Positions 1 through 64,000 are shown, numbered from the stretch's first letter. The stretch is 64,000 bases of DNA from Ruditapes philippinarum (GCF_026571515.1 NW_026858315.1:62001-126000); one strand, 5' to 3'. Notes: generated by a model from the sequence alone, not told the origin. Program-made: numbers and translations.

Positions 1-1291
1 TGCATTTTCCACGGAGTATTAATCAAAGATATGAATTGTGAGCCATAAATTGGTCATTGTACGGTGGCCAATGTGAACCTAAATGTGCATTAACCTGAGC
101 CAATATGGAAAGTATGAGATAGCCTTGAACATGGCTGTTTTGCCTTCTAAGAGTGCCTTTCAAGCCGTCACACTCTGTGCTAGAGGCTCGTTGTTTCAAT
201 AATTATATGATTGATTCTTGAAACAGTTGTGGGACAGGATGTTTGTGTTATGTAACAAAACACACATGATATTGCACTTAGATACAATGAAATGCTTTGG
301 AACAAAATATAATGCTGCTATATCTAGTATCTAGAACAGTTTTTACCATTTATCGAAGATTATGTCGATGCGGCATTCCCTCTTGCACATTTATATCAGG
401 CAGGTATTTTAGAAGTATTCTTTTTCAAATTCAAACACATTTTTTCAACAGACATATAGCTGTATATTATTTAGTGTATTTAAAAAATTACTGAGTATGT
501 TCCTTATTTTTATTTTAGTAGTCATGTTTGTAACAAGTTGTTTTACGCTTGTTTTACTCGTAACATGCAAGTGTTATATTGAAGTAATTTGTTGTGGCTT
601 TATTTACCCACTTGTACTGATTAATTGAAAAAAAATAATGTCAGAATGATTCTCATACACTAAAATATGACTTGAACTTCAATATATTGTACTATATTTC
701 TAAAGATAATTATAAAGCCACATAATTTGATTTATTTAAAGACACGCCTACAAATGCATGCAATATTAAAGAAAATCGTACAAACCCACTTAAGAAATAA
801 AATGTTTACACACAATTTATGTAAACCTTGCATTTCTATGTCATGTAAACATTTTCTAAAAAGTCTAGTAATACTTGCTGATTTTTAAGCTTTTTCTTGC
901 ATACTCGGCAAATCTATAATTTGTTAAGAACAAACGCAGTAATTATCGTCTTTTAATTAATGTTATATTTTTGATACAAAATTGAAGATATGGAGTTATA
1001 TTCATACGTTCTTTTAAAAGTATATCTGTTAAGTAAAGTGCGTTGATTGCATACAATAAAGTAAGCATAATAACGTTATTGTCATTGATTTTGTTTGTAA
1101 AAAGCTAATTGTAATGTAACAATTAAGCTGGAACAAGATATAATAAAATAACTGCTATAGTTTTTGAACATCAGATATATGTTTTGTTTGAATTCATTGT
1201 AGTAAAATAATGCTTCGGTCAGCACATTTTATAGTACATACCATGTACAATGTGTAATAGATACTTCAGGTTATATAGATTGTAATGCATA

Positions 1292-1445
1292 GGGCTGTGG
1301 TTCTACTAAGATGTTCGCTCGTGCCTGGAACAAAACAATGCATAAATGGGCATCTAGGGGGTTCCTCCACCATTAAAACTATAAAGTTGTCATATGACCT
1401 TTTCAGAGTATGCACGATAAAAAACTCTATACAAACAAACAAGCA
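1292..1445 (+). mobile_element. Diverged SINE fragment (same family as 18352-18520 and 52038-52308)
   Basis: Shares gtggttcta...cctccaccat...catatgacct... and the (aaac)n tail with the two better-preserved copies. Confidence 0.55.
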
Positions 1446-1959
1446 AAGTTTACAGACGATTTAACCAAAATTTAATATTATAATACACATTGTGAAATAG
1501 CATATAGCTTTGATTAATATGGTAAAACAAAAAAAAACTCATAAAGTAAAGATATTCATGGACTTAAGACGACATAAAGTAGCATTATCATGTCGTAAAT
1601 ATTTATTTTGGTACGCTTACAAATTAATTACTTAACAGTTGCTCTGACTTCAAGCTTCGTATATGATTATCATATTTAGGTGTTATATTAATTAGTTATC
1701 ATTTTATGTATGCCCAAGGAAGTTTTCTGAATTAATAATTTACGTGTTGTATTGTGCGACAATCCAACAGTGAATACTCTATATAACTGGTGAAACTGGT
1801 TTATGGTAGACTATTAATTATTAAATACAAATCAATATCAAATACTTGTATATATCTACTAAAAAAAGAATAGCATGTTCCGTTTCGCATATTCGGTAAC
1901 TTTAAGCAGATTGTTTAGATTAGTTTGTTTCCGCAAAAAAGGGACACAGGTGACTTTTA

Positions 1960-4080
1960 AGTGGCAAATGCAGCGCCTTTATTTACCCACTCAAGTTCAA
2001 TGATTGTATTCAAAATGTAAAAACATTCTTAATATGTTCAATGCAATGGCATGTCCTTCAATTTATACTGAAGTGTTTGTAAAGAAATTATTATCAAACG
2101 ACGAAATGAGAAAGAATTTTTTAAAGTACATAATACACCTACAAATTTATTATAAATAAAATAGTGTTGTTCTTTGACTGAATTTTTCTTAAGTAACGGC
2201 ATTTAAACCAATGGATTTTCTTCATGAAAACTTAACTCTTAATTTCTACAATTACAAATTAAATGATCATAAATTGTTCTTTACGTATATGCACATATCT
2301 GTTGCGTAGAAGAAACTATTCAAATAAGCGTTTATAAGTCAACTAATATACATAAAGTCACATTCATAAGATCCCTCGAGTGTCTCGTCTACGATCAGCG
2401 TCGCTGCTTTACATCGGCAAGTTTATATTATTATACAAAACATTGTCTACAAAGTAGTTTAAGCATTGTATTTCTGACAATGTTTAATTGCAATGTGCCT
2501 ATTTCAAAAAAAAGTTCAAGGTCAATTTGAAAAACGAATGAATAAATTGTAATACATTTAACATCTTATTCGTTATTTGCTTGAACGCATAAAGTTTAAA
2601 TGTTTCAATCAGCACATTTTATAGTGCGTACATAAACACTTTACATGCAATTTGTTTAAATTGTCCTTAGATTCTAAACACGATTAAACTGAACAAAGAT
2701 AATCAATGCAAGTGCACCAGTATCAAATTTAGAAATAGTCTTATTATTGTTTTAGGTAAATTCAATATGCCTTTAAATTAAATAGGATTTTCATAAAAAG
2801 AGTATTTCATTATAATAATTATTATTTTTATTATTCGAGTGTTGTTCAAGAAATAACCGGATTTTGTTTGTTTATAGGTTCGATAAATTTTTTGTCGATA
2901 AGTTGTTATATTTCATACAAATTGTTATACTTTTATCACTATGCTTTGTCACTATTTGCAGTCGATGCTATCCGATCACTGTATTTGGCAAAACAACCAA
3001 GTTGATGATCTGATACGTTTTATTACATATCATCGGTTAAGTTATAAAGTTATTATCGTGTTTATCTGACACATTTGTGGCCACAAATTTTGTCAACATG
3101 ATAGATAAATTTAATATGAAACAAAACTATTGATATCTTATTAATATTACGCTATAAATTAAACACAGTCAATGTTTATTTATTCAATTTGTTCTGAAAG
3201 TACTTTGTCTTTTCAAATCTTTATATTTCAATTTGCAATGATATTGTTTAAAGTCATTTGGTAAAATTTCCGTGGATCGACTCGTTTTTATTTTTGTTCA
3301 TTATGTCAGCGATAATCAGGGACCATGATTGAATCTCAAATATTAATTCTAACTCATCGTCTAATATTTTTCATATGTAAAATGATTGTTTTGCTTCGTA
3401 AACATCAATTGCAATATCAATTTCAATAAAAATACACTTCTGTACTAAAATATTTCCGTCCATCATAAATCATTGCATGTATTTATTGCGTCGGAGAAAT
3501 AATTTCGGTTGTAAGAAGTTGTGTTCCACGTTTAATTCTACACTCTTAATTTACTTTAACAAGAGGTTCATAATGGTTGTTGAAGTGACAAATGACAATA
3601 ATCGTTCTATAAAATAACTTCGAAAGTTTGTAAAAAGGTTTGATATTCGGCATTCCTGAAGGTAAACTATAAAGTAAACATGTGTCAACAAAAAATTCCC
3701 TTACATCAAAACTTTCCTTTTCGTTTACATATATTTTGTGACCGTCATCTTGTTTGACCTTTATATTTATTAATTAACTTTATTGATATTAAATACCAGC
3801 AATGCTCATTTGGATCGCATTACACAACAAAGAAACGATTTTCTTCAACGCTTCAACGAGAGCAAACATTACTGAACCCATCAATTAAGTCGTTAAAAAT
3901 CGTTTAACGCCGAATTGACTTGTAGTGATGTCGATAAAAACTTCCAACTTAATTAACTTATGTTGAAAAATGCCATTTAACAGGGACTACCGACGATTAC
4001 GTAGACCTTTGCTGTAACTTTTGTATCAACTAAGCTGTCTTTCCTTATAATGAAACGCTCTTCTTTGTGCCAGGTACCAA
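1960..4080 (+). repeat. Non-coding segmental duplication, copy A (copy B ~4915-6150 and ~9300-10880, split by insertions)
   Basis: Co-linear shared blocks: ccactcaagttcaatga...caatggcatgtccttcaatttatactgaagtgtttg (~1990/~4945), tctgttgcgtagaagaaactatt (~2298/~5265), aggtaaattcaatat (~2754/~6132), atatgtaaaatgattgttt (~3373/~9845), aaacgctcttct (~4053/~10853). Confidence 0.75.
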
Positions 4081-6699
4081 CTCTTGAACTATAATCATGT
4101 GTTGCCAAGTCTGTAAATCTATACATCGAAAAGAAATAAGATTTTTATTTTTTTAGAATAAAAATCAATAAATTTGTGGACTGTATTTAATAATTTAAAT
4201 CTTTAACCTCTTGATTTCCTTCAATCTTGTCTCAGGATTATGTGTTGATTCTTTTCCACTTCTGTGCCGACTCATGGTGAAGGAACACTTGAAGTTTGAG
4301 CAACAGACAGCCAACTTTCCACTCTTTTAAACCTTAACCCCTATAAGGATTTCTTTGAATATGGCTCAAATGTTAAACAATGTGATGTTCGTGTATTAAC
4401 TTTGTATAGTTATTAACCCTTTAAATGCCATCTCATTAAGAATGAATTTTGTCCCCAAGAGTCAAAACTGTTTTTGCAAAGTTTTAATGTTATTACATTT
4501 TAATTATGCTTCAGGAAAAGTGGAATGCATACAGACGATAACTCTTTTGATGAATATATAAGTTTTTTTAGTAAATGCCTTTAAAAAATGTTCACAATGA
4601 AGTTTTATTTTGGGCCTTACCAAAAAGAATTGTTAAATATAGCATTGTAAAACTTCACAGACTGATTGATTTCTCATTTATATCTCATCTAAACTGATTC
4701 CAAACTGATGTTCTGATTTCTTCAGGTTTGAAATGACAAATATCCTACACGGGTATAATAGACAAAGTAAAATGTCAGTCATGATCTGATTTCATAATAA
4801 TTTCCGGGCGTATTTATGTACTTTTGCAAGTCCTCTGTAGCACATAAGTTTAGGATTGTCGTATCTCCTTAAGGTTTGGTTTTATTGTGAACGACTTAAG
4901 AAATATGTGTCTTATAAGTGACAAATGTTGCGCTTTTATTTATCCACTCAAGTTCAATGATTTAATTCAAAATGTAAAAACATTCTTAATATGTTCAATG
5001 CAATGGCATGTCCTTCAATTTATACTGAAGTGTTTGCAAAGAAATTATGACGTTGAAATAAGAACGAATTTTAAAAGTACTTGATCAACCCACAAATTTA
5101 TGACTTATGTAATACTGCTGTTGCTTGCAATGAAATGTTCTCAAAGATCACTTAAACCTATGGATTTATGTCAGGAAATCTTATCTAGTTTATATCTGCA
5201 ATTACAGATTCGATGATCATAAAACCGTTCTATGTCCGGTTTTAAAGAACAGTATATGTACACATCTGTTGCGTAGAAGAAACTATTTGAATAAGCGTTT
5301 TATATGTCATTTAAATTGCATGGATAAATCAACTAAATATACATAAAGTCACAATCATAAGATTCCTCTAGTGTCTTGTCTTCGATCAGCTTCGCTGTTT
5401 AACATCGGCACGTTCATAATATAAGATACGTACACAATATTTCAAGCATTATTCTTCTGACTTTGCTTGAACGATTACATTGTGCCGTTTAATTTGACAA
5501 AAAAGGTACTATTGAATACATCGTTATACATTTAATAAAAACATATACTACGTTATTTGCTTGAATGTATAGTCAGCACATTTTATAGTACGTGCACGAA
5601 CGCTTTACCTGTCATTTGTTTTCATTGACAGTTAATTGAAAAAAAAAGTTTTAAAAATGCAAGTGTTTGTTACATTATTCATTTCATTTATTTTTGAATT
5701 ATTTAAAATGGTTTGATAAAAAGGCAAATCAATTTACATTTATCTAATCATGCAAAATATCATTGAATGATATACTATGCTCCTCTTTGAGTAAAATAAT
5801 TTTATCGCAGAAATAAATTCATTGAAATCTATGAAAATATTACTGAATATGTCTAATTTGAATAAACGAATGTATAAACTATTTATGGGAAGCTCAAGAA
5901 AAAAATGGTCCTTTCTTAAAAAAACTGCCAGTTTTTTCCATCTGGTCCTATTCGTCCCGTCTGGACCTTTTAGCCCCTCTATCAAGTTCTAATAGTATGT
6001 GCTGTATTGTAATTGTTACATTTTGCATTTTGCATATTGTACCACATGGGTCTATGACCTTCTGGAAAAAGATAAATAAACTTGTTAAAAACTTGTTATA
6101 ACACTGACAAATATTCTTAGTTTCATTTTTAAGGTAAATTCAATATTCATGTGAATAAAAAAAGCTTGTGCTTTGACCTCTACACCTCAATTTATTCATA
6201 TATCAAGTTATCTGAAATCGTTCCCTTATGCAGGGACCAGATGGTCACACGAATATGGAATTTGAAATTTCGCACGAAGATGGCCCCGAAATTGGTCGAC
6301 ATCCCCTCAACAGCTGAAGCAAGTACAATTCCTGCAGAAGGTCACGCGATCGCATCCGATCCACGAAGGTCAGGCGATGGCATCAGATCCACACACGAAG
6401 TCACCTCAAAGATGCAAAGTTTTACCAAGTAGTTTACCCACAGGACACGCGAAGGTCACGGGAAAGGCACACGACGTCGTATTTTGAGTACGATGCGTTC
6501 GTACGTGGTTACGAAGGCATCAAGTGACCTCCAGGTGGTATAAAACCTTCGGTCAACCGCGGCAAATTTCAATGGCAGATGATATTGGGAGCTAAACTAA
6601 GTTTAAACTTTATTTTGGATCTTCATATTAATATCAAAAACAATTTTATTCACACAAAAATCTATGGTAAAAGAGATTATTTGATTTTGGTATAGTAAA

Positions 6700-7130
6700 T
6701 TATCCACATTTAGATGGAGGCGAACAGCATGCAACATCTAACGGGGTATATGTATCTCAGTTAATAAGATTCACAAGAGGATTTTAACGAGCAAAATATT
6801 TTCATTACTAGCAAGCTACTCAAACAGGGCTACCGCGTAAATATTTTACAAAATGTTACAATCGTAATTAAATATTGATTTAATAACATTTCTCCGACAA
6901 GGGATTATCCAGCGTGATTTTTAATGGGATGTTATAAACAAACTTCGTATGATCTTGGGTCATTGCTATTCTTCTGTTGTCTTTACTAAAATTATTAAAC
7001 TTTTTATTAAAAGAGGTTATGACCCTACCGCATGCTTAGTGTTCAACACTCTTACAGTTGGACGCTACAGTTTCCTCTTTTGAATACATCTGTCGGACCA
7101 AGTTGGAGACTCAATGATGGAGAGTTCTTA
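6700..7130 (+). mobile_element. Decayed Penelope-like retroelement RT C-terminal fragment
   Basis: Broken translation YPHLDGG..ATSNGVYVSQLIRFTR / DFNEQNIFITSKLLKQGYR resembles the SYGVYISQLIR...KLLxQGY motif of Penelope-like RTs; frameshifted. Confidence 0.5.
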
Positions 7131-7794
7131 AAGTCCTTTGGGACTGAATTGCCTTAATGTTCGTCTTCTGTCTTGCTTCGTTGGGCCCTTGTAGGTGATT
7201 TTCTTGTTGCTCTGTCTTCCTTTAAGACATTGAGTACATTTGTTATGGTCAATGGGTTTTCTTTTATATGTTTCTACATGATCATTTCGGTGTTCACCTT
7301 TTGTTACCATAACAACTGTTAGAAATTCATTTTATTTTCACTGTCTCGTTTATAGGAACATGGTGGGGCTAAGAGTGAGGTTTGGTGCATCATTAACCGG
7401 TTTAAACTCCCCAGCAGTACTTATGCTGCTGACCGTTCCAAGGCGGCGCCCCTCTGTGTTCCTCAAATGTATGTCTTTGTTCTTTCATACTGCTTTGGTG
7501 ACATATTTGTCTGTGTCCCTTATATTCTCGTTTATTGTAAGTATCTCCCCTTTTGCCCCTAGTTTTATTTCTTTTATTCCCCCCTTCCGAATCTCTTACC
7601 CCCTTCCCCTGTGTCCTTGCTTTGTGGGCTTATTAATTAATCATTTATTTGTTTTCTTCATTTCCTTGTCGGTTACTCTTGTTTCTTCTTATGTATCATT
7701 TTATTTATTAGTCTGTCCTTGCTCTGCCTTGTGCTTTGTCCTGTTTTTTGTTTGGGGTCCTCCTTGGCTCCTTGCTTCTAGTTCTTGTGTATAC

Positions 7795-8005
7795 GCCTCC
7801 GTGGTCGAAGGGTTAGAGTCGATGACTTCTAATCCAGTTACTTCTCTGGCGTGGGTTCGATGCCCGGGAGATGCTTTGGTAGTTTAGCGCGGAGAAAGGT
7901 ATTCTAGTACTGGTGTAACTCTCCAGGAGCGATGGTTAGGAAACTACCCGCCTATATGACTGAAATACTGTTGGCAAAAGGCGTAAAATCAAACAAACAA
8001 ACAAA
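7795..8005 (+). mobile_element. tRNA-derived SINE
   Basis: tRNA-like head (gtggtcgaagggttaga; B box gggttcgatgccc) and 3' tail ccgcctatatgactgaaatactgttg...(aaac)n. Confidence 0.65.
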
Positions 8006-8838
8006 TCTAGTTCTTGTTGCTGCGTCTTGTGGGGTTGCATTTATTGAACGCTGCCTTTCATTGTTGATCTTGTTTATCATATTTGATAAAAATTTATCAG
8101 GTCGCCCAAGGAGGGCCTGTAGGAGTTGCTCATCATGTTTTCTAAGGTGTATAAAAATTAGCAGTACTGCTGCCTTCTTTTTCTCGGTTGACTCATTATC
8201 AAAGCATGAAATTCTGCAGGGAATAAACAGAAAATAATTGTAAATTAATTGCAAATAATGGAAGCTTTTTATGTCTCTGTAGAGATGTGCAAGACTGACA
8301 GATGAGGAAGATGGTCTGAGGCTAGGTCTTTATATGTCCACCATGATAAATATGCAACGCTTCCTCTTCTCAATTTGCTTTGTTCTTACTCATCGTAGTC
8401 CCATCTCGATGACATCGTACCAAACCACGATGGCGACACGACGGTATTGCGGGGGTTTCACGTAGTCGTGTACCCTTCTAAAGTCAATCGGGAATTTTCG
8501 TGTTTCCTTCGTATTGTCTTTTTTAGGCGATTACACCGATGATCACACGAAGTCAAGACGAAGGCTACAAGATTTGACAAGATAGCCTCACGACGACCTT
8601 ACGAAGCGCATAATTGGCGAATTCAACACAAAAATGAACCTTCGAAATGTCCTCCGGCAATTTTTTGGCATGCCAAAGATTTTGCGACCGCTCACGAAGT
8701 TGCTGCCGGAGCCTGCAATGGCCATTCGAATGGCCCGATGTTATTACGACCAGAACTGAATTTGAACATTTCCTTATTCGTGTGTCCATCTGATGCCTAA
8801 TTCGGGACAGTGTGACGCCTGCATCACATTACTCCAAG

Positions 8839-9230
8839 GAATAGAAAGAGCATCGACACACGAGGTTATCTGATTTATACGAGGGGCCGTAACCCCCGAG
8901 TATTAATCAGATTGCCGAGTGTTTTGATGTTCTTTCTCTTTTGTGCCATAGTGAAACATAAACACACATTCCCTGTTGTCACAATATGAAACCAAAGAAA
9001 AAAGAAACCAATGAAGGAACATCTGGATATGATATTTCTATCGATTTCCCTTTCTCTGTCGTCTGACACAATAAGTAAACTCCAGCAAAAATGAGCCAAT
9101 CAACTTGAATCAATGCTCTTGAGTGCGGGCAACTAATACCTGCACTCCAGTTAACGCACTGTGCATGTATATGTATACGAAATAACTCTGACACATTTGC
9201 AACAGAAAGGTCCCCAAACTATAACACAAT
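8839..9230 (+). repeat. ~390-bp dispersed repeat, copy 1 (copy 2 ~21333-21703)
   Basis: High identity between copies (gagcatcga.acacgagg.tatctgattt...ccccaaactat); it produces the paralogous spurious ORFs 8875-9194 and 21359-21667. Confidence 0.85.
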
Positions 9231-12195
9231 TAAACATAACATGTTTACAGGTTACTTTAGTAATAGATCATAAATAGATTTTTTTTCCGAGGGAAATTCC
9301 AGAATGAACCGAACTTTGTCCGATAATTTTCTATTCGGGTTTATTAAGTTATCATCAACTGTGTAAGGTTATCTTAAATTCAAAATATTATCATACTTTT
9401 AAATTTGTCACTATTTTTTTTTAGTCGGCGCAATTCGATCACTTTACATTATTATATTTGGCAAACAACTCAGTTGATGATTTGATACGTTTAAGTTAGT
9501 ATCATCGGTTAAGTTATACAGATATAATCGTCTTTCATTTGGCACATTTGTTGCCACAAAATTTATCATCTTTACACGTTATTTAGATGCATGTATGGAA
9601 CAGAGCAGTTGATGTCTTATTGACATTATGTTGTGAAATAAACAAGTCATTGATTGATAAATAAAATACTCTGTGTGTATGTTGTTTTTTAAAATGTTTA
9701 GATTTCGTTGCACAATGCTATTGTAAAATAAATTTGGTAAAATTTCACTGTTAGTTTTATAGTTACTGTAGTGGATAGACTCATGTCCGGAATTAGGAGG
9801 GACCTGGAAAGATCTATGTTCTTAGTCACTATCCTATAATTTTTATATGTAAAATGATTGTTTCGCATCGCAAACAACCAGTGCAAAATGAATTTATCTA
9901 AAAAATACATTTATGTACATTAGAATTCTGAAATAGTTTTTCCTGTTCATTTTAATTCGTTGCGAGTATTTTTTTCTCCTTATTATATAAACGTTTTGTC
10001 AAAGAAACATCTTTATGTTTTATATTTTCATTTTGGTCGTAAATAGTAAGTACTTCACTTGCTCTTTTATATTTCTAATCTACTTTGATAAGTGGTTTGT
10101 AGTTTAAAAAGTTTGAAGAAGGTTGTTTGCAATAATTTATGACAATAATCGTACCATTAAGTATCATTGAAAGTTTATAAAAGGGTTGAGCACCATATTT
10201 GTGAACCCTGCGAGGTAAACTTTCGAGATCTGCACGAAAGCAAGTAAATTTGCGTCAGCAAAAATCACTTACACTATTTCTTTTCTCACATTTACATGTA
10301 TTTTATGACCCTCACGCTGTTTGGCCTAAATATTTATTGATTTTATTGATTTTTAATACGATCACATTACAGCAAAGAAATGTTTTCCTTTAAGAAGCTC
10401 ATTATTGAACGTATTAATTAAATCATGAACCGTCGTTTTACGTCCGTAATGACTAGTAGTGCTTTTCATTAAAGTAAAAGTAATTGATTAACATTTAAAA
10501 AAATAATACCTATAACGCAATCGAGTGATTTGTTTATAAAGCTAAATGAAAAAATTATGTCCGAGTCTTTTACAGTCATATTGGTTATTGTGCTGTAAAA
10601 ACACATTTGATGTAATGATATATTGATCTTTGGTAATAAATCAATCAATCAAATCACCAAGTGACATAAAACACTTATACATACTTCAATGTATTTGATA
10701 TAATATGGGACTCTTTGAAAGTGGTCACGTCTTGACAAATATGACCTTATTAACACATTGAACCGGTATTAAATTGTGTCGTTAACTTATTTCACAAAAG
10801 CAAATGTGTTCATGACAGAGAAAAACACAATTTTACTGTTCTTTCTAATATAAAACGCTCTTCTATCGGCTTGTTACAATTACTTATTTATTAAATGGCA
10901 GATTTTTTATGTAGTAACTTTCCCAAATGTCTTAATCATTACCAGATTGCTTCAGAAATGACCTCTAGTTCCTTTAGCTACATTTTCATAATAGAAAACG
11001 TTACTTGTATACAGAAAATATATTTGTATCGTTCGAATCAGCTTCCGTTACAGCGGCTCGAAATATATCACTTCTATATTAATGTTATAAACGTGTCCGA
11101 ACTAATACAAATTACGCTGTTGCGAAGAAAAAAAAACATAACATTCAAATATCCCGCCTTCATTTCATGATCGATTAAACAGTGTATATTGAACTTAAAC
11201 AATATAAATAAACTCGTGTGTTTGTGTCTGTACAGATAATAGGTGTTGTTTGATCTTTTTATTAAATCTGCCATTATGTTGATACTATATTATATCTGTT
11301 GACAATATTAGTATTATTAAGATATATACGTGTTTAGTCTGCAAGTTTTTATTGTAGTAATTACGTACGAATGACTGTATAGATACCATTGTATATTCAA
11401 TTAAATTTGAACCAATTGAGATATCGATTATATTGTATATCATACTGGAGTGTATAAAGGAGCGGATTGAGTCAGCATAGTGTCATACTGATATTTAAAT
11501 TTATTATCGAACTTTAGTGCGTCGAACACTGTAATGATTAAAGTGCTCTGTTTGACTTTAAACAAACACTTTATGTATAAATTTCTTATTAGGATCTAAA
11601 CTATTGAGTATTCGTAGCATTAGCTAAATTTGTTCGATACATTTTTTTTCTTCTGAAAGTTAATGTGAAAGGGAAAGGGTCTTTTAAGCGAGCAAATTGA
11701 CTGGAATTATGATATATGGTTCCTTGGATTTACTTTAAAACATCACAGTCCTCTCGAGAAGAAGGTAAAACTTTGTTATGTTTATTTTTAGAAACAGACT
11801 GCAAGATTGTTTAGATAATTGAATTGTTAACCTTTTGTACCTAAAGACTTCTATAAATATAACCATGCTACCTGTTTACTATAGACAAACAGACAGACAA
11901 ACAGAACATGTTTTTGACGTAATCAGTATAGTTTTTGTCATACAATTTACATATATGCATTTATAATTGTCAACTGATCAAATAAAGTTCAAACAATAAA
12001 TACATTTTTTTTCCACATAAATAAATAAATAGATTTCCTATCACTTTCATTGATCTCATTTGATAAATCAATTTTTTTTTATTTTATTGCTTCCGTGTTA
12101 AAAATCTGTTATATCAATAAATTAATCCCGCTTTTCTAAAATAGAAAATATAATAAGTAAATAAAAGAAAGTTTGGTATGCAAGTTATTTAATTA

Positions 12196-12339
12196 NNNNN
12201 NNNNNNNNNNNNNNNNNNNNNNNNNNNNNNNNNNNNNNNNNNNNNNNNNNNNNNNNNNNNNNNNNNNNNNNNNNNNNNNNNNNNNNNNNNNNNNNNNNNN
12301 NNNNNNNNNNNNNNNNNNNNNNNNNNNNNNNNNNNNNNN
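12196..12339. other. Assembly gap (144 N)
   Basis: Run of N. Confidence 0.99.
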
Positions 12340-12360
12340 ATGTTATTTTTTATATTTTAG

Positions 12361-13768
12361 ATGGATTTAATTGAAGCAAACTCTACCCCTGATTACGCAC
12401 TTCAGTGTATTAAATGGTGTATAGAACACGGTGACCTTGCTGCACTGACGGAACATTTAAGACACCATCATAGTAAAGTGAAACATGAAATTATTCCATT
12501 GTTATTTCAAGCTTTCTCAAACCAGCAGGTAGAAGTTGTTAAAATTCTGCTCCCCTCGCTAGATCAAGAAATATTGACACTATCAAGTTTAAATAGAGGA
12601 GCACTTTTGAACAAACTACTTTGTAGTGCTGTTGAAACTGGAGATGTTGACATTGTAAAAGACTTGATAAACAAAGGTGCTGATTTAGATTGTAATTTTC
12701 ACGGCAAACCTATATTACACATCGCCGCTTGTTACGGCTATACGGACATTGTTACAGTTTTAGTGGATGCAGGCAGCAAAATAGACAGTCGAGACAGATT
12801 TGGTGATGGTATAATACATTCCATTCTCACCTCACAGTCTTTATCGAAGGTAAATAAACGTTTTAACGAAGAAGAAAACTATAAGTTTCTTTTATAATGT
12901 TACATGAATCTTTTAGCTAAGAATAAAATATAGACTCTATTTTGTCTCATAGTTATTTACAAATATATCATGTACAAGAAAAAATGGGAAAAAGATGGAT
13001 CTGTGTTTAAAATGATTTCGTATACATGTTCCATATTTTCCCCACGACTCTATACACTACTTTAGAATTATCATTTTGTACATATCCATTAGGAGCATAC
13101 TCAATTAACTGGTGTGTTAACATGTAATATTAAATGTTACTGTCATTACTGATTTGCTCGGCATTTTTCAGGGTACCGTTGTTCGGCTTCTAATCAAACT
13201 TGGTGCTAGCCCACTTGTCAAATCATCTTCTGGAAAACTACCCATTCATATTGCTGCCAAGAATGCGCCAGATGTTCTTAACGAATTTATCCAAGAGGGA
13301 GCTAATGTTAACATAGTTGATGACGTCAATAGAGAAACGCCATTACATATCGCATGTGGCGCCGCCTGTCGGGAAACTATTTTGACTCTTATACAATCTG
13401 GAAGTACCGTTAACATAACAAACAGACACGGACAAACACCATTAGCAAAACTTTTAAAGTTCATAAACAATGACCTTGACTTCCATACAAAAACCCGACT
13501 TGACATAGCAAGAACGCTGATTTCTCTGGGTTTTCGTATGAATTGTCAAACGTCATGTACACAATATTCTAGAGGTCGAGATAAAGGATATGACAAATAT
13601 AAGTCACTCAAGTTATCACTTAAATCACCTTCTAGTCTCCAAAATCTATCTAGGATTGCAGTGAGGGGTTCGTTTAAGTTCGATTCAGACATTGTGAAAG
13701 ACATTTGTCAACTCGATATACCTGTCAATCTGAAATCATATTTATTGTTTAATGATGTAAATTTGTAG
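12361..13768 (+). CDS. Ankyrin repeat and SOCS box protein (ASB family), ~361 aa; exons 12361-12849 and 13172-13768
   Basis: Ankyrin motifs (GKPILHIAACYG, GKLPIHIAA, RETPLHIAC, GQTPL) and a C-terminal SOCS box PSSLQNLSRIAVR...LDIPVNLKSYL. Phase-0 intron AAG|GTAAAT ... TTTTTCAG|GGT. An acceptor directly precedes the ATG, implying an upstream exon. Confidence 0.88.
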
Positions 13769-15866
13769 TGTCAAAATTACTGGAAATTTCTTTTTCTAAA
13801 TATTATCGTAATTTTATTACACGTTTAATTGAATTTGTACTGTTGTATTGTTTTAATGAAGGTGCTACTGACCAGTATTAATTTATAAAAACGACATGCT
13901 GGTAAATTTGACAAATAAAATTACAATAATTCTACCGAATTTATACTTTTATTTCAACCATTGAAATACTTACGGAAGCGTTGAAGTGCTTACACACAGC
14001 AAACTCTTTATATTTTGATACAAATCTAAACTATATTAACTTTTATGAACTTTATAAGAAAAACATTAATTGAAATCAAATAAGACTTCAGAGATTTTTC
14101 TAGAAAAAGTTACACTATTTTGCTTTGAATATTTAAAGTTTTTAACATTTTTGGATGTTCATTTGCGATGTTTGTTTATCATATTCATATTTTAGAAAGG
14201 TTGCATGAGACAATGCTATAATTTTTATAAACTCTGTATGCAATGTATGTAGGTGAAGATTATGCTATAATACGTTCTTATTGATTTTATTAGTAGAACT
14301 TACATGAGATATATATAGATTATAAACAGTACTATTTTATTGTTCTATCATGCGGTGGGAGGGTATCGGGGTGGGAGTAGATGATCTCTTTTTGTTATAT
14401 TATGAAAATATATTGCCAAAACTGTTCACGATTGAATCAAGTTACAATAAACAGTATTGATATGAAATGACATCCGACATCGCCACTTAAAGGGTGGACG
14501 TATTAGAAATATGATACGACCTAGATATATGATGATAAATAATATTATATTGAATTGGCACGTAATGTAAATCTAAAAAATTACCAAAGTATTGATACTT
14601 TGTCAAGAATAATCTTGTGTACAAAAGTGAACATTATAATATGGTCATAATGTCACGTATTGTTTACGATTGTATATCCTTAGCTTGTGCAGATGTTATG
14701 TTTTCCTTACAATTTAAATGACACTGACAACTTCAATATTGATCCTCTGTCTATTAGTTAGGACATATCTTTCTTCGGTGAGCATTTAAATACTATGTAT
14801 ATGGAATATTTCGTCCTTAACATGCCATCACTTATGCTGGACTGAGAAGAAAGCATGACACTTATTTGAGCCACAAATTTGAGTTAACTGAAAGTAACCC
14901 ATACTAAAGTCTTGTGCAATATGAGGAAAAATAACTGTAATTAAATCAGGACTCGAACTGATGTTCCCAGGTTTAAAACGAGCCAGATATATGACCTACA
15001 ACGCATCTGCCTTTCTAAATACAAACGATTTACTAATTTCAATTAAAAATAATGTCGTGTAGAGGATGATAAAAAACTGCGTAAAGGATTATAAGACAAT
15101 TATTTGTACTATTGTAACTAACATTTTCCACAAGTATCAACAGATTTAGGTAATTATATTTCTATATGTATTATCTAATTGCAAAGGGTCAGTTTAAACA
15201 TAATTAATTACTTAAATTAAAACAATTGAAAAATAGCCTTAAGGTTGCTCTAGCTTGCTTTCTGGAATCAGCCAGAACTTGTTAAATATGAGCACATTTG
15301 GTCACAAACCCAATAGATCTAGGGCTCGAACACGAGAGTGATAGGCATCTACCTCTTTACCTTACTTTTAACTTGCCCTTTAATGTCACCTCCGATCAAT
15401 AAACGTCTGATTGATCTTGAACAAACATCGTCCTGACATCTGAACGCTTTAAAAATGAAAAACAAAATATCAGAGAGTGACGAAGTTTACCAGATATACA
15501 AAAACTATTAATGTATGTTATACCTTAACTGCATCAGAATTTCTATCATATTTGATGAATGGAACTTATTTTGCTACGTGACTTCAAATAAAAAGATATA
15601 CTTCAAACGTACATTTGAAGTTCAGTTTAAGTAGTTTTCAAAGATAAGAAATGGCACGTTTCTTTTCCATTTTATATACGTCATCAGTCAGATAAGATTT
15701 CAAACTTCCTTGATATAAATCTCTCAATATAAGGCGTAGAAAAACATTTTTTTCCTTCATTAAAATTGTAATTATATTAGTAAATTGTTGTTTAATGTTC
15801 ATATAATAAACGTGTTCAAGAAAAAAGAAGGAAAGAACAGGGCCACTTTATGACCATTATTTGAGT

Positions 15867-16101
15867 GAGCCGCGTCATGACAAAACGAACGTAATGCGTT
15901 TGCGACCAGCATGGATCCAGACCAGTCTGCGCATCCGTGCAGTCTGATCAGGATCCATGCTGTTCGCTATCAGTTTCTCTACTTGTTATAGGGTTTGTAA
16001 GCGAACAGAATGGATCCGGATCAGACTGCGCGGATTCGCAGGCTGGTCTGGACCCATGCTGGTCGCAAACCTATTATGTTGGTTTTGTCATGACGCGGCT
16101 C
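15867..16101. mobile_element. Palindromic MITE, family M1 (GAGCC...GGCTC, Sola-like)
   Basis: ~100-bp inverted arms gagccgcgtcatgacaaaac...ggatccagaccag / ctggtctgg...gttttgtcatgacgcggctc; five copies in the window. Confidence 0.85.
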
Positions 16102-17726
16102 ATTTATCGTTATAAACATTCTGTGTATCTCTACCAATGATACTTCTCTTTTCATAGGGTAATACGGTGAAGTGCAAATTGGTAACCCGAGAACTGCAAT
16201 AATACCCGAGGCGAAGCCTCAACGCTATGCAGCCATTCAGAGAACTAGAAGATTACTCGCCCCTTGGGAATATTTCCTGTTTATATTTATTTTCAGAATG
16301 ATAGATCGGAACAATACCGTGTGATGACACATTACTTAGGCTATATAGTATAGTTTACGTGAGGTTTAATAACATATATTATAATTTGACTTTATTTCAA
16401 ACAAAATTTATCGTATGTTGTAATATATTGGTATTCCTTCCACATATTAAAGGTGTTGATAACTGTTTAATGACAAGCTTGTAAGATGGTAGGTAACTAC
16501 ATTATCACGGTATAAGCATACTGGTCACATAATATAGTAGTCTCCCTTTATCAAACAGTTATATGCATATACGGATAGGGGTAACCTGTTGGTTAAGGTA
16601 CCCGCCTCTTAACCAAGGGATAGGAGGTGCGATCCCTACTTTGGCCACAGCCATGTTTCCCTATAACAAAAACAGTAGAGCAAGTTTCAGTACGCGAACT
16701 CGAGAGAGGTTCAAAATAAAGCACTGAATTTCCTCACATTCGGGCTGGCGGTGATAAAAATTATCAATAACATTACATTTGTGATATGAACTCGTTTAAG
16801 ATTGACATTGTATGACAAAACTTAAATTAATTATGAAGTATTCTGCAAGATCACACAATCTGAAGAGCGTTAAGTCATATTAAATGTTTGTGTTTCTTTT
16901 AATCAAATGTCAAATAACAGCATTTTGAAAATTTCTTTGCTATTGAAATCATTAATTTTGTAAATGTTTACTTCATATTACGCGAAATTAAGACACGGGG
17001 TAGAGACAGTTACTTACCGATTATTTCTTTTTCATATAAAGCAAATGACATTGTAAATGTAGAAGTTTCCTTAAGGCGAAAGTCAGGCATGGTTATTTTA
17101 ATTTTCCATCAGCTACAATACAAGATCTTAAAAAGAAGACTCAAGCGAACAAATTCAAGCAGTTGATTTATTTCTATCGAACAAAAAATATTTTATTTAT
17201 TTCAATTAAAACGTACCTTTTTACGTAATTTGCGTTATTTGTAAAATGATATGTCTTTTCCACATTGAAATATTACGCATTTTCAAAACATTTTTAGACT
17301 TTTAAATGAAAAGAACAAAGTGGCGATAATATTATGTAAAATACAGGAAATAAACTTTATAAAATAATAGAAATAAAATAATTATTTCATATGAATACAT
17401 GTACCGCACATTCCGTTACTTGTTAATTAAACTCCATTCTATATACATTCATAATTAAACTTCTAATTAAGCAGAATATTTTAGCCAATAAACGATCTGT
17501 ACTTCGTACGTAAAATTAAAGTTGTTTTATTTTCTATTTATACAAACAAAAGACATTGTGAGTTATTTTTACTGTTAATTCAGGTGTATCATTACATAAA
17601 TGGTGAGGGGTAATAACATAAACTAACAACTATATTGGTACACGTTAGTATATTGTTATTTGTCGACTCAGTTTGACAATGTTTAAACATCTTCTGCAGT
17701 AAGTTATAAAAATCTTGGTTGCTTGG

Positions 17727-18020
17727 TATGGTGGCATATTTCTGCCACCAGATAACCATATAACTAACTAGTTAATTAAGAGGTTAACTAGTTACGTAAC
17801 TAGTTAACCTGATACCAAACTAGTTAATTATCAGGTTAACTAGTTACGTAACTAGTAAACCTCTTAATTAACTAGTTAGGTATCAGGTTAACTAGTTACG
17901 TAACTAGTTAACCTCTTAATTAACTAGTTAGGTATCAGGTTAACTAGTTACGTAACTACTTAACCTCTTAATTAACTAGTAAGTTATCAGGTTATCTGGT
18001 GGCAGAAATATGCCACCATA
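17727..18020. mobile_element. MITE with TATGG...CCATA termini and 6-bp TSD GCTTGG (IS3EU-like), containing an AACTAGTT palindrome array
   Basis: Perfect 31-bp TIR tatggtggcatatttctgccaccagataacc; GCTTGG at 17721-17726 and 18021-18026. Confidence 0.85.
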
Positions 18021-18351
18021 GCTTGGTAAAAAATATTATCGTTAATGATTCTCATCGAACGGAAATTTCTGTAAATGTTGCAAGAGTTTTATGCAAAAAT
18101 GTATTTAGGAAACATGAGGTAGTAAAAATAAATATTTTGATACGTTGATTTTAAATATGTTTGATACGGATTAGGCAACATATTGGAATAAGCTTGATGT
18201 TAACAAAAAAACCCATCTCAAATACCTATGTAAGTGTTTGTTTTCAACATCTTAAGCAAAGTGTAACTAATACTGATTACTAACTAACTATTTCAATTTG
18301 AAAGCACAATAAACGTAAGAATGTGGTATCTAAGTGAAATATTAATTCGAG

Positions 18352-18520
18352 TTATCAGCTAGCTTACGAAACGTCAGTGGTTCTATTCAGGTGCCCGTTT
18401 GTGTCTGAAATAATGCACAGAAGGGCGCCTGAGATCTTCCTCCATCAGTAAACTTGAAACGCCGCCATATGACCTATACTGTGTCGATGTGACGCAAAAC
18501 CCAATCAATCAAACAAACAA
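18352..18520 (+). mobile_element. SINE 3' part (Meta/MESC-like central domain)
   Basis: gtggttctattcaggtgccc...gaaataatgcac...cctccatc...cgccatatgacctata...(aaac)n; homologous to 52038-52308. Confidence 0.65.
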
Positions 18521-18568
18521 TTCCAGTTATTACTCTTTGTAAATGTCGTGCTCTTAAAACTTTTCTGT

Positions 18569-19915
18569 CTACCCATCGATACTTTTATTCTTACATTGCT
18601 TTTTGCAAATCTTTCTACATGAGACTCCAGATATGAAAAAGTTAACCGCCATTATAGAATTACATATAATTGCAAGCTCGAAAAGTAAATCATAGGAACT
18701 GGTGATATCACGAATAAATCCTCCAAAGTATCCTCCGAGGCAAAATCCTACACCTAGAAAAATATTCCATATTGAATATATCGCCCCGTAAAGCTCAGAA
18801 GGATATATCTCTAGTAGAATTACTGGAATTTGTGGAAAGAAAAGTCCTAAAGAAAATCCATTGAGAATAGCACCTACTAATATACCAAAGTAAGATCCAG
18901 TAAACAAGATGACAGCATGCGATGCTGCAATCATCATCGTAAAGACTGTAATTTGAATCAAACAGTTTCCCGAGTGGAATATCAATTTTGATGCAAGTGT
19001 TACAATTCTTCCAGCAAGGTTTGCAAGCCCCATGTATGAAAGGAATAACGCACCTGTTGCTCTACCATATCCTTTGAGAATCATGTGATCTACAAGGAAA
19101 TTGCTTTCAACAAAAACGCTAAACGCTATAAGTAAACCGTTAATAAGCAATGGATACAGTCGCCATTCCTTAAATACACAACTATCAAAAAGCTTTCCTC
19201 CTGAGCTAGATTCAGTTAAAGGTTTTGAACTAACGGTGTCTTTTTCAATGTAGTAGATAATGATACCACATGGAATCAGATTTGCCATAAATGCTGACAT
19301 AACCAAGAGAGTTCCATTCCAGTTATATTGCTCAAGTAAACACTCAATGAAATAAGGGAAACAAAACTGTCCAATACTAGGGCCTGTATATATGGCCGCA
19401 AATGCCGCTTGTTTCCATTTCACAAATATATCATTAATAAGCACTTTTGGTCCAAAGGAAGTTATTGAAGCCCCGATTCCCGCTATGACACCAATACATA
19501 AAATCAGCACCCAGATACTTGTTGCAAATTGTGCAAGAAACACACCTGCAACAACAAAACACGACCCTAATATTACACAAACTCCTTGTCCAAATCGTAC
19601 TGCTATAGGATTCCATAGAATAACTCCTCCTAAGTTGAATGCAGTGAATAAGTTCTGTATTAAGGCGGCATCAGAACTTTTGGAGCTGAAAACTCGGATA
19701 AATTCCGGGTATAAAACACTCAAGCAGTAGCCAAACCCTATCGAGAAAACGTATATCAACACCGTTGTAAACACAAGACAAAATGTTTGTACATTTAGAC
19801 AAGTTAACCTATGTTCCTGTTCTATTATTTTCTCACTTGTATCACGAAATGTCTTCAAATTCCCATATGTTATAACATTTCCGTGCTTAATTACATCGGT
19901 TTCTGCAAGTGTCAT
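18569..19915 (-). CDS. MFS transporter, monocarboxylate transporter (SLC16/MCT)-like, intronless, ~448 aa
   Basis: About 12 hydrophobic helices in two halves; MCT-like segments (ARFGQGVCVILG-type loop, GVIAGIGASI, EQYNWNGTLLVMSAFMANLIPCG, GLANLAGR, GGFIRDITSSY). First ATG is at 19915; the track ORF starts at a TTG that follows a stop. Confidence 0.85.
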   Translation of the reverse strand: MTLAETDVIKHGNVITYGNLKTFRDTSEKIIEQEHRLTCLNVQTFCLVFTTVLIYVFSIGFGYCLSVLYPEFIRVFSSKSSDAALIQNLFTAFNLGGVILWNPIAVRFGQGVCVILGSCFVVAGVFLAQFATSIWVLILCIGVIAGIGASITSFGPKVLINDIFVKWKQAAFAAIYTGPSIGQFCFPYFIECLLEQYNWNGTLLVMSAFMANLIPCGIIIYYIEKDTVSSKPLTESSSGGKLFDSCVFKEWRLYPLLINGLLIAFSVFVESNFLVDHMILKGYGRATGALFLSYMGLANLAGRIVTLASKLIFHSGNCLIQITVFTMMIAASHAVILFTGSYFGILVGAILNGFSLGLFFPQIPVILLEIYPSELYGAIYSIWNIFLGVGFCLGGYFGGFIRDITSSYDLLFELAIICNSIMAVNFFISGVSCRKICKKQCKNKSIDG

Positions 19916-20103
19916 ATCGACAGTATTATTTGGAGACAATTATTTTCAACAATGATGTTTTATATCAATTAGAACACCGATGTGATGAGTACAATCATGT
20001 AATATTTCTGGCTGCATTGGTTGGAAATGATTTTCTTTTATGCAAATTTGAAATTGGAAGTTTCTACATTACTTTTAACACACGTTGTATCATAATACAA
20101 AAT

Positions 20104-20313
20104 CAGCCGCGCCATGACAAAACCAACATAATGCGTTTGCGACGAGCATGGATCCAGACCAGCCTGCGCATTCGCGCAGTCTGATCAGGATCCATACTGC
20201 TCGCTATCAGTTTCTCTACTTGTTTTAGGGTTTGCAAGCGAACAGCATGGATCCTGATCAGACTGCGCGGATGCGCAGACTGGTCTGCATCCGTGTTGGT
20301 CGCAAACGCATTA
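20104..20313. mobile_element. MITE family M1, right end truncated
   Basis: Same arms as 15867-16101. Confidence 0.8.
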
Positions 20314-20784
20314 AGTGACATTAGTTATAGCTTCTGTATTTGTTTAAAACATGAGTCATTTCAGGAGAGATGAATACTGCAAAGAAAATGTTTAGAATGC
20401 TTTGGACACACGTAGTGGAGTTGCACTCAAGTAATGATTATATATTTTTATATGTATAATATTTTATATTAGTTTCAGAGACGATTGGTCTTATAAAAAG
20501 CGGACGATTGTTATTATAAAAAGCGGCGTAATAATTTGCGTTTATGTATTCTGTTTAAAATATAATAATAATTATGCATTTGAATGTATATCTCAATCAA
20601 CAGCTGTATTATGAATCAGAAAGTTTGTAGCTTTAAACGTACTGCTAAATATTGAACTTTTAATAAAGCGACACATATTTATCAGTTAAAGTTGTCGTAA
20701 GCCAAAACATAGGCGAGAAACTGTAGGCGCTCAACTTAATTAATAGTGAATACATACATTTGTTATAATTGTATCAACAAAATT

Positions 20785-21235
20785 TTAACTCGGAACAATA
20801 CACAACTGCTATATATCAATAAAATAATAACGTGAATAAATACATTATTTTTACAAATCTACAAGATTTTATTTAACAAATGGTATATATCAACAAGAAG
20901 TGTTGCTGAAAAATACACAATTGCTATATATTAACAAAATAAAGACGTGGGAAACACACGATTACTACATATCACAAAAATAATTACATGGAAAACACAC
21001 ATCTGCTATATATGATAACGTGGAAAACACACAATTGTTACACATCAACATAATAATAACGTGGAAAAACACATAATTGCTGTATATCAATAAAATAGTG
21101 ACGTGAAAAAAACACTCAATTGCTATATATCAACACAATAATGATTTGGAAAAATAAAAACACACAATTGCTACATAACAACAAAATAATAACTTAGAAA
21201 AAAACGCCATTGCTTTATAACAACAAATACAAATT
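20785..21235 (+). repeat. Degenerate ~44-bp minisatellite
   Basis: Repeated aacgtggaaaacacacaattgctatatatcaacaaaataat-like unit, about 10 copies. Confidence 0.8.
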
Positions 21236-21332
21236 GCTTCTTAGAGTATATTTCATTTCTACAAAAATAGTAAAACAAAAAGAAAATGTCAAAGTTTGAA
21301 ATTTAATTCTATATTGAATGTAGATAATAAGT

Positions 21333-21703
21333 AATAGAAGGAGCATCGAAACACGAGGCTATCTGATTTGTACGAGGGGGCGTAGCCCCCGAGTATTAAT
21401 CAGATTGCCGAGTGTTTTGATGTTCTTTCTCTTTTGTATCATAGTCAAACATAAAAACACGTTCCCTGTTGTCACAATATGAAACCCCGGAGAAAAGTAA
21501 CCAATGAACGAGCATCTAAATATGACATTTCTGTCGCTTTCGTCACAATAAGTAAACCCCAGCAAAAATGAGCCAATCAATGGGCATGCTCTGGAGTGCG
21601 GGTAACTAATACCTGCACTCCAGTTAACGCACGGTGCATGTATATGTATACGATTTAACTCGGACACATTTTCAACAAAAATGTCCCCAAACTATGATAC
21701 AAT
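21333..21703 (+). repeat. ~390-bp dispersed repeat, copy 2
   Basis: See 8839-9230. Confidence 0.85.
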
Positions 21704-21827
21704 AATGATTTAGTCGCTTCATTCATTTAACCCTGAAAGTGTTTTATACACAAAATACCCAGGTGTTAAAATACATGTAAATACACAGGTGTTTCAAAAA
21801 TAAGAATGTCGTTGCATTGTCTTAATA

Positions 21828-22234
21828 TCGAATATGGAAGAGAGGCAAAATAGACTATGTGAATTGTGTGATAAGCTAACAATTGAGGATGAATTTCATT
21901 TTGTACTGGAATGTAACATATTTAAAGACATACGTATGAAATATATTCCAAGATATTATAGGCAGAGACCTAGTATGATGAAATTTGTTGAACTTATGAA
22001 AACAGAGAACAAACGTTTACTTAATAACATCGCATTATATTTGTTAAAGGCATTTAACAAACGGCAAGAGTTGCTTAACCGTGATTAAAATACAACACTC
22101 TCGTAAATATGATAAAATGTGTATTTATATAAGAATATTATTGCCATGTATGTATATATTTTTTGTATATGTCTATATGCTGTACCATGCATACGACTAA
22201 ATAAACCTTCTGTTCTGTTCTGTTCTGTTCTGTT
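21828..22234 (+). mobile_element. 5'-truncated non-LTR retrotransposon (LINE) 3' end
   Basis: ORF2 C-terminal CCHC knuckle RLCELC...EDEFHFVLEC, stop at 22088, AATAAA and a (TGTTC)n tail. Confidence 0.85.
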
Positions 22235-22295
22235 AAACATAAACATTGCTGTGATATTTATAGTTCATATAATCATACTTATTAGAATTATATAT

Positions 22296-22530
22296 GAGCC
22301 GTGTCATGACAAAACCAACATAATGGGTTTGCGACCAGCATGGATCCAGACCAGCCTGCGCATCCGCGCAGTCTAATCAGCATCCATGCTGTTCGCGTAC
22401 AAATCCTATAACAAGTAGAGAAACTGATAGCGAACAGCATGGATCCTGATCAGACTGCGCGGATGCGCAGGCTGGTCTGGATCCATGCTGGTCGCAAACC
22501 CATTATGTTGGTTTTGTCGTGACACGATTC
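22296..22530. mobile_element. MITE family M1, TSD ATAT
   Basis: Full palindrome with ATAT on both sides. Confidence 0.88.
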
Positions 22531-23003
22531 ATATGTTTTACTCATTTAAAAATTATTTGTATGCAAATCTGGAAACAAAGTGATCCCCCGGAAGCATTAA
22601 TAACAACAAAACCACATAAGAATTGTAGACTCGGTTTGATTGAGTCTGTACATGAGGGATAATGAATAAGTGCAACATCCCTCACGCCCCTAGCACCGGC
22701 TTGAGCGGTACTCAATTCTCAACACTTAATAGTGCTGGCATCAATGATCCCGAAGGACCGGAAAAATATAACAACACTGAAGTGAAGTACGGGGCAACTT
22801 TTTACAGCTGCCACACGGCACTTGACACCTGCTGTTGTGAAGTATAAAAATCTGCAAGTCCTTTGATAGAAAAAAAGGATAGTATAACGGACATTCCATT
22901 ACGTCACATGCAAATGGATCATTCGGTCTTTGTTTCCAAATCAGGAAATCACAATAAGGCAGAGGGACTAGTTCCAAAACATAAACCCCGTTTTTTGTCA
23001 TTT

Positions 23004-23226
23004 GAGCCGCGCCATGACAAAACCAACATAATGCATTTGCGACCAGCATGGATCCAGACCAGCCTGCGCATCCGCGCAGTCTGATCAGGATCCATGCTGT
23101 TCGCTTACCAACTCTATTACAAGTAGAGTAAGTGATAGCGAACAGCATGGTTCCTGATCAGCCTGCGCTGGTCTGGATCCATGCTGGTCACAAACGCACT
23201 ATGTTGGTTTTGTCGTGACGCGGCTC
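23004..23226. mobile_element. MITE family M1, TSD ATTT
   Basis: GAGCC...GGCTC flanked by ATTT at 23000-23003 and 23227-23230. Confidence 0.88.
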
Positions 23227-23925
23227 ATTTTAACCTTTAAATTGTAATAAGGTTATCCATTTATATGTTAGAACTAGTATCTTTCAAGGTTAAAGTAGAA
23301 AAGCACCATCATAACATATTACAGACCATATATTACGTGTACATGTATTCTTTCTATCTTCATAATGTTAAATAACGCAATTAACGCGTTTATGACTTAT
23401 AAAAATATTTACTTAATTATCTTTTTTAATGATTAAATACTTAACATTCCTGTATATACTTGTCTATACGTACGAATTGTACGTAAAGGTACAAATGTAG
23501 TACCAGATTCTTAGTGTTTATGGTATTCCGAACAGTAATCGTACACACGACGTAATGTGATAAGATTAACATAATGTATCTAACTATATAAGTGAAAATT
23601 ATCGCCAACGTTTCATCTTTCAACACGCTTCTGATAGTAAGAAATTTTAGATTTGTATTATAGAAGGTAAGAACTTTGAAGTTTGATTTTGTTTCTTAAG
23701 GTTTTGAATATATCTCAAAGAAATGAAACAAATAGTTCTTGACAGAAGTAAGTAAGCTTTCTTTAGTCGTTATGGCGTATATTAATTTTAGTTATGTTAT
23801 ATTCACAATTTATTTAACAATCATCAACTAAGGTTCTGTTGCTATTTGCGAGTAACAATGTTATTTCTAAGTGATTAAAACACAAAAAGTAAAAATGATT
23901 CAATTTGTACTTTTATTTCAGAACC

Positions 23926-26025
23926 ATGTACACAGAAAGTTTCATCGTACTTGTTAGTATAGGACTGATACAGGCAAATGTGTGCTGTTTTCCTAAACAG
24001 TATGAAGCAAACCAGGGCTTGATGAAGGCAACCGTTAAAAATGGTCAACTTTCAATTCTGTATGTGAGTATCTTACAGTAAATTAAAGTATGTGTGATCT
24101 TAGTTTTGTTTAAAATACATATTTTTGACAAGATGAGCGATGGTATGTGGAGGAAGAATTAATACTTAGTTGTTCAAATGCAGGGATTATATATTTGAAA
24201 TCGTCATTACAAAATATTTGTTTACATTGATTCGCAAGGAAAATGGTGGGTATATCTTCGCCACCTTCGAGAAAATTTTATAAATGTACAAGTTTACATT
24301 TATTTGTTTTCAGTTGTAATGCCATACATATGAATTGTGATATGACTTATCTGAATGAACTCAAATTAATTTTGTAGTTTGTAGCGATATATAACAAAAC
24401 GAAAAAACAAAACATTACACTGAAAGGTCATAAAAACAGATTTTAACTTTACGAAAATATAGTTCGATCCAATAGATAAATTACTGATGAGCACACTATA
24501 TATATATGTATTTTAAATTCTACTAAATCTTTTTTTCTTGTCAATATATGATGATAATATGTTACTACGATACTATGATACTTTGAATATGATGATATGC
24601 TAACTGCAAGTGGAAGTATCTCTTCTGTTCTGCTGTATTAAATAACTGGTTTTATATTTTCAGGGCAATCTTCACTATTGGTTTGATGGCATAAGCAAGA
24701 AAGAATTGTTTATAGAAGATCTTACAGTAGACGGTTACAATACAAGAGTTACCGTCCTTAAGGATTATAACGTTACGGTAAATGTGTAACAACATATACA
24801 ACATTTCATCTTCAGCTCCGAATTGAAACTTTCATAATTATAAAAATTGTTCAATATTTTAAAAGTTTACTCAACTCACCATGGTATCTCTTTCCTTTCG
24901 TAGTACATGTACTTTAAAAGAAATTGTTTTGTATGATTGTTCAATGTAAATCACACAAATTGATATTGCATCTACAAAACAATTTCATAACTTTGAAAGT
25001 ATACTTCCTTATTTCAGAATACAAAATATGTGATATCTGGCGATCGATGCAGTCAAAAAGCTTTGACTCCATTTAAAGAAGGCTGCATACCAGGTAAGTA
25101 CCAGACATTTTATTTCTCAGAAAAATATAAATACATGAGTATAAATCAAGCTTAATAACGCAAATACCAGATAACGTGAAATCAGTGAAGGCAGAAACAA
25201 AGAAAACTGAATAAGACATACCTTTTGAAAACGAAACGAATATGACAGTATGCTATTCTCTTTTTGTATTTCAACATAGATTGGGCGACTAAACTTGTTT
25301 CCTCGAATTACGGCTCTCAAAATTCCGGCATGAATTTCAACGTATACAACAACAGTGCGGGCTCTGTAACGTCATTCCTTATTTCTACCCAGGACTGTTT
25401 TCCCATACTTGACGTATCCGCCATTCCGCACGGAGGTGAGTGGATATTAGTTTAATATTCAATGTAAGAGGATACATCAAGTACAAAAAGAGAGAGCTCT
25501 TTTACTCATTAAAAAGTGATATATGTTGATTATAAAACAGTATAGACATGATAGATAAAGCTAAGAAAGCCCTTATAGACATGCGTAACTGTTTACGTAA
25601 CAATAATTTTACTGTTACAAGTTCGATTAATTGATTTATATAAAAGTAGACAAGAATGATCTTAGGGCATTGCTTTATAGGAACTTGTTACTGATTTTTC
25701 TTAAAGAAATATCTGATTACAGTAGTAAGGCAGCTAAACGAGAAGATGCTCCAAATCAACAAAAATGACTTTGCCAGTGATAAGGGCGTATGATCACACA
25801 ATCTGACAAATACAGCGCAAATAAATGATTATTGTTCTTGAGAAGATATACATGATATTTGTAATTTTACCTATGTTTTACATTAAAATAGAAGATATAA
25901 TCTCTATTTCAGCGAGCCCCTACATGCAAGTTGTTATGCCCTACAACTTTACAGTTGGTATAAGTGACAGCTCAGTGTTTGACATACCAGCTATCTGTAA
26001 GCAAAGCTCACTGGTAGGGAAATAA
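23926..26025 (+). CDS. Ependymin-related protein (EPDR) gene 1; exons 23926-24063, 24664-24777, 25018-25093, 25280-25435, 25913-26013/26025
   Basis: Signal peptide then CCFPKQYE, KDYN, C...CIP, YG, DCFP, NFTVGISDSSVFDIPAIC. GT-AG phases (0,0,1,1) match genes 2 and 3. Last small exon not located. Confidence 0.8.
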
Positions 26026-28909
26026 TACCTCGACGTTCAACGTGCAAATAGTTCTTATTGACAGATTATCGAAACTTGATGCAAAAATGTAATACAAAGC
26101 TTGTTTAAAATTATATGAAAAAAAAACAGTATAAAAAGAAAAAAGAAACTTTTAGATATAAGATGAATACTAAAAGACGGTTTGTTGTTTTGCATACTTA
26201 ACATTAAATGTTACTTAATTTTTATAACACCGATTTCAATATAATTATATCAATTTCAGATAATAAAGACGAAAAAATAAACAATTCTTATTTAATTCTT
26301 TGTTTAACTAAGAGTTACAAAATTATATAGTGAATATAGTGACAACGACTCTTTAAATCAAGAAACATACACTGACAGAAAATCCAAAAAAAAATAGGTT
26401 GCAATGTTGTTTTTAATGAATAATCCGGCTAAAAACCAAACACGGATACTATTTTGATACATTAAGCGGAAGTATTGAACAATTGAAAGCAATGTTACGC
26501 CTTATTTATATTTGACAAATTTATGACAAGAAATAAGAAGCACATACTTAGAGAGATTTATAACCATGTTGTCAATGAATACAAATTCTAACAAATAATA
26601 TTAAATTAGAAAATAGTAATACACATAATTCGTTTTCTATGACGTGTTTCATGTATGCGTATATATCAGTCATTTATTTAGTAAGTGGTAGAGCTTTGTG
26701 ATGTGATATTTAAAAAAAATTCTATCAGTTTAAGTTGTTAAAGAGTTTTGTACAGAACAACCATTTTGATAACAAAGGGAACACATCTACACCCTTTTTC
26801 ACGTTTATCTCTAAATAAATACGTATTTATAGTAACAACCTTATTTTTGCATGCTCGGTTTACTGAAATGATAATATGCTGGTTACAGGCTATATAATAG
26901 ATGTTTTCTTAAAGATCTTGTAGAATTGTATATGGTTTTATACCAAAAATATAATGCTCAAATGAAGATTTATTAATATTGTAAGTTCCAAAAAGCATTA
27001 TTTGTAAAGATATAACCTAATTTTATATTTCATGTTAATAAACGGAGGTTCTCAGAATTCTTTTTCCTATAAGGTCTAAGTCAAATTTTTCAATAAGAAA
27101 TGAATTAATGCATATATTTTAATGAATACATATAATGTTGACAAATATTTGCAGTACATATTTTACATATTCTTCGATGTTTGAAAATTGTTTGAGAAGC
27201 ATAATTATATAAATATATATTTCACATAAGTTTGGTAACAAACTAAATTACAACATACAGGATCTTTAAATCAGAAATTATAAAAAATACATCTATTACA
27301 AAATGAAGCTCTTACTTCAGTAAGTTACATGCAACATTTTCTTTGATTTATTGGACTTTTTACATACCCTATTACATGTACATCTGTTTCTTTAAGGAAT
27401 CTATGAGAAGATACACTTTAAATGAGAGTATTGTAGTTTTCATTCTTTATATATGACTGGTATATATGCAAATGTTTTCCGAGTCCAAAACATTATAAAG
27501 CAAATCAAATGCTGATGATGTCAACAGTAACAAAACAGTTTTATTCTTATTATCATGGTAATATACATCACAAGTGTTTCACAATACATATTTCATTAAC
27601 ACCAGGACCTGACCTTATTTAAAAAGATTGGATTTCCCTTGTGTCTTGGGTTTCTTTAAAGGGTTGAGGCATCAGAATTTATCTCTGATCGTAAGAGGCG
27701 ACTAAATGGGTTCGAATAACTGAGGTCTATGCAACTCTAAGCTCAAGCAGATGATGTAGTTTTTACTTTAAGTTTGTAACGCCCGAGGTTAGCCAAACTA
27801 CTTTCCTATTCCTGCGCCAAAAGACCTATACTTTGTTGTGCGCCGTAAATAACCAAACAAAATACATAGATCTGGATAAAAAGGGAGATAATATAATGCA
27901 GGGTCGTACTCTCAGTGCCTGAAAGGGCGGATGGACCCTCATTAAGCCTAGAATACATGCAGTAAAGTCGCCCAAAATTTTGAGATGTAGGCCGGGCTTC
28001 TATCCTTTTACTGTGTTGTTAATAATATCTAAATCATCATTCCTTCTTGCTTAGAGAAGTTTACAAGCTTTCATGTGATATCATGTGAAATGTAATCATT
28101 TAAACATTAAAACTAGGACATTGGTTTGTTTAACTACCCAGCTATTATAAACCGGTGTTATCAGTTATCATTAAGTTATATTTAGATTCCAACGCGGGTA
28201 TACTCATGTGAGATACTACAATATTAATACATCGAAGGATTTTATAAACAGGTAAGTTGTTTACATATTAATGAAATTTCTTGTCATATTTTAACTTATA
28301 TATGTTCATTATCTTAGAAAAGTCATTAATATTGAGATATACTTGTATGGGATATTGCAAACACGTGAACAAAAACGTTTAATTACAGACTTAATAAATG
28401 ATGCCTTGTTTAGATATTTTATATGAGTTGTGGTGCCACATACTGTGTTTATAAGGTATGCCAAATATTAACTGTTCATTATTTCAACGTCTCCTCCGTG
28501 TAATGTTCATAAACGCTTGTATATGTTGTATTTAGCTTATCTGGATAGAAGCAACGCTTATTAACAGGTTGAATATGAGGTATCGCATTGAAGGGTGCAT
28601 TAAATCGCTTGAAATTTCAAAAGTAGAAATGATTCCTCAAAAGTAATTCCTATGCTATCACTTTGACATTTATCATACATGTTATCATGATTTCAATCTT
28701 CGTCTAGAAATAATTCATTCACATAACAGGTGGCAAAATAAGTCGTAATACAATTATATAGTAATCTTTCTTTTTTTTCGAATTTGTCAGGAACTCAACA
28801 TTACCGAGGTAATACATTGTAAACGACATTTAAAACAAAATTATAATGAACTGTTTGATTCTATTTTATATGAAGTCAAGTCAATTTTCATCTTGACTTA
28901 GCATTTAGA

Positions 28910-31900
28910 ATGGCGTTACGTTTGCTGAGCCTTGTGGCGCTATGTGTTGTCACTGTTTATGGACAAACCAAGTACTGCTGCCATCCGGTGACCTGGGAAT
29001 CCGTTAACTTTCTTCATGAAGGACAAGTTGCCTCGGGAACAAAGAAAGCAGTATTTACTGAGGTTCGTTTATACATACTTTTTAATACAGTAAAATTAGA
29101 ATATGTCGGTCGAATGCTGAACATATATAATCATTCTTATTATAACAAATGTTAAATATGCATCAAATATATTTACATTTTGTACTTAATAAATAATATT
29201 CTGCTTTAGCCGGTGATAGGGGATTAAAGACGGTAACACTTACTACTACCGTTCGTGAACAAGCTAAATCAAACCAGGGTCTTTCAAATAGAAATTTTAA
29301 AAGACCCTGATCAAACCGAGCCTTCAATATTCATAACGTTTTGGACGTTCTTTCGGGATACCTTTTTTCTAGCTGTGTCCTTGTCCAATAAAAATCTGAA
29401 TTGCTTTAAACAATTTATAACAATTTGATATCATCACAGGGTACTGAAATGACGTCAGTTGACGGGGACGGACACAGGATAGCTTCACTATCAACACTGA
29501 ATTCTGGAGGATTCAAAGTCAATGTACAGATAGTACAACTCTTTGATAAGGTAAATTACATTACATTAAGTGTAAGGATTCTATGACTCACCGTTTAAGT
29601 GTGTAAACTCGCCAAACTGTGATCATTTCCAGATCTCAGTAGTTCCTCGAAGCAGTTCTTTTGCTCCTGGCCATACGATGCTCATTTGGTTTATATAAGA
29701 TGGGGAAAATGGCAGCCTTTGTAGTATCTACACTTATTTGGTATATAAGACACACGCAAAATAGGAACTTTGTCATAGGTATACTTACTTAGAATCTTTA
29801 AAAACAACACTAAAATGGCGGCCTTTGTATAAACTACACTAATTTGTTATACATGTATATGAGACACTGAAAATGGCGGCCTTTAATTGTCATATTTACA
29901 CTTATTTGGTACATTCTAAGGTAAGGAAAGTGGAGACCTTTATGATAACTTCACATATTTGAAATATTTAAGATGTAGGAAATGGTTAGCTTTTTTAACA
30001 GATACACTTATTTGGTATATATTATATACGGATAACGGTATACTATCACGCTATGCTGTCTAATCGACACTTGGTGTTTACATTTGGTGTTTACAATAGG
30101 GAAATTACGAGCTTTATAATATACCTAATATCTTATTTGGTATTGTGTAAGACACGGAAAAAACAGGCTATAGGTGGTCGTATGAAAAACTACTGGGTAT
30201 TTAAGACAACGAAAATGTCGAGCTTCAGATGGTCGCATCGACACTTATTTGGTATATCAAATATTCGGAAAACGACCAGCTATTTTATGTGATTCAAACC
30301 ATACTTGGTAAGTATGAGACACAGGAAATAAAGATCTACGCTTGATCGTATCGACGATTATTATAATTTTAGTACACAAAAAACTGCCATATAGACACTT
30401 ATAAAACAACATGGTCTTGACTTCGGCGCCTTTTCTGAATGCTTAAGATGTTGTAAGGGCCCATTGTACTTTACTGGGCTTTGTTTTTGTTTGCTGATAT
30501 ACTGTTTTGTACTATTTATTTAATGTTATGTAATGTATTTTATGTGATGAATTGCTACTGCAGGGAGTAATGTACACAGTACAGAGTGGAGAATGCAAGC
30601 AGACACAGTTACCTCCCTGGACGCCAAAATGTGTACCAGGTAAGAAATTAAAAACAGAAATAATAACAAAATGTGTCCCAGGTAAGAAATTAAAAACAGA
30701 AATAGTAATTCAATTTCTATGGCGCATCACACAGATAAACAGAGACATTTTGTTGGACATCGACAGCTGTCTTACTATAAAAAAGTACTTAAATAAAACA
30801 TGAACGTTTGTCAATGATATTTCAGAGTATTTTACGGAAAACATTTTTATGGTGTGTCTATGTCTTTAAAATCTTCTGTTCCACAAGTGTTGTATCCGTT
30901 ATCTATTACTATCATATTTAATAATTATGAAGTTTATCGGACAAATCGATACGGGATATTTTCTTGGTAAGTAACCAATGAACATTAAAATCTCTGGACG
31001 ACTTAAAGATGCTTTTAATATCTTGGTACAGTTTTCAATTTGTTGGGGTCTCAGAATGTAAGAAAGGTACAGGTTGTGAGTTTATATGTATAGTGCCACC
31101 AATGCTTTCCAGCGTTTTAATTGTAGTAAATTGGCTATAAGACTAATTACAACATTGATATTCAATCCAATGTTTATTTTAATTAAACAATTTGAAAAAA
31201 AAAATGAGTTACCTTTACTGGGATTTGAACTCCAGACCTCTCGCTTCCTAAGCGAGCGCGAAAACTCTTCAGCCACGGTGAATTTATATGTGAACGGCCT
31301 GAAGAAAACCATATTATTTTAAATTAGGGCTTGTAACGACTTTAACTGTTGTTTAACACAGATGTAAATAATCCTGGAGCTTACTATAAGCATGTATATT
31401 TATAAAGAATCAAAGGGCTGCAAGTTCTCTGGTATTTTCTGATCTTTGCAATCTAAATCGTACTGTATATCTGTATGTATTTTCCTGTATAAGTTTATTT
31501 TTATGTATTATAATTCATTTTGCAAGGCACCAGAGTTTGATACATACGGAATTCTGCATAACTAGAGTTGCATCAAAAAATCATTTATGTTCATTTTTTA
31601 CGACAGCCACACTTTATCCTTGTATATCATGGCTACTTCCTTAACAAAGACACTTAAAAAAGAATTTAAAAACAAAAATGTTTCCTCGACTGGGATTTGA
31701 ACTCCAGACCTCTCACTCACTAAGCGATATATTCCACTACTCGGTTTGTGTAGTATTCGGTAATCGACATCGCTAAAAATAGTATTTTCATTGATAAAAT
31801 CATATTCATCCGCGTAATTTGTGATTGTGCATTTATTGACAATTCTATAAGCCAACGCTATTTTTAAACTTTGAATGCGTTGTAATTTGTTGGATACTTG

Positions 31901-34073
31901 TAACAAAATAAAAATATTTCTTTCTTTTAAATCGCTAGTTTTAAGCTGTTTTGAGAACTACTTGTTGTTAGGTTTGTCGTAAACTTCTGTGTCAGAGATT
32001 GAATGTCCGCTTTGTATTTACTTATTTTCGATCAGAAAATACAATAAAACAATATTAGAAATCTTCGACCATTCGGGAATTATTTTGCTTGAAAATTAAT
32101 GTGCCTGTCTTTGACCATCTTTACGCAGTGATCTCCCCTGAATTTTTCGGCGTTAGTGTACATATAAAAGGAAGTACCGCTTCAAAAAAGTGGACTACTT
32201 TCGGCATTTGCAATTAACAGCATTAGACTCTGAAATTTCGCTACCATTATGTTTGGTCTGACGACCCAAACAAATAAAAATACTCATTTGCTATATACAT
32301 TAAGCTTTCTTTTGCTGATTTTGTAATGTTGGCAATTTGTATAATTATAGTGATTTAGCATTTTGTATGGAAGCCAAAATACTACTTAGTTTACATTTTG
32401 CTACATTTACAACACATAACTGCAACTTCAGTGCTACTTCTTTAGTTGTTCAACATCTAATATGTTCTTAATCCGTTATAAACACATTACTTTAACACAA
32501 ATTTGACATTTCTAAAGAATTATTAAATAAAAAAGAATATTGATTACTGATGCATAATGTACCTTTAGATATCTTTAATTTGGATGTAAATTCAACAACC
32601 TTTCGACGTTTCAATGACACTATTTGATCTTGTTTTAATACAAGCTTTTCCTTTTTAAAGACAGTGCAACACTTCTAAAACACTCATACTACGGAGTTGG
32701 CGACGATAAAATTGATATAGACATATATGGTATACAGTCCGGGCCTAACACTATATATCTGACAGTATCGTCTGCTGACTGCACGCCCATGTACCAGTCT
32801 GCTTATGGGACGGCCTGAAGGAGGTCAGTATTTACAACATTTTATCACTCTTTTTGGCCATTCTAAATGAGATTAGACTCAAATAAACTTAGACATACTA
32901 CTAAATTGTAAAGAGCATAGCGTATTTTATCAAAAAAGGAAGAATATGAATTAAAATAGATATTACAATATTTCTTATTAAATTTGAAATAATCATCAAT
33001 ATTTGCACACGTGCTACAAGCATGTGAGAATATTTTCAACCATGTTGTTTTCATCGCAAAATTTCATATTTGTAGTAGAAATAATTTCCTTTATTCCCTT
33101 AATGAAGTTAATCTGCTTTTCATCAGAATAGTTTTCTGTGTTGTTTATACCTCACGTAAAACCTTTTACTATATAGCCTTATGTCACGTTTCATGGTGTT
33201 ATTTATCCTGAAAATGAATATCTTTTGCAATGTTCCCCAGGGGCGAGTAATCTATATAGACTGAAGAAAACTTAAAATGTTTTAGTTTCTCTCCCCTGAT
33301 AAAAAATGCAAAGCGGTGAAAAATTACATTCGTAACACATGTCTCTCAAGGACATTTCAAGCAACCCTTGAACTAAAAAGAAACACCCTCGGGGGTTTAA
33401 TGTGTGCTAATATGCACTATCCCCCCTGAAAGACGTGTTATTTTTTAATAATAACATTATATGAACTATATAAAACACTAGTACATGAACATGTGCAGTT
33501 CATCCAAGACACATACATTATACAGACGCTCATTGTTGAGGTAATATCAAAAATATACACAACTTTTCCTCTTTTTCAGTGTCGGGATTGGGCTTTAAAT
33601 CATACACGAATATTACTCTAGGGATCAAGGATAAAACAGTGTTTTTGATTGTGCCAGCAATATGTACCAACGCTACAGTACACCCAACGGTTAAATCTCT
33701 ATTCTTTAATGCAAAGTCTACGTTAATAACCTTAACCTTTGCGAATTATAAATTTATTCTAAGCTCCCGCTTTTTGAGAGAAAAAAACCTTGATTAGTCT
33801 TGCCCACCCATACTCGTTTATGGCAAAAAGGTCAAGGTTCAAAAGGACATTTTTATTTTTATACAAACTATCTCTTTATATATATATATTGCCGTTTATA
33901 AAAAACACACAGAAAAAAATGGTCCTCTCAGTTGTTTTTGTTTGTTGTTGTTGTTTTTTTTTTGTTAATGAACATGGCAAGTTATTCGGGAGCAAAAGTT
34001 ATCATCTTAAGAGATTTTAACTTCGTCAGTTTCTTTCTTTTACAGATGTATGTTCCAAAAACACGGATTGTAA
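28910..34073 (+). CDS. EPDR gene 2 (frameshifted as assembled); exons 28910-29062, 29440-29550, 30564-30639, 32661-32823, 33580-33689, ~34046-34073
   Basis: MALRLL...GQTKYCCHPVTWE, paralogous to gene 3. Exon 4 has one extra base giving TGA at 32816-32818. A non-coding exon ends at donor 28252 after a TATA-like element near 28146. Confidence 0.75.
29700..30400 (+). repeat. Degenerate ~55-60-bp tandem repeat in EPDR2 intron 2
   Basis: Recurrent aaaatggcggccttt...acacttatttggtata.aagacac units. Confidence 0.7.
31200..31285 (-). mobile_element. tRNA-like SINE head (second partial copy ~31680-31730)
   Basis: Minus strand reads ccgtggctgaagag...aggtctggagttcaaatcccag (B box); no complete cloverleaf. 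Confidence 0.5.
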
Positions 34074-34459
34074 CTGACAATAGACAACAGAAACACAGAT
34101 AACAGCTAGCTATTGATGTTTATTGTTATCAAAATGCGAACAGCGAGGTTACCGAACATGTAATTTGACTATAATAATGCTTTTCTGATTTTGTGTTTAT
34201 TGGTTTAAAGTATTAAAAAACTGAAAATAATAATTTTGTGTTTTTTTTTGTCTATTTTGTACGTAGATATAAATATCTGTTGGAATATTTCTTTTACCCA
34301 AAGGTATTCAAATTAATTTATCGTAGTGAATCCGGACAGCCAAATTAATGCTATAATGCTAACAGGAAAAGAAAAATATGTTTTTATGGGTATAAAAAGG
34401 GTTGTCAAGTGGACAAATTTTAGCTAATTTACCCTAAAACCATTGATGAATTTGTTTGT

Positions 34460-34661
34460 CTGGTGGCTGTTTTTGTGCCATGTCGTATATTCGCTTCGCG
34501 GGGGCCAGACGAAAAACACACTAATATGACAAAAGTGTTTCCTTCTGAAAACAAGATAATCAAGATAATGCGACATAGTCACCTCTTTGTCGTATTTCGT
34601 GATTTCGCCTGGCGCTCAGCGGAGCAAAAAATACGACATGGCAAGAAATCAACCCACCATA
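34460..34661. mobile_element. Degenerate MITE ending CCATA (IS3EU-like)
   Basis: tggtggctgtttttgtgccatgtcgtat ... atacgacatggcaagaaatcaacccaccata inverted arms. Confidence 0.55.
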
Positions 34662-35399
34662 GGTATACATTCAATCTGATTTTAAAAACATTAATCAGAA
34701 TAAAAAAACTTACCTACCAACAACGCCGGGTCACAACAGATGGGTAGGCTGGGAAATGGATTAATTACCGAGTTAAAGCACATACTAAACCTACAAAATT
34801 ACTTTACAACTTATTAATATAAACATAAATAATCTTCCTGCAAGACATGTGACCGGAAGATTGCATGATAATGTTATTGAGTGGAGTAGACATGTGTTAT
34901 AGGTTTCTTTTTAACTTAGCACAGTGTCAATTTGATCATAAATGTTTTTTAATACCTGTTTTTTTAAACAAGTCAAAACTAAAAATGGCTTAAAATTAGA
35001 AATAAATGAGTAAGATTTAACCAAAATTCCATATAACATTGTATGTCGATAAGAATAATGACCACATTGTAAAATCGTTTATTTATCAACAAAGAACTTG
35101 CTTTTTGGAAATGCAATGTTGTTTTGTTGTTTTCAAATTGCAATCAGATAATGCAAAAAAAAAAAAACCACACACAATTAAAAACAATAGAAACGGAAAA
35201 AAAAAAAAACAAAGGAAAGGAACGAAAAATTAAATATATATAAAACTCCCCCCCCCCATTTTTTTTTTTTTAGATTCTATCAATACTCGGTTTATTTTTT
35301 ATATCATTTTAACATATACCAGTAACTATAGATCAATTACAAAAGGTGTAAACAGCTTTTAGTATTTTGTGTATTACTATGTTTGTATTTTCTTACAGT

Positions 35400-36550
35400 A
35401 AATATTTGTAATTCCATCATCTATATATGATTGCTCATGTGTAGTTGTAGTTGAATTTTCTGCGGGAAAAGCTTTTGAACATCCGGTTCCTGCCCATTTG
35501 AATGGTTTTTCTCCCAGTATGCAATCTCTCATGCACTACACGTGTATATTTACTATTAAATGACTTGTGACAGTATGTACATTTTAAATCTTTGGTTGTC
35601 ACGGTGATAACGCTGATGCTGAGTAAGTGAAGACCTCCCTTCACAAAACTTCCGGTCCACATGTCTTGCAGGAAAATGGCGTATTTCGGTATGGAAAATT
35701 TTATGTGGGTTAAAAAGGTGGAAAGGAACCCGGGAATTTTTTTGTTAAAAAATTCACAGGAATTTTACAATGCAAATCCCCTTTTATGTTTTAAAAGAAA
35801 AAACCCAAAACAACAATTTTAAAACGGGGACCCAAACCACACTTGGGACATTTTCCCTTGTTGATTGTGAAAATGCTTTGTTTTCCCTATCCCCTGCTTC
35901 CCCTTTGTTTAAATTCCCTTTTTTCAAATCCCAAATTTTAAATCCCCCTTGGGATAAATAATTGCAGATATGATTGTCGCCTTGTGCCATCCGTAAATTG
36001 TCCCCTGTACCAGAAAAGAATTTAACAAGCGTGGCAAAACCAATAAATTACTAAAACCAATGCTGAATCATAGTTATTCAAACGGTCCGCTTTGTCCTAA
36101 CTGGAAATTCTCCGCACTTGTGATAATTTGTTAAACAATAGCCGGCGTCGACGGTTCAGTTGTATTTTAAGATTGCGTTTTGTATCACCAAAGTTAAAAG
36201 CTTCAATTTGAGAACGGAAATGAGGAGTTTATTTCTTATAACATGTACCTGTTTGAATTTTCAAAATCCAATGCTTTTTCCTGAGCATGTATAACCAAAT
36301 TTGATGTTTGAATAAGAAACTGGGACCTTTGTTCTTTTAGACTGGGGACAGCTAATCATTGTCCCTAAATTCAGTCTTTGGGAATCCACTGCCTGCACGT
36401 AAGTCTGTTATGATCCCATCAAAGGCTATCAACATGTTTGGCCGCAAATAATTTTGGTAGAGTTTAGATCTACGGGGCATGTCTTCAGCGGGTCGTTTTT
36501 CCTCCAGCCGCTGGCATAATATGTGACATCAATGCCCTTCCATTTTCCTG
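35400..36550 (-). pseudogene. Degenerate duplicate of the 42430-43374 C2H2 zinc-finger gene (pseudogene or error-rich consensus)
   Basis: KCTYCHKSFNSKYTRVVHERLHTG is nearly identical to the paralog; same start/acceptor context (cttccattttcctg ~36538-36550) and upstream donor (cttacc ~36735); many homopolymer indels. Confidence 0.75.
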
Positions 36551-37912
36551 AAATATCGGAAAAGATTAATTATTCAATATTTATTCAATTAAATTACAAT
36601 TTTCAAATTAGCATATTGAAAACATATTACATATTCATCCATACATTCAATTATTATTGATATTATTAGAGCTTTATTAAAAAAATCAAACCAAAACTGT
36701 AGTTTAAATAAATGAATAACTAAAATTGATTTTTCTTACCTGAAATTTAAAATGGTTTGACAAACAAGTTTATTGCTGTTTCTCGCTAGTGATATTTTCT
36801 TTGCTGATTCCTATTAAGAAATGAAAGATAAAATTTTAAATGATGATTGAATAGGAAAATTTTGCCTATAATAGTTACGATACCAATACAAATTAAGGTA
36901 TAGTTTTAAATTAACTCCAAAATGCGCAAAGGGTAATAAAAATTTGACCACAAGCTACCCTAACACTGACAACGTCCAAAGCCTTTATTTTTTTTCACAA
37001 TACGTTCAAGATTTTGTACGTTGGGCCTTGTAATTAAGTTCACACGGCTTTTGTATATTATATGCATTAGCACCTATACATTGTTTGTAATTCATCGTTA
37101 GGCATTAATAAAACAACAACACTAAAAACAAATATGCTCTGTATATTTTGATTTTTTTGACTAAAACTAAGAATCGATTATTTGTTGTAAGAAAAGATAT
37201 TTTTAGAAATTACCAATGCACATTGTAATGTATCATACAACGTGTAAAGCGAGTGAAGCATGCTACCTGGGTACCCGGTAGTAATGTTACACCCGAGTTA
37301 CAATCTATATTTAGATATAATTGTGTTTTATACTGGCTTGAGGTTGAAATATATGACAAATCTCATGGATGGTAGACAAAATGTTCAGGTATCTTTTTTT
37401 ATAATAATTGCTTAAAATCGAAATAATCTGTATTTAATTTGATAATACATGAAATATTAGACCTCGGCGCTATTTAATTATGTTTACAATTAGTACCTTT
37501 ACATATCGTTATTGCAAGGAGTGTAATAAAAGTAAACTTTTGTTATTTACCTTGTCAAAAATCACGTATTTATATTACATTTTGCATAATTTCGCAAGAT
37601 CAATCTACTCAATATATATATTTATTAAGTGACTTTCATGCAACGATTGTGATGACATCGTTGTATTCAAACTGATACAGTATCGATTGAGTAGTTCAAG
37701 AACAACAGTTTTATAGGTATAAAGCTTTATCCAGGTGCGTAGCTACCTTTACTTGCACTATTTTCATAATTTTACTTCTACTCCTTTAAAACAGTATACA
37801 TGTAATTATAATAAAGTAGTATATATTTTTTTTTGCTTGTACATGGACATTTTGTTAAAAAGCGCATTTGAAGACATACGTAAGTAATCACAGTAATACT
37901 CTAGGCATAAAC

Positions 37913-38293
37913 TACGAAAGACCGGTGGTGACATGTCAACTTCTTGACTTCTCGGGTTCATCTTCACGAATTCACAATTTTTCAACTTTATGAATTCACG
38001 ATTTCAATATTCAGAATTCACGATTCCAAATTTACGAATTCATCTTCGCGAAATCATGTTTTGAAATTCACGATTTCAACTTCATGAGATTGAAATCGTG
38101 AAATATAGAACTTGAATAATGAATTTGAAATTGTGAATTTGTGAAGTTTAAATCGTGAATTCGTGAATTCCATATGTTGAAAACGTGAATTGACGAAGTA
38201 AAATTTGTGAATTTCACTAAGTTAAAATTGTGAATTTCACTAAGTTGAAATCGGGATTTCATGAAGTTGAAATATCCCCACCGGTCTTTCGTA
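37913..38293. mobile_element. MITE with TAC...GTA termini and internal AATTCACGA repeats (IS3EU-like)
   Basis: TIR tacgaaagaccggtgg / ccaccggtctttcgta; internal short repeats flip orientation at the centre; 6-bp flanks only 4/6 identical. Confidence 0.7.
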
Positions 38294-38459
38294 TTAAATT
38301 GCATACTGGTGCGGTAACATGTCACTAACGGTTAAATCATGCTCATTTCCATAGCTCATAAATGTGCTCTATTGACGTTTGTCATATGTTTTGTCAATGT
38401 CAAAATAATTGAAACGGGGTTAATACAATACAAATGTAATAAACTGCATTTATTTCAGA

Positions 38460-41400
38460 ATGCATCTTAAGTTGGCATACATTTTGGCGTTTTATTTTGC
38501 CATTATTCCTGGACAAACAAAATATTGTTGCTATCCTGTAACATGGGAATCTGTTAACTTTGAAAGAGATGGATTAGTTGGGCCAGGATCAAAGACAGCA
38601 GTCATTAATGAGGTGTGTAGACTTTATATTGATGTTTAGATTTAGAAAACAACACATTTCGGGATAAAAATGAAACAAAAAAGTTTACGGATGCTTTAAA
38701 CTAAGCTTTAATTACAAAAGAAACGTGTGATAACAGTTTTATTTACTATACATTATTTGCCGTCTTTTAAATTTAATTGAAATAACAATTGAACAAAGTC
38801 GTACAGTATGGTCAGCAACATGTTTCTTTACTGTTTCTTCGCAAACAAACTCTTTGGCAAGAACCATTGTCACTGGATAATAACTGATCATGTTCTACTT
38901 TTATCATAGATAACAGAAAAGTTGTCAGTTGATGGAGTTAATCAAAGAATCGCTTCATTTTCGATAGTAAATACTGGGGGGTACCAGATCAAAGTACAGA
39001 TTCTACAGCTATATAACAAGGTAACTTGATTTAAGATAATCGGAAGTCTTCAGCTGAGCCCTCACCATCAACTCGATTGGTCATGGTCGGGGACTGGTCT
39101 GTCTTACTCGATGGTCTACCTGGCTATAGGTCGTATATAGGTAGGAGATGGGACGGGTTGTCCGGTTAAGATCATAATGAATTTGGAAATGAGTGTACAT
39201 ATGTCGTGCGTGCAACCTGATCGTACTTGTACGAACTTGGAAGAGAATATTTGTAATATAATTGTAATATAATTATCAGCTTGTTTTAAAAGACGATCAA
39301 GCGACGGTTGGTCCTAGTCGATATCGTTTTGGCTTCCAAAGGATTAAGAAGTCAGGTTCTAGAAAAGGTTTCGGATAACTATATCAAATCTATATATGAC
39401 CATACATTGATCATAAAGGTATCGTTTTGGCATTATTGACATCTCATGTCATGATGTTGAATAAATTAGTCGTGAATGCAGTGATATTTCTGCTTGTGTT
39501 CTATATTGCATATACCCCAGTGTTATCTTTACATAATTTTGGTTAGGTAAATAAATATATAAATAACTTCTTTCAAACGATGCAAAAATAGAACCATAGA
39601 ATATACTTCTAACAGGCTATTATTATGGATTATTTTTAAATATGGAAATTCTAAGAATCTTGCATGAGAATAAGGACAGTGTTTATAATTGCAAAGGACA
39701 TGTCTGTTATATAATTACTTCTTTAATAACAGAACAGAACTGATACTTTATTTAGATTTGTACAATTTACATCATCTCGTATATAATACAATAATATTTA
39801 CAAACATAAAAGTCCGTGTGTACATTTAAAGGTAAGATATATTCAGAAGATACCTAAAGGAAGTCAAGATCCGTGTATACGTAAGATTTCATTTGATTCT
39901 CTTTCTACTGTCACTGATTGCGTGTTGTGTTGTTTTGTTTTGTTTTTATCAGAACATCATGTATATAGCTGAGGGCGGTACATGTAAGACATACAAACTA
40001 CCACCATGGAATCCAATCTGTGTCCCAGGTAGGTTGGTATCACCTGTCTTTAAATGATTTAGATAAGTTGTATTATATCCAATGTGTGACCGGTAGATAA
40101 ACTAGTTATTCTTCCTTTATAAATGGTGTTGATTTCGATTAAATGAAATCAATGCCTTAGATACTTCTGTGTGTCGGATATATAGCCTATACCTAATGTC
40201 GTGCAAGTATCATGGTCTCGTTTGGTATTCAATATTCTAAATGTTACGCTAGAAAAGTCCAGGTCGACATTCAACCGAACGCGAATGTCGTGCTGAATGT
40301 AACGTCGACAAAAGGTTTGTCCACAACTCAACTGACAACAAATGTCGTGCTGTCGTGCAAGCCGGACATTCCTTGTCGACATTTTCACTGAATTGTGATT
40401 TTTTGCCAGATTCACAATCTTACACAATATTTCAATTTATTTTTATACACGCAACGTGACTTGAACGATAAAATGGATATTTAGCTCTAAACTTTCCAAA
40501 TGCAAGACAATTTTTTATGTACTTAATTGTAACCTAACTTGTACGGTAATGTTTCTGAAACAACAACAACAAATATTACAGATAGTGCTACTCTAGCAAA
40601 GAAGACCTATTACGGATTTAAGGACAAAGTTGACGTGGATATATACGCCGTAGTTTCAGGCCCGAAAACAAGCTACTTGACAATGACACGTGCAGACTGT
40701 GTCCCCGTTTATCAAGCATCTTATGGACAATCACAAGCTGGTTTGTTAATTCAATTATTTACCATCACTTTAATATAGTAATATCTTCAACTCATTTGTT
40801 ATTTGATCATTTGTCTGAAGTAACCACATTTATTACAGGAACTCCCCTGAGATCCAAAAGCCTTAAAACATAGAATTTACATTTCTTGACTAGATAAGCT
40901 TTGGCACATATGAAACATATGCCAAAGGTAGTAAAGAAATATATTTAAAGTCATATTTTGGTGATGTTCTTAGTCCGATTTTAGTGAAAAGCGTTGCGAC
41001 GCTTTTAAGTTGGGGTCATTTTTCACAACTAAAATTATTATTCAGAAAAACGGAATGAGAAAATGATCTGACATTTTGCACACAAGATATTGGTCTAGAC
41101 CTAGGTCAAACGGAATGTTTATTACAAAAGAGTTATTACATGGCCCATCATGTCAAAATTCCTCAGTGGAATCCCTTTAATTACACTATGTAGAATAATG
41201 AATGGTGTTTCATTTCAGTGATAGTAATTTTGTTGTTGATAGTTCAAATGACAGATTTAAATAAATTTTTGCTTAAAATTCGAAAAGAATATAATCTAAA
41301 GACAAAAAGTTTTTTTTCTAGAATTCTGTTTTATCTAAAACTGTTTTTGGAAACCTTCGGAATTGACAACCTATTTTTCAGGATCTGAGTTGAGTTTTAA

Positions 41401-42210
41401 GACATTCAGTGACATAACTCTTGGAATAAAAGACCAGTCAGTCTTCGATATTCCATCAAGCTGCACCAACATCACGAGTATTCCGACGGTAAGTTTAGTA
41501 TCATTATCTCTTTTTTTACGCATGGAAATGAATTTTGTATACCATGCTAGGACGGCCGAACCATTTGGAACACCTTGCCTTTTATCGTCTCGGAAATAAT
41601 ACGCAATGGAATTTGTGTCTAGTGACTTTCAGTGAAAAAGCAGACAATGTAATCATAACGAGTAACGAATAACGAATGTTTATTTGACATCCGTTTCTCG
41701 TTTCCGTTTGTATATCAGTATTTATTCAAGACATTCAGTTTAATTCACATATAAACAATTTTCAATAGTAATTTTCTTGTATTTTCGGTTTCTAAAGTCA
41801 TGTAGTCATGAGCACATGAATAATGTACTTTTTAAGTATAAATTTTAGATAAATAGCTACGGCTCTTGTTACTTTCAATCAGATGTGTCAACAATATTTT
41901 CACGGTAATCTTTGGTGCTACAACATCTCAGATAAAATTCAAATCAAATTGTACACGATACAATGAAATAATCAACTCAACAAATGCAGCATGAAGTTAC
42001 TAATTGTTTACATGTTTATATTGTGCGGCTAATTCCGTTCCAAGTATTCATACTATTGAGTTCGGTGCGGAAAGGGTCGAAATGTCTTGATAGCGGTATA
42101 TACTTGTAAGATGTCATCTTTGAATGCAAAGAGTAATCGATTAAAACATCAAGCTCTTATTATTTCAGATAATGGCGAAAAAGCATGGGTTGTACTGGTC
42201 AATCGGGTGA
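38460..42210 (+). CDS. EPDR gene 3, intact, 215 aa; exons 38460-38612, 38910-39020, 39953-40028, 40582-40740, 41382-41488, 42169-42210
   Basis: Signal peptide, CCYPVTWE, CKTYKLPPWNPICVP, ADCVP, ITLGIKDQSVFDIPSSC. The GT-AG junctions give a continuous 648-nt frame; AATAAA at 42318. Confidence 0.88.
40837..41176. mobile_element. TTAA-type (Kolobok-like) MITE in EPDR3 intron 4
   Basis: ttacaggaactcccctgag ... cctcagtggaatccctttaa; central palindrome aaagcgttgcgacgcttt shared with 48916-49260. Confidence 0.55.
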
Positions 42211-42429
42211 CGCGAGGATGTGAGGGGATACAAGAATGTGTGCATTCTATAGGCTTAAATAATTAAAAATAGACAATTTACATATACATTAACAGTTTAT
42301 TTTACTTTTTAAAACGTAATAAAAACTTGATATCTGATATTTATGACTACAATAACAATTAATTATCACTGTACAGTAGTGTTAGCTTTATGTATAAACA
42401 TATAGCTGAGATTATGATAAATATCACTT

Positions 42430-43374
42430 TCAGTTCATGTGTGTATTCATGTGTAGTTGTAGTTGAATCTTCTGCGGAAAAGCTTTCGTACATCCGGGTT
42501 CCTGGCATTTGAATGGTTTTTCTCCAGTGTGCAATCTTTCATGCACAGTTCGAGTATATTTACTATTAAATGACTTGTAACAGTATGTGCATTTAAATCT
42601 TTGGTTGTCACGGTGATAACGCTGATGTTGTGTAAGTGAAGACCTCTTGGCAAATTTCCGGTCACATGTCTTACAGTAAAATGACGTACTTCCGGTATGA
42701 ATATTCCTATGATCTAGCAGGAGACTGTTACTAGTGAATTCACGGTCACATGTATCACAAAAATGACCCTCATGAAGACGTTGATGTTTAGAAAAGAAAC
42801 ATGTGGCAACTATCTTGTTATCACAAAGGCTGCATTCAATTTGCTTTTCGTCAATGTTAATGTGTTTTGTAACATATCCATTCTTATGAAACAATTCTTT
42901 CTTCAAGTTACATTTCATACCTTGCATATAATGAAGATACTGGTGCCTTTGTGAGTCATTTTCGTCTTTGCACAAACTGTTACATGCATGACACCAATAT
43001 GATATTCTTAACACTTCACGAACTTGTGGTGATGCGGCTTGTTTTTCTGTTGCTAAGCAACAAGTAGTAGAATGGTAATTATAAACTTGCGCGGGAGCTG
43101 ATCTTGTTGCGCTTTCTGTATCCCCCAAAAGTGCTTCAATTGAAAATGGATGAGGTGTCCGTCGACTGAGATCGTTTGTTGTTTGTTTTACACGAACGGG
43201 CGCTGTAGATTCCAACTCAATATTCGAATCGCAACTGGGACGTAAGTCGGTTTGATCGACGAAGCTATCACATGTTTGACGTAACTTTGGTTGTGTAAGA
43301 TCTAGAGGGAAATCCTGTCCCGGTAGCTTGATCCCTGCAGCTTGCTGCATGATATGTAACATTATATCTTCCAT
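42430..43374 (-). CDS. C2H2 zinc-finger transcription factor, 314 aa, with PLDLT (CtBP-type) and FSIEALL (eh1-type) repression motifs
   Basis: About six C2H2 fingers with HTG linkers (HERLHTGEKPFKC); ATG at 43374 just after an acceptor at 43378-43380; upstream donor near 43734. Confidence 0.88.
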   Translation of the reverse strand: MEDIMLHIMQQAAGIKLPGQDFPLDLTQPKLRQTCDSFVDQTDLRPSCDSNIELESTAPVRVKQTTNDLSRRTPHPFSIEALLGDTESATRSAPAQVYNYHSTTCCLATEKQAASPQVREVLRISYWCHACNSLCKDENDSQRHQYLHYMQGMKCNLKKELFHKNGYVTKHINIDEKQIECSLCDNKIVATCFFSKHQRLHEGHFCDTCDREFTSNSLLLDHRNIHTGSTSFYCKTCDRKFAKRSSLTQHQRYHRDNQRFKCTYCYKSFNSKYTRTVHERLHTGEKPFKCQEPGCTKAFPQKIQLQLHMNTHMN

Positions 43375-45327
43375 TTTCTGTAAAAAAATATATATATTCA
43401 ATGCTTAGTATACATACAGTTTAAGCCGAGTGGAATACTTGTGAACTGTTGTTCATATATTTGTTATTTAAGTCTTATTCTTAACAGACATTTGTCGATA
43501 AATTTATGTTTAATTTAATTTTTACTGAAAATAGAAAATTTACACAGTAACCCAAACATCAGTGATACTGATTATCGTGACATTATGTAGAATAATTATA
43601 TTTTTTATCTATGCTACGATGATATAAAATATGTCTTTATATTTATCGAAAGTCCAAGATTATTTCTAGCCTATTTTCTCCGTTTATTTTATGCCATAAT
43701 TCCAATTATGTATGTATCCAAAGTAAAAACTTACCTTGATGTAATATAAAATTTACGTATGTAATATTTATATCAATGTTACAGCTCTTCAATACTATTT
43801 GTTGTATGTTTTAATTATCTAATTATTGTTAGATTATTTCAATGATGAATAAGTCGAGTTATGACGAATTGTGATTGAATGATGAAGCAATTTGATGTGT
43901 TTGTTTATAAACAGAAATTTTAACAACACTCTTTACTCAAATTGCACGTTGAGTATAAGCGCTTGTTAACTCCAAACTGTGGAAAGTGCGCCCCCTGTAA
44001 TCAAAGCTGATATAGTAGTTATGACTAATTGAGGGTGTTTGCGTGATTTAATATTTACACATTTAACACTAACAAGCTGAAATAAAACCAGTACAAATGT
44101 ATTTGATATTTTTCTTTAGCAACATATTCTTACCAATGTCAAATAAGTTATTAATGTAATAGTTATATGTATGCTTGTTATTTTATGTCTAGTTTATTTT
44201 AACATGATGAACTTTCGATGAATTCATTTTCATTGACAAATAAGAATTATAATATGCAAGAAACCTGACATAGTAGAATTTGATTTAACGCATGATTTAT
44301 ATTATTATAATTATATGTTAGAATATTAGATAAAATACTTTCCATTAATATTATGATAATCTAATTTCTTCCAAAGACCAATCTCACCAAACCGAATCAA
44401 AAGCTTGTAAAGGTCGATAAATATTGCCTGACTGTCATTTATTTGACCCGTAGCTCTAGCAATCTATACTATACCAAAATTATATTACAAATTATTTGAA
44501 GAAAAAATATACAATGAGAAAATTTTAACTAAATATTTTAGACTTCTAAGTATAAATATATAAATTCCAGTTTTTTTTCAACATATCTCTAGACTAAGAA
44601 AATATGGTATAAAGTATAAATAGCTATTGAGTTAAAACTTGCTTATTATACAATGTGTCGTGTACATGTTCATACCTTTACTAAACCTAAAAGGGAGATA
44701 AATTCAGCAGTCTTAAGTGTACAAATTTAACTATGTTTAATATATACATAAAAATGTCTTGTTTGCGCTTTACAATAAATTAAAATAAACAGACCAAAAG
44801 ACAGGCGAGTTTAAATACCTTTTAAGGTTATGTTGACGTAAAAGCGATTTTTTTTTCAATTCTTGGCCAAAATTCTTAAGGGCAACATTTTTATACATTT
44901 TGCATTCCTTTTAAGGCGTTAACTATAAATTCTCTAAAATAATGCAAAAGAGAGAATTTTAAACACACCAGTGACAGTTATTAATTAAATTAGAAATCTT
45001 CAAAGTGTCACAATTTTCATTAAATCATTCTATGTCAGAATCTCAGTGTGGAATAATTAGCAACTATGATAGGGTAATAAATATGACAATAAATTAAGTA
45101 TAAGTCTTAATGATATAAAGGTATAATATGAGAACTAACTTAGTATCAACCAGTTATCCCTCATTATATATGCTTCAAATCAAGTCAGGGATAGGTTTCA
45201 ATGTTTTCTAGAAATAAAATGGTCATTTATGCCATTATTTTCTGTAAATCTACAAAAAAGGGAGCAACAGAGTTTTTTTTTTCCTGCGGTCATAATACAG
45301 ATGTTATTGAACCAGCTTCAACTTTCG

Positions 45328-45856
45328 CACGGTGCATATCCATATCGGTACCCTCTTTGCGAAATTTACTGAAACGGTACCCTCTCCGATCATGCACAGG
45401 CCACTCTTTGCTGAAAACAAACAATCAATGGATACTCATACAGCTTATTTTCCTTCTACTGATGAAAAGAGGTAAGTCATGTGGTAAAGTAGTGTACCAC
45501 GGAACACTAGAATGTTTTATTTATGTGTTGTTTTGTCATGTGCCAATTTTTCAATTACTGCAACTTCAAAATAAGCTTCATAAAATCGACATGTCATGCC
45601 TCGCTATCGCCTCGACATATTTTGTCGGGCTGGAACGAACGAGTTATTTGATTATATACGCACCATGCATGTTACATGTGTTCATTTATTTATCATCTTT
45701 TGACAAACTGCAGTTATTAGTCAAAAATGAACGTTAAATACATAAAAACACCCTACTTTCGGTTTGGCAGCGGCACGGGCTACCTCTCTGTGTTTGAATT
45801 TTTATGTCACAGGTAACCTCTCGCTCATTTTTTTAACGCACAGGTACCCTCTAAGC
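45328..45856 (+). repeat. Left TIR (529 bp) containing exon 1 (ATG 45428, donor 45472) and GGTACCCTCT-type repeats
   Basis: Reverse complement of 56337-56865. Confidence 0.95.
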
Positions 45857-48800
45857 ACACGACTGTTTTTTTTTCTTTTTTATTTGTATCAATCGTTTAA
45901 TGGTTTTTTAGTATAGGTTAAAGTTTATTGGTCAGACCAATTTAATTTTGTAAATATGTACTAATAATTTGAACCGGCTTAGTGTTTTAAATTATTTTTA
46001 TAATAGACTGTTTTACAGTTTGCCGAGTAACCTAAGTAAATCTGTTATGATTTTGGTTTAGCATTTATAAATTAATGAATAAATTAATTAATTATTTAAA
46101 CAGTTGCATTTCTTTACAGATCTCGAAAACGTAAACGGAATTCAGGATTGTGGCTACACCATCCGAAAAAGAGACCTGTACAGAACATTTATGAAACAAC
46201 AACGAGAGCAACCAACCCATCATGGACGCCACAAAATATTTCAAGCACAGTCTGTCCGAATAGCGACGAACTTAGAGCCGCTCCTTCAAAAAACTGGACC
46301 AGGAATAAAACACCACCAAAGTCCAAAAAAGTGTTGTTTGAGACTGGCATAGAAGAGTCACTTTGCCAGGAAATTACTAAATTACTTCCAACAATCCTTT
46401 CAAATTTAGGACATGCTGGTAAACTTGTTGAATTTTGTCAGTTTCTTCGATTGATTGCCACAAACAAGTTTCCGTTACATAATATATCATTGTTACTTTT
46501 GCTTGATGTGGCCAAATGGTACTCTCTAGACAATACATCTCAAATGAAGTATCCACCTGAAACCATGCTTTTTTGGAAAACAATGTACCGATTATTTCAT
46601 GGGAAAGCTCTTCGTTTTATGAGCGGAGAAAAATCTTCAAGTCAAGTTCTTAATGAACAACGTGGTACCTGTACGCCTCAAAACACTTCCATAAATTTTG
46701 CAGTACCAAGCGTTTTTGCCATTAATAGCTTTGTAAATACAGAAACTGCAATTCCAAAGGAAATTCGTCCTGGTATAATAAAGCAAGGTATAGAATTGAG
46801 ATCCAAGGAAAAATGTTATGTTCTAAGTGTAGATGGCAAGAAATTGGCACCAGGTTTAAACAGAGAAAACGGCGATCAGGATCTTTTTGGGCATGAACAA
46901 ACTGAAACTTTAAATCAAACAAAGGAGCGTCTTGAAAACGAAATTAACTTAATTGAAAGGGTTCACGAGTGCTGGAGCAAACTGGACAATGACGAAAAGT
47001 GTGAACGTTTGGAAAAAATAATTAAGACAATATCATTTCGTATAGTAGAAATGCGGAAACTGTTTTTAAAGCAGACACTGGCATTGAAAAGGTTCCAGAA
47101 AGAGGCTGGTGAAAAGTGGAGAGAGTCTAGGTTAGTTTACGCCATCAGCAGTGTGCAAGCCCAGATATTCCAAATACGGTCAGTAGTAAAAAGGCTTCTG
47201 CATATAAATGATCTACTTCTTCAAACTGGATCAGCGATTAAGCAATCACAACGCATTACTAATACCTTCAGTTCTGAAAGTACTATAGATATCAGTGGGC
47301 AGGATAACTGTATAAGGCTTAAAGAAGTAAATGAATTGCCTCAGAATGAGCAGCAGAATATTCGCTTTATAAAACAACGATCTGACGAGTGGTTCAAAAA
47401 CAGGAAAAAATACAAAATAACTGGTAGTACATTATATGGAGCACTGGGTTTAGATACATTGAAAAAACAGCAATCTCATTTTGATCGTGTTGTAAAAGGA
47501 ATACAACAAGATGAGACTTTCTCAGAAGAAGTACAGCATAGGTTAGATCATGGCACAAAGTCAGAGATTCACGCCATAGCGACTTTAGCATCAAAGATTT
47601 TACCATTCTACTATCATGATCTCAAATACATTGAAGAAGGTGCACATGCAGTTGATTTTAATAGTGAACCATTCATGATGGTATCACCAGATGGCAGTTT
47701 ATGTTACATGGAAACAAATAGTGATTGCTTACCTTCACCTCTGTTTGGCTGTGAATTCAAGTGTCCTGTGCAGGCAGAATACAAGACTCCAGTGCATTAT
47801 GAAATACCGTTACGGTAAGAATCAAATTAAAGTAGCATGCTTCCAAATGCATGCTAATTTTCATGTTAATTTTGAAAATATATCTAAAGGTGAAATATTG
47901 TGAGGTGAACAAATAAAGTATTTGACATATTGCAAACAGCACTTACAAACCACGCAAATTACCATAAAAAAGTCAAATTTGGAAAAACAGTCCTTATTGC
48001 GTTAGTAACGAAGTAAAGATATGGTTATAAATACTTCAAAATCGGTCTTATATAGCACATAACATGTAAAGTCAAACTTGGATCTTGACTTGTTTAACCT
48101 TTCTTAAAATTTTAGTATATTTTTCCCAAATTTTGTTTTTCTTGAAATATTTTGGCTTATCTGGAGACATGCAGCTTTAAAAGTAAAGAGTAACAGTAAT
48201 GAACTAATAGTGTTATGACAAATTTGGTGAACGTTTTAATTTGTTGTTGATGAAATGTATTTTTACATTAAAGTTGATCGAACAGTGGTTATATTGGAAC
48301 ATAGAAGATGTCTGTGCTGTGACTTTTGATAATGTAGCTTTAAGTATTATCTTGTAGATTGATATTTAGATTATTATAATTGCTAAAATTATTTATATTA
48401 TCATTATCACTGTAAACATTTTGTTTGTAGGTATATTCCACAACTATTGGCAGAAATGGCGAGTATGCGCATTGATAAGATGATATATCTATGTTGGTCA
48501 GAAGAAAGCTCAACTGTATTTATGTACGTTCTATTTTTAACAATCGGAGTGCGGAGTGAATCCGCCCCGAAAAATGCTCCTCATTCATCTTGATAAATAC
48601 TTAGAAACATAGAATAATAATTGAAATAAAATATTAAAGGCTCATCAAGGCTCATCAAGTCTGAAAAAGCAATCTGTTTTAAATTTTTAACAGCCTTTTA
48701 CCATTTATATCCTGTTACTGGTCAGAAAATATAACTCATTTGATTTATTTCTGATCCATCTTTTACATTTATTTCCAAATAAAACTATGTACATATTTGG

Positions 48801-51800
48801 AATTCAAAGAACCACTCTTTTCATTTTAATCACAAATATATTTATTTTTAGTTCTATTTTCTTCCGGTAGGAAATAGCAAACAAATATTCAGAAGTATAA
48901 ACGTATATCCGTTAAAGCAACTCCACTAAGGTCCAATAGCCTTAAATAATAAACTTTGAAAATCTTTTTTAAATCAACTGATACACTTATTTTTGAAACC
49001 AAGCAATAGATGATATATAATTATTCATGGTATAAAACTGACAATCGATTTTTTGTCGATCTTTGGCCTATTTAAATTAAAAGTAATTTAAGCTTAAAGC
49101 GTTGCAACGCTTTCATTTTTTGGACCAATTTGCACAGTGAAATTTGTTGTTTCTGTAAAACGGATTGAGCGTTATTGGTTAGACATAAATCTAGTCCTAC
49201 AAAATACTTGAACAATGTTTTCGATCTCTTCTTGTAAAAAAGAACCGCAGTGGAGTCGCTTTAAAGTATTTTATGAACCTATGTAACAATCATTACCTTT
49301 ATTATCAATAGGGCAAGTTTCGACCCAGAATTATGGAACATGATTTTGGCTGAGGTAACAACAGTTTATAATGGTTCAGACTTGAAAAGGCCGACTAAAC
49401 TATCGAAGACAAGTAAATCTATTGCTGAAAAAATGAAAGAGTACAGGGAATCTTCAACTGAACTACTCTGTGAAATACCATCTGTAAAAGGTATTAGCTC
49501 CCAAACGTCACAGTCTAATGACAATTCGCCCTACTTGTTTCCAATAACTGTCTTGAATGAGACTGAAAAATTGACGGAAATAGATGTTATAATGAATTCA
49601 GCAGTGTCCGCCGTCCGAGAAGTGCACGAGATTTGTAGAAAAAAGGCAACCGAAATTTTAGTTTGGTTGCTTAGTGATACTGACCGCACCTGGGATCCGG
49701 AAGTACCACATTCCACTCCAGTGGCGTATGCTATGGCTGGATACAGTCTACCAGTAAAGCCAATGCGAAACATGCATGAAGATATTTTAGAACATTGCTT
49801 TCAGAAAGGTATGAATGTTGTGTGTAGCAGTTTTGATGGTCAGTGGTTGAAACTTGCGACGAGGGATTCTAGTGACAGGCCCCTCACATTGATTCAGCTT
49901 CAGCGTGATGTATACGACAACGCTTCGAAAGTAAGCCGTAAAGAAATCATCAAACACTTCAAAGACTTAATGATAGTACAAGACACTATCAAAGATATCA
50001 AGTACGTCAGGGTGAACAACTCACTTACTGTATCGTCTACAAAACTAAAAAGATTAATGACTGCTATACGCAGAAGCAGAAGCCCGAATGAAATTTGTAA
50101 AAAGGGCGCTATTGACACTGATCTTAAAAGTGATAATTTATCCTGTTTACCAAATGAAGCATTAGAAACATTAATAACTGAAGAAATTAATGACACAGAA
50201 ACAGATGAAATAGTTTCTTGTACAGAAGATACACGCAATGTTCCTGTAGTTGTTGATGACAATGTTCACGATGACAATTGTGAAAATAATGTATCATTTT
50301 CAAACGTGCTTACTGAAAACGAATTAAAGACTGCTCTTTGTGAATTTCAAAACTCTAAGCAGAAGTCTATTAGTAAACGGTGGAATGGAAAATCAATAAC
50401 TGATTTACAAACATGTATAAACAATGTGCAGCTTTTAAGAAAACTAACACACAACGAATTAAATAGTCTCATTTATCTGTCTCTTCATTATCAGAAACTG
50501 AAAGGTGTTTATATAAGAAAGTCATGGTCAATATTGGAAAAAGTCAATGGGCTAAGCAAAGTAATCGGTAGCTGTGATCAAATAACGCAAGAGAAAACAA
50601 TTAAACAAATGAAATCATTAAGATATTTTTCAGCAAATGTCGTTGAGCGGAGTATGAAGTGTGTACCAAAGTCAACACTGAACAATTTGTACGCTGTCAT
50701 CTTATACGATTCCGAATACAAGAAGTGGCTGAATTCCTCCCCTTTTTGCGAAAAGATGCAAATTCAAGGATTAGGAGAAACCAAACTGTTCTCATATCCA
50801 GAAATGAATGAAACAAGGCAAAAATTGGAACACAGATGCGTTGATTATCACCATCTATTTGTCAATTTAAGAGTTAAAGTTTGCAAAGACGGTTTACAGG
50901 GTATACGCAAAGAAGCTTGGCACGCTGTTGCAGAGTTAGGTGATAATGTGATCAGTAAAGCTATTGTGATTGATCTTATTGATAAACAGAACAATGCATA
51001 TGCCAAACGTGTATTCTCCTCAGAAGTAGAGTCCGCTATGAGGTCATTGAATTTTTACAAAGAAGCAAATTTTTGTAAATTGGTTAGACATTGGTATCAA
51101 GCGGAAGACATGCCAGGTTTATCGGCAATTGAACGCTGTAAACGACGCATAGCATTGAAGAACTTTCTTCTTGATGGTGTAGATTTTGGTCAATATCCAC
51201 AACCTGGAATGTACGTCAAAGGATTTCCAAAAGTTATGTTCGAATCATTCCTTCAACGGATTGATACATCCTTCCAGTTATACTCTAGCATAAAAGGGAA
51301 ATGTTATAATCCTAGGGCAATATCTAGTCTAGTAAATGAGACATTTTTTGGGGAATTGTCAGATCTGGAACCGACGAAGCTTGGTTGTCCAAAAGCTATA
51401 AGTATACCCCGATTGATATCAACTGTGACAGAAATTCAGCATTACCGCTGTGATCCAACTAGAAGGCAAGAAATATAGTATAATGCTTTTTTTTTTTAAA
51501 TCACATAGTGCATATTTAAACATTAACTTGTTAAAATACAATCATTGCCATGTTAATGAAAATTTAATACATTGTATCATATAGATCGTATAAAATAAGA
51601 CGTAATATAGATATATTTTAAGTAAAATAATAACCGGCAGAAAAAAACAGATATTTCAGTTTGAGACACTATTTATAATTCAGTAAGCCATGTTTGTTTA
51701 AAGCCTTTGCATTATTAATTTAAAAACCATAACGTTTTCCAATGTGCACCACATCTTAACGTTAAAAGCTTATGCGTGTAGATGTCCGACAGAAGTCTGA

Positions 51801-52661
51801 TTCAATAAGTACATGTATTTATTTCCTAAATTTCTTTTCCAGGACTTTTAAGATCATAACAACGAGAAAGTCCGTTTATCCAGCTACTGAGTTACATATC
51901 GCAGATTTCCCGTCCACCTCTTCTTTAAGCGAAAATATTGTTGATGGATCAACATTGATCGTTAGGTTAGCTTGATCTTAATATTATACTATGTTCCATC
52001 TTTTCACTGGATAGAAAAGCATATATATAGGTAGATTGGGCGTCCGTGGCGGATTGATTAAGGTCGTTGACTACAAACCACTTGCCCCTAACCGCTGTTG
52101 GTTCGAATCCAGACAGGGACTTTGCATTTTTTTTATCTAAAGAAGCTATCCAGCTAGCTAACAGAAAATAATAATTAGTTCTACGCAGACGCCTGTCATG
52201 TCTGAAATAATATACCAAGTGACACCTGAGGTTTTCCTCTACATAGCTGGAAAGTCGCCATATGACTTATACTAAGTCGGTGTGATGTAAAACCCAATCA
52301 AACAAACACACATATATGTTAATATAGTGTTTATAGGATAGCTAGCTGCACTAGGTGGAGAAAATAAAGACACACAAACAGACAGGCAAAGAAACAGTAA
52401 AATTAAAAGGTTACTCAGTTTAGCTACCAAAGGTTCTGTTAACTCTCTTGTATCAAGCGTGATATCTTTTATTTATCCTTTTCCAGAGATCATTCATTTG
52501 ACATGTCTTATCGTAGACGCAAGAAGCAGAGAAAATCGAAGCGTTCCGATGTTTCAAAACCATCCGCTGTAGCGAGAGGTTGCCAGCCTATAAGAGCCCA
52601 CCATAAGTGCGATGAGAGTAAACTACTACCAACTAGAAGACTTGGTATAGAGATGGAGTGA
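45428..52661 (+). CDS. ~1427-aa DDE transposase (P-element/THAP9-like motifs) with inserted YqaJ/lambda-exonuclease-like domain; exons 45428-45471, 46120-47814, 48431-48523, 49312-51465, 51843-51965, 52487-52661
   Basis: The exons sum to 4284 nt with no internal stop. Transposase motifs: KYPPETMLFW...KALRF...AVPS...PGII...YVLSVDGKK (D253), ATEILVWLL...PVAY...VVCSSFDG (D786), VDYHHLFVNLR (DxxH), AKRVFSSEV, ISSLVNETFFG (E1287). Exonuclease motifs: QRSDEW..R..ITGS, HGTKSE, SPDG, EFKCP, YIPQLLAEM. Basic NLS-like RSRKRKR; AATAAA at 52744. Confidence 0.85.
48916..49260. mobile_element. TTAA-flanked Kolobok-like MITE in transposase intron 3
   Basis: ttaa|agcaactccact ... agtggagtcgct|ttaa. Confidence 0.65.
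52038..52308 (+). mobile_element. tRNA-derived SINE in transposase intron 5
   Basis: A/B boxes (gtggcggattgattaagg; ggttcgaatcc), central domain as in 18352-18520, (aaac)n tail. Confidence 0.75.
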
Positions 52662-53938
52662 TTTCGTAACATATGATTTGTTTTAGAGAGACACGTTCGA
52701 AGTACATGTATTTGGCATAAATCAATGCAAAGTGCCTATCGTTAATAAAGGGCTAATATTCTTTGTTTGTATTTGAGTTTTAGTCAAACATGTTAGCCAA
52801 AATGGGTGCCCCATCCAGAAAAAGACTATTGTACATTTTCAAGTTGTTGTACAAGTGCAAAATACAGTGGACCCTCGAAGGAAACATATGCTTCTTTAGC
52901 GCGTCATGTGTAATGCTCCAATCATGCTGAGTCTGCTAAATTGGGGTTTGAACTCCAACCTCGAAATCCGTAAATTTGCACTCTCTCCCTAATGATATAA
53001 ACAGGCCAGACTTGAAGCAGTCCTTGCAATCAAGGTCTATTCAGACAACCGTCTGTAGCCCTCAATTTTGAGATCTAAAATGATATGAATTTAGCACAGA
53101 TAAGTAGGCATGACGGCTTTTGATATGTTCTCAGCTCAATGAACAAACAACAAGCTATAAGCTACCTTCATTTTTTATGACGAAAAGAAAAAGAAAAATA
53201 TTCCAGCTAAACTTGTGACATTTTAATAATAACTGGAACTAAAATTATAATCAACTTACAAGTAAAACAAATAAATCGGATATAATACACATGTACTTGC
53301 TAGATTTTTTTTAAAGAAATATTTAAAAGAAAATATACAAGACGGTCAAGATAGCCCTATATCGCTCACCTGTCTAAATGTCAAAAAGGCAGAACACATG
53401 GCATTGATAACAGTCGTTAGGTCAAAATCTAGGCTGACTGGTATTAAAATTTAAACATTTTAATCATTATGCAAATAATTATTCTGAATGTCATAGCTAT
53501 AGCTGTCATTGAGCACATGCTGATCAGGTAAGCTAAAAGGCTAGCATTAACACAATTAAAATAACATTTCTAGATGTACTGTACCTATTAACTGAAAAAT
53601 GGTAATGAAACAAGAACTAAATGAAACATGAGTGGTAAAAAATTATTGCATTCCTATCATAAAACGGAATAATTATGTGTATTGCATGTTTCTTAAATTT
53701 AGTGCAATATCCACTATTGCAATAAAAATCACACTAAAATATAATCAAAATATCATGTTATACGTACTTTTATAACAAAGCAAAGAACGTAATATTGAAC
53801 AAGAACAATCTTAAAGAAACTAACTAGGATTTGTATAGAAAAAAAACCGAAACTTTAACCGAACAAAAAGGAAAAGGCAGCCTTTAAAAATAACATTTTA
53901 ACTTATTATATAACGTCAGTTTATATCAGTTATTAATG

Positions 53939-54997
53939 TCAGTAGTGTCCAGCTTTCTTTTTATGACGGTACAATGAGCTATGATGTGTGAAAGTTTTCC
54001 CACATATTGGACACTGATGTAATTCCACATATGCCTTGTGCTTCCTGCTATGCTCCTTAAGGTACCTATTGGATTTGAACATACTTCCGCAAATTTCACA
54101 TTTTATATGTTTATTTATGCCACATGTTGTTTTGTGTCGAACAAGGCATGAGCGTGCTTTGAAAGTCTGAGAACATTTTGCACATTTAAAATGTCTGCTA
54201 TTGTAATGCGTTGCAGTATGATCAACTAAATCACTTTTGTAATTAAAACTTTTCCCACACACTTCGCAATAATATGTGTATTTATCTTCATGAGTAGACT
54301 CGTGGCGTTTACAGCCTAGTTTAGTTACATATATTTTACTACACACTTTGCATCTATAACGTCCAGTAGAATGCATTTTTTTGTGTTGGTTAAAAGCGGA
54401 TAGTATGTAATACGTTTTTCCACACACAGAACAGTTTAACCCTCCTTCAGTGTTATGAACATTCATATGTCTTTTCAGACTTGCCTTAAGAGTATATGTT
54501 TTATTACAAATTGAACACTCAAAAGATTTTTTATTGGTAGAAACAGTGACTTCTCCTATTTCTTGAAAAGTATCTCTGGGCACTACATCCATACCTAACG
54601 TGTCGTCCCTTTCTTCAAGTCTTTCTTCCTGTAATTCAAAATCAATAGCTTTATCTTTATCAACGCTTTCTTCGTGATCTTCAGAAACATTGCCAACACT
54701 TTCTTCCCCATGTACTCCAAAAACACTCGTATCAACTCTTTTTACACTTCTTTTCTCCTCCAATTTATCATCACTTTCTTTCGGAAGCACTAAACAAACA
54801 GCTGTTTTGCCTTCATTTACACTCTCTTCTTCCAACACTACTTCGGCTGTTTCACCTGCAGATTCAGCTACCGCATTGGATAAAGCAACGTCTTGTATGT
54901 CAGGAATAAGTAAGTTATTGTTGTGGTCACTTTCTTCCGAGGAATCGTTTTCAGTCAATGGCTTGAACCCAAAGATGTTTAACCAACTGTTGAATTC
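53939..54997 (-). CDS. Transposon-borne C2H2 zinc-finger protein (acidic N-half plus 7 fingers), main exon; start codon in an upstream exon
   Basis: The frame is open from the acceptor ttttatgttttag at 55000/54998 (phase 0, EFNSWLNIFG...). Seven CxxC...HxxxH/C fingers. A candidate small exon from acceptor 55873 ends in ATG|GT at 55860 or 55820. Confidence 0.85.
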   Translation of the reverse strand, partial: EFNSWLNIFGFKPLTENDSSEESDHNNNLLIPDIQDVALSNAVAESAGETAEVVLEEESVNEGKTAVCLVLPKESDDKLEEKRSVKRVDTSVFGVHGEESVGNVSEDHEESVDKDKAIDFELQEERLEERDDTLGMDVVPRDTFQEIGEVTVSTNKKSFECSICNKTYTLKASLKRHMNVHNTEGGLNCSVCGKTYYILSAFNQHKKMHSTGRYRCKVCSKIYVTKLGCKRHESTHEDKYTYYCEVCGKSFNYKSDLVDHTATHYNSRHFKCAKCSQTFKARSCLVRHKTTCGINKHIKCEICGSMFKSNRYLKEHSRKHKAYVELHQCPICGKTFTHHSSLYRHKKKAGHY

Positions 54998-56336
54998 CTA
55001 AAACATAAAATGCAACCACAGTTAAAGCCCGCTTAATTAAGACCAACAGTTTGCCTGGTCTTAAAGGCACATTATGCCTCAGAAACAAATATGCTTTTTT
55101 CTTTTTAAGAATGTGCAAACATAAGTTTTATAAAATTTAGTTCTAGAGCATGTTAGAAGGGTATATCACCAAGGCAAAATGAGTGCTAAATGTGAAGTTA
55201 TTTGTCATAATAGGAGCAAAATGTAACAAAGTAATATTTAGACTTTAATTCAAAATACTAAATTACTGTAACTGAATTGATTGACAAAAGCAACAGAAGC
55301 AAAATATTGTTTAAGTAATTGGCCAGTAAGTAACTCTTTGTAACGTATGGCAGGACACTAAAATTGATCTCATAATAATGATATATCAAAAAAGCATTTC
55401 TGAGGTATAATTAATGGGCCTTCAATGGAGTTTCATGTTAGATATCTATTAGATAAAGTGTTATTAATCTAGTACATTCTATATCCGCAGGTAACTGAGA
55501 TAAAAAGCGAGTAAATGATCTTAAGCTCGATTTATGAAAGCATATTATTTTTCCAAACAGTTTTTCACGACGCTATGCTCTAAGCGTGCAGACATATCTT
55601 AAAAGAAATGGTTTTTAACAGCGGATTTTTTTCATAAAGATTTTTGCTCTTAACTAATTGTGACAAAGTTCGCAAGTTTGTGAACTAATGAATAGAATTG
55701 GCCTTTATATCAAATCGTTTCTGTATTTACATATTGCGTTCGTTATATATTTTAAGTCAAATAAATGTGATTTAAAGTAAAGATGCGCTATTTACTTCAG
55801 CGCCTTTATACAAACATACCATTTCCCAAATCTGTCCTTTAACATCTACATATGATTACCATGTATACATATCTGAAACAAGAAAATACAATGTGATAAC
55901 TATGGTGCTTCATGTGTATCATCGTGGTGGTAACAAGATGCAACAACACAGTACAATGTATTACAATGCCATATAACCGGAGAAAAAGCTTGCATATTTT
56001 ACTAACTAATAATGCTTATTAATGCTGCTGCATTTTGATTTGATGGTGTAATTGGTTGGGGCTTAAGTCGGTTGGAATCCTAAGCGGTTCCTAAGCTTGA
56101 TGTTAAATGTTGCTTTATTTTCCTGAACACTGAACGTGAGGCAAAATAGATCTTTCTCCACCACCATAAAACTATTAAAAGATGCAAGTCTCCATATGAA
56201 CTTTTGTACTTTGTGCCATTAAACATGACCAACAACTAGTAAATCAGTTACGCTTATTTAAATGTTATCAAAACATAGTGTTTATAAGCATACTAAACGG
56301 TTCAACAAATGGAACGTAAATAAAACCACGTGTTGC

Positions 56337-56865
56337 GCTTAGAGGGTGCCTGTGCGTTAAAAAAATGAGCGAGAGGTTACCTGTGACATAAAAATTTAAA
56401 CACAGAGAGGTAGCCCGTGCCGCTGTCAAACCGAAAGTAGGGTGTTTTTATGTATTTAACGTTCATTTTTGACTAATAACTGCAGTTTGTCAAAAGATGA
56501 TAAATAAATGAACACATGTAACATGCATGGTGCGTATATAATCAAATAACTCGTTCATTCCAGCCCGACAAAATATGTCGAGGCGATAGCGAGGCATGAC
56601 ATGTCGATTTTATGAAGCTTATTTTGAAGTTGCAGTAATTGAAAAATTGGCACATGACAAAACAACACATAAATAAAACATTCTAGTGTTCCGTGGTACA
56701 CTACTTTACCACATGACTTACCTCTTTTCATCAGTAGAAGGAAAATAAGCTGTATGAGTATCCATTGATTGTTTGTTTTCAGCAAAGAGTGGCCTGTGCA
56801 TGATCGGAGAGGGTACCGTTTCAGTAAATTTCGCAAAGAGGGTACCGATATGGATATGCACCGTG
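56337..56865 (-). repeat. Right TIR (529 bp) with the identical exon 1 (56765-56722) facing the zinc-finger gene
   Basis: Encodes the same MDTHTAYFPSTDEK-AG|GTAAGT on the minus strand. Confidence 0.95.
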
Positions 56866-56894
56866 TTTCGGCATATTTCGTAAACTGTATGTCT

Positions 56895-57322
56895 AAGAAT
56901 TAAGTCGATATTTCCGATACATCGAATAAGTATCGATATGTTCAGATACACAAATAAGTATCGATATGTTTAGATACACAAATAAGCATCGATATGTTTA
57001 GATACACAAATAAGTATCAAAATGTTCAGATACTAAAAAAAGTATCGATATGTCCAGATATACAAATAAGTATCGATATATATATATATACATGTATATA
57101 TCCAGAAACATCAAATAAGGATTACAGATAAATTCAATAAGTATCAATTTGTCCAGATTTATCTAATAAGTATCGATATGTGCAGATGCATCAAATTCAA
57201 GTCAGTATCGATATGTACGGATATGTCCAATTTGTATCGATATTTCCAGATACACCAAATAAGTATCGATATGTCTGGATACATCCAATATTTATCGATA
57301 TTTCTAGATACATCCAAATAAG
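56895..57322 (+). repeat. ~28-bp minisatellite (aaataagtatcgatatgttcagatacac)
   Basis: About 14 imperfect head-to-tail copies with no unique spacers. Confidence 0.85.
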
Positions 57323-57893
57323 AATACACCTTTATTATCATAACCACTTTTAGAATGATTTAAAATTTCTGAAAGTTACGAGGTTACTGTAATATAAGCT
57401 GTTAAAACTATCGAGTATACCAGTAGTGTATGATTTGTAATTGTATATAATTTCATTTTTTCTGGAAAATCATAAAAAATGAATCCGAGTCATGTTCGTA
57501 TAAAGAGACTTTCTTTCCAACATATTCGGCACTTCTTTAACTTAAATAATATCTTATTTGGATATTTTAATACAAAACAAAAAAAAATATTCGTTTAAAT
57601 ATCGATTGGACGGACGTTTCGGGTAAATTGACTTAATATTTTCGTCTCTGGTCTGACTTTGTACCTTTAAATTATGTTCAAATATAACTGAAGTGTCAAG
57701 GAGTGTCACAATATCGTTCGAAATGGCATGAATTGTGTCAAAGGTTAGCCATAATGCAAGTGATTTAATATGAGAATACATCATCAGAGTACTATTTCAG
57801 GTGTTGTTGCTTAATAAGTCATAAAATAGATTGAAATACATTTAGATTACAAAGAAAAAATATTGTTAATGGAACACAGTTACCATTAAAGTC

Positions 57894-57962
57894 TATAAAA
57901 GGAAGTCTCTCGTATACTTTAAATTTGCTAAGAATCAAATCAATCTTTCAGACAGAGTATGT
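57894..57962 (+). promoter_or_regulatory. Putative TATA box and short non-coding first exon, possibly of the CAP gene
   Basis: TATAAAA at 57894 followed by a donor-like AGA|GTATGT at 57957; the CAP exon is preceded by an acceptor at 60644. Confidence 0.35.
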
Positions 57963-58358
57963 AGATTTATCATTATTTTGGTCGTTTCTCGGCTTTACAT
58001 TTATTTCGTTTCCATAGTTTCATTTTGTACAAATGAAATTTAGCTGAAAAGATAATTAACAAACTATTCTGTTTGGACATATTTTTATCTATTTATTTTT
58101 ATTTATTTTTATTGACATTTTTTACTGGTATGTAGCATTGCTTGGGACGGTTTCATGAATTTCAGGGATTACATAATTTTTATATACATTTTTTTAGAAT
58201 TAATGTAAATATTCATAATGCTTATCGCTTACTGAACATTGTATAGACGAGAGGAGCAATTACCTTGTAGTTAAGTAATATGCCTTTGACCACTAGGGTC
58301 GTGGGTTCGAGCCGTACATGAGGTCATGACATGTTTCCTCGTGACACCAGTACTATTT

Positions 58359-58533
58359 GAGCCGCGTCACGACAAAACCAACATAGTGCGTTTTCGACAT
58401 GTAAGGGTTATGGGAAAGTTGATTGAAGCCCTACTTATATGTAATAATTATATCTAATAATGCGGATGCGCAGGCTGGTCTGGATCTATGCTGGTCGCAA
58501 ACCCATTATGTTGGTTTTGTCATGTCACGGTTC
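58359..58533. mobile_element. MITE family M1 with replaced interior, TSD ATTT, next to a SINE head (~58262-58354)
   Basis: Both termini and the ATTT TSD are kept; the centre is unrelated to other M1 copies. Confidence 0.75.
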
Positions 58534-59431
58534 ATTTATGACAGATAAAATATAGCTCAATGTAAACAAAACCTTACATGTTATTAGTAATTATTATCAT
58601 ATATTTTGAAAAATCATTAAATTATATAAAACCCATTAAAACTATTACAAAACTTACAAAAATCTATCAAGTCATTTATCTGAATAAAAAATATAACAAC
58701 CAAACAACACAACTTGAAGCTTCTGTCAACATGAACGAATCTAGTTTCATAATGCCGTTTTCGTATGCCTGCAACCTTTTATTATTCGATTAATTTTCTA
58801 ATATAAAGCCACTGTCAGGCGAGTTCCAATGAAACGAAGAGAAACTTTGCATATTTCTCTGACACGTTTTTAATATGTAATAATTATATCTAAAAATGGA
58901 AGTGTTACTCTATTTAGACTGAATTAAGTGAATTTAAATCAAACGGCTTAGAAAATAGATTTAGTGAACGAAAATGCGATATCATAGCTATATTCATACG
59001 CTAGGCCGTGCAACCGCCACGTGATAACATTGCTTTGCCTTTAATTCCATTTCTTACCTTCTCAATGCTCATTCCTAATAAATCTACCAGATTGTTGTTA
59101 TTTTAAATTTCCATTTTCTGACAGAAATGATAAATAATTGGTTTGAAGCTGTCTGTCTGTATTCATAAATATTGTCGCGTTTTAGTTTAGGTCTTTGTAC
59201 CAAAAAACACAGTTATGTTAATAAATACATGGAGTAATTACTCATGAAAGCATAACCGGTTTATATGTTCTAATATTAAGTCAGGCGAACTAGCTAAGAA
59301 CGCGGATATATTGGGCGGAGGGGGGGGGGGGTAAGTACTGTGACCTGTACGACATTATTTCAGGAAAAGTGACTGTAACCTTAGTAGGGCTTGAATAAAC
59401 TCTTCCATAACTCTTACAAGTCCGCAAAAAG

Positions 59432-59652
59432 CCGTTGTTTCCTTGAGAAAGAAACTTTACATTCATTGCTTAGTACTGGTTGGTTCCAGGAACGGATTCG
59501 ACAGTGTTTTAATAAGCTTATAGCTTCCAACACAATCAAACTAAAATATATTTGAATAAACTAAGTCCCCAATTTCCCAGTTTTCTTATAGCTTCCAACA
59601 CAATCAAACTAAAATATATTTGAATAAACTAAGTCCCCAATTTCCCAGTTTT
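59432..59652 (+). mobile_element. CORE-like SINE fragment followed by a 68-bp exact tandem duplication
   Basis: tccttgagaaagaaacttta...gcttagtactggttggttccaggaacgga; the unit 59517-59584 is repeated at 59585-59652. Confidence 0.6.
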
Positions 59653-60665
59653 ATTTATTAAACAATGACTCTTGCAACGCGTGTATTGTTGTGGAATATA
59701 CCGTTGTGCATTGAATTCGATATTATAATAATTCAATTGTATATTCACTTATTTGTTTTAACTATTTCCAATAAATATTTTACTGGATAGTGGAAATTAA
59801 AGCGTCAATCTATTTATCTATCTTTAAACATACGGGGGAAAATGAACGTGTCAGCAAAATTGAAATTTATCATTTTCATGTAAAGATGTTTATCTTCCAC
59901 TATCTTTACACAAATGAGTTGAACGAAAAAGATTAAATAAAAAAGGCATTGTTAAAAATATTAGATATTTATCTAAAATAACAATAAATTATAATATAGT
60001 CTGCTTTGTTTAAACTAGATTCAAATGCTTTTTTAAGAATATGCTTTTATAAACTTTGAGTTTAATACCATTGTCAACACATTTTTTATTAAAATGTCGT
60101 CTAGAAATGCATCGCGATTGACTTGCGCAGACGACATTTTTACTGTCTAGTAACTAGTCTACAGAACGCACGAAGAAACGTCTGTCTCATTCGATGTGTC
60201 CTTAAATACAATTACTGCACATAAAGCTTAATATAACTGGCTAAACTATCCGAGTTACATTTTATTTGACAAGAAGTAATGCATACACGTTTAAGTTTAA
60301 GTTAAAATAAACGGTTTGATAGTCAGCCACTATCATCCCGTGGATATCGTCTGCTGATATCGTTTGGCTAAGTTACAAGCGGCACACGACCAAAAAACTG
60401 GATTTTTTTCCGTATGAAGGCATGGTATAAATACTGTAACGATTACACTAGTTTTTAAAAAGAAAAAAAAAATTGTCGTTTGCTGTGTGTTTTTTTTTTA
60501 AAGAAACAAACAAAAAACGCGCAATGATAATATGAAAGGAGGACAATTTAAAATTATGATTTAGAATTACATACATAAAAAAGATAAGCATATAATTATC
60601 TTTAATAATATATAAATATATTTTTCGGAACAAATATTTTGATAGAAAAAAAACAACTAAAAAAA

Positions 60666-60836
60666 ATGGATAAAATAAACAATTCCTGGATATTATTAGT
60701 TATATTTTGCGTGCTTTCGGGGGCTCGTGCCCAGCATAGTGTGATACGTTTTACCAGTGACGAGATTAAGAAGATTGTAGCCACTCATAATGACCTCAGG
60801 AGATCGATCTACAACGCTGCAAACATGAGAGAACTG
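60666..60836 (+). CDS. First coding exon of a secreted CAP/SCP (CRISP/PR-1-like) protein; remainder not found in the window
   Basis: Signal peptide, then FTSDEIKKIVATHNDLRR...AANMREL (CAP N-terminal HN..R / A.NM motifs) ending at donor GTAGGA. Confidence 0.8.
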
Positions 60837-61495
60837 GTAGGATATTTGCTATCTATTCCATTCTATTGAACTATCAAATCGAACCCACCACCGGATATGC
60901 GTAAGGATTTAAATAAAAAAAGTTGTTTTAGACCCGCATTAAAGTTCGGTTTATATCTGTGTTCTATATATTTTTTATCATTTTTGTAGCTATATCTGTA
61001 CTGAGCAGTATGTTATGTTTAAACAATCAAATCATATATAAATTTATGGTGTAAAATTCACAGCAATCTGAGATATATTCACACACTATAGTTAATGGTA
61101 GGGTTAATTTTTATACCACTTCAATCCATTTCACTACATTACCGAATGAATTAATTTTACCAGTTTTCCTTGAAAATTAAATATATTCCCCTTATCACAT
61201 CATCAGTTTTGTTCCTTTTTTTCTCTTTTATTAAATATTTCTGCCTTTTACTCCTTTTCTCTATCTTTTCTAGATATAATTGTAAAAGGGAATACTTTAT
61301 TTTTGTTCTCAAGACAAGATCCATAAATCAAATGTTTAAATAGTGATATTTGTTCAGTGGCTGGTTTTATATCATTCAACAAGATCCATAAATTATTATG
61401 ATAATTCAACTATCTCAGGTCATTAGAGATAATAATCTTACTATAATATAAAATTAATCATACTCTTGCGATCGTTGCAGCATCGTACTTTCATT

Positions 61496-62296
61496 TTTAG
61501 CTCGACTTTTCTATGAAAAGGGGAGCTATCCTACTCGCCCCGGCGTCGGCGTCGGCGTTGGCGTCACACCTTGGTTAAGTTTTTCGTACCACCCCACTTT
61601 ATTTCAGAAGTATTACAAGTATGGCTTTGAAACTTACCATACTTGTTCACCATCATAACCTCCATCTACAGACAAGAGTACATAACTCTGTCAAGGTTTT
61701 TGACAGAATTATGGCCCTTTTTTGACTTAGAAAGTGTATTGAGCTTGGTTAAGTTTTTTTGTACCACCTCACTTTATTTCAAAACCATTGGAGGTATTTG
61801 CTTTGAAACTGACCATACTTGTTTACCATCACGACCTTCATCAACAGACAAGAGGACATAACTCTGTCAAGGTTTTTTTGACAGAATTATGCCCCTTTTT
61901 GACTTAGAAAATAACATTGAATATGGGTAAAATCCACTTATTGCCTTAACCCTTTGAGATATTGCTTTGAAACTTTTAATGCTATTTCACATCATTACCC
62001 CCATCTGTACGCAAGAGAAGGTAACTCTGTCAAGGATTTGTTTTAAAAATTAAGGCCTTTTATCGACTTAGAATCTTGGTTAAGTTTTTAGTACCAGTCC
62101 ACTTTTTGACTGAACTGTTTGAGATATTAATTTGAAAGTTGGAATACTTGTTTACAATCATGATTCCCAAACATGTCCAGGAGAAGGTAATTCTGTCAAA
62201 GATTTTATTTGAATTATGGCCCTTAACTGTCAATGTTTTGTATTATAGGCAAGCACTAAAAAAGTCGAGCGCGCTGTCTTACGGACAGCTCTTGTT
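61496..62296 (+). mobile_element. Non-autonomous Helentron/HINE-like element with internal ~175-bp repeats
   Basis: T-rich start tttagctcgac, (GGCGTC)n microsatellite, about four repeats containing taactctgtcaagg...gacttagaa, inverted subTIR gtcgagc and 3' hairpin gctgtc-ttacg-gacagc. Confidence 0.75.
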
Positions 62297-64000
62297 ATTT
62301 TCTCCATTTTCTACAACACAATTTTCCTACGTCACTAAGATATTTTTATACATACATTAGCGGAGTTTGTATATCAAATGAATACGAGATCAAGTTATAC
62401 AAAAATGTACTAGTAACATATTTCTTTTAATGTGTTTTTACCAAATTATGAAGATATTCTATGAAAATGTGGTATTATCTCATCTTTTTTCTCAAATATC
62501 TTAACATGAGAAAAAAAAAGACAAAAGTATGTACCGTTTTTGGCCTTTACAAATTATCAATATTATGAATTGATTTTTACGAGATAATATATAAATTTAA
62601 ACATTAGATAGAAATTGTTTAAACGTCCTGTTTGACAGTCTATCCGCCGATCTAATTTACATAACCTCTAGAGAATGCCGTTTTGTTTGTTTTTGTTTTT
62701 TTTCTTTTGCTAAAAGTAATATTTATGCAAGTGAATATTGTAGAAAGTTATTCTTAAAGGAAAATGGAAAGAAAGCCAAGTCATATATGTAGGCAACATA
62801 TCGTTCATAGGCATATTTCTAATCCTTGTGTGTACATCAAGTGTACATGTACATTTTGCATGTTTTAGTTGCAATGCACTGTACAACGTTAATTGGGTTG
62901 TATATAACGTTGTATAAAAGAACCTCTGTAACTGAACCTTCTCTAACTCTCAACTGATATGGTTTAAAACGAGAGTTAATGTTTTCATAGTTTATATTAA
63001 ATGCATTTCGTGGACCACTCGATCAAAGATTATTTCTGAATTATCTGATAAAAAATTGAAAAACTGCCTTTTTCAGTAGGGCAGAGGGCGCTGTGATTAT
63101 ATGGGAAATACAGCGATCTTGTGTATGTTTATGTACACTATGATTAGATATGGTAACAACACACCTCTATCATTGTACTTACATATCTTACTTCAACTAC
63201 TGACACAATTTTGGAAGTTCAGTAATTACTCCTTTTGGACTGAATAATTGGTTTATTCATAAAAAAACAAGTTTGTTTATTTTATCTATCAGACGAATAT
63301 AAATACATAAAACTGCTCGAAAACATGCATATACTTTATAGCAAATTTGGAATAAATAAAGTATTTTTTGTAGGTAAAAATGCAACCTTGCTACCGCATT
63401 TAACATCAAAGGTGTTAACTCCGCGGGATATGTTGACTTAATTTTTTTCTCAGTTACGTTTGTTCACCTGTTTGCCTATTGGGTATTTGTTTAACTAGTT
63501 AATGAATGCAAGGCCAGACTAATTCACCGTATAATTATTTCTCTTTTCGTGCATTCCCTTGCGTATGTTGGAGAATTTTCGTTGACAATGTATTGCATTG
63601 ATAAAAACACATCTGCTCAGATGGTAGCAGAGTTACATATACCTGTCAATGCTTCTATCACTGAATTGTGGCCAAACATGTAAATTATTTGGTTATATGT
63701 AATCTGATCTTTAATATTTATCGTAATAATTCTATCTTGCTGAATGGACGAAACGATTGAAAATTCGCCATGCCCTAGCGCTCTGTGGTAAAATGTAGTC
63801 TAATGTCGGATAAATAGGCTATATGCGATGATTGAATAATAGTCTTTACATAGGGAAGAAATGTTAACAAATCTTTATATTGACAAGAAATGTTCACAAG
63901 TCTTTATGTTAACCTGGTTTTATAGATTAAAGAAATGTTCAGAAAACTTTGTGTTTACCAGTCTTAAAGCTAACCAGATTTTATATAAGAAAGAAATGTT

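Follow-up and report, generated by a model that had tools for sequence, protein, structure and literature searches.

The best described relatives of the transposase reported here fall into two groups: enzymes that resemble its core and elements that have acquired a nuclease. [quoted passage not shown] The insertion domain of the P element/THAP9 transposases binds a GTP cofactor. Kolobok elements are defined by a TTAA-specific 4-bp TSD and 5'-RR termini, and in KolobokE (molluscs included) a PD-(D/E)xK lambda-exonuclease-like nuclease is fused to the Kolobok transposase (PMC9587614). The Dada transposons of Laccaria and Ectocarpus carry an exonuclease domain inside the DDE catalytic domain (PMC3706591), and ISL2EU encodes its YqaJ nuclease as a separate ORF next to an unrelated PIF/IS5-like transposase (PMC4482050). 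Transib and RAG-like (RAGL) elements are recognized by 5-bp TSDs and 5'-CAC termini (PMC7204232).

Here, we describe an element within a window of 64,000 nucleotides from Ruditapes philippinarum (GCF_026571515.1 NW_026858315.1:62001-126000; all coordinates are counted from the first letter of this stretch, Table 1). It is a real transposon, since it is bounded by 572-bp terminal inverted repeats (TIRs; 96% complementarity between the left and right arms) and accompanied by very many short derivatives, which are 95-98.5% identical among themselves and whose TIRs are ~82% identical to its own. The interval 45328-56865 likely represents an 11.5-kb autonomous cut-and-paste DNA transposon. We reason that its transposase is a P element/THAP9-type core split inside the RNase H fold by a complete lambda-exonuclease/YqaJ domain, a reading that we consider likely (probability of roughly 0.7); the domain architecture as such and its conservation are shown by the data below. 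No description of an exonuclease inside a P-type catalytic core was found in the literature searched.

Table 1. Features of the element and of its transposase gene, in window coordinates.
Feature	Position	Strand	Evidence
Left TSD, TTTCG	45323..45327	.	identical 5 bases at 56866-56870, past the right TIR
Left TIR, 5' start CACGGTGCATATCC	45328..45899	+	572-nt arm
Exon 0, within TIR, ATG + 14 codons, donor GTAAGT	45428..45471	+	phase matches acceptor at 46119
Exon 1	46120..47814	+	ORF; tblastn against intronless homologs; donor GT at 47815
D253, candidate first catalytic Asp (LSVDGKK)	46832..46834	+	51/51 homologs; strand 215-223 of full-length model
Three long helices (coiled-coil stalk), first part of insertion	46910..47245	+	helices in predicted models
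Lambda-exonuclease/YqaJ domain, part 1 (QRSDEW..R, TGS, G..E, SPDG, EFKCP)	47360..47814	+	Pfam relatives, profile, structure, motifs
Exonuclease catalytic Asp (SPDG), residue 539	47690..47692	+	54/55 homologs; aligns with SPDG of lambda exonuclease and LHK-Exo
Exonuclease E-x-K (EFK), residues 560-562	47753..47761	+	E and K 55/55 each; aligns with ELK/EIK of lambda exonuclease/LHK-Exo
Intron 1, GT..AG, interrupts exonuclease domain	47815..48430	+	flanking exon pieces abut exactly when placed on intronless homologs
Exon 2, exonuclease part 2 (R-YIPQLLAEM..., Q584)	48431..48523	+	Q in 55/56 homologs
Intron 2, GTACGT..AG	48524..49311	+	sequence; exon tiling on intronless homologs
Exon 3, GC donor	49312..51465	+	ORF, homolog tiling, structural alignment
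KKATEILVWLL...SSFDGQW, RNase H β3 through β4, ends in D786 (49835-49837)	49640..49837	+	homolog stretch corresponds to PF21787 positions 63-132
DxxH signature (DYHH)	50843..50854	+	
E1287, candidate third catalytic residue (NETFFG)	51338..51340	+	48/49 homologs; hhalign puts it on the IEnfF motif of P-like transposases
Exon 4, downstream of GC-AG intron	51843..51965	+	matches P0004 residues ~758-788
Exon 5, conserved basic C-terminal tail and stop codon	52487..52661	+	tblastn against P0004 and P0034
Right TIR	56294..56865	-	572-nt arm
Right TSD, TTTCG	56866..56870	.	matches left copy

The transposase gene was described by a six-exon model (45428-52661) of 1427 codons, in which the phases are consistent across all five introns. 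The original prediction had numbered the putative catalytic residues D253, D786 and E1287 and placed the two aspartates 533 residues apart, with a helical region and a full PD-(D/E)xK motif set between them; the model returns identical values, and every motif was found at its predicted position (SVDGKK starts at 46826, QRSDEW at 47375, ITGS at 47417, HGTKSE at 47549, SPDG at 47684, EFKCP at 47753, YIPQ at 48432 and SFDGQW at 49829). NETFFG, which holds E1287, starts at 51335. Exon 1 encodes an NLS-like start, a P/THAP9-type HTH domain, strand β1 with the first aspartate (D1), strand β2, the coiled coil and the exonuclease up to three quarters of its length. Exon 3 holds, in order, the end of the exonuclease (FDPELW), a return linker, RNase H β3, α1, β4 with the second aspartate (D2), the DxxH signature, a helical insertion domain and the glutamate-bearing helix.

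A sceptical reading would be that two adjacent genes were mis-joined, one encoding a YqaJ protein (the N-terminal part) and the other, downstream of it, a transposase fragment, and the public gene calls at the locus (which carry only the 712-aa exon 3 ORF, P0001) could be taken in its favour. Against it stand the phases, which hold over five introns in a model totalling 4281 nt, and the exon pieces, which tile the intronless homologs residue for residue. Intronless full-length relatives (P0011, P0012, P0016, P0018 and P0019) were available for comparison, and the identical architecture occurs in single ORFs of 1200-1500 aa in the same and in other species, those of the R. philippinarum paralogs spanning 1325-1482 aa. 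We thus regard the two-gene reading as very unlikely and consider it very likely that the exon 1 and exon 3 halves belong to one reading frame, while stressing that the splice model lacks RNA evidence and is inferred from intron phases and intronless relatives. Separate transcripts, which would have refuted the prediction, are within these limits not borne out.

The exonuclease similarity is far above chance, as given by both profile and Pfam scores. Of the 10 full-length relatives that were scanned, 7 exceeded the gathering score of the YqaJ family (PF09588), with matches over the full profile (E 2e-10 to 4e-6) that include two loci of the same genome (L003 and L010). A profile built from 56 homologs recovered LHK-Exo (3SYY; E 2.4e-5) and lambda exonuclease (E 3.6e-3) from the PDB over the whole nuclease domain, with alignment of the W..R pair (5'-phosphate pocket), TxS, E, SPDG, ExKCP and Y..Q motifs. 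The fold comparison relied on the AlphaFold model of a full-length homolog (P0064; pLDDT 86, pTM 0.81), whose nuclease part (model 409..608) was superposed by VIA-align on LHK-Exo with Z 15.8 (172/195 residues, rmsd 2.5 A) and on lambda exonuclease (1AVQ) with Z 15, so that the full PD-(D/E)xK fold is shared. When the exon pieces of the window were scanned separately (unjoined) no Pfam match was obtained, because two introns cut the exonuclease domain; hence the evidence for the window's own nuclease comes from motifs and from alignment to relatives alone, as its split pieces were not joined. It differs from lambda exonuclease, a free-standing toroidal trimer subunit, in being carried on a coiled-coil stalk within a transposase of 1427 aa, in lacking a partner annealase and (in the window copy) in being split by two spliceosomal introns.

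One could still argue that the exonuclease has only a structural or DNA-binding role and no catalytic one, for which a single homolog (P0110) provides support, since it retains an open frame but no longer has the SPDG aspartate or certain other motifs. This appears very unlikely, as 54-55 of 55-56 sequences retain the D, E, K, Q, W and R residues that form the active site and the pocket for the 5'-phosphate, despite overall identities of only 24-43%. The transposase residues are conserved on a similar scale (D1 in 51/51, D2 in 52/55, E in 48/49), and DxxH is nearly invariant among the 56 homologs. Considering that both active sites are conserved across the family, both are probably used, although this is inferred from conservation and the nuclease activity was not assayed. 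Loss of the exonuclease residues in homologs, another possible refutation of the prediction, is therefore not seen.

With the P0064 model as query, Foldseek returned the Drosophila P element transposase (6P5A) as its best match (E 3.8e-6), and VIA-align superposed the two with Z 30.0 and rmsd 2.9 A over 374/442 residues, with coverage running from the HTH, ahead of the insertion, to the final helix behind it (model 97..1131, chain 136..569). Since this P-type alignment spans both sides and the exonuclease part matches LHK-Exo, the insertion was delimited to ~446 residues (275-720) after strand β2 of the RNase H fold, and comprises coiled coil, exonuclease and linker. This insertion also accounts for the 533-residue gap between D1 and D2, as compared with 73 in the P transposase. 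The stalk helices are predicted at 255-278, 281-320 and 330-366 in the exon 1 model and within 246-366 in the P0064 model. The claim that the exonuclease lies inside the transposase catalytic fold is thus supported.

The assignment of D253 as D1 could be challenged by proposing that the N-terminal part is merely a DNA-binding module, that the RNase H fold lies wholly downstream, and that the nuclease sits between domains. In line with this, the pre-insertion block alone showed no significant similarity to P-like profiles (hhalign E 0.19; no Pfam match). Several observations argue otherwise. In 6 of the 10 relatives (E 1.4e-5 to 0.07; above gathering score only in P0053, 25.8 bits) the match to PF21787 begins immediately behind the exonuclease and covers nothing but profile positions 63-132, and the first half of that domain must therefore lie upstream; a single rigid superposition aligns the 6P5A residues across both sides; and the invariant aspartate occupies a strand of 9 residues, which becomes ordered only with the C-terminal half present (β1-β2 pLDDT 87-95 in the full-length model, 46-72 when exon 1 is folded alone). 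Moreover, to the protein language model the 187 aa before the insertion resemble the THAP9/P HTH plus RNaseH_N, as in the ESM Atlas they adjoin PF12017/PF21787 clusters (0.94), and the post-insertion piece adjoins PF21787/21788/21789 clusters (0.91). We consequently find the challenge unlikely and take D253 as the likely D1, on a strand predicted by the model to be part of the P-type fold; that D253 might fall outside this fold, which would have overturned the prediction, is not borne out. The assignment is based on where the alignments run, on which strand the residue occupies, on its invariance and on the missing-first-half argument, and not on residue-level superposition or distances.

The HTH is common to this family and to the P transposase and THAP9 (PF12017, PF21787-PF21789), as are the RNase H fold and its D, D and E residues, a motif of the DxxH type (DxxHLL..R) and an LPS/PG motif ahead of D1. 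A helical domain inserted between strand β5 and helix α4 is likewise shared, and it aligns in the superposition on the P transposase. The family differs in that its matches at the sequence level lie close to Pfam thresholds or under them (none of PF12017, PF21787, PF21788 and PF21789 exceeded the gathering score in the window pieces) and in that Pfam detected no THAP domain, either in the window pieces or in the 10 relatives. Some relatives begin with a C2H2-like motif, and no conserved Cys/His cluster or zinc-finger pattern is present in the 56-sequence consensus.

Like KolobokE, the family joins a eukaryotic DxxH-group DDE transposase and a lambda-exonuclease-like nuclease in one polypeptide. 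In KolobokE, however, the transposase domain precedes the nuclease, both D1 and DxxH have zinc fingers next to them, and the TSD is TTAA; Kolobok identity is ruled out here by varied 5-bp TSDs, a nuclease between D1 and D2, and the lack of a Cys/His cluster. Dada offers a precedent for placing an exonuclease domain within a DDE catalytic domain, but there it is a DEDDy 3'-5' exonuclease located between the second D and DxxH, whereas the present one is of the 5'-3' PD-(D/E)xK type and lies between D1 and D2. ISL2EU resembles our element in that a eukaryotic DNA transposon has recruited a YqaJ nuclease; its TSD differs, its transposase is of the THAP-HTH-DDE (PIF-like) kind, and identity with it is excluded by the single ORF of the intronless relatives and by the P-like core.

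The mechanism that we envisage starts from a core with an HTH, an RNase H fold bearing D253, D786 and E1287, the DxxH signature and the β5-α4 helical insertion domain; the three-helix stalk is followed by a complete PD-(D/E)xK nuclease, in which neither a catalytic residue nor the 5'-phosphate-binding arginine is missing, and then by the return linker, with the fold resuming at β3. In such an enzyme the DDE site would make the 3'-OH cuts and join the ends to targets at a 5-bp stagger, while the tethered exonuclease would grip the 5'-phosphorylated non-transferred strand of the cleaved ends and resect it 5'->3', leaving 3' single-stranded tails that resemble those from the 17-nt staggered cut of P transposase; resection may also prime homology-directed repair at the donor gap. 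This scheme is inferred (as are the strand and end acted on), and we hold it as tentative, the balance tipping slightly against it. Tn7, in which TnsA (PD-(D/E)xK) handles the 5' strand and the DDE enzyme TnsB the 3' strand, is an analogy without homology, being bacterial, made of two polypeptides and equipped with a restriction-type endonuclease (TnsA).

It is also possible, though less likely, that with an unchanged architecture the exonuclease acts outside excision and integration (the version put forward with the original prediction), resecting the donor break or gapped target junctions for homology-directed synthesis or single-strand annealing, in which case the element would be restored at the donor and its copy number would rise. 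Lambda-type exonucleases supply single-strand annealing in phage recombination. This, the conserved 5'-phosphate arginine and catalytic residues, long TIRs that could anneal (46-572 bp across elements) and the need of P elements for gap repair to gain copies (PMC7776569) speak for such a role. The absence of a partner annealase in the element, a rigid stalk inside the catalytic fold (which suggests transpososome coupling rather than a free repair enzyme) and the separate ORF of the ISL2EU YqaJ protein (PMC4482050) speak against it. The proposals of end resection, gap repair, TIR homogenisation and cargo capture that accompanied the original prediction remain untested inference.

What that prediction missed are the ends, which are not P-like: in place of 8-bp TSDs and P-type termini, the window element has a 5-bp TSD, 5'-CAC termini and TIRs of the upper length in the family. 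These features raise the alternative that the element belongs to a Transib/RAG1-like superfamily and not to the P lineage, with excision via flank hairpins. The 5-bp TSDs and 5'-CAC termini are hallmarks of that group (PMC7204232), and VIA-align placed HzTransib (Z 13.1) and RAG1 (~Z 12) on the P0064 model within a Transib/RAG1 range of Z 11-13, with Hermes at Z 9.6. The P transposase is nevertheless a much closer fit (Z 30, as opposed to 13; Foldseek E 3.8e-6, as opposed to 6.5e-3 to 4e-2), only P/THAP9 families appear among the Pfam and Atlas neighbours, and no RAG1 Pfam domains were found in the window pieces or the relatives scanned. A P-type core with Transib-like ends thus remains our preferred reading and membership in the Transib/RAG1 group seems unlikely, although a hairpin mechanism on a P-type core remains conceivable. 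As in Transib/RAG-like elements, two convergent genes lie between the TIRs, but the second encodes a C2H2 zinc-finger protein and not a RAG2-like one. The TSDs were 5 bp long in 10/10 insertions checked (spanning 6 lineages) and without fixed sequence (TTTCG, AATCA, TTCCA, TAAGA, TTATA, TTTTA, AAAAG, AGTAC, AACAT and TTATA), and 5'-CAC termini occurred in 5/6 lineages (CACGGTG in the window element, CACCGTA, CACAGCG, CACTGCG and CACGGTA), the remaining lineage ending in CAAGGGG.

We resolved the transposase gene of the 11.5-kb element into six exons, with all junction phases compatible and a coding length of 4281 nt (1427 codons). That these exons specify one protein and not two is supported, in the absence of RNA evidence for splicing, by database relatives (1208-1262 aa) that carry the whole architecture in a single chain (P0011, P0012, P0016, P0018 and P0019), by the window's three exon pieces, which tile these relatives residue for residue across both introns, and by at least five divergent intronless paralogs in the same genome (uninterrupted ORFs of 1325-1482 aa). 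The searches were run with single exons or natural intronless homologs, and not with the joined spliced product.

Features of the element and its two genes (window positions)
Feature	Position	Strand	Remarks
Element (inverted repeats as bounds)	45328-45899 and 56294-56865		11.5 kb; repeats of 572 nt each, 96% complementary
Exon 0	45428-45471	+	within TIR; ATG start; donor GTAAGT
Exon 1	46120-47814	+	
Exon 2	48431-48523	+	
Exon 3	49312-51465	+	GC donor, AG/GCAAG type
Intron 3	51466-51842		GC-AG splice pair (AG/GCAAGA), not GT-AG
Exon 4	51843-51965	+	
Intron 4, tRNA-like box B	~52030-52120		GGTTCGAATCC
Exon 5	52487-52661	+	stop included
D253 (candidate catalytic)	46832		
D786 (candidate catalytic)	49835		
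E1287 (candidate catalytic)	51338		
Second gene	53939-54958	-	339-aa ORF, about seven C2H2 zinc fingers

The original prediction, made from sequence alone, had placed a YqaJ/lambda-exonuclease domain inside the catalytic fold of the transposase and had read the product as a dual nuclease. Its numbering of the three candidate catalytic residues held exactly in the six-exon model, all six exonuclease motifs lay where it had put them, and the observation itself was confirmed; the architectural interpretation is supported, while the functional part is still inference. Of 10 full-length relatives, seven matched the Pfam YqaJ model (PF09588) over its whole length with scores above the gathering threshold (E 2e-10 to 4e-6; two of the seven from the window's own genome); neither this nor any other Pfam model matched the window's three separate exon pieces. 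Against PDB sequences, a profile of 56 homologs retrieved nucleases only (LHK-Exo 3SYY, E 2.4e-5; lambda exonuclease 1AVQ, E 3.6e-3; mimivirus R354) and no transposase, and in the profile alignments the family motifs W..R, TGS, G..E, SPDG, ExKCP and Y..Q corresponded to those of lambda exonuclease. Residues 409-608 of the AlphaFold model superposed on LHK-Exo with Z 15.8 (172/195 residues, rmsd 2.5 A) and on lambda exonuclease with Z 15. The catalytic D, E, K and Q were retained in 54-55 of 55-56 homologs sharing an overall identity of only 24-43%, and W and R were nearly invariant too. Two intact, conserved nuclease active sites are present in one chain, nuclease activity itself being inferred. 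One relative (P0110, 1167 aa) has decayed exonuclease motifs (SPDG changed to SPAG, KQR..W lost) and an intact DDE part, and could be a natural exonuclease-dead variant.

The remainder of the chain forms a P-type catalytic core. The closest structural match (Foldseek) of the AlphaFold model of the homolog P0064 (1181 aa, pLDDT 86, pTM 0.81) was the Drosophila P element transposase 6P5A (E 3.8e-6), to which it was aligned by VIA-align with Z 30.0 (rmsd 2.9 A, 374/442 residues, model 97..1131, chain 136..569), with coverage that begins at the HTH domain, upstream of the exonuclease, and reaches the final catalytic helix downstream of it; the scores for HzTransib (Z 13.1), RAG1 (Z about 12) and Hermes (Z 9.6) were lower. 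In P transposase the catalytic residues are D230, D303 and E531; an HTH domain is present, and a GTP-binding domain is inserted between strand β5 and helix α4 (PMC7776569). Of the 137 positions of PF21787 (TNP-like RNase H N-terminal domain), only 63-132 were matched, after the exonuclease, in 6 of 10 relatives (above the cut-off in P0053 alone, 25.8 bits); therefore, the first half of the domain, holding D1, must lie elsewhere. In the ESM Atlas, the window's 187 pre-insertion residues adjoined clusters with THAP9-type HTH and PF12017+PF21787 (0.94, 181-195 shared features), and its post-insertion half adjoined PF21787/21788/21789 clusters (0.91). Pfam gave no match for short blocks around D1 and D2.

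The correspondence of D253 to D230 of P transposase is well supported, albeit not shown at residue level (no D-D-E distances are available). D253 was invariant in 51/51 homologs, and its strand (215-223 in P0064) was predicted with confidence for the full-length chain. When exon 1 of the window was folded alone, this strand (pLDDT 46-72) and the β1-β2 segment as a whole were disordered in the absence of the C-terminal half, as would be expected if the strand pairs with strands of that half. Foldseek searches with the exon 1 model were dominated by coiled-coil matches, and 6P5A did not appear in the candidate list. As a consistency check only, we ran hhalign with 13 canonical P-like ORFs from the window's genome as targets: the alignments were collinear but weak (E 0.013 and 0.099; 0.008 without the insertion columns), pairing DxxHLL..R with D.sH..K.RN, ExFF with IEnfF and, once the insertion columns were removed, LS.DGKK with the D1-bearing DEMsI motif. 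The pre-insertion block alone had no significant hhalign similarity to these ORFs.

Along the chain, β1 (LSVDGKK) and β2 (GDQDLFGHE) are followed by three long helices, the exonuclease and a return linker (helix, small sheet, helix), after which the core resumes with β3 (KKATEILVWLL), another strand (TPVAYAM), helix α1 and a β4 strand whose last residues are SSFDGQW. In total, about 446 aa are inserted (approximately residues 275-720). The strand labels were inferred from DSSP strings and the P-like alignment, and not by inspection of the 3D model. The RNase H fold of a DDE transposase can apparently accommodate a whole enzyme away from the classical β5/α4 insertion point.

The inverted repeats of the element, which lies in an AT-rich window, start with 5'-CACGGTGCATATCC, and a direct repeat (TTTCG) is present on both flanks. 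Five further full-length lineages were recovered from the genome (TIRs of 46-544 bp, 5-bp TSDs), with the termini CACCGTA, CACAGCG, CACTGCG, CACGGTA and CAAGGGG, and in 10/10 insertions the TSD was 5 bp long without a fixed sequence. Short derivatives carrying the TIR were very numerous (1371 first-look candidates, of which 40 were scored and gave 70 matches). The abundant non-autonomous form (~1157 bp) consists of two ~526-bp TIRs with ~105 bp between them and occurs on contigs C11409, C14028, C15641, C7053 and many more (loci L017-L022). The four copies compared were 95-98.5% identical to each other, each with a perfect 5-bp TSD, and the family has been recently mobile. They share only ~82% identity with the window TIR, and their autonomous master is likely a different, closer copy than the window element. 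A second, degraded copy of the latter (contig C10991, 22957-23499 and 28306-28597) has a TIR 91% identical, transposase fragments 91-93% identical and a stop codon.

The ends set the split family (P-type transposases with an inserted lambda-type exonuclease) apart from P elements, whose TSD is 8 bp (PMC7776569), and from Kolobok, whose TSD is TTAA (PMC9587614), and they resemble those of Transib and RAG-like transposons, of which a 5-bp TSD and 5'-CAC are the hallmark (PMC7204232). The family therefore joins a P-type core with Transib-like ends, a combination that bears on the evolution of TSD length and end chemistry within the hAT/P/Transib group. Membership of Kolobok, ISL2EU and Transib was rejected on the basis of TSDs, terminal sequences, the order of domains and structural scores. 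Considering that canonical P/THAP9-like transposase genes with uninterrupted PF21787 occur at 45 places in the same genome (L033-L062), the split family is a separate lineage and not the host's only P-type element. Lambda-type nucleases are encoded by a separate ORF in ISL2EU (PMC4482050) and downstream of the transposase domain, as a C-terminal fusion, in KolobokE (PMC9587614); together with the internal insertion described here, they accompany three unrelated transposon designs, and their repeated recruitment suggests that cut-and-paste elements benefit from 5' end resection. Some Dada elements carry an inserted DEDDy exonuclease in the interval from D2 to DxxH (PMC3706591). Within the literature searched (Repbase and Dfam not covered), neither a P-type core whose D1 and D2 are separated by an inserted lambda-type nuclease nor P-type elements with 5-bp TSDs were described, and the split architecture was not found in publications on YqaJ with P/THAP9/Transib or on exonuclease-bearing DDE transposons.

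We propose that the DDE site would cut the 3' ends and join them to the target with a 5-bp stagger, while the exonuclease would resect the 5' strand at the ends, a reading that we hold as slightly more doubtful than probable (roughly 35-45%) and that rests on inference. In lambda exonuclease, W..R forms the 5'-phosphate pocket with R28. As the inserted domain keeps the arginine that in the lambda enzyme grips the 5'-phosphate, it would load at cleaved ends onto the non-transferred strand, which is 5'-phosphorylated there; resection of this strand may leave 3' single-stranded tails comparable to those that arise when P transposase cleaves 17 nt into the element (PMC7776569). The main alternative, put forward in the original prediction, is that resection of the donor gap favours homology-directed repair; it remains possible, and the two readings are not mutually exclusive. 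End resection by a built-in nuclease, if inferred correctly, could interest genome engineers, and the long-open question of the role of such accessory nucleases becomes testable on a single polypeptide. A bolder reading, possible but more doubtful than probable as a whole, is that these animal DNA transposons form a previously undescribed lineage at superfamily level (P-type core, Transib/RAG-like ends). Cut-and-paste transposition would then depend on two nucleases, the second being the exonuclease within the RNase H fold, which would process the 5' strand at the ends; this exonuclease would also be the first known domain insertion at β2/β3 of a transposase RNase H fold. If true, this arrangement would be a eukaryotic single-chain counterpart of the division of labour between TnsA and TnsB of Tn7, which are a functional analogy and no relatives.

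The closest named proteins belong to Mytilus (~50% identity), which makes a bivalve or another lophotrochozoan the probable host. Family members with a named source are from Mytilus, the gastropod Batillaria and the annelid Owenia, and the arrangement has persisted in both molluscs and annelids. With exon 1 as query, an exhaustive HMMER scan recovered 1743 cluster representatives at E <= 1e-3, of which 247 reached E <= 1e-30, and many had lengths of 1200-1600 aa; other YqaJ proteins may account for the weaker matches. For the named members, and for hundreds of database proteins (the 247 representatives), annotation goes no further than 'YqaJ viral recombinase domain-containing protein'; these proteins are in fact transposases.

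Several transposase relatives bear an N-terminal C2H2-like motif that is absent from the window copy. The box B stretch of intron 4 is possibly a tRNA-derived SINE; ARAGORN called no tRNA gene in the element, this stretch included. The zinc-finger gene is convergent with the transposase gene, and since the right TIR shares the ATG-plus-GTAAGT mini-exon with the left one, both genes may start inside the TIRs.
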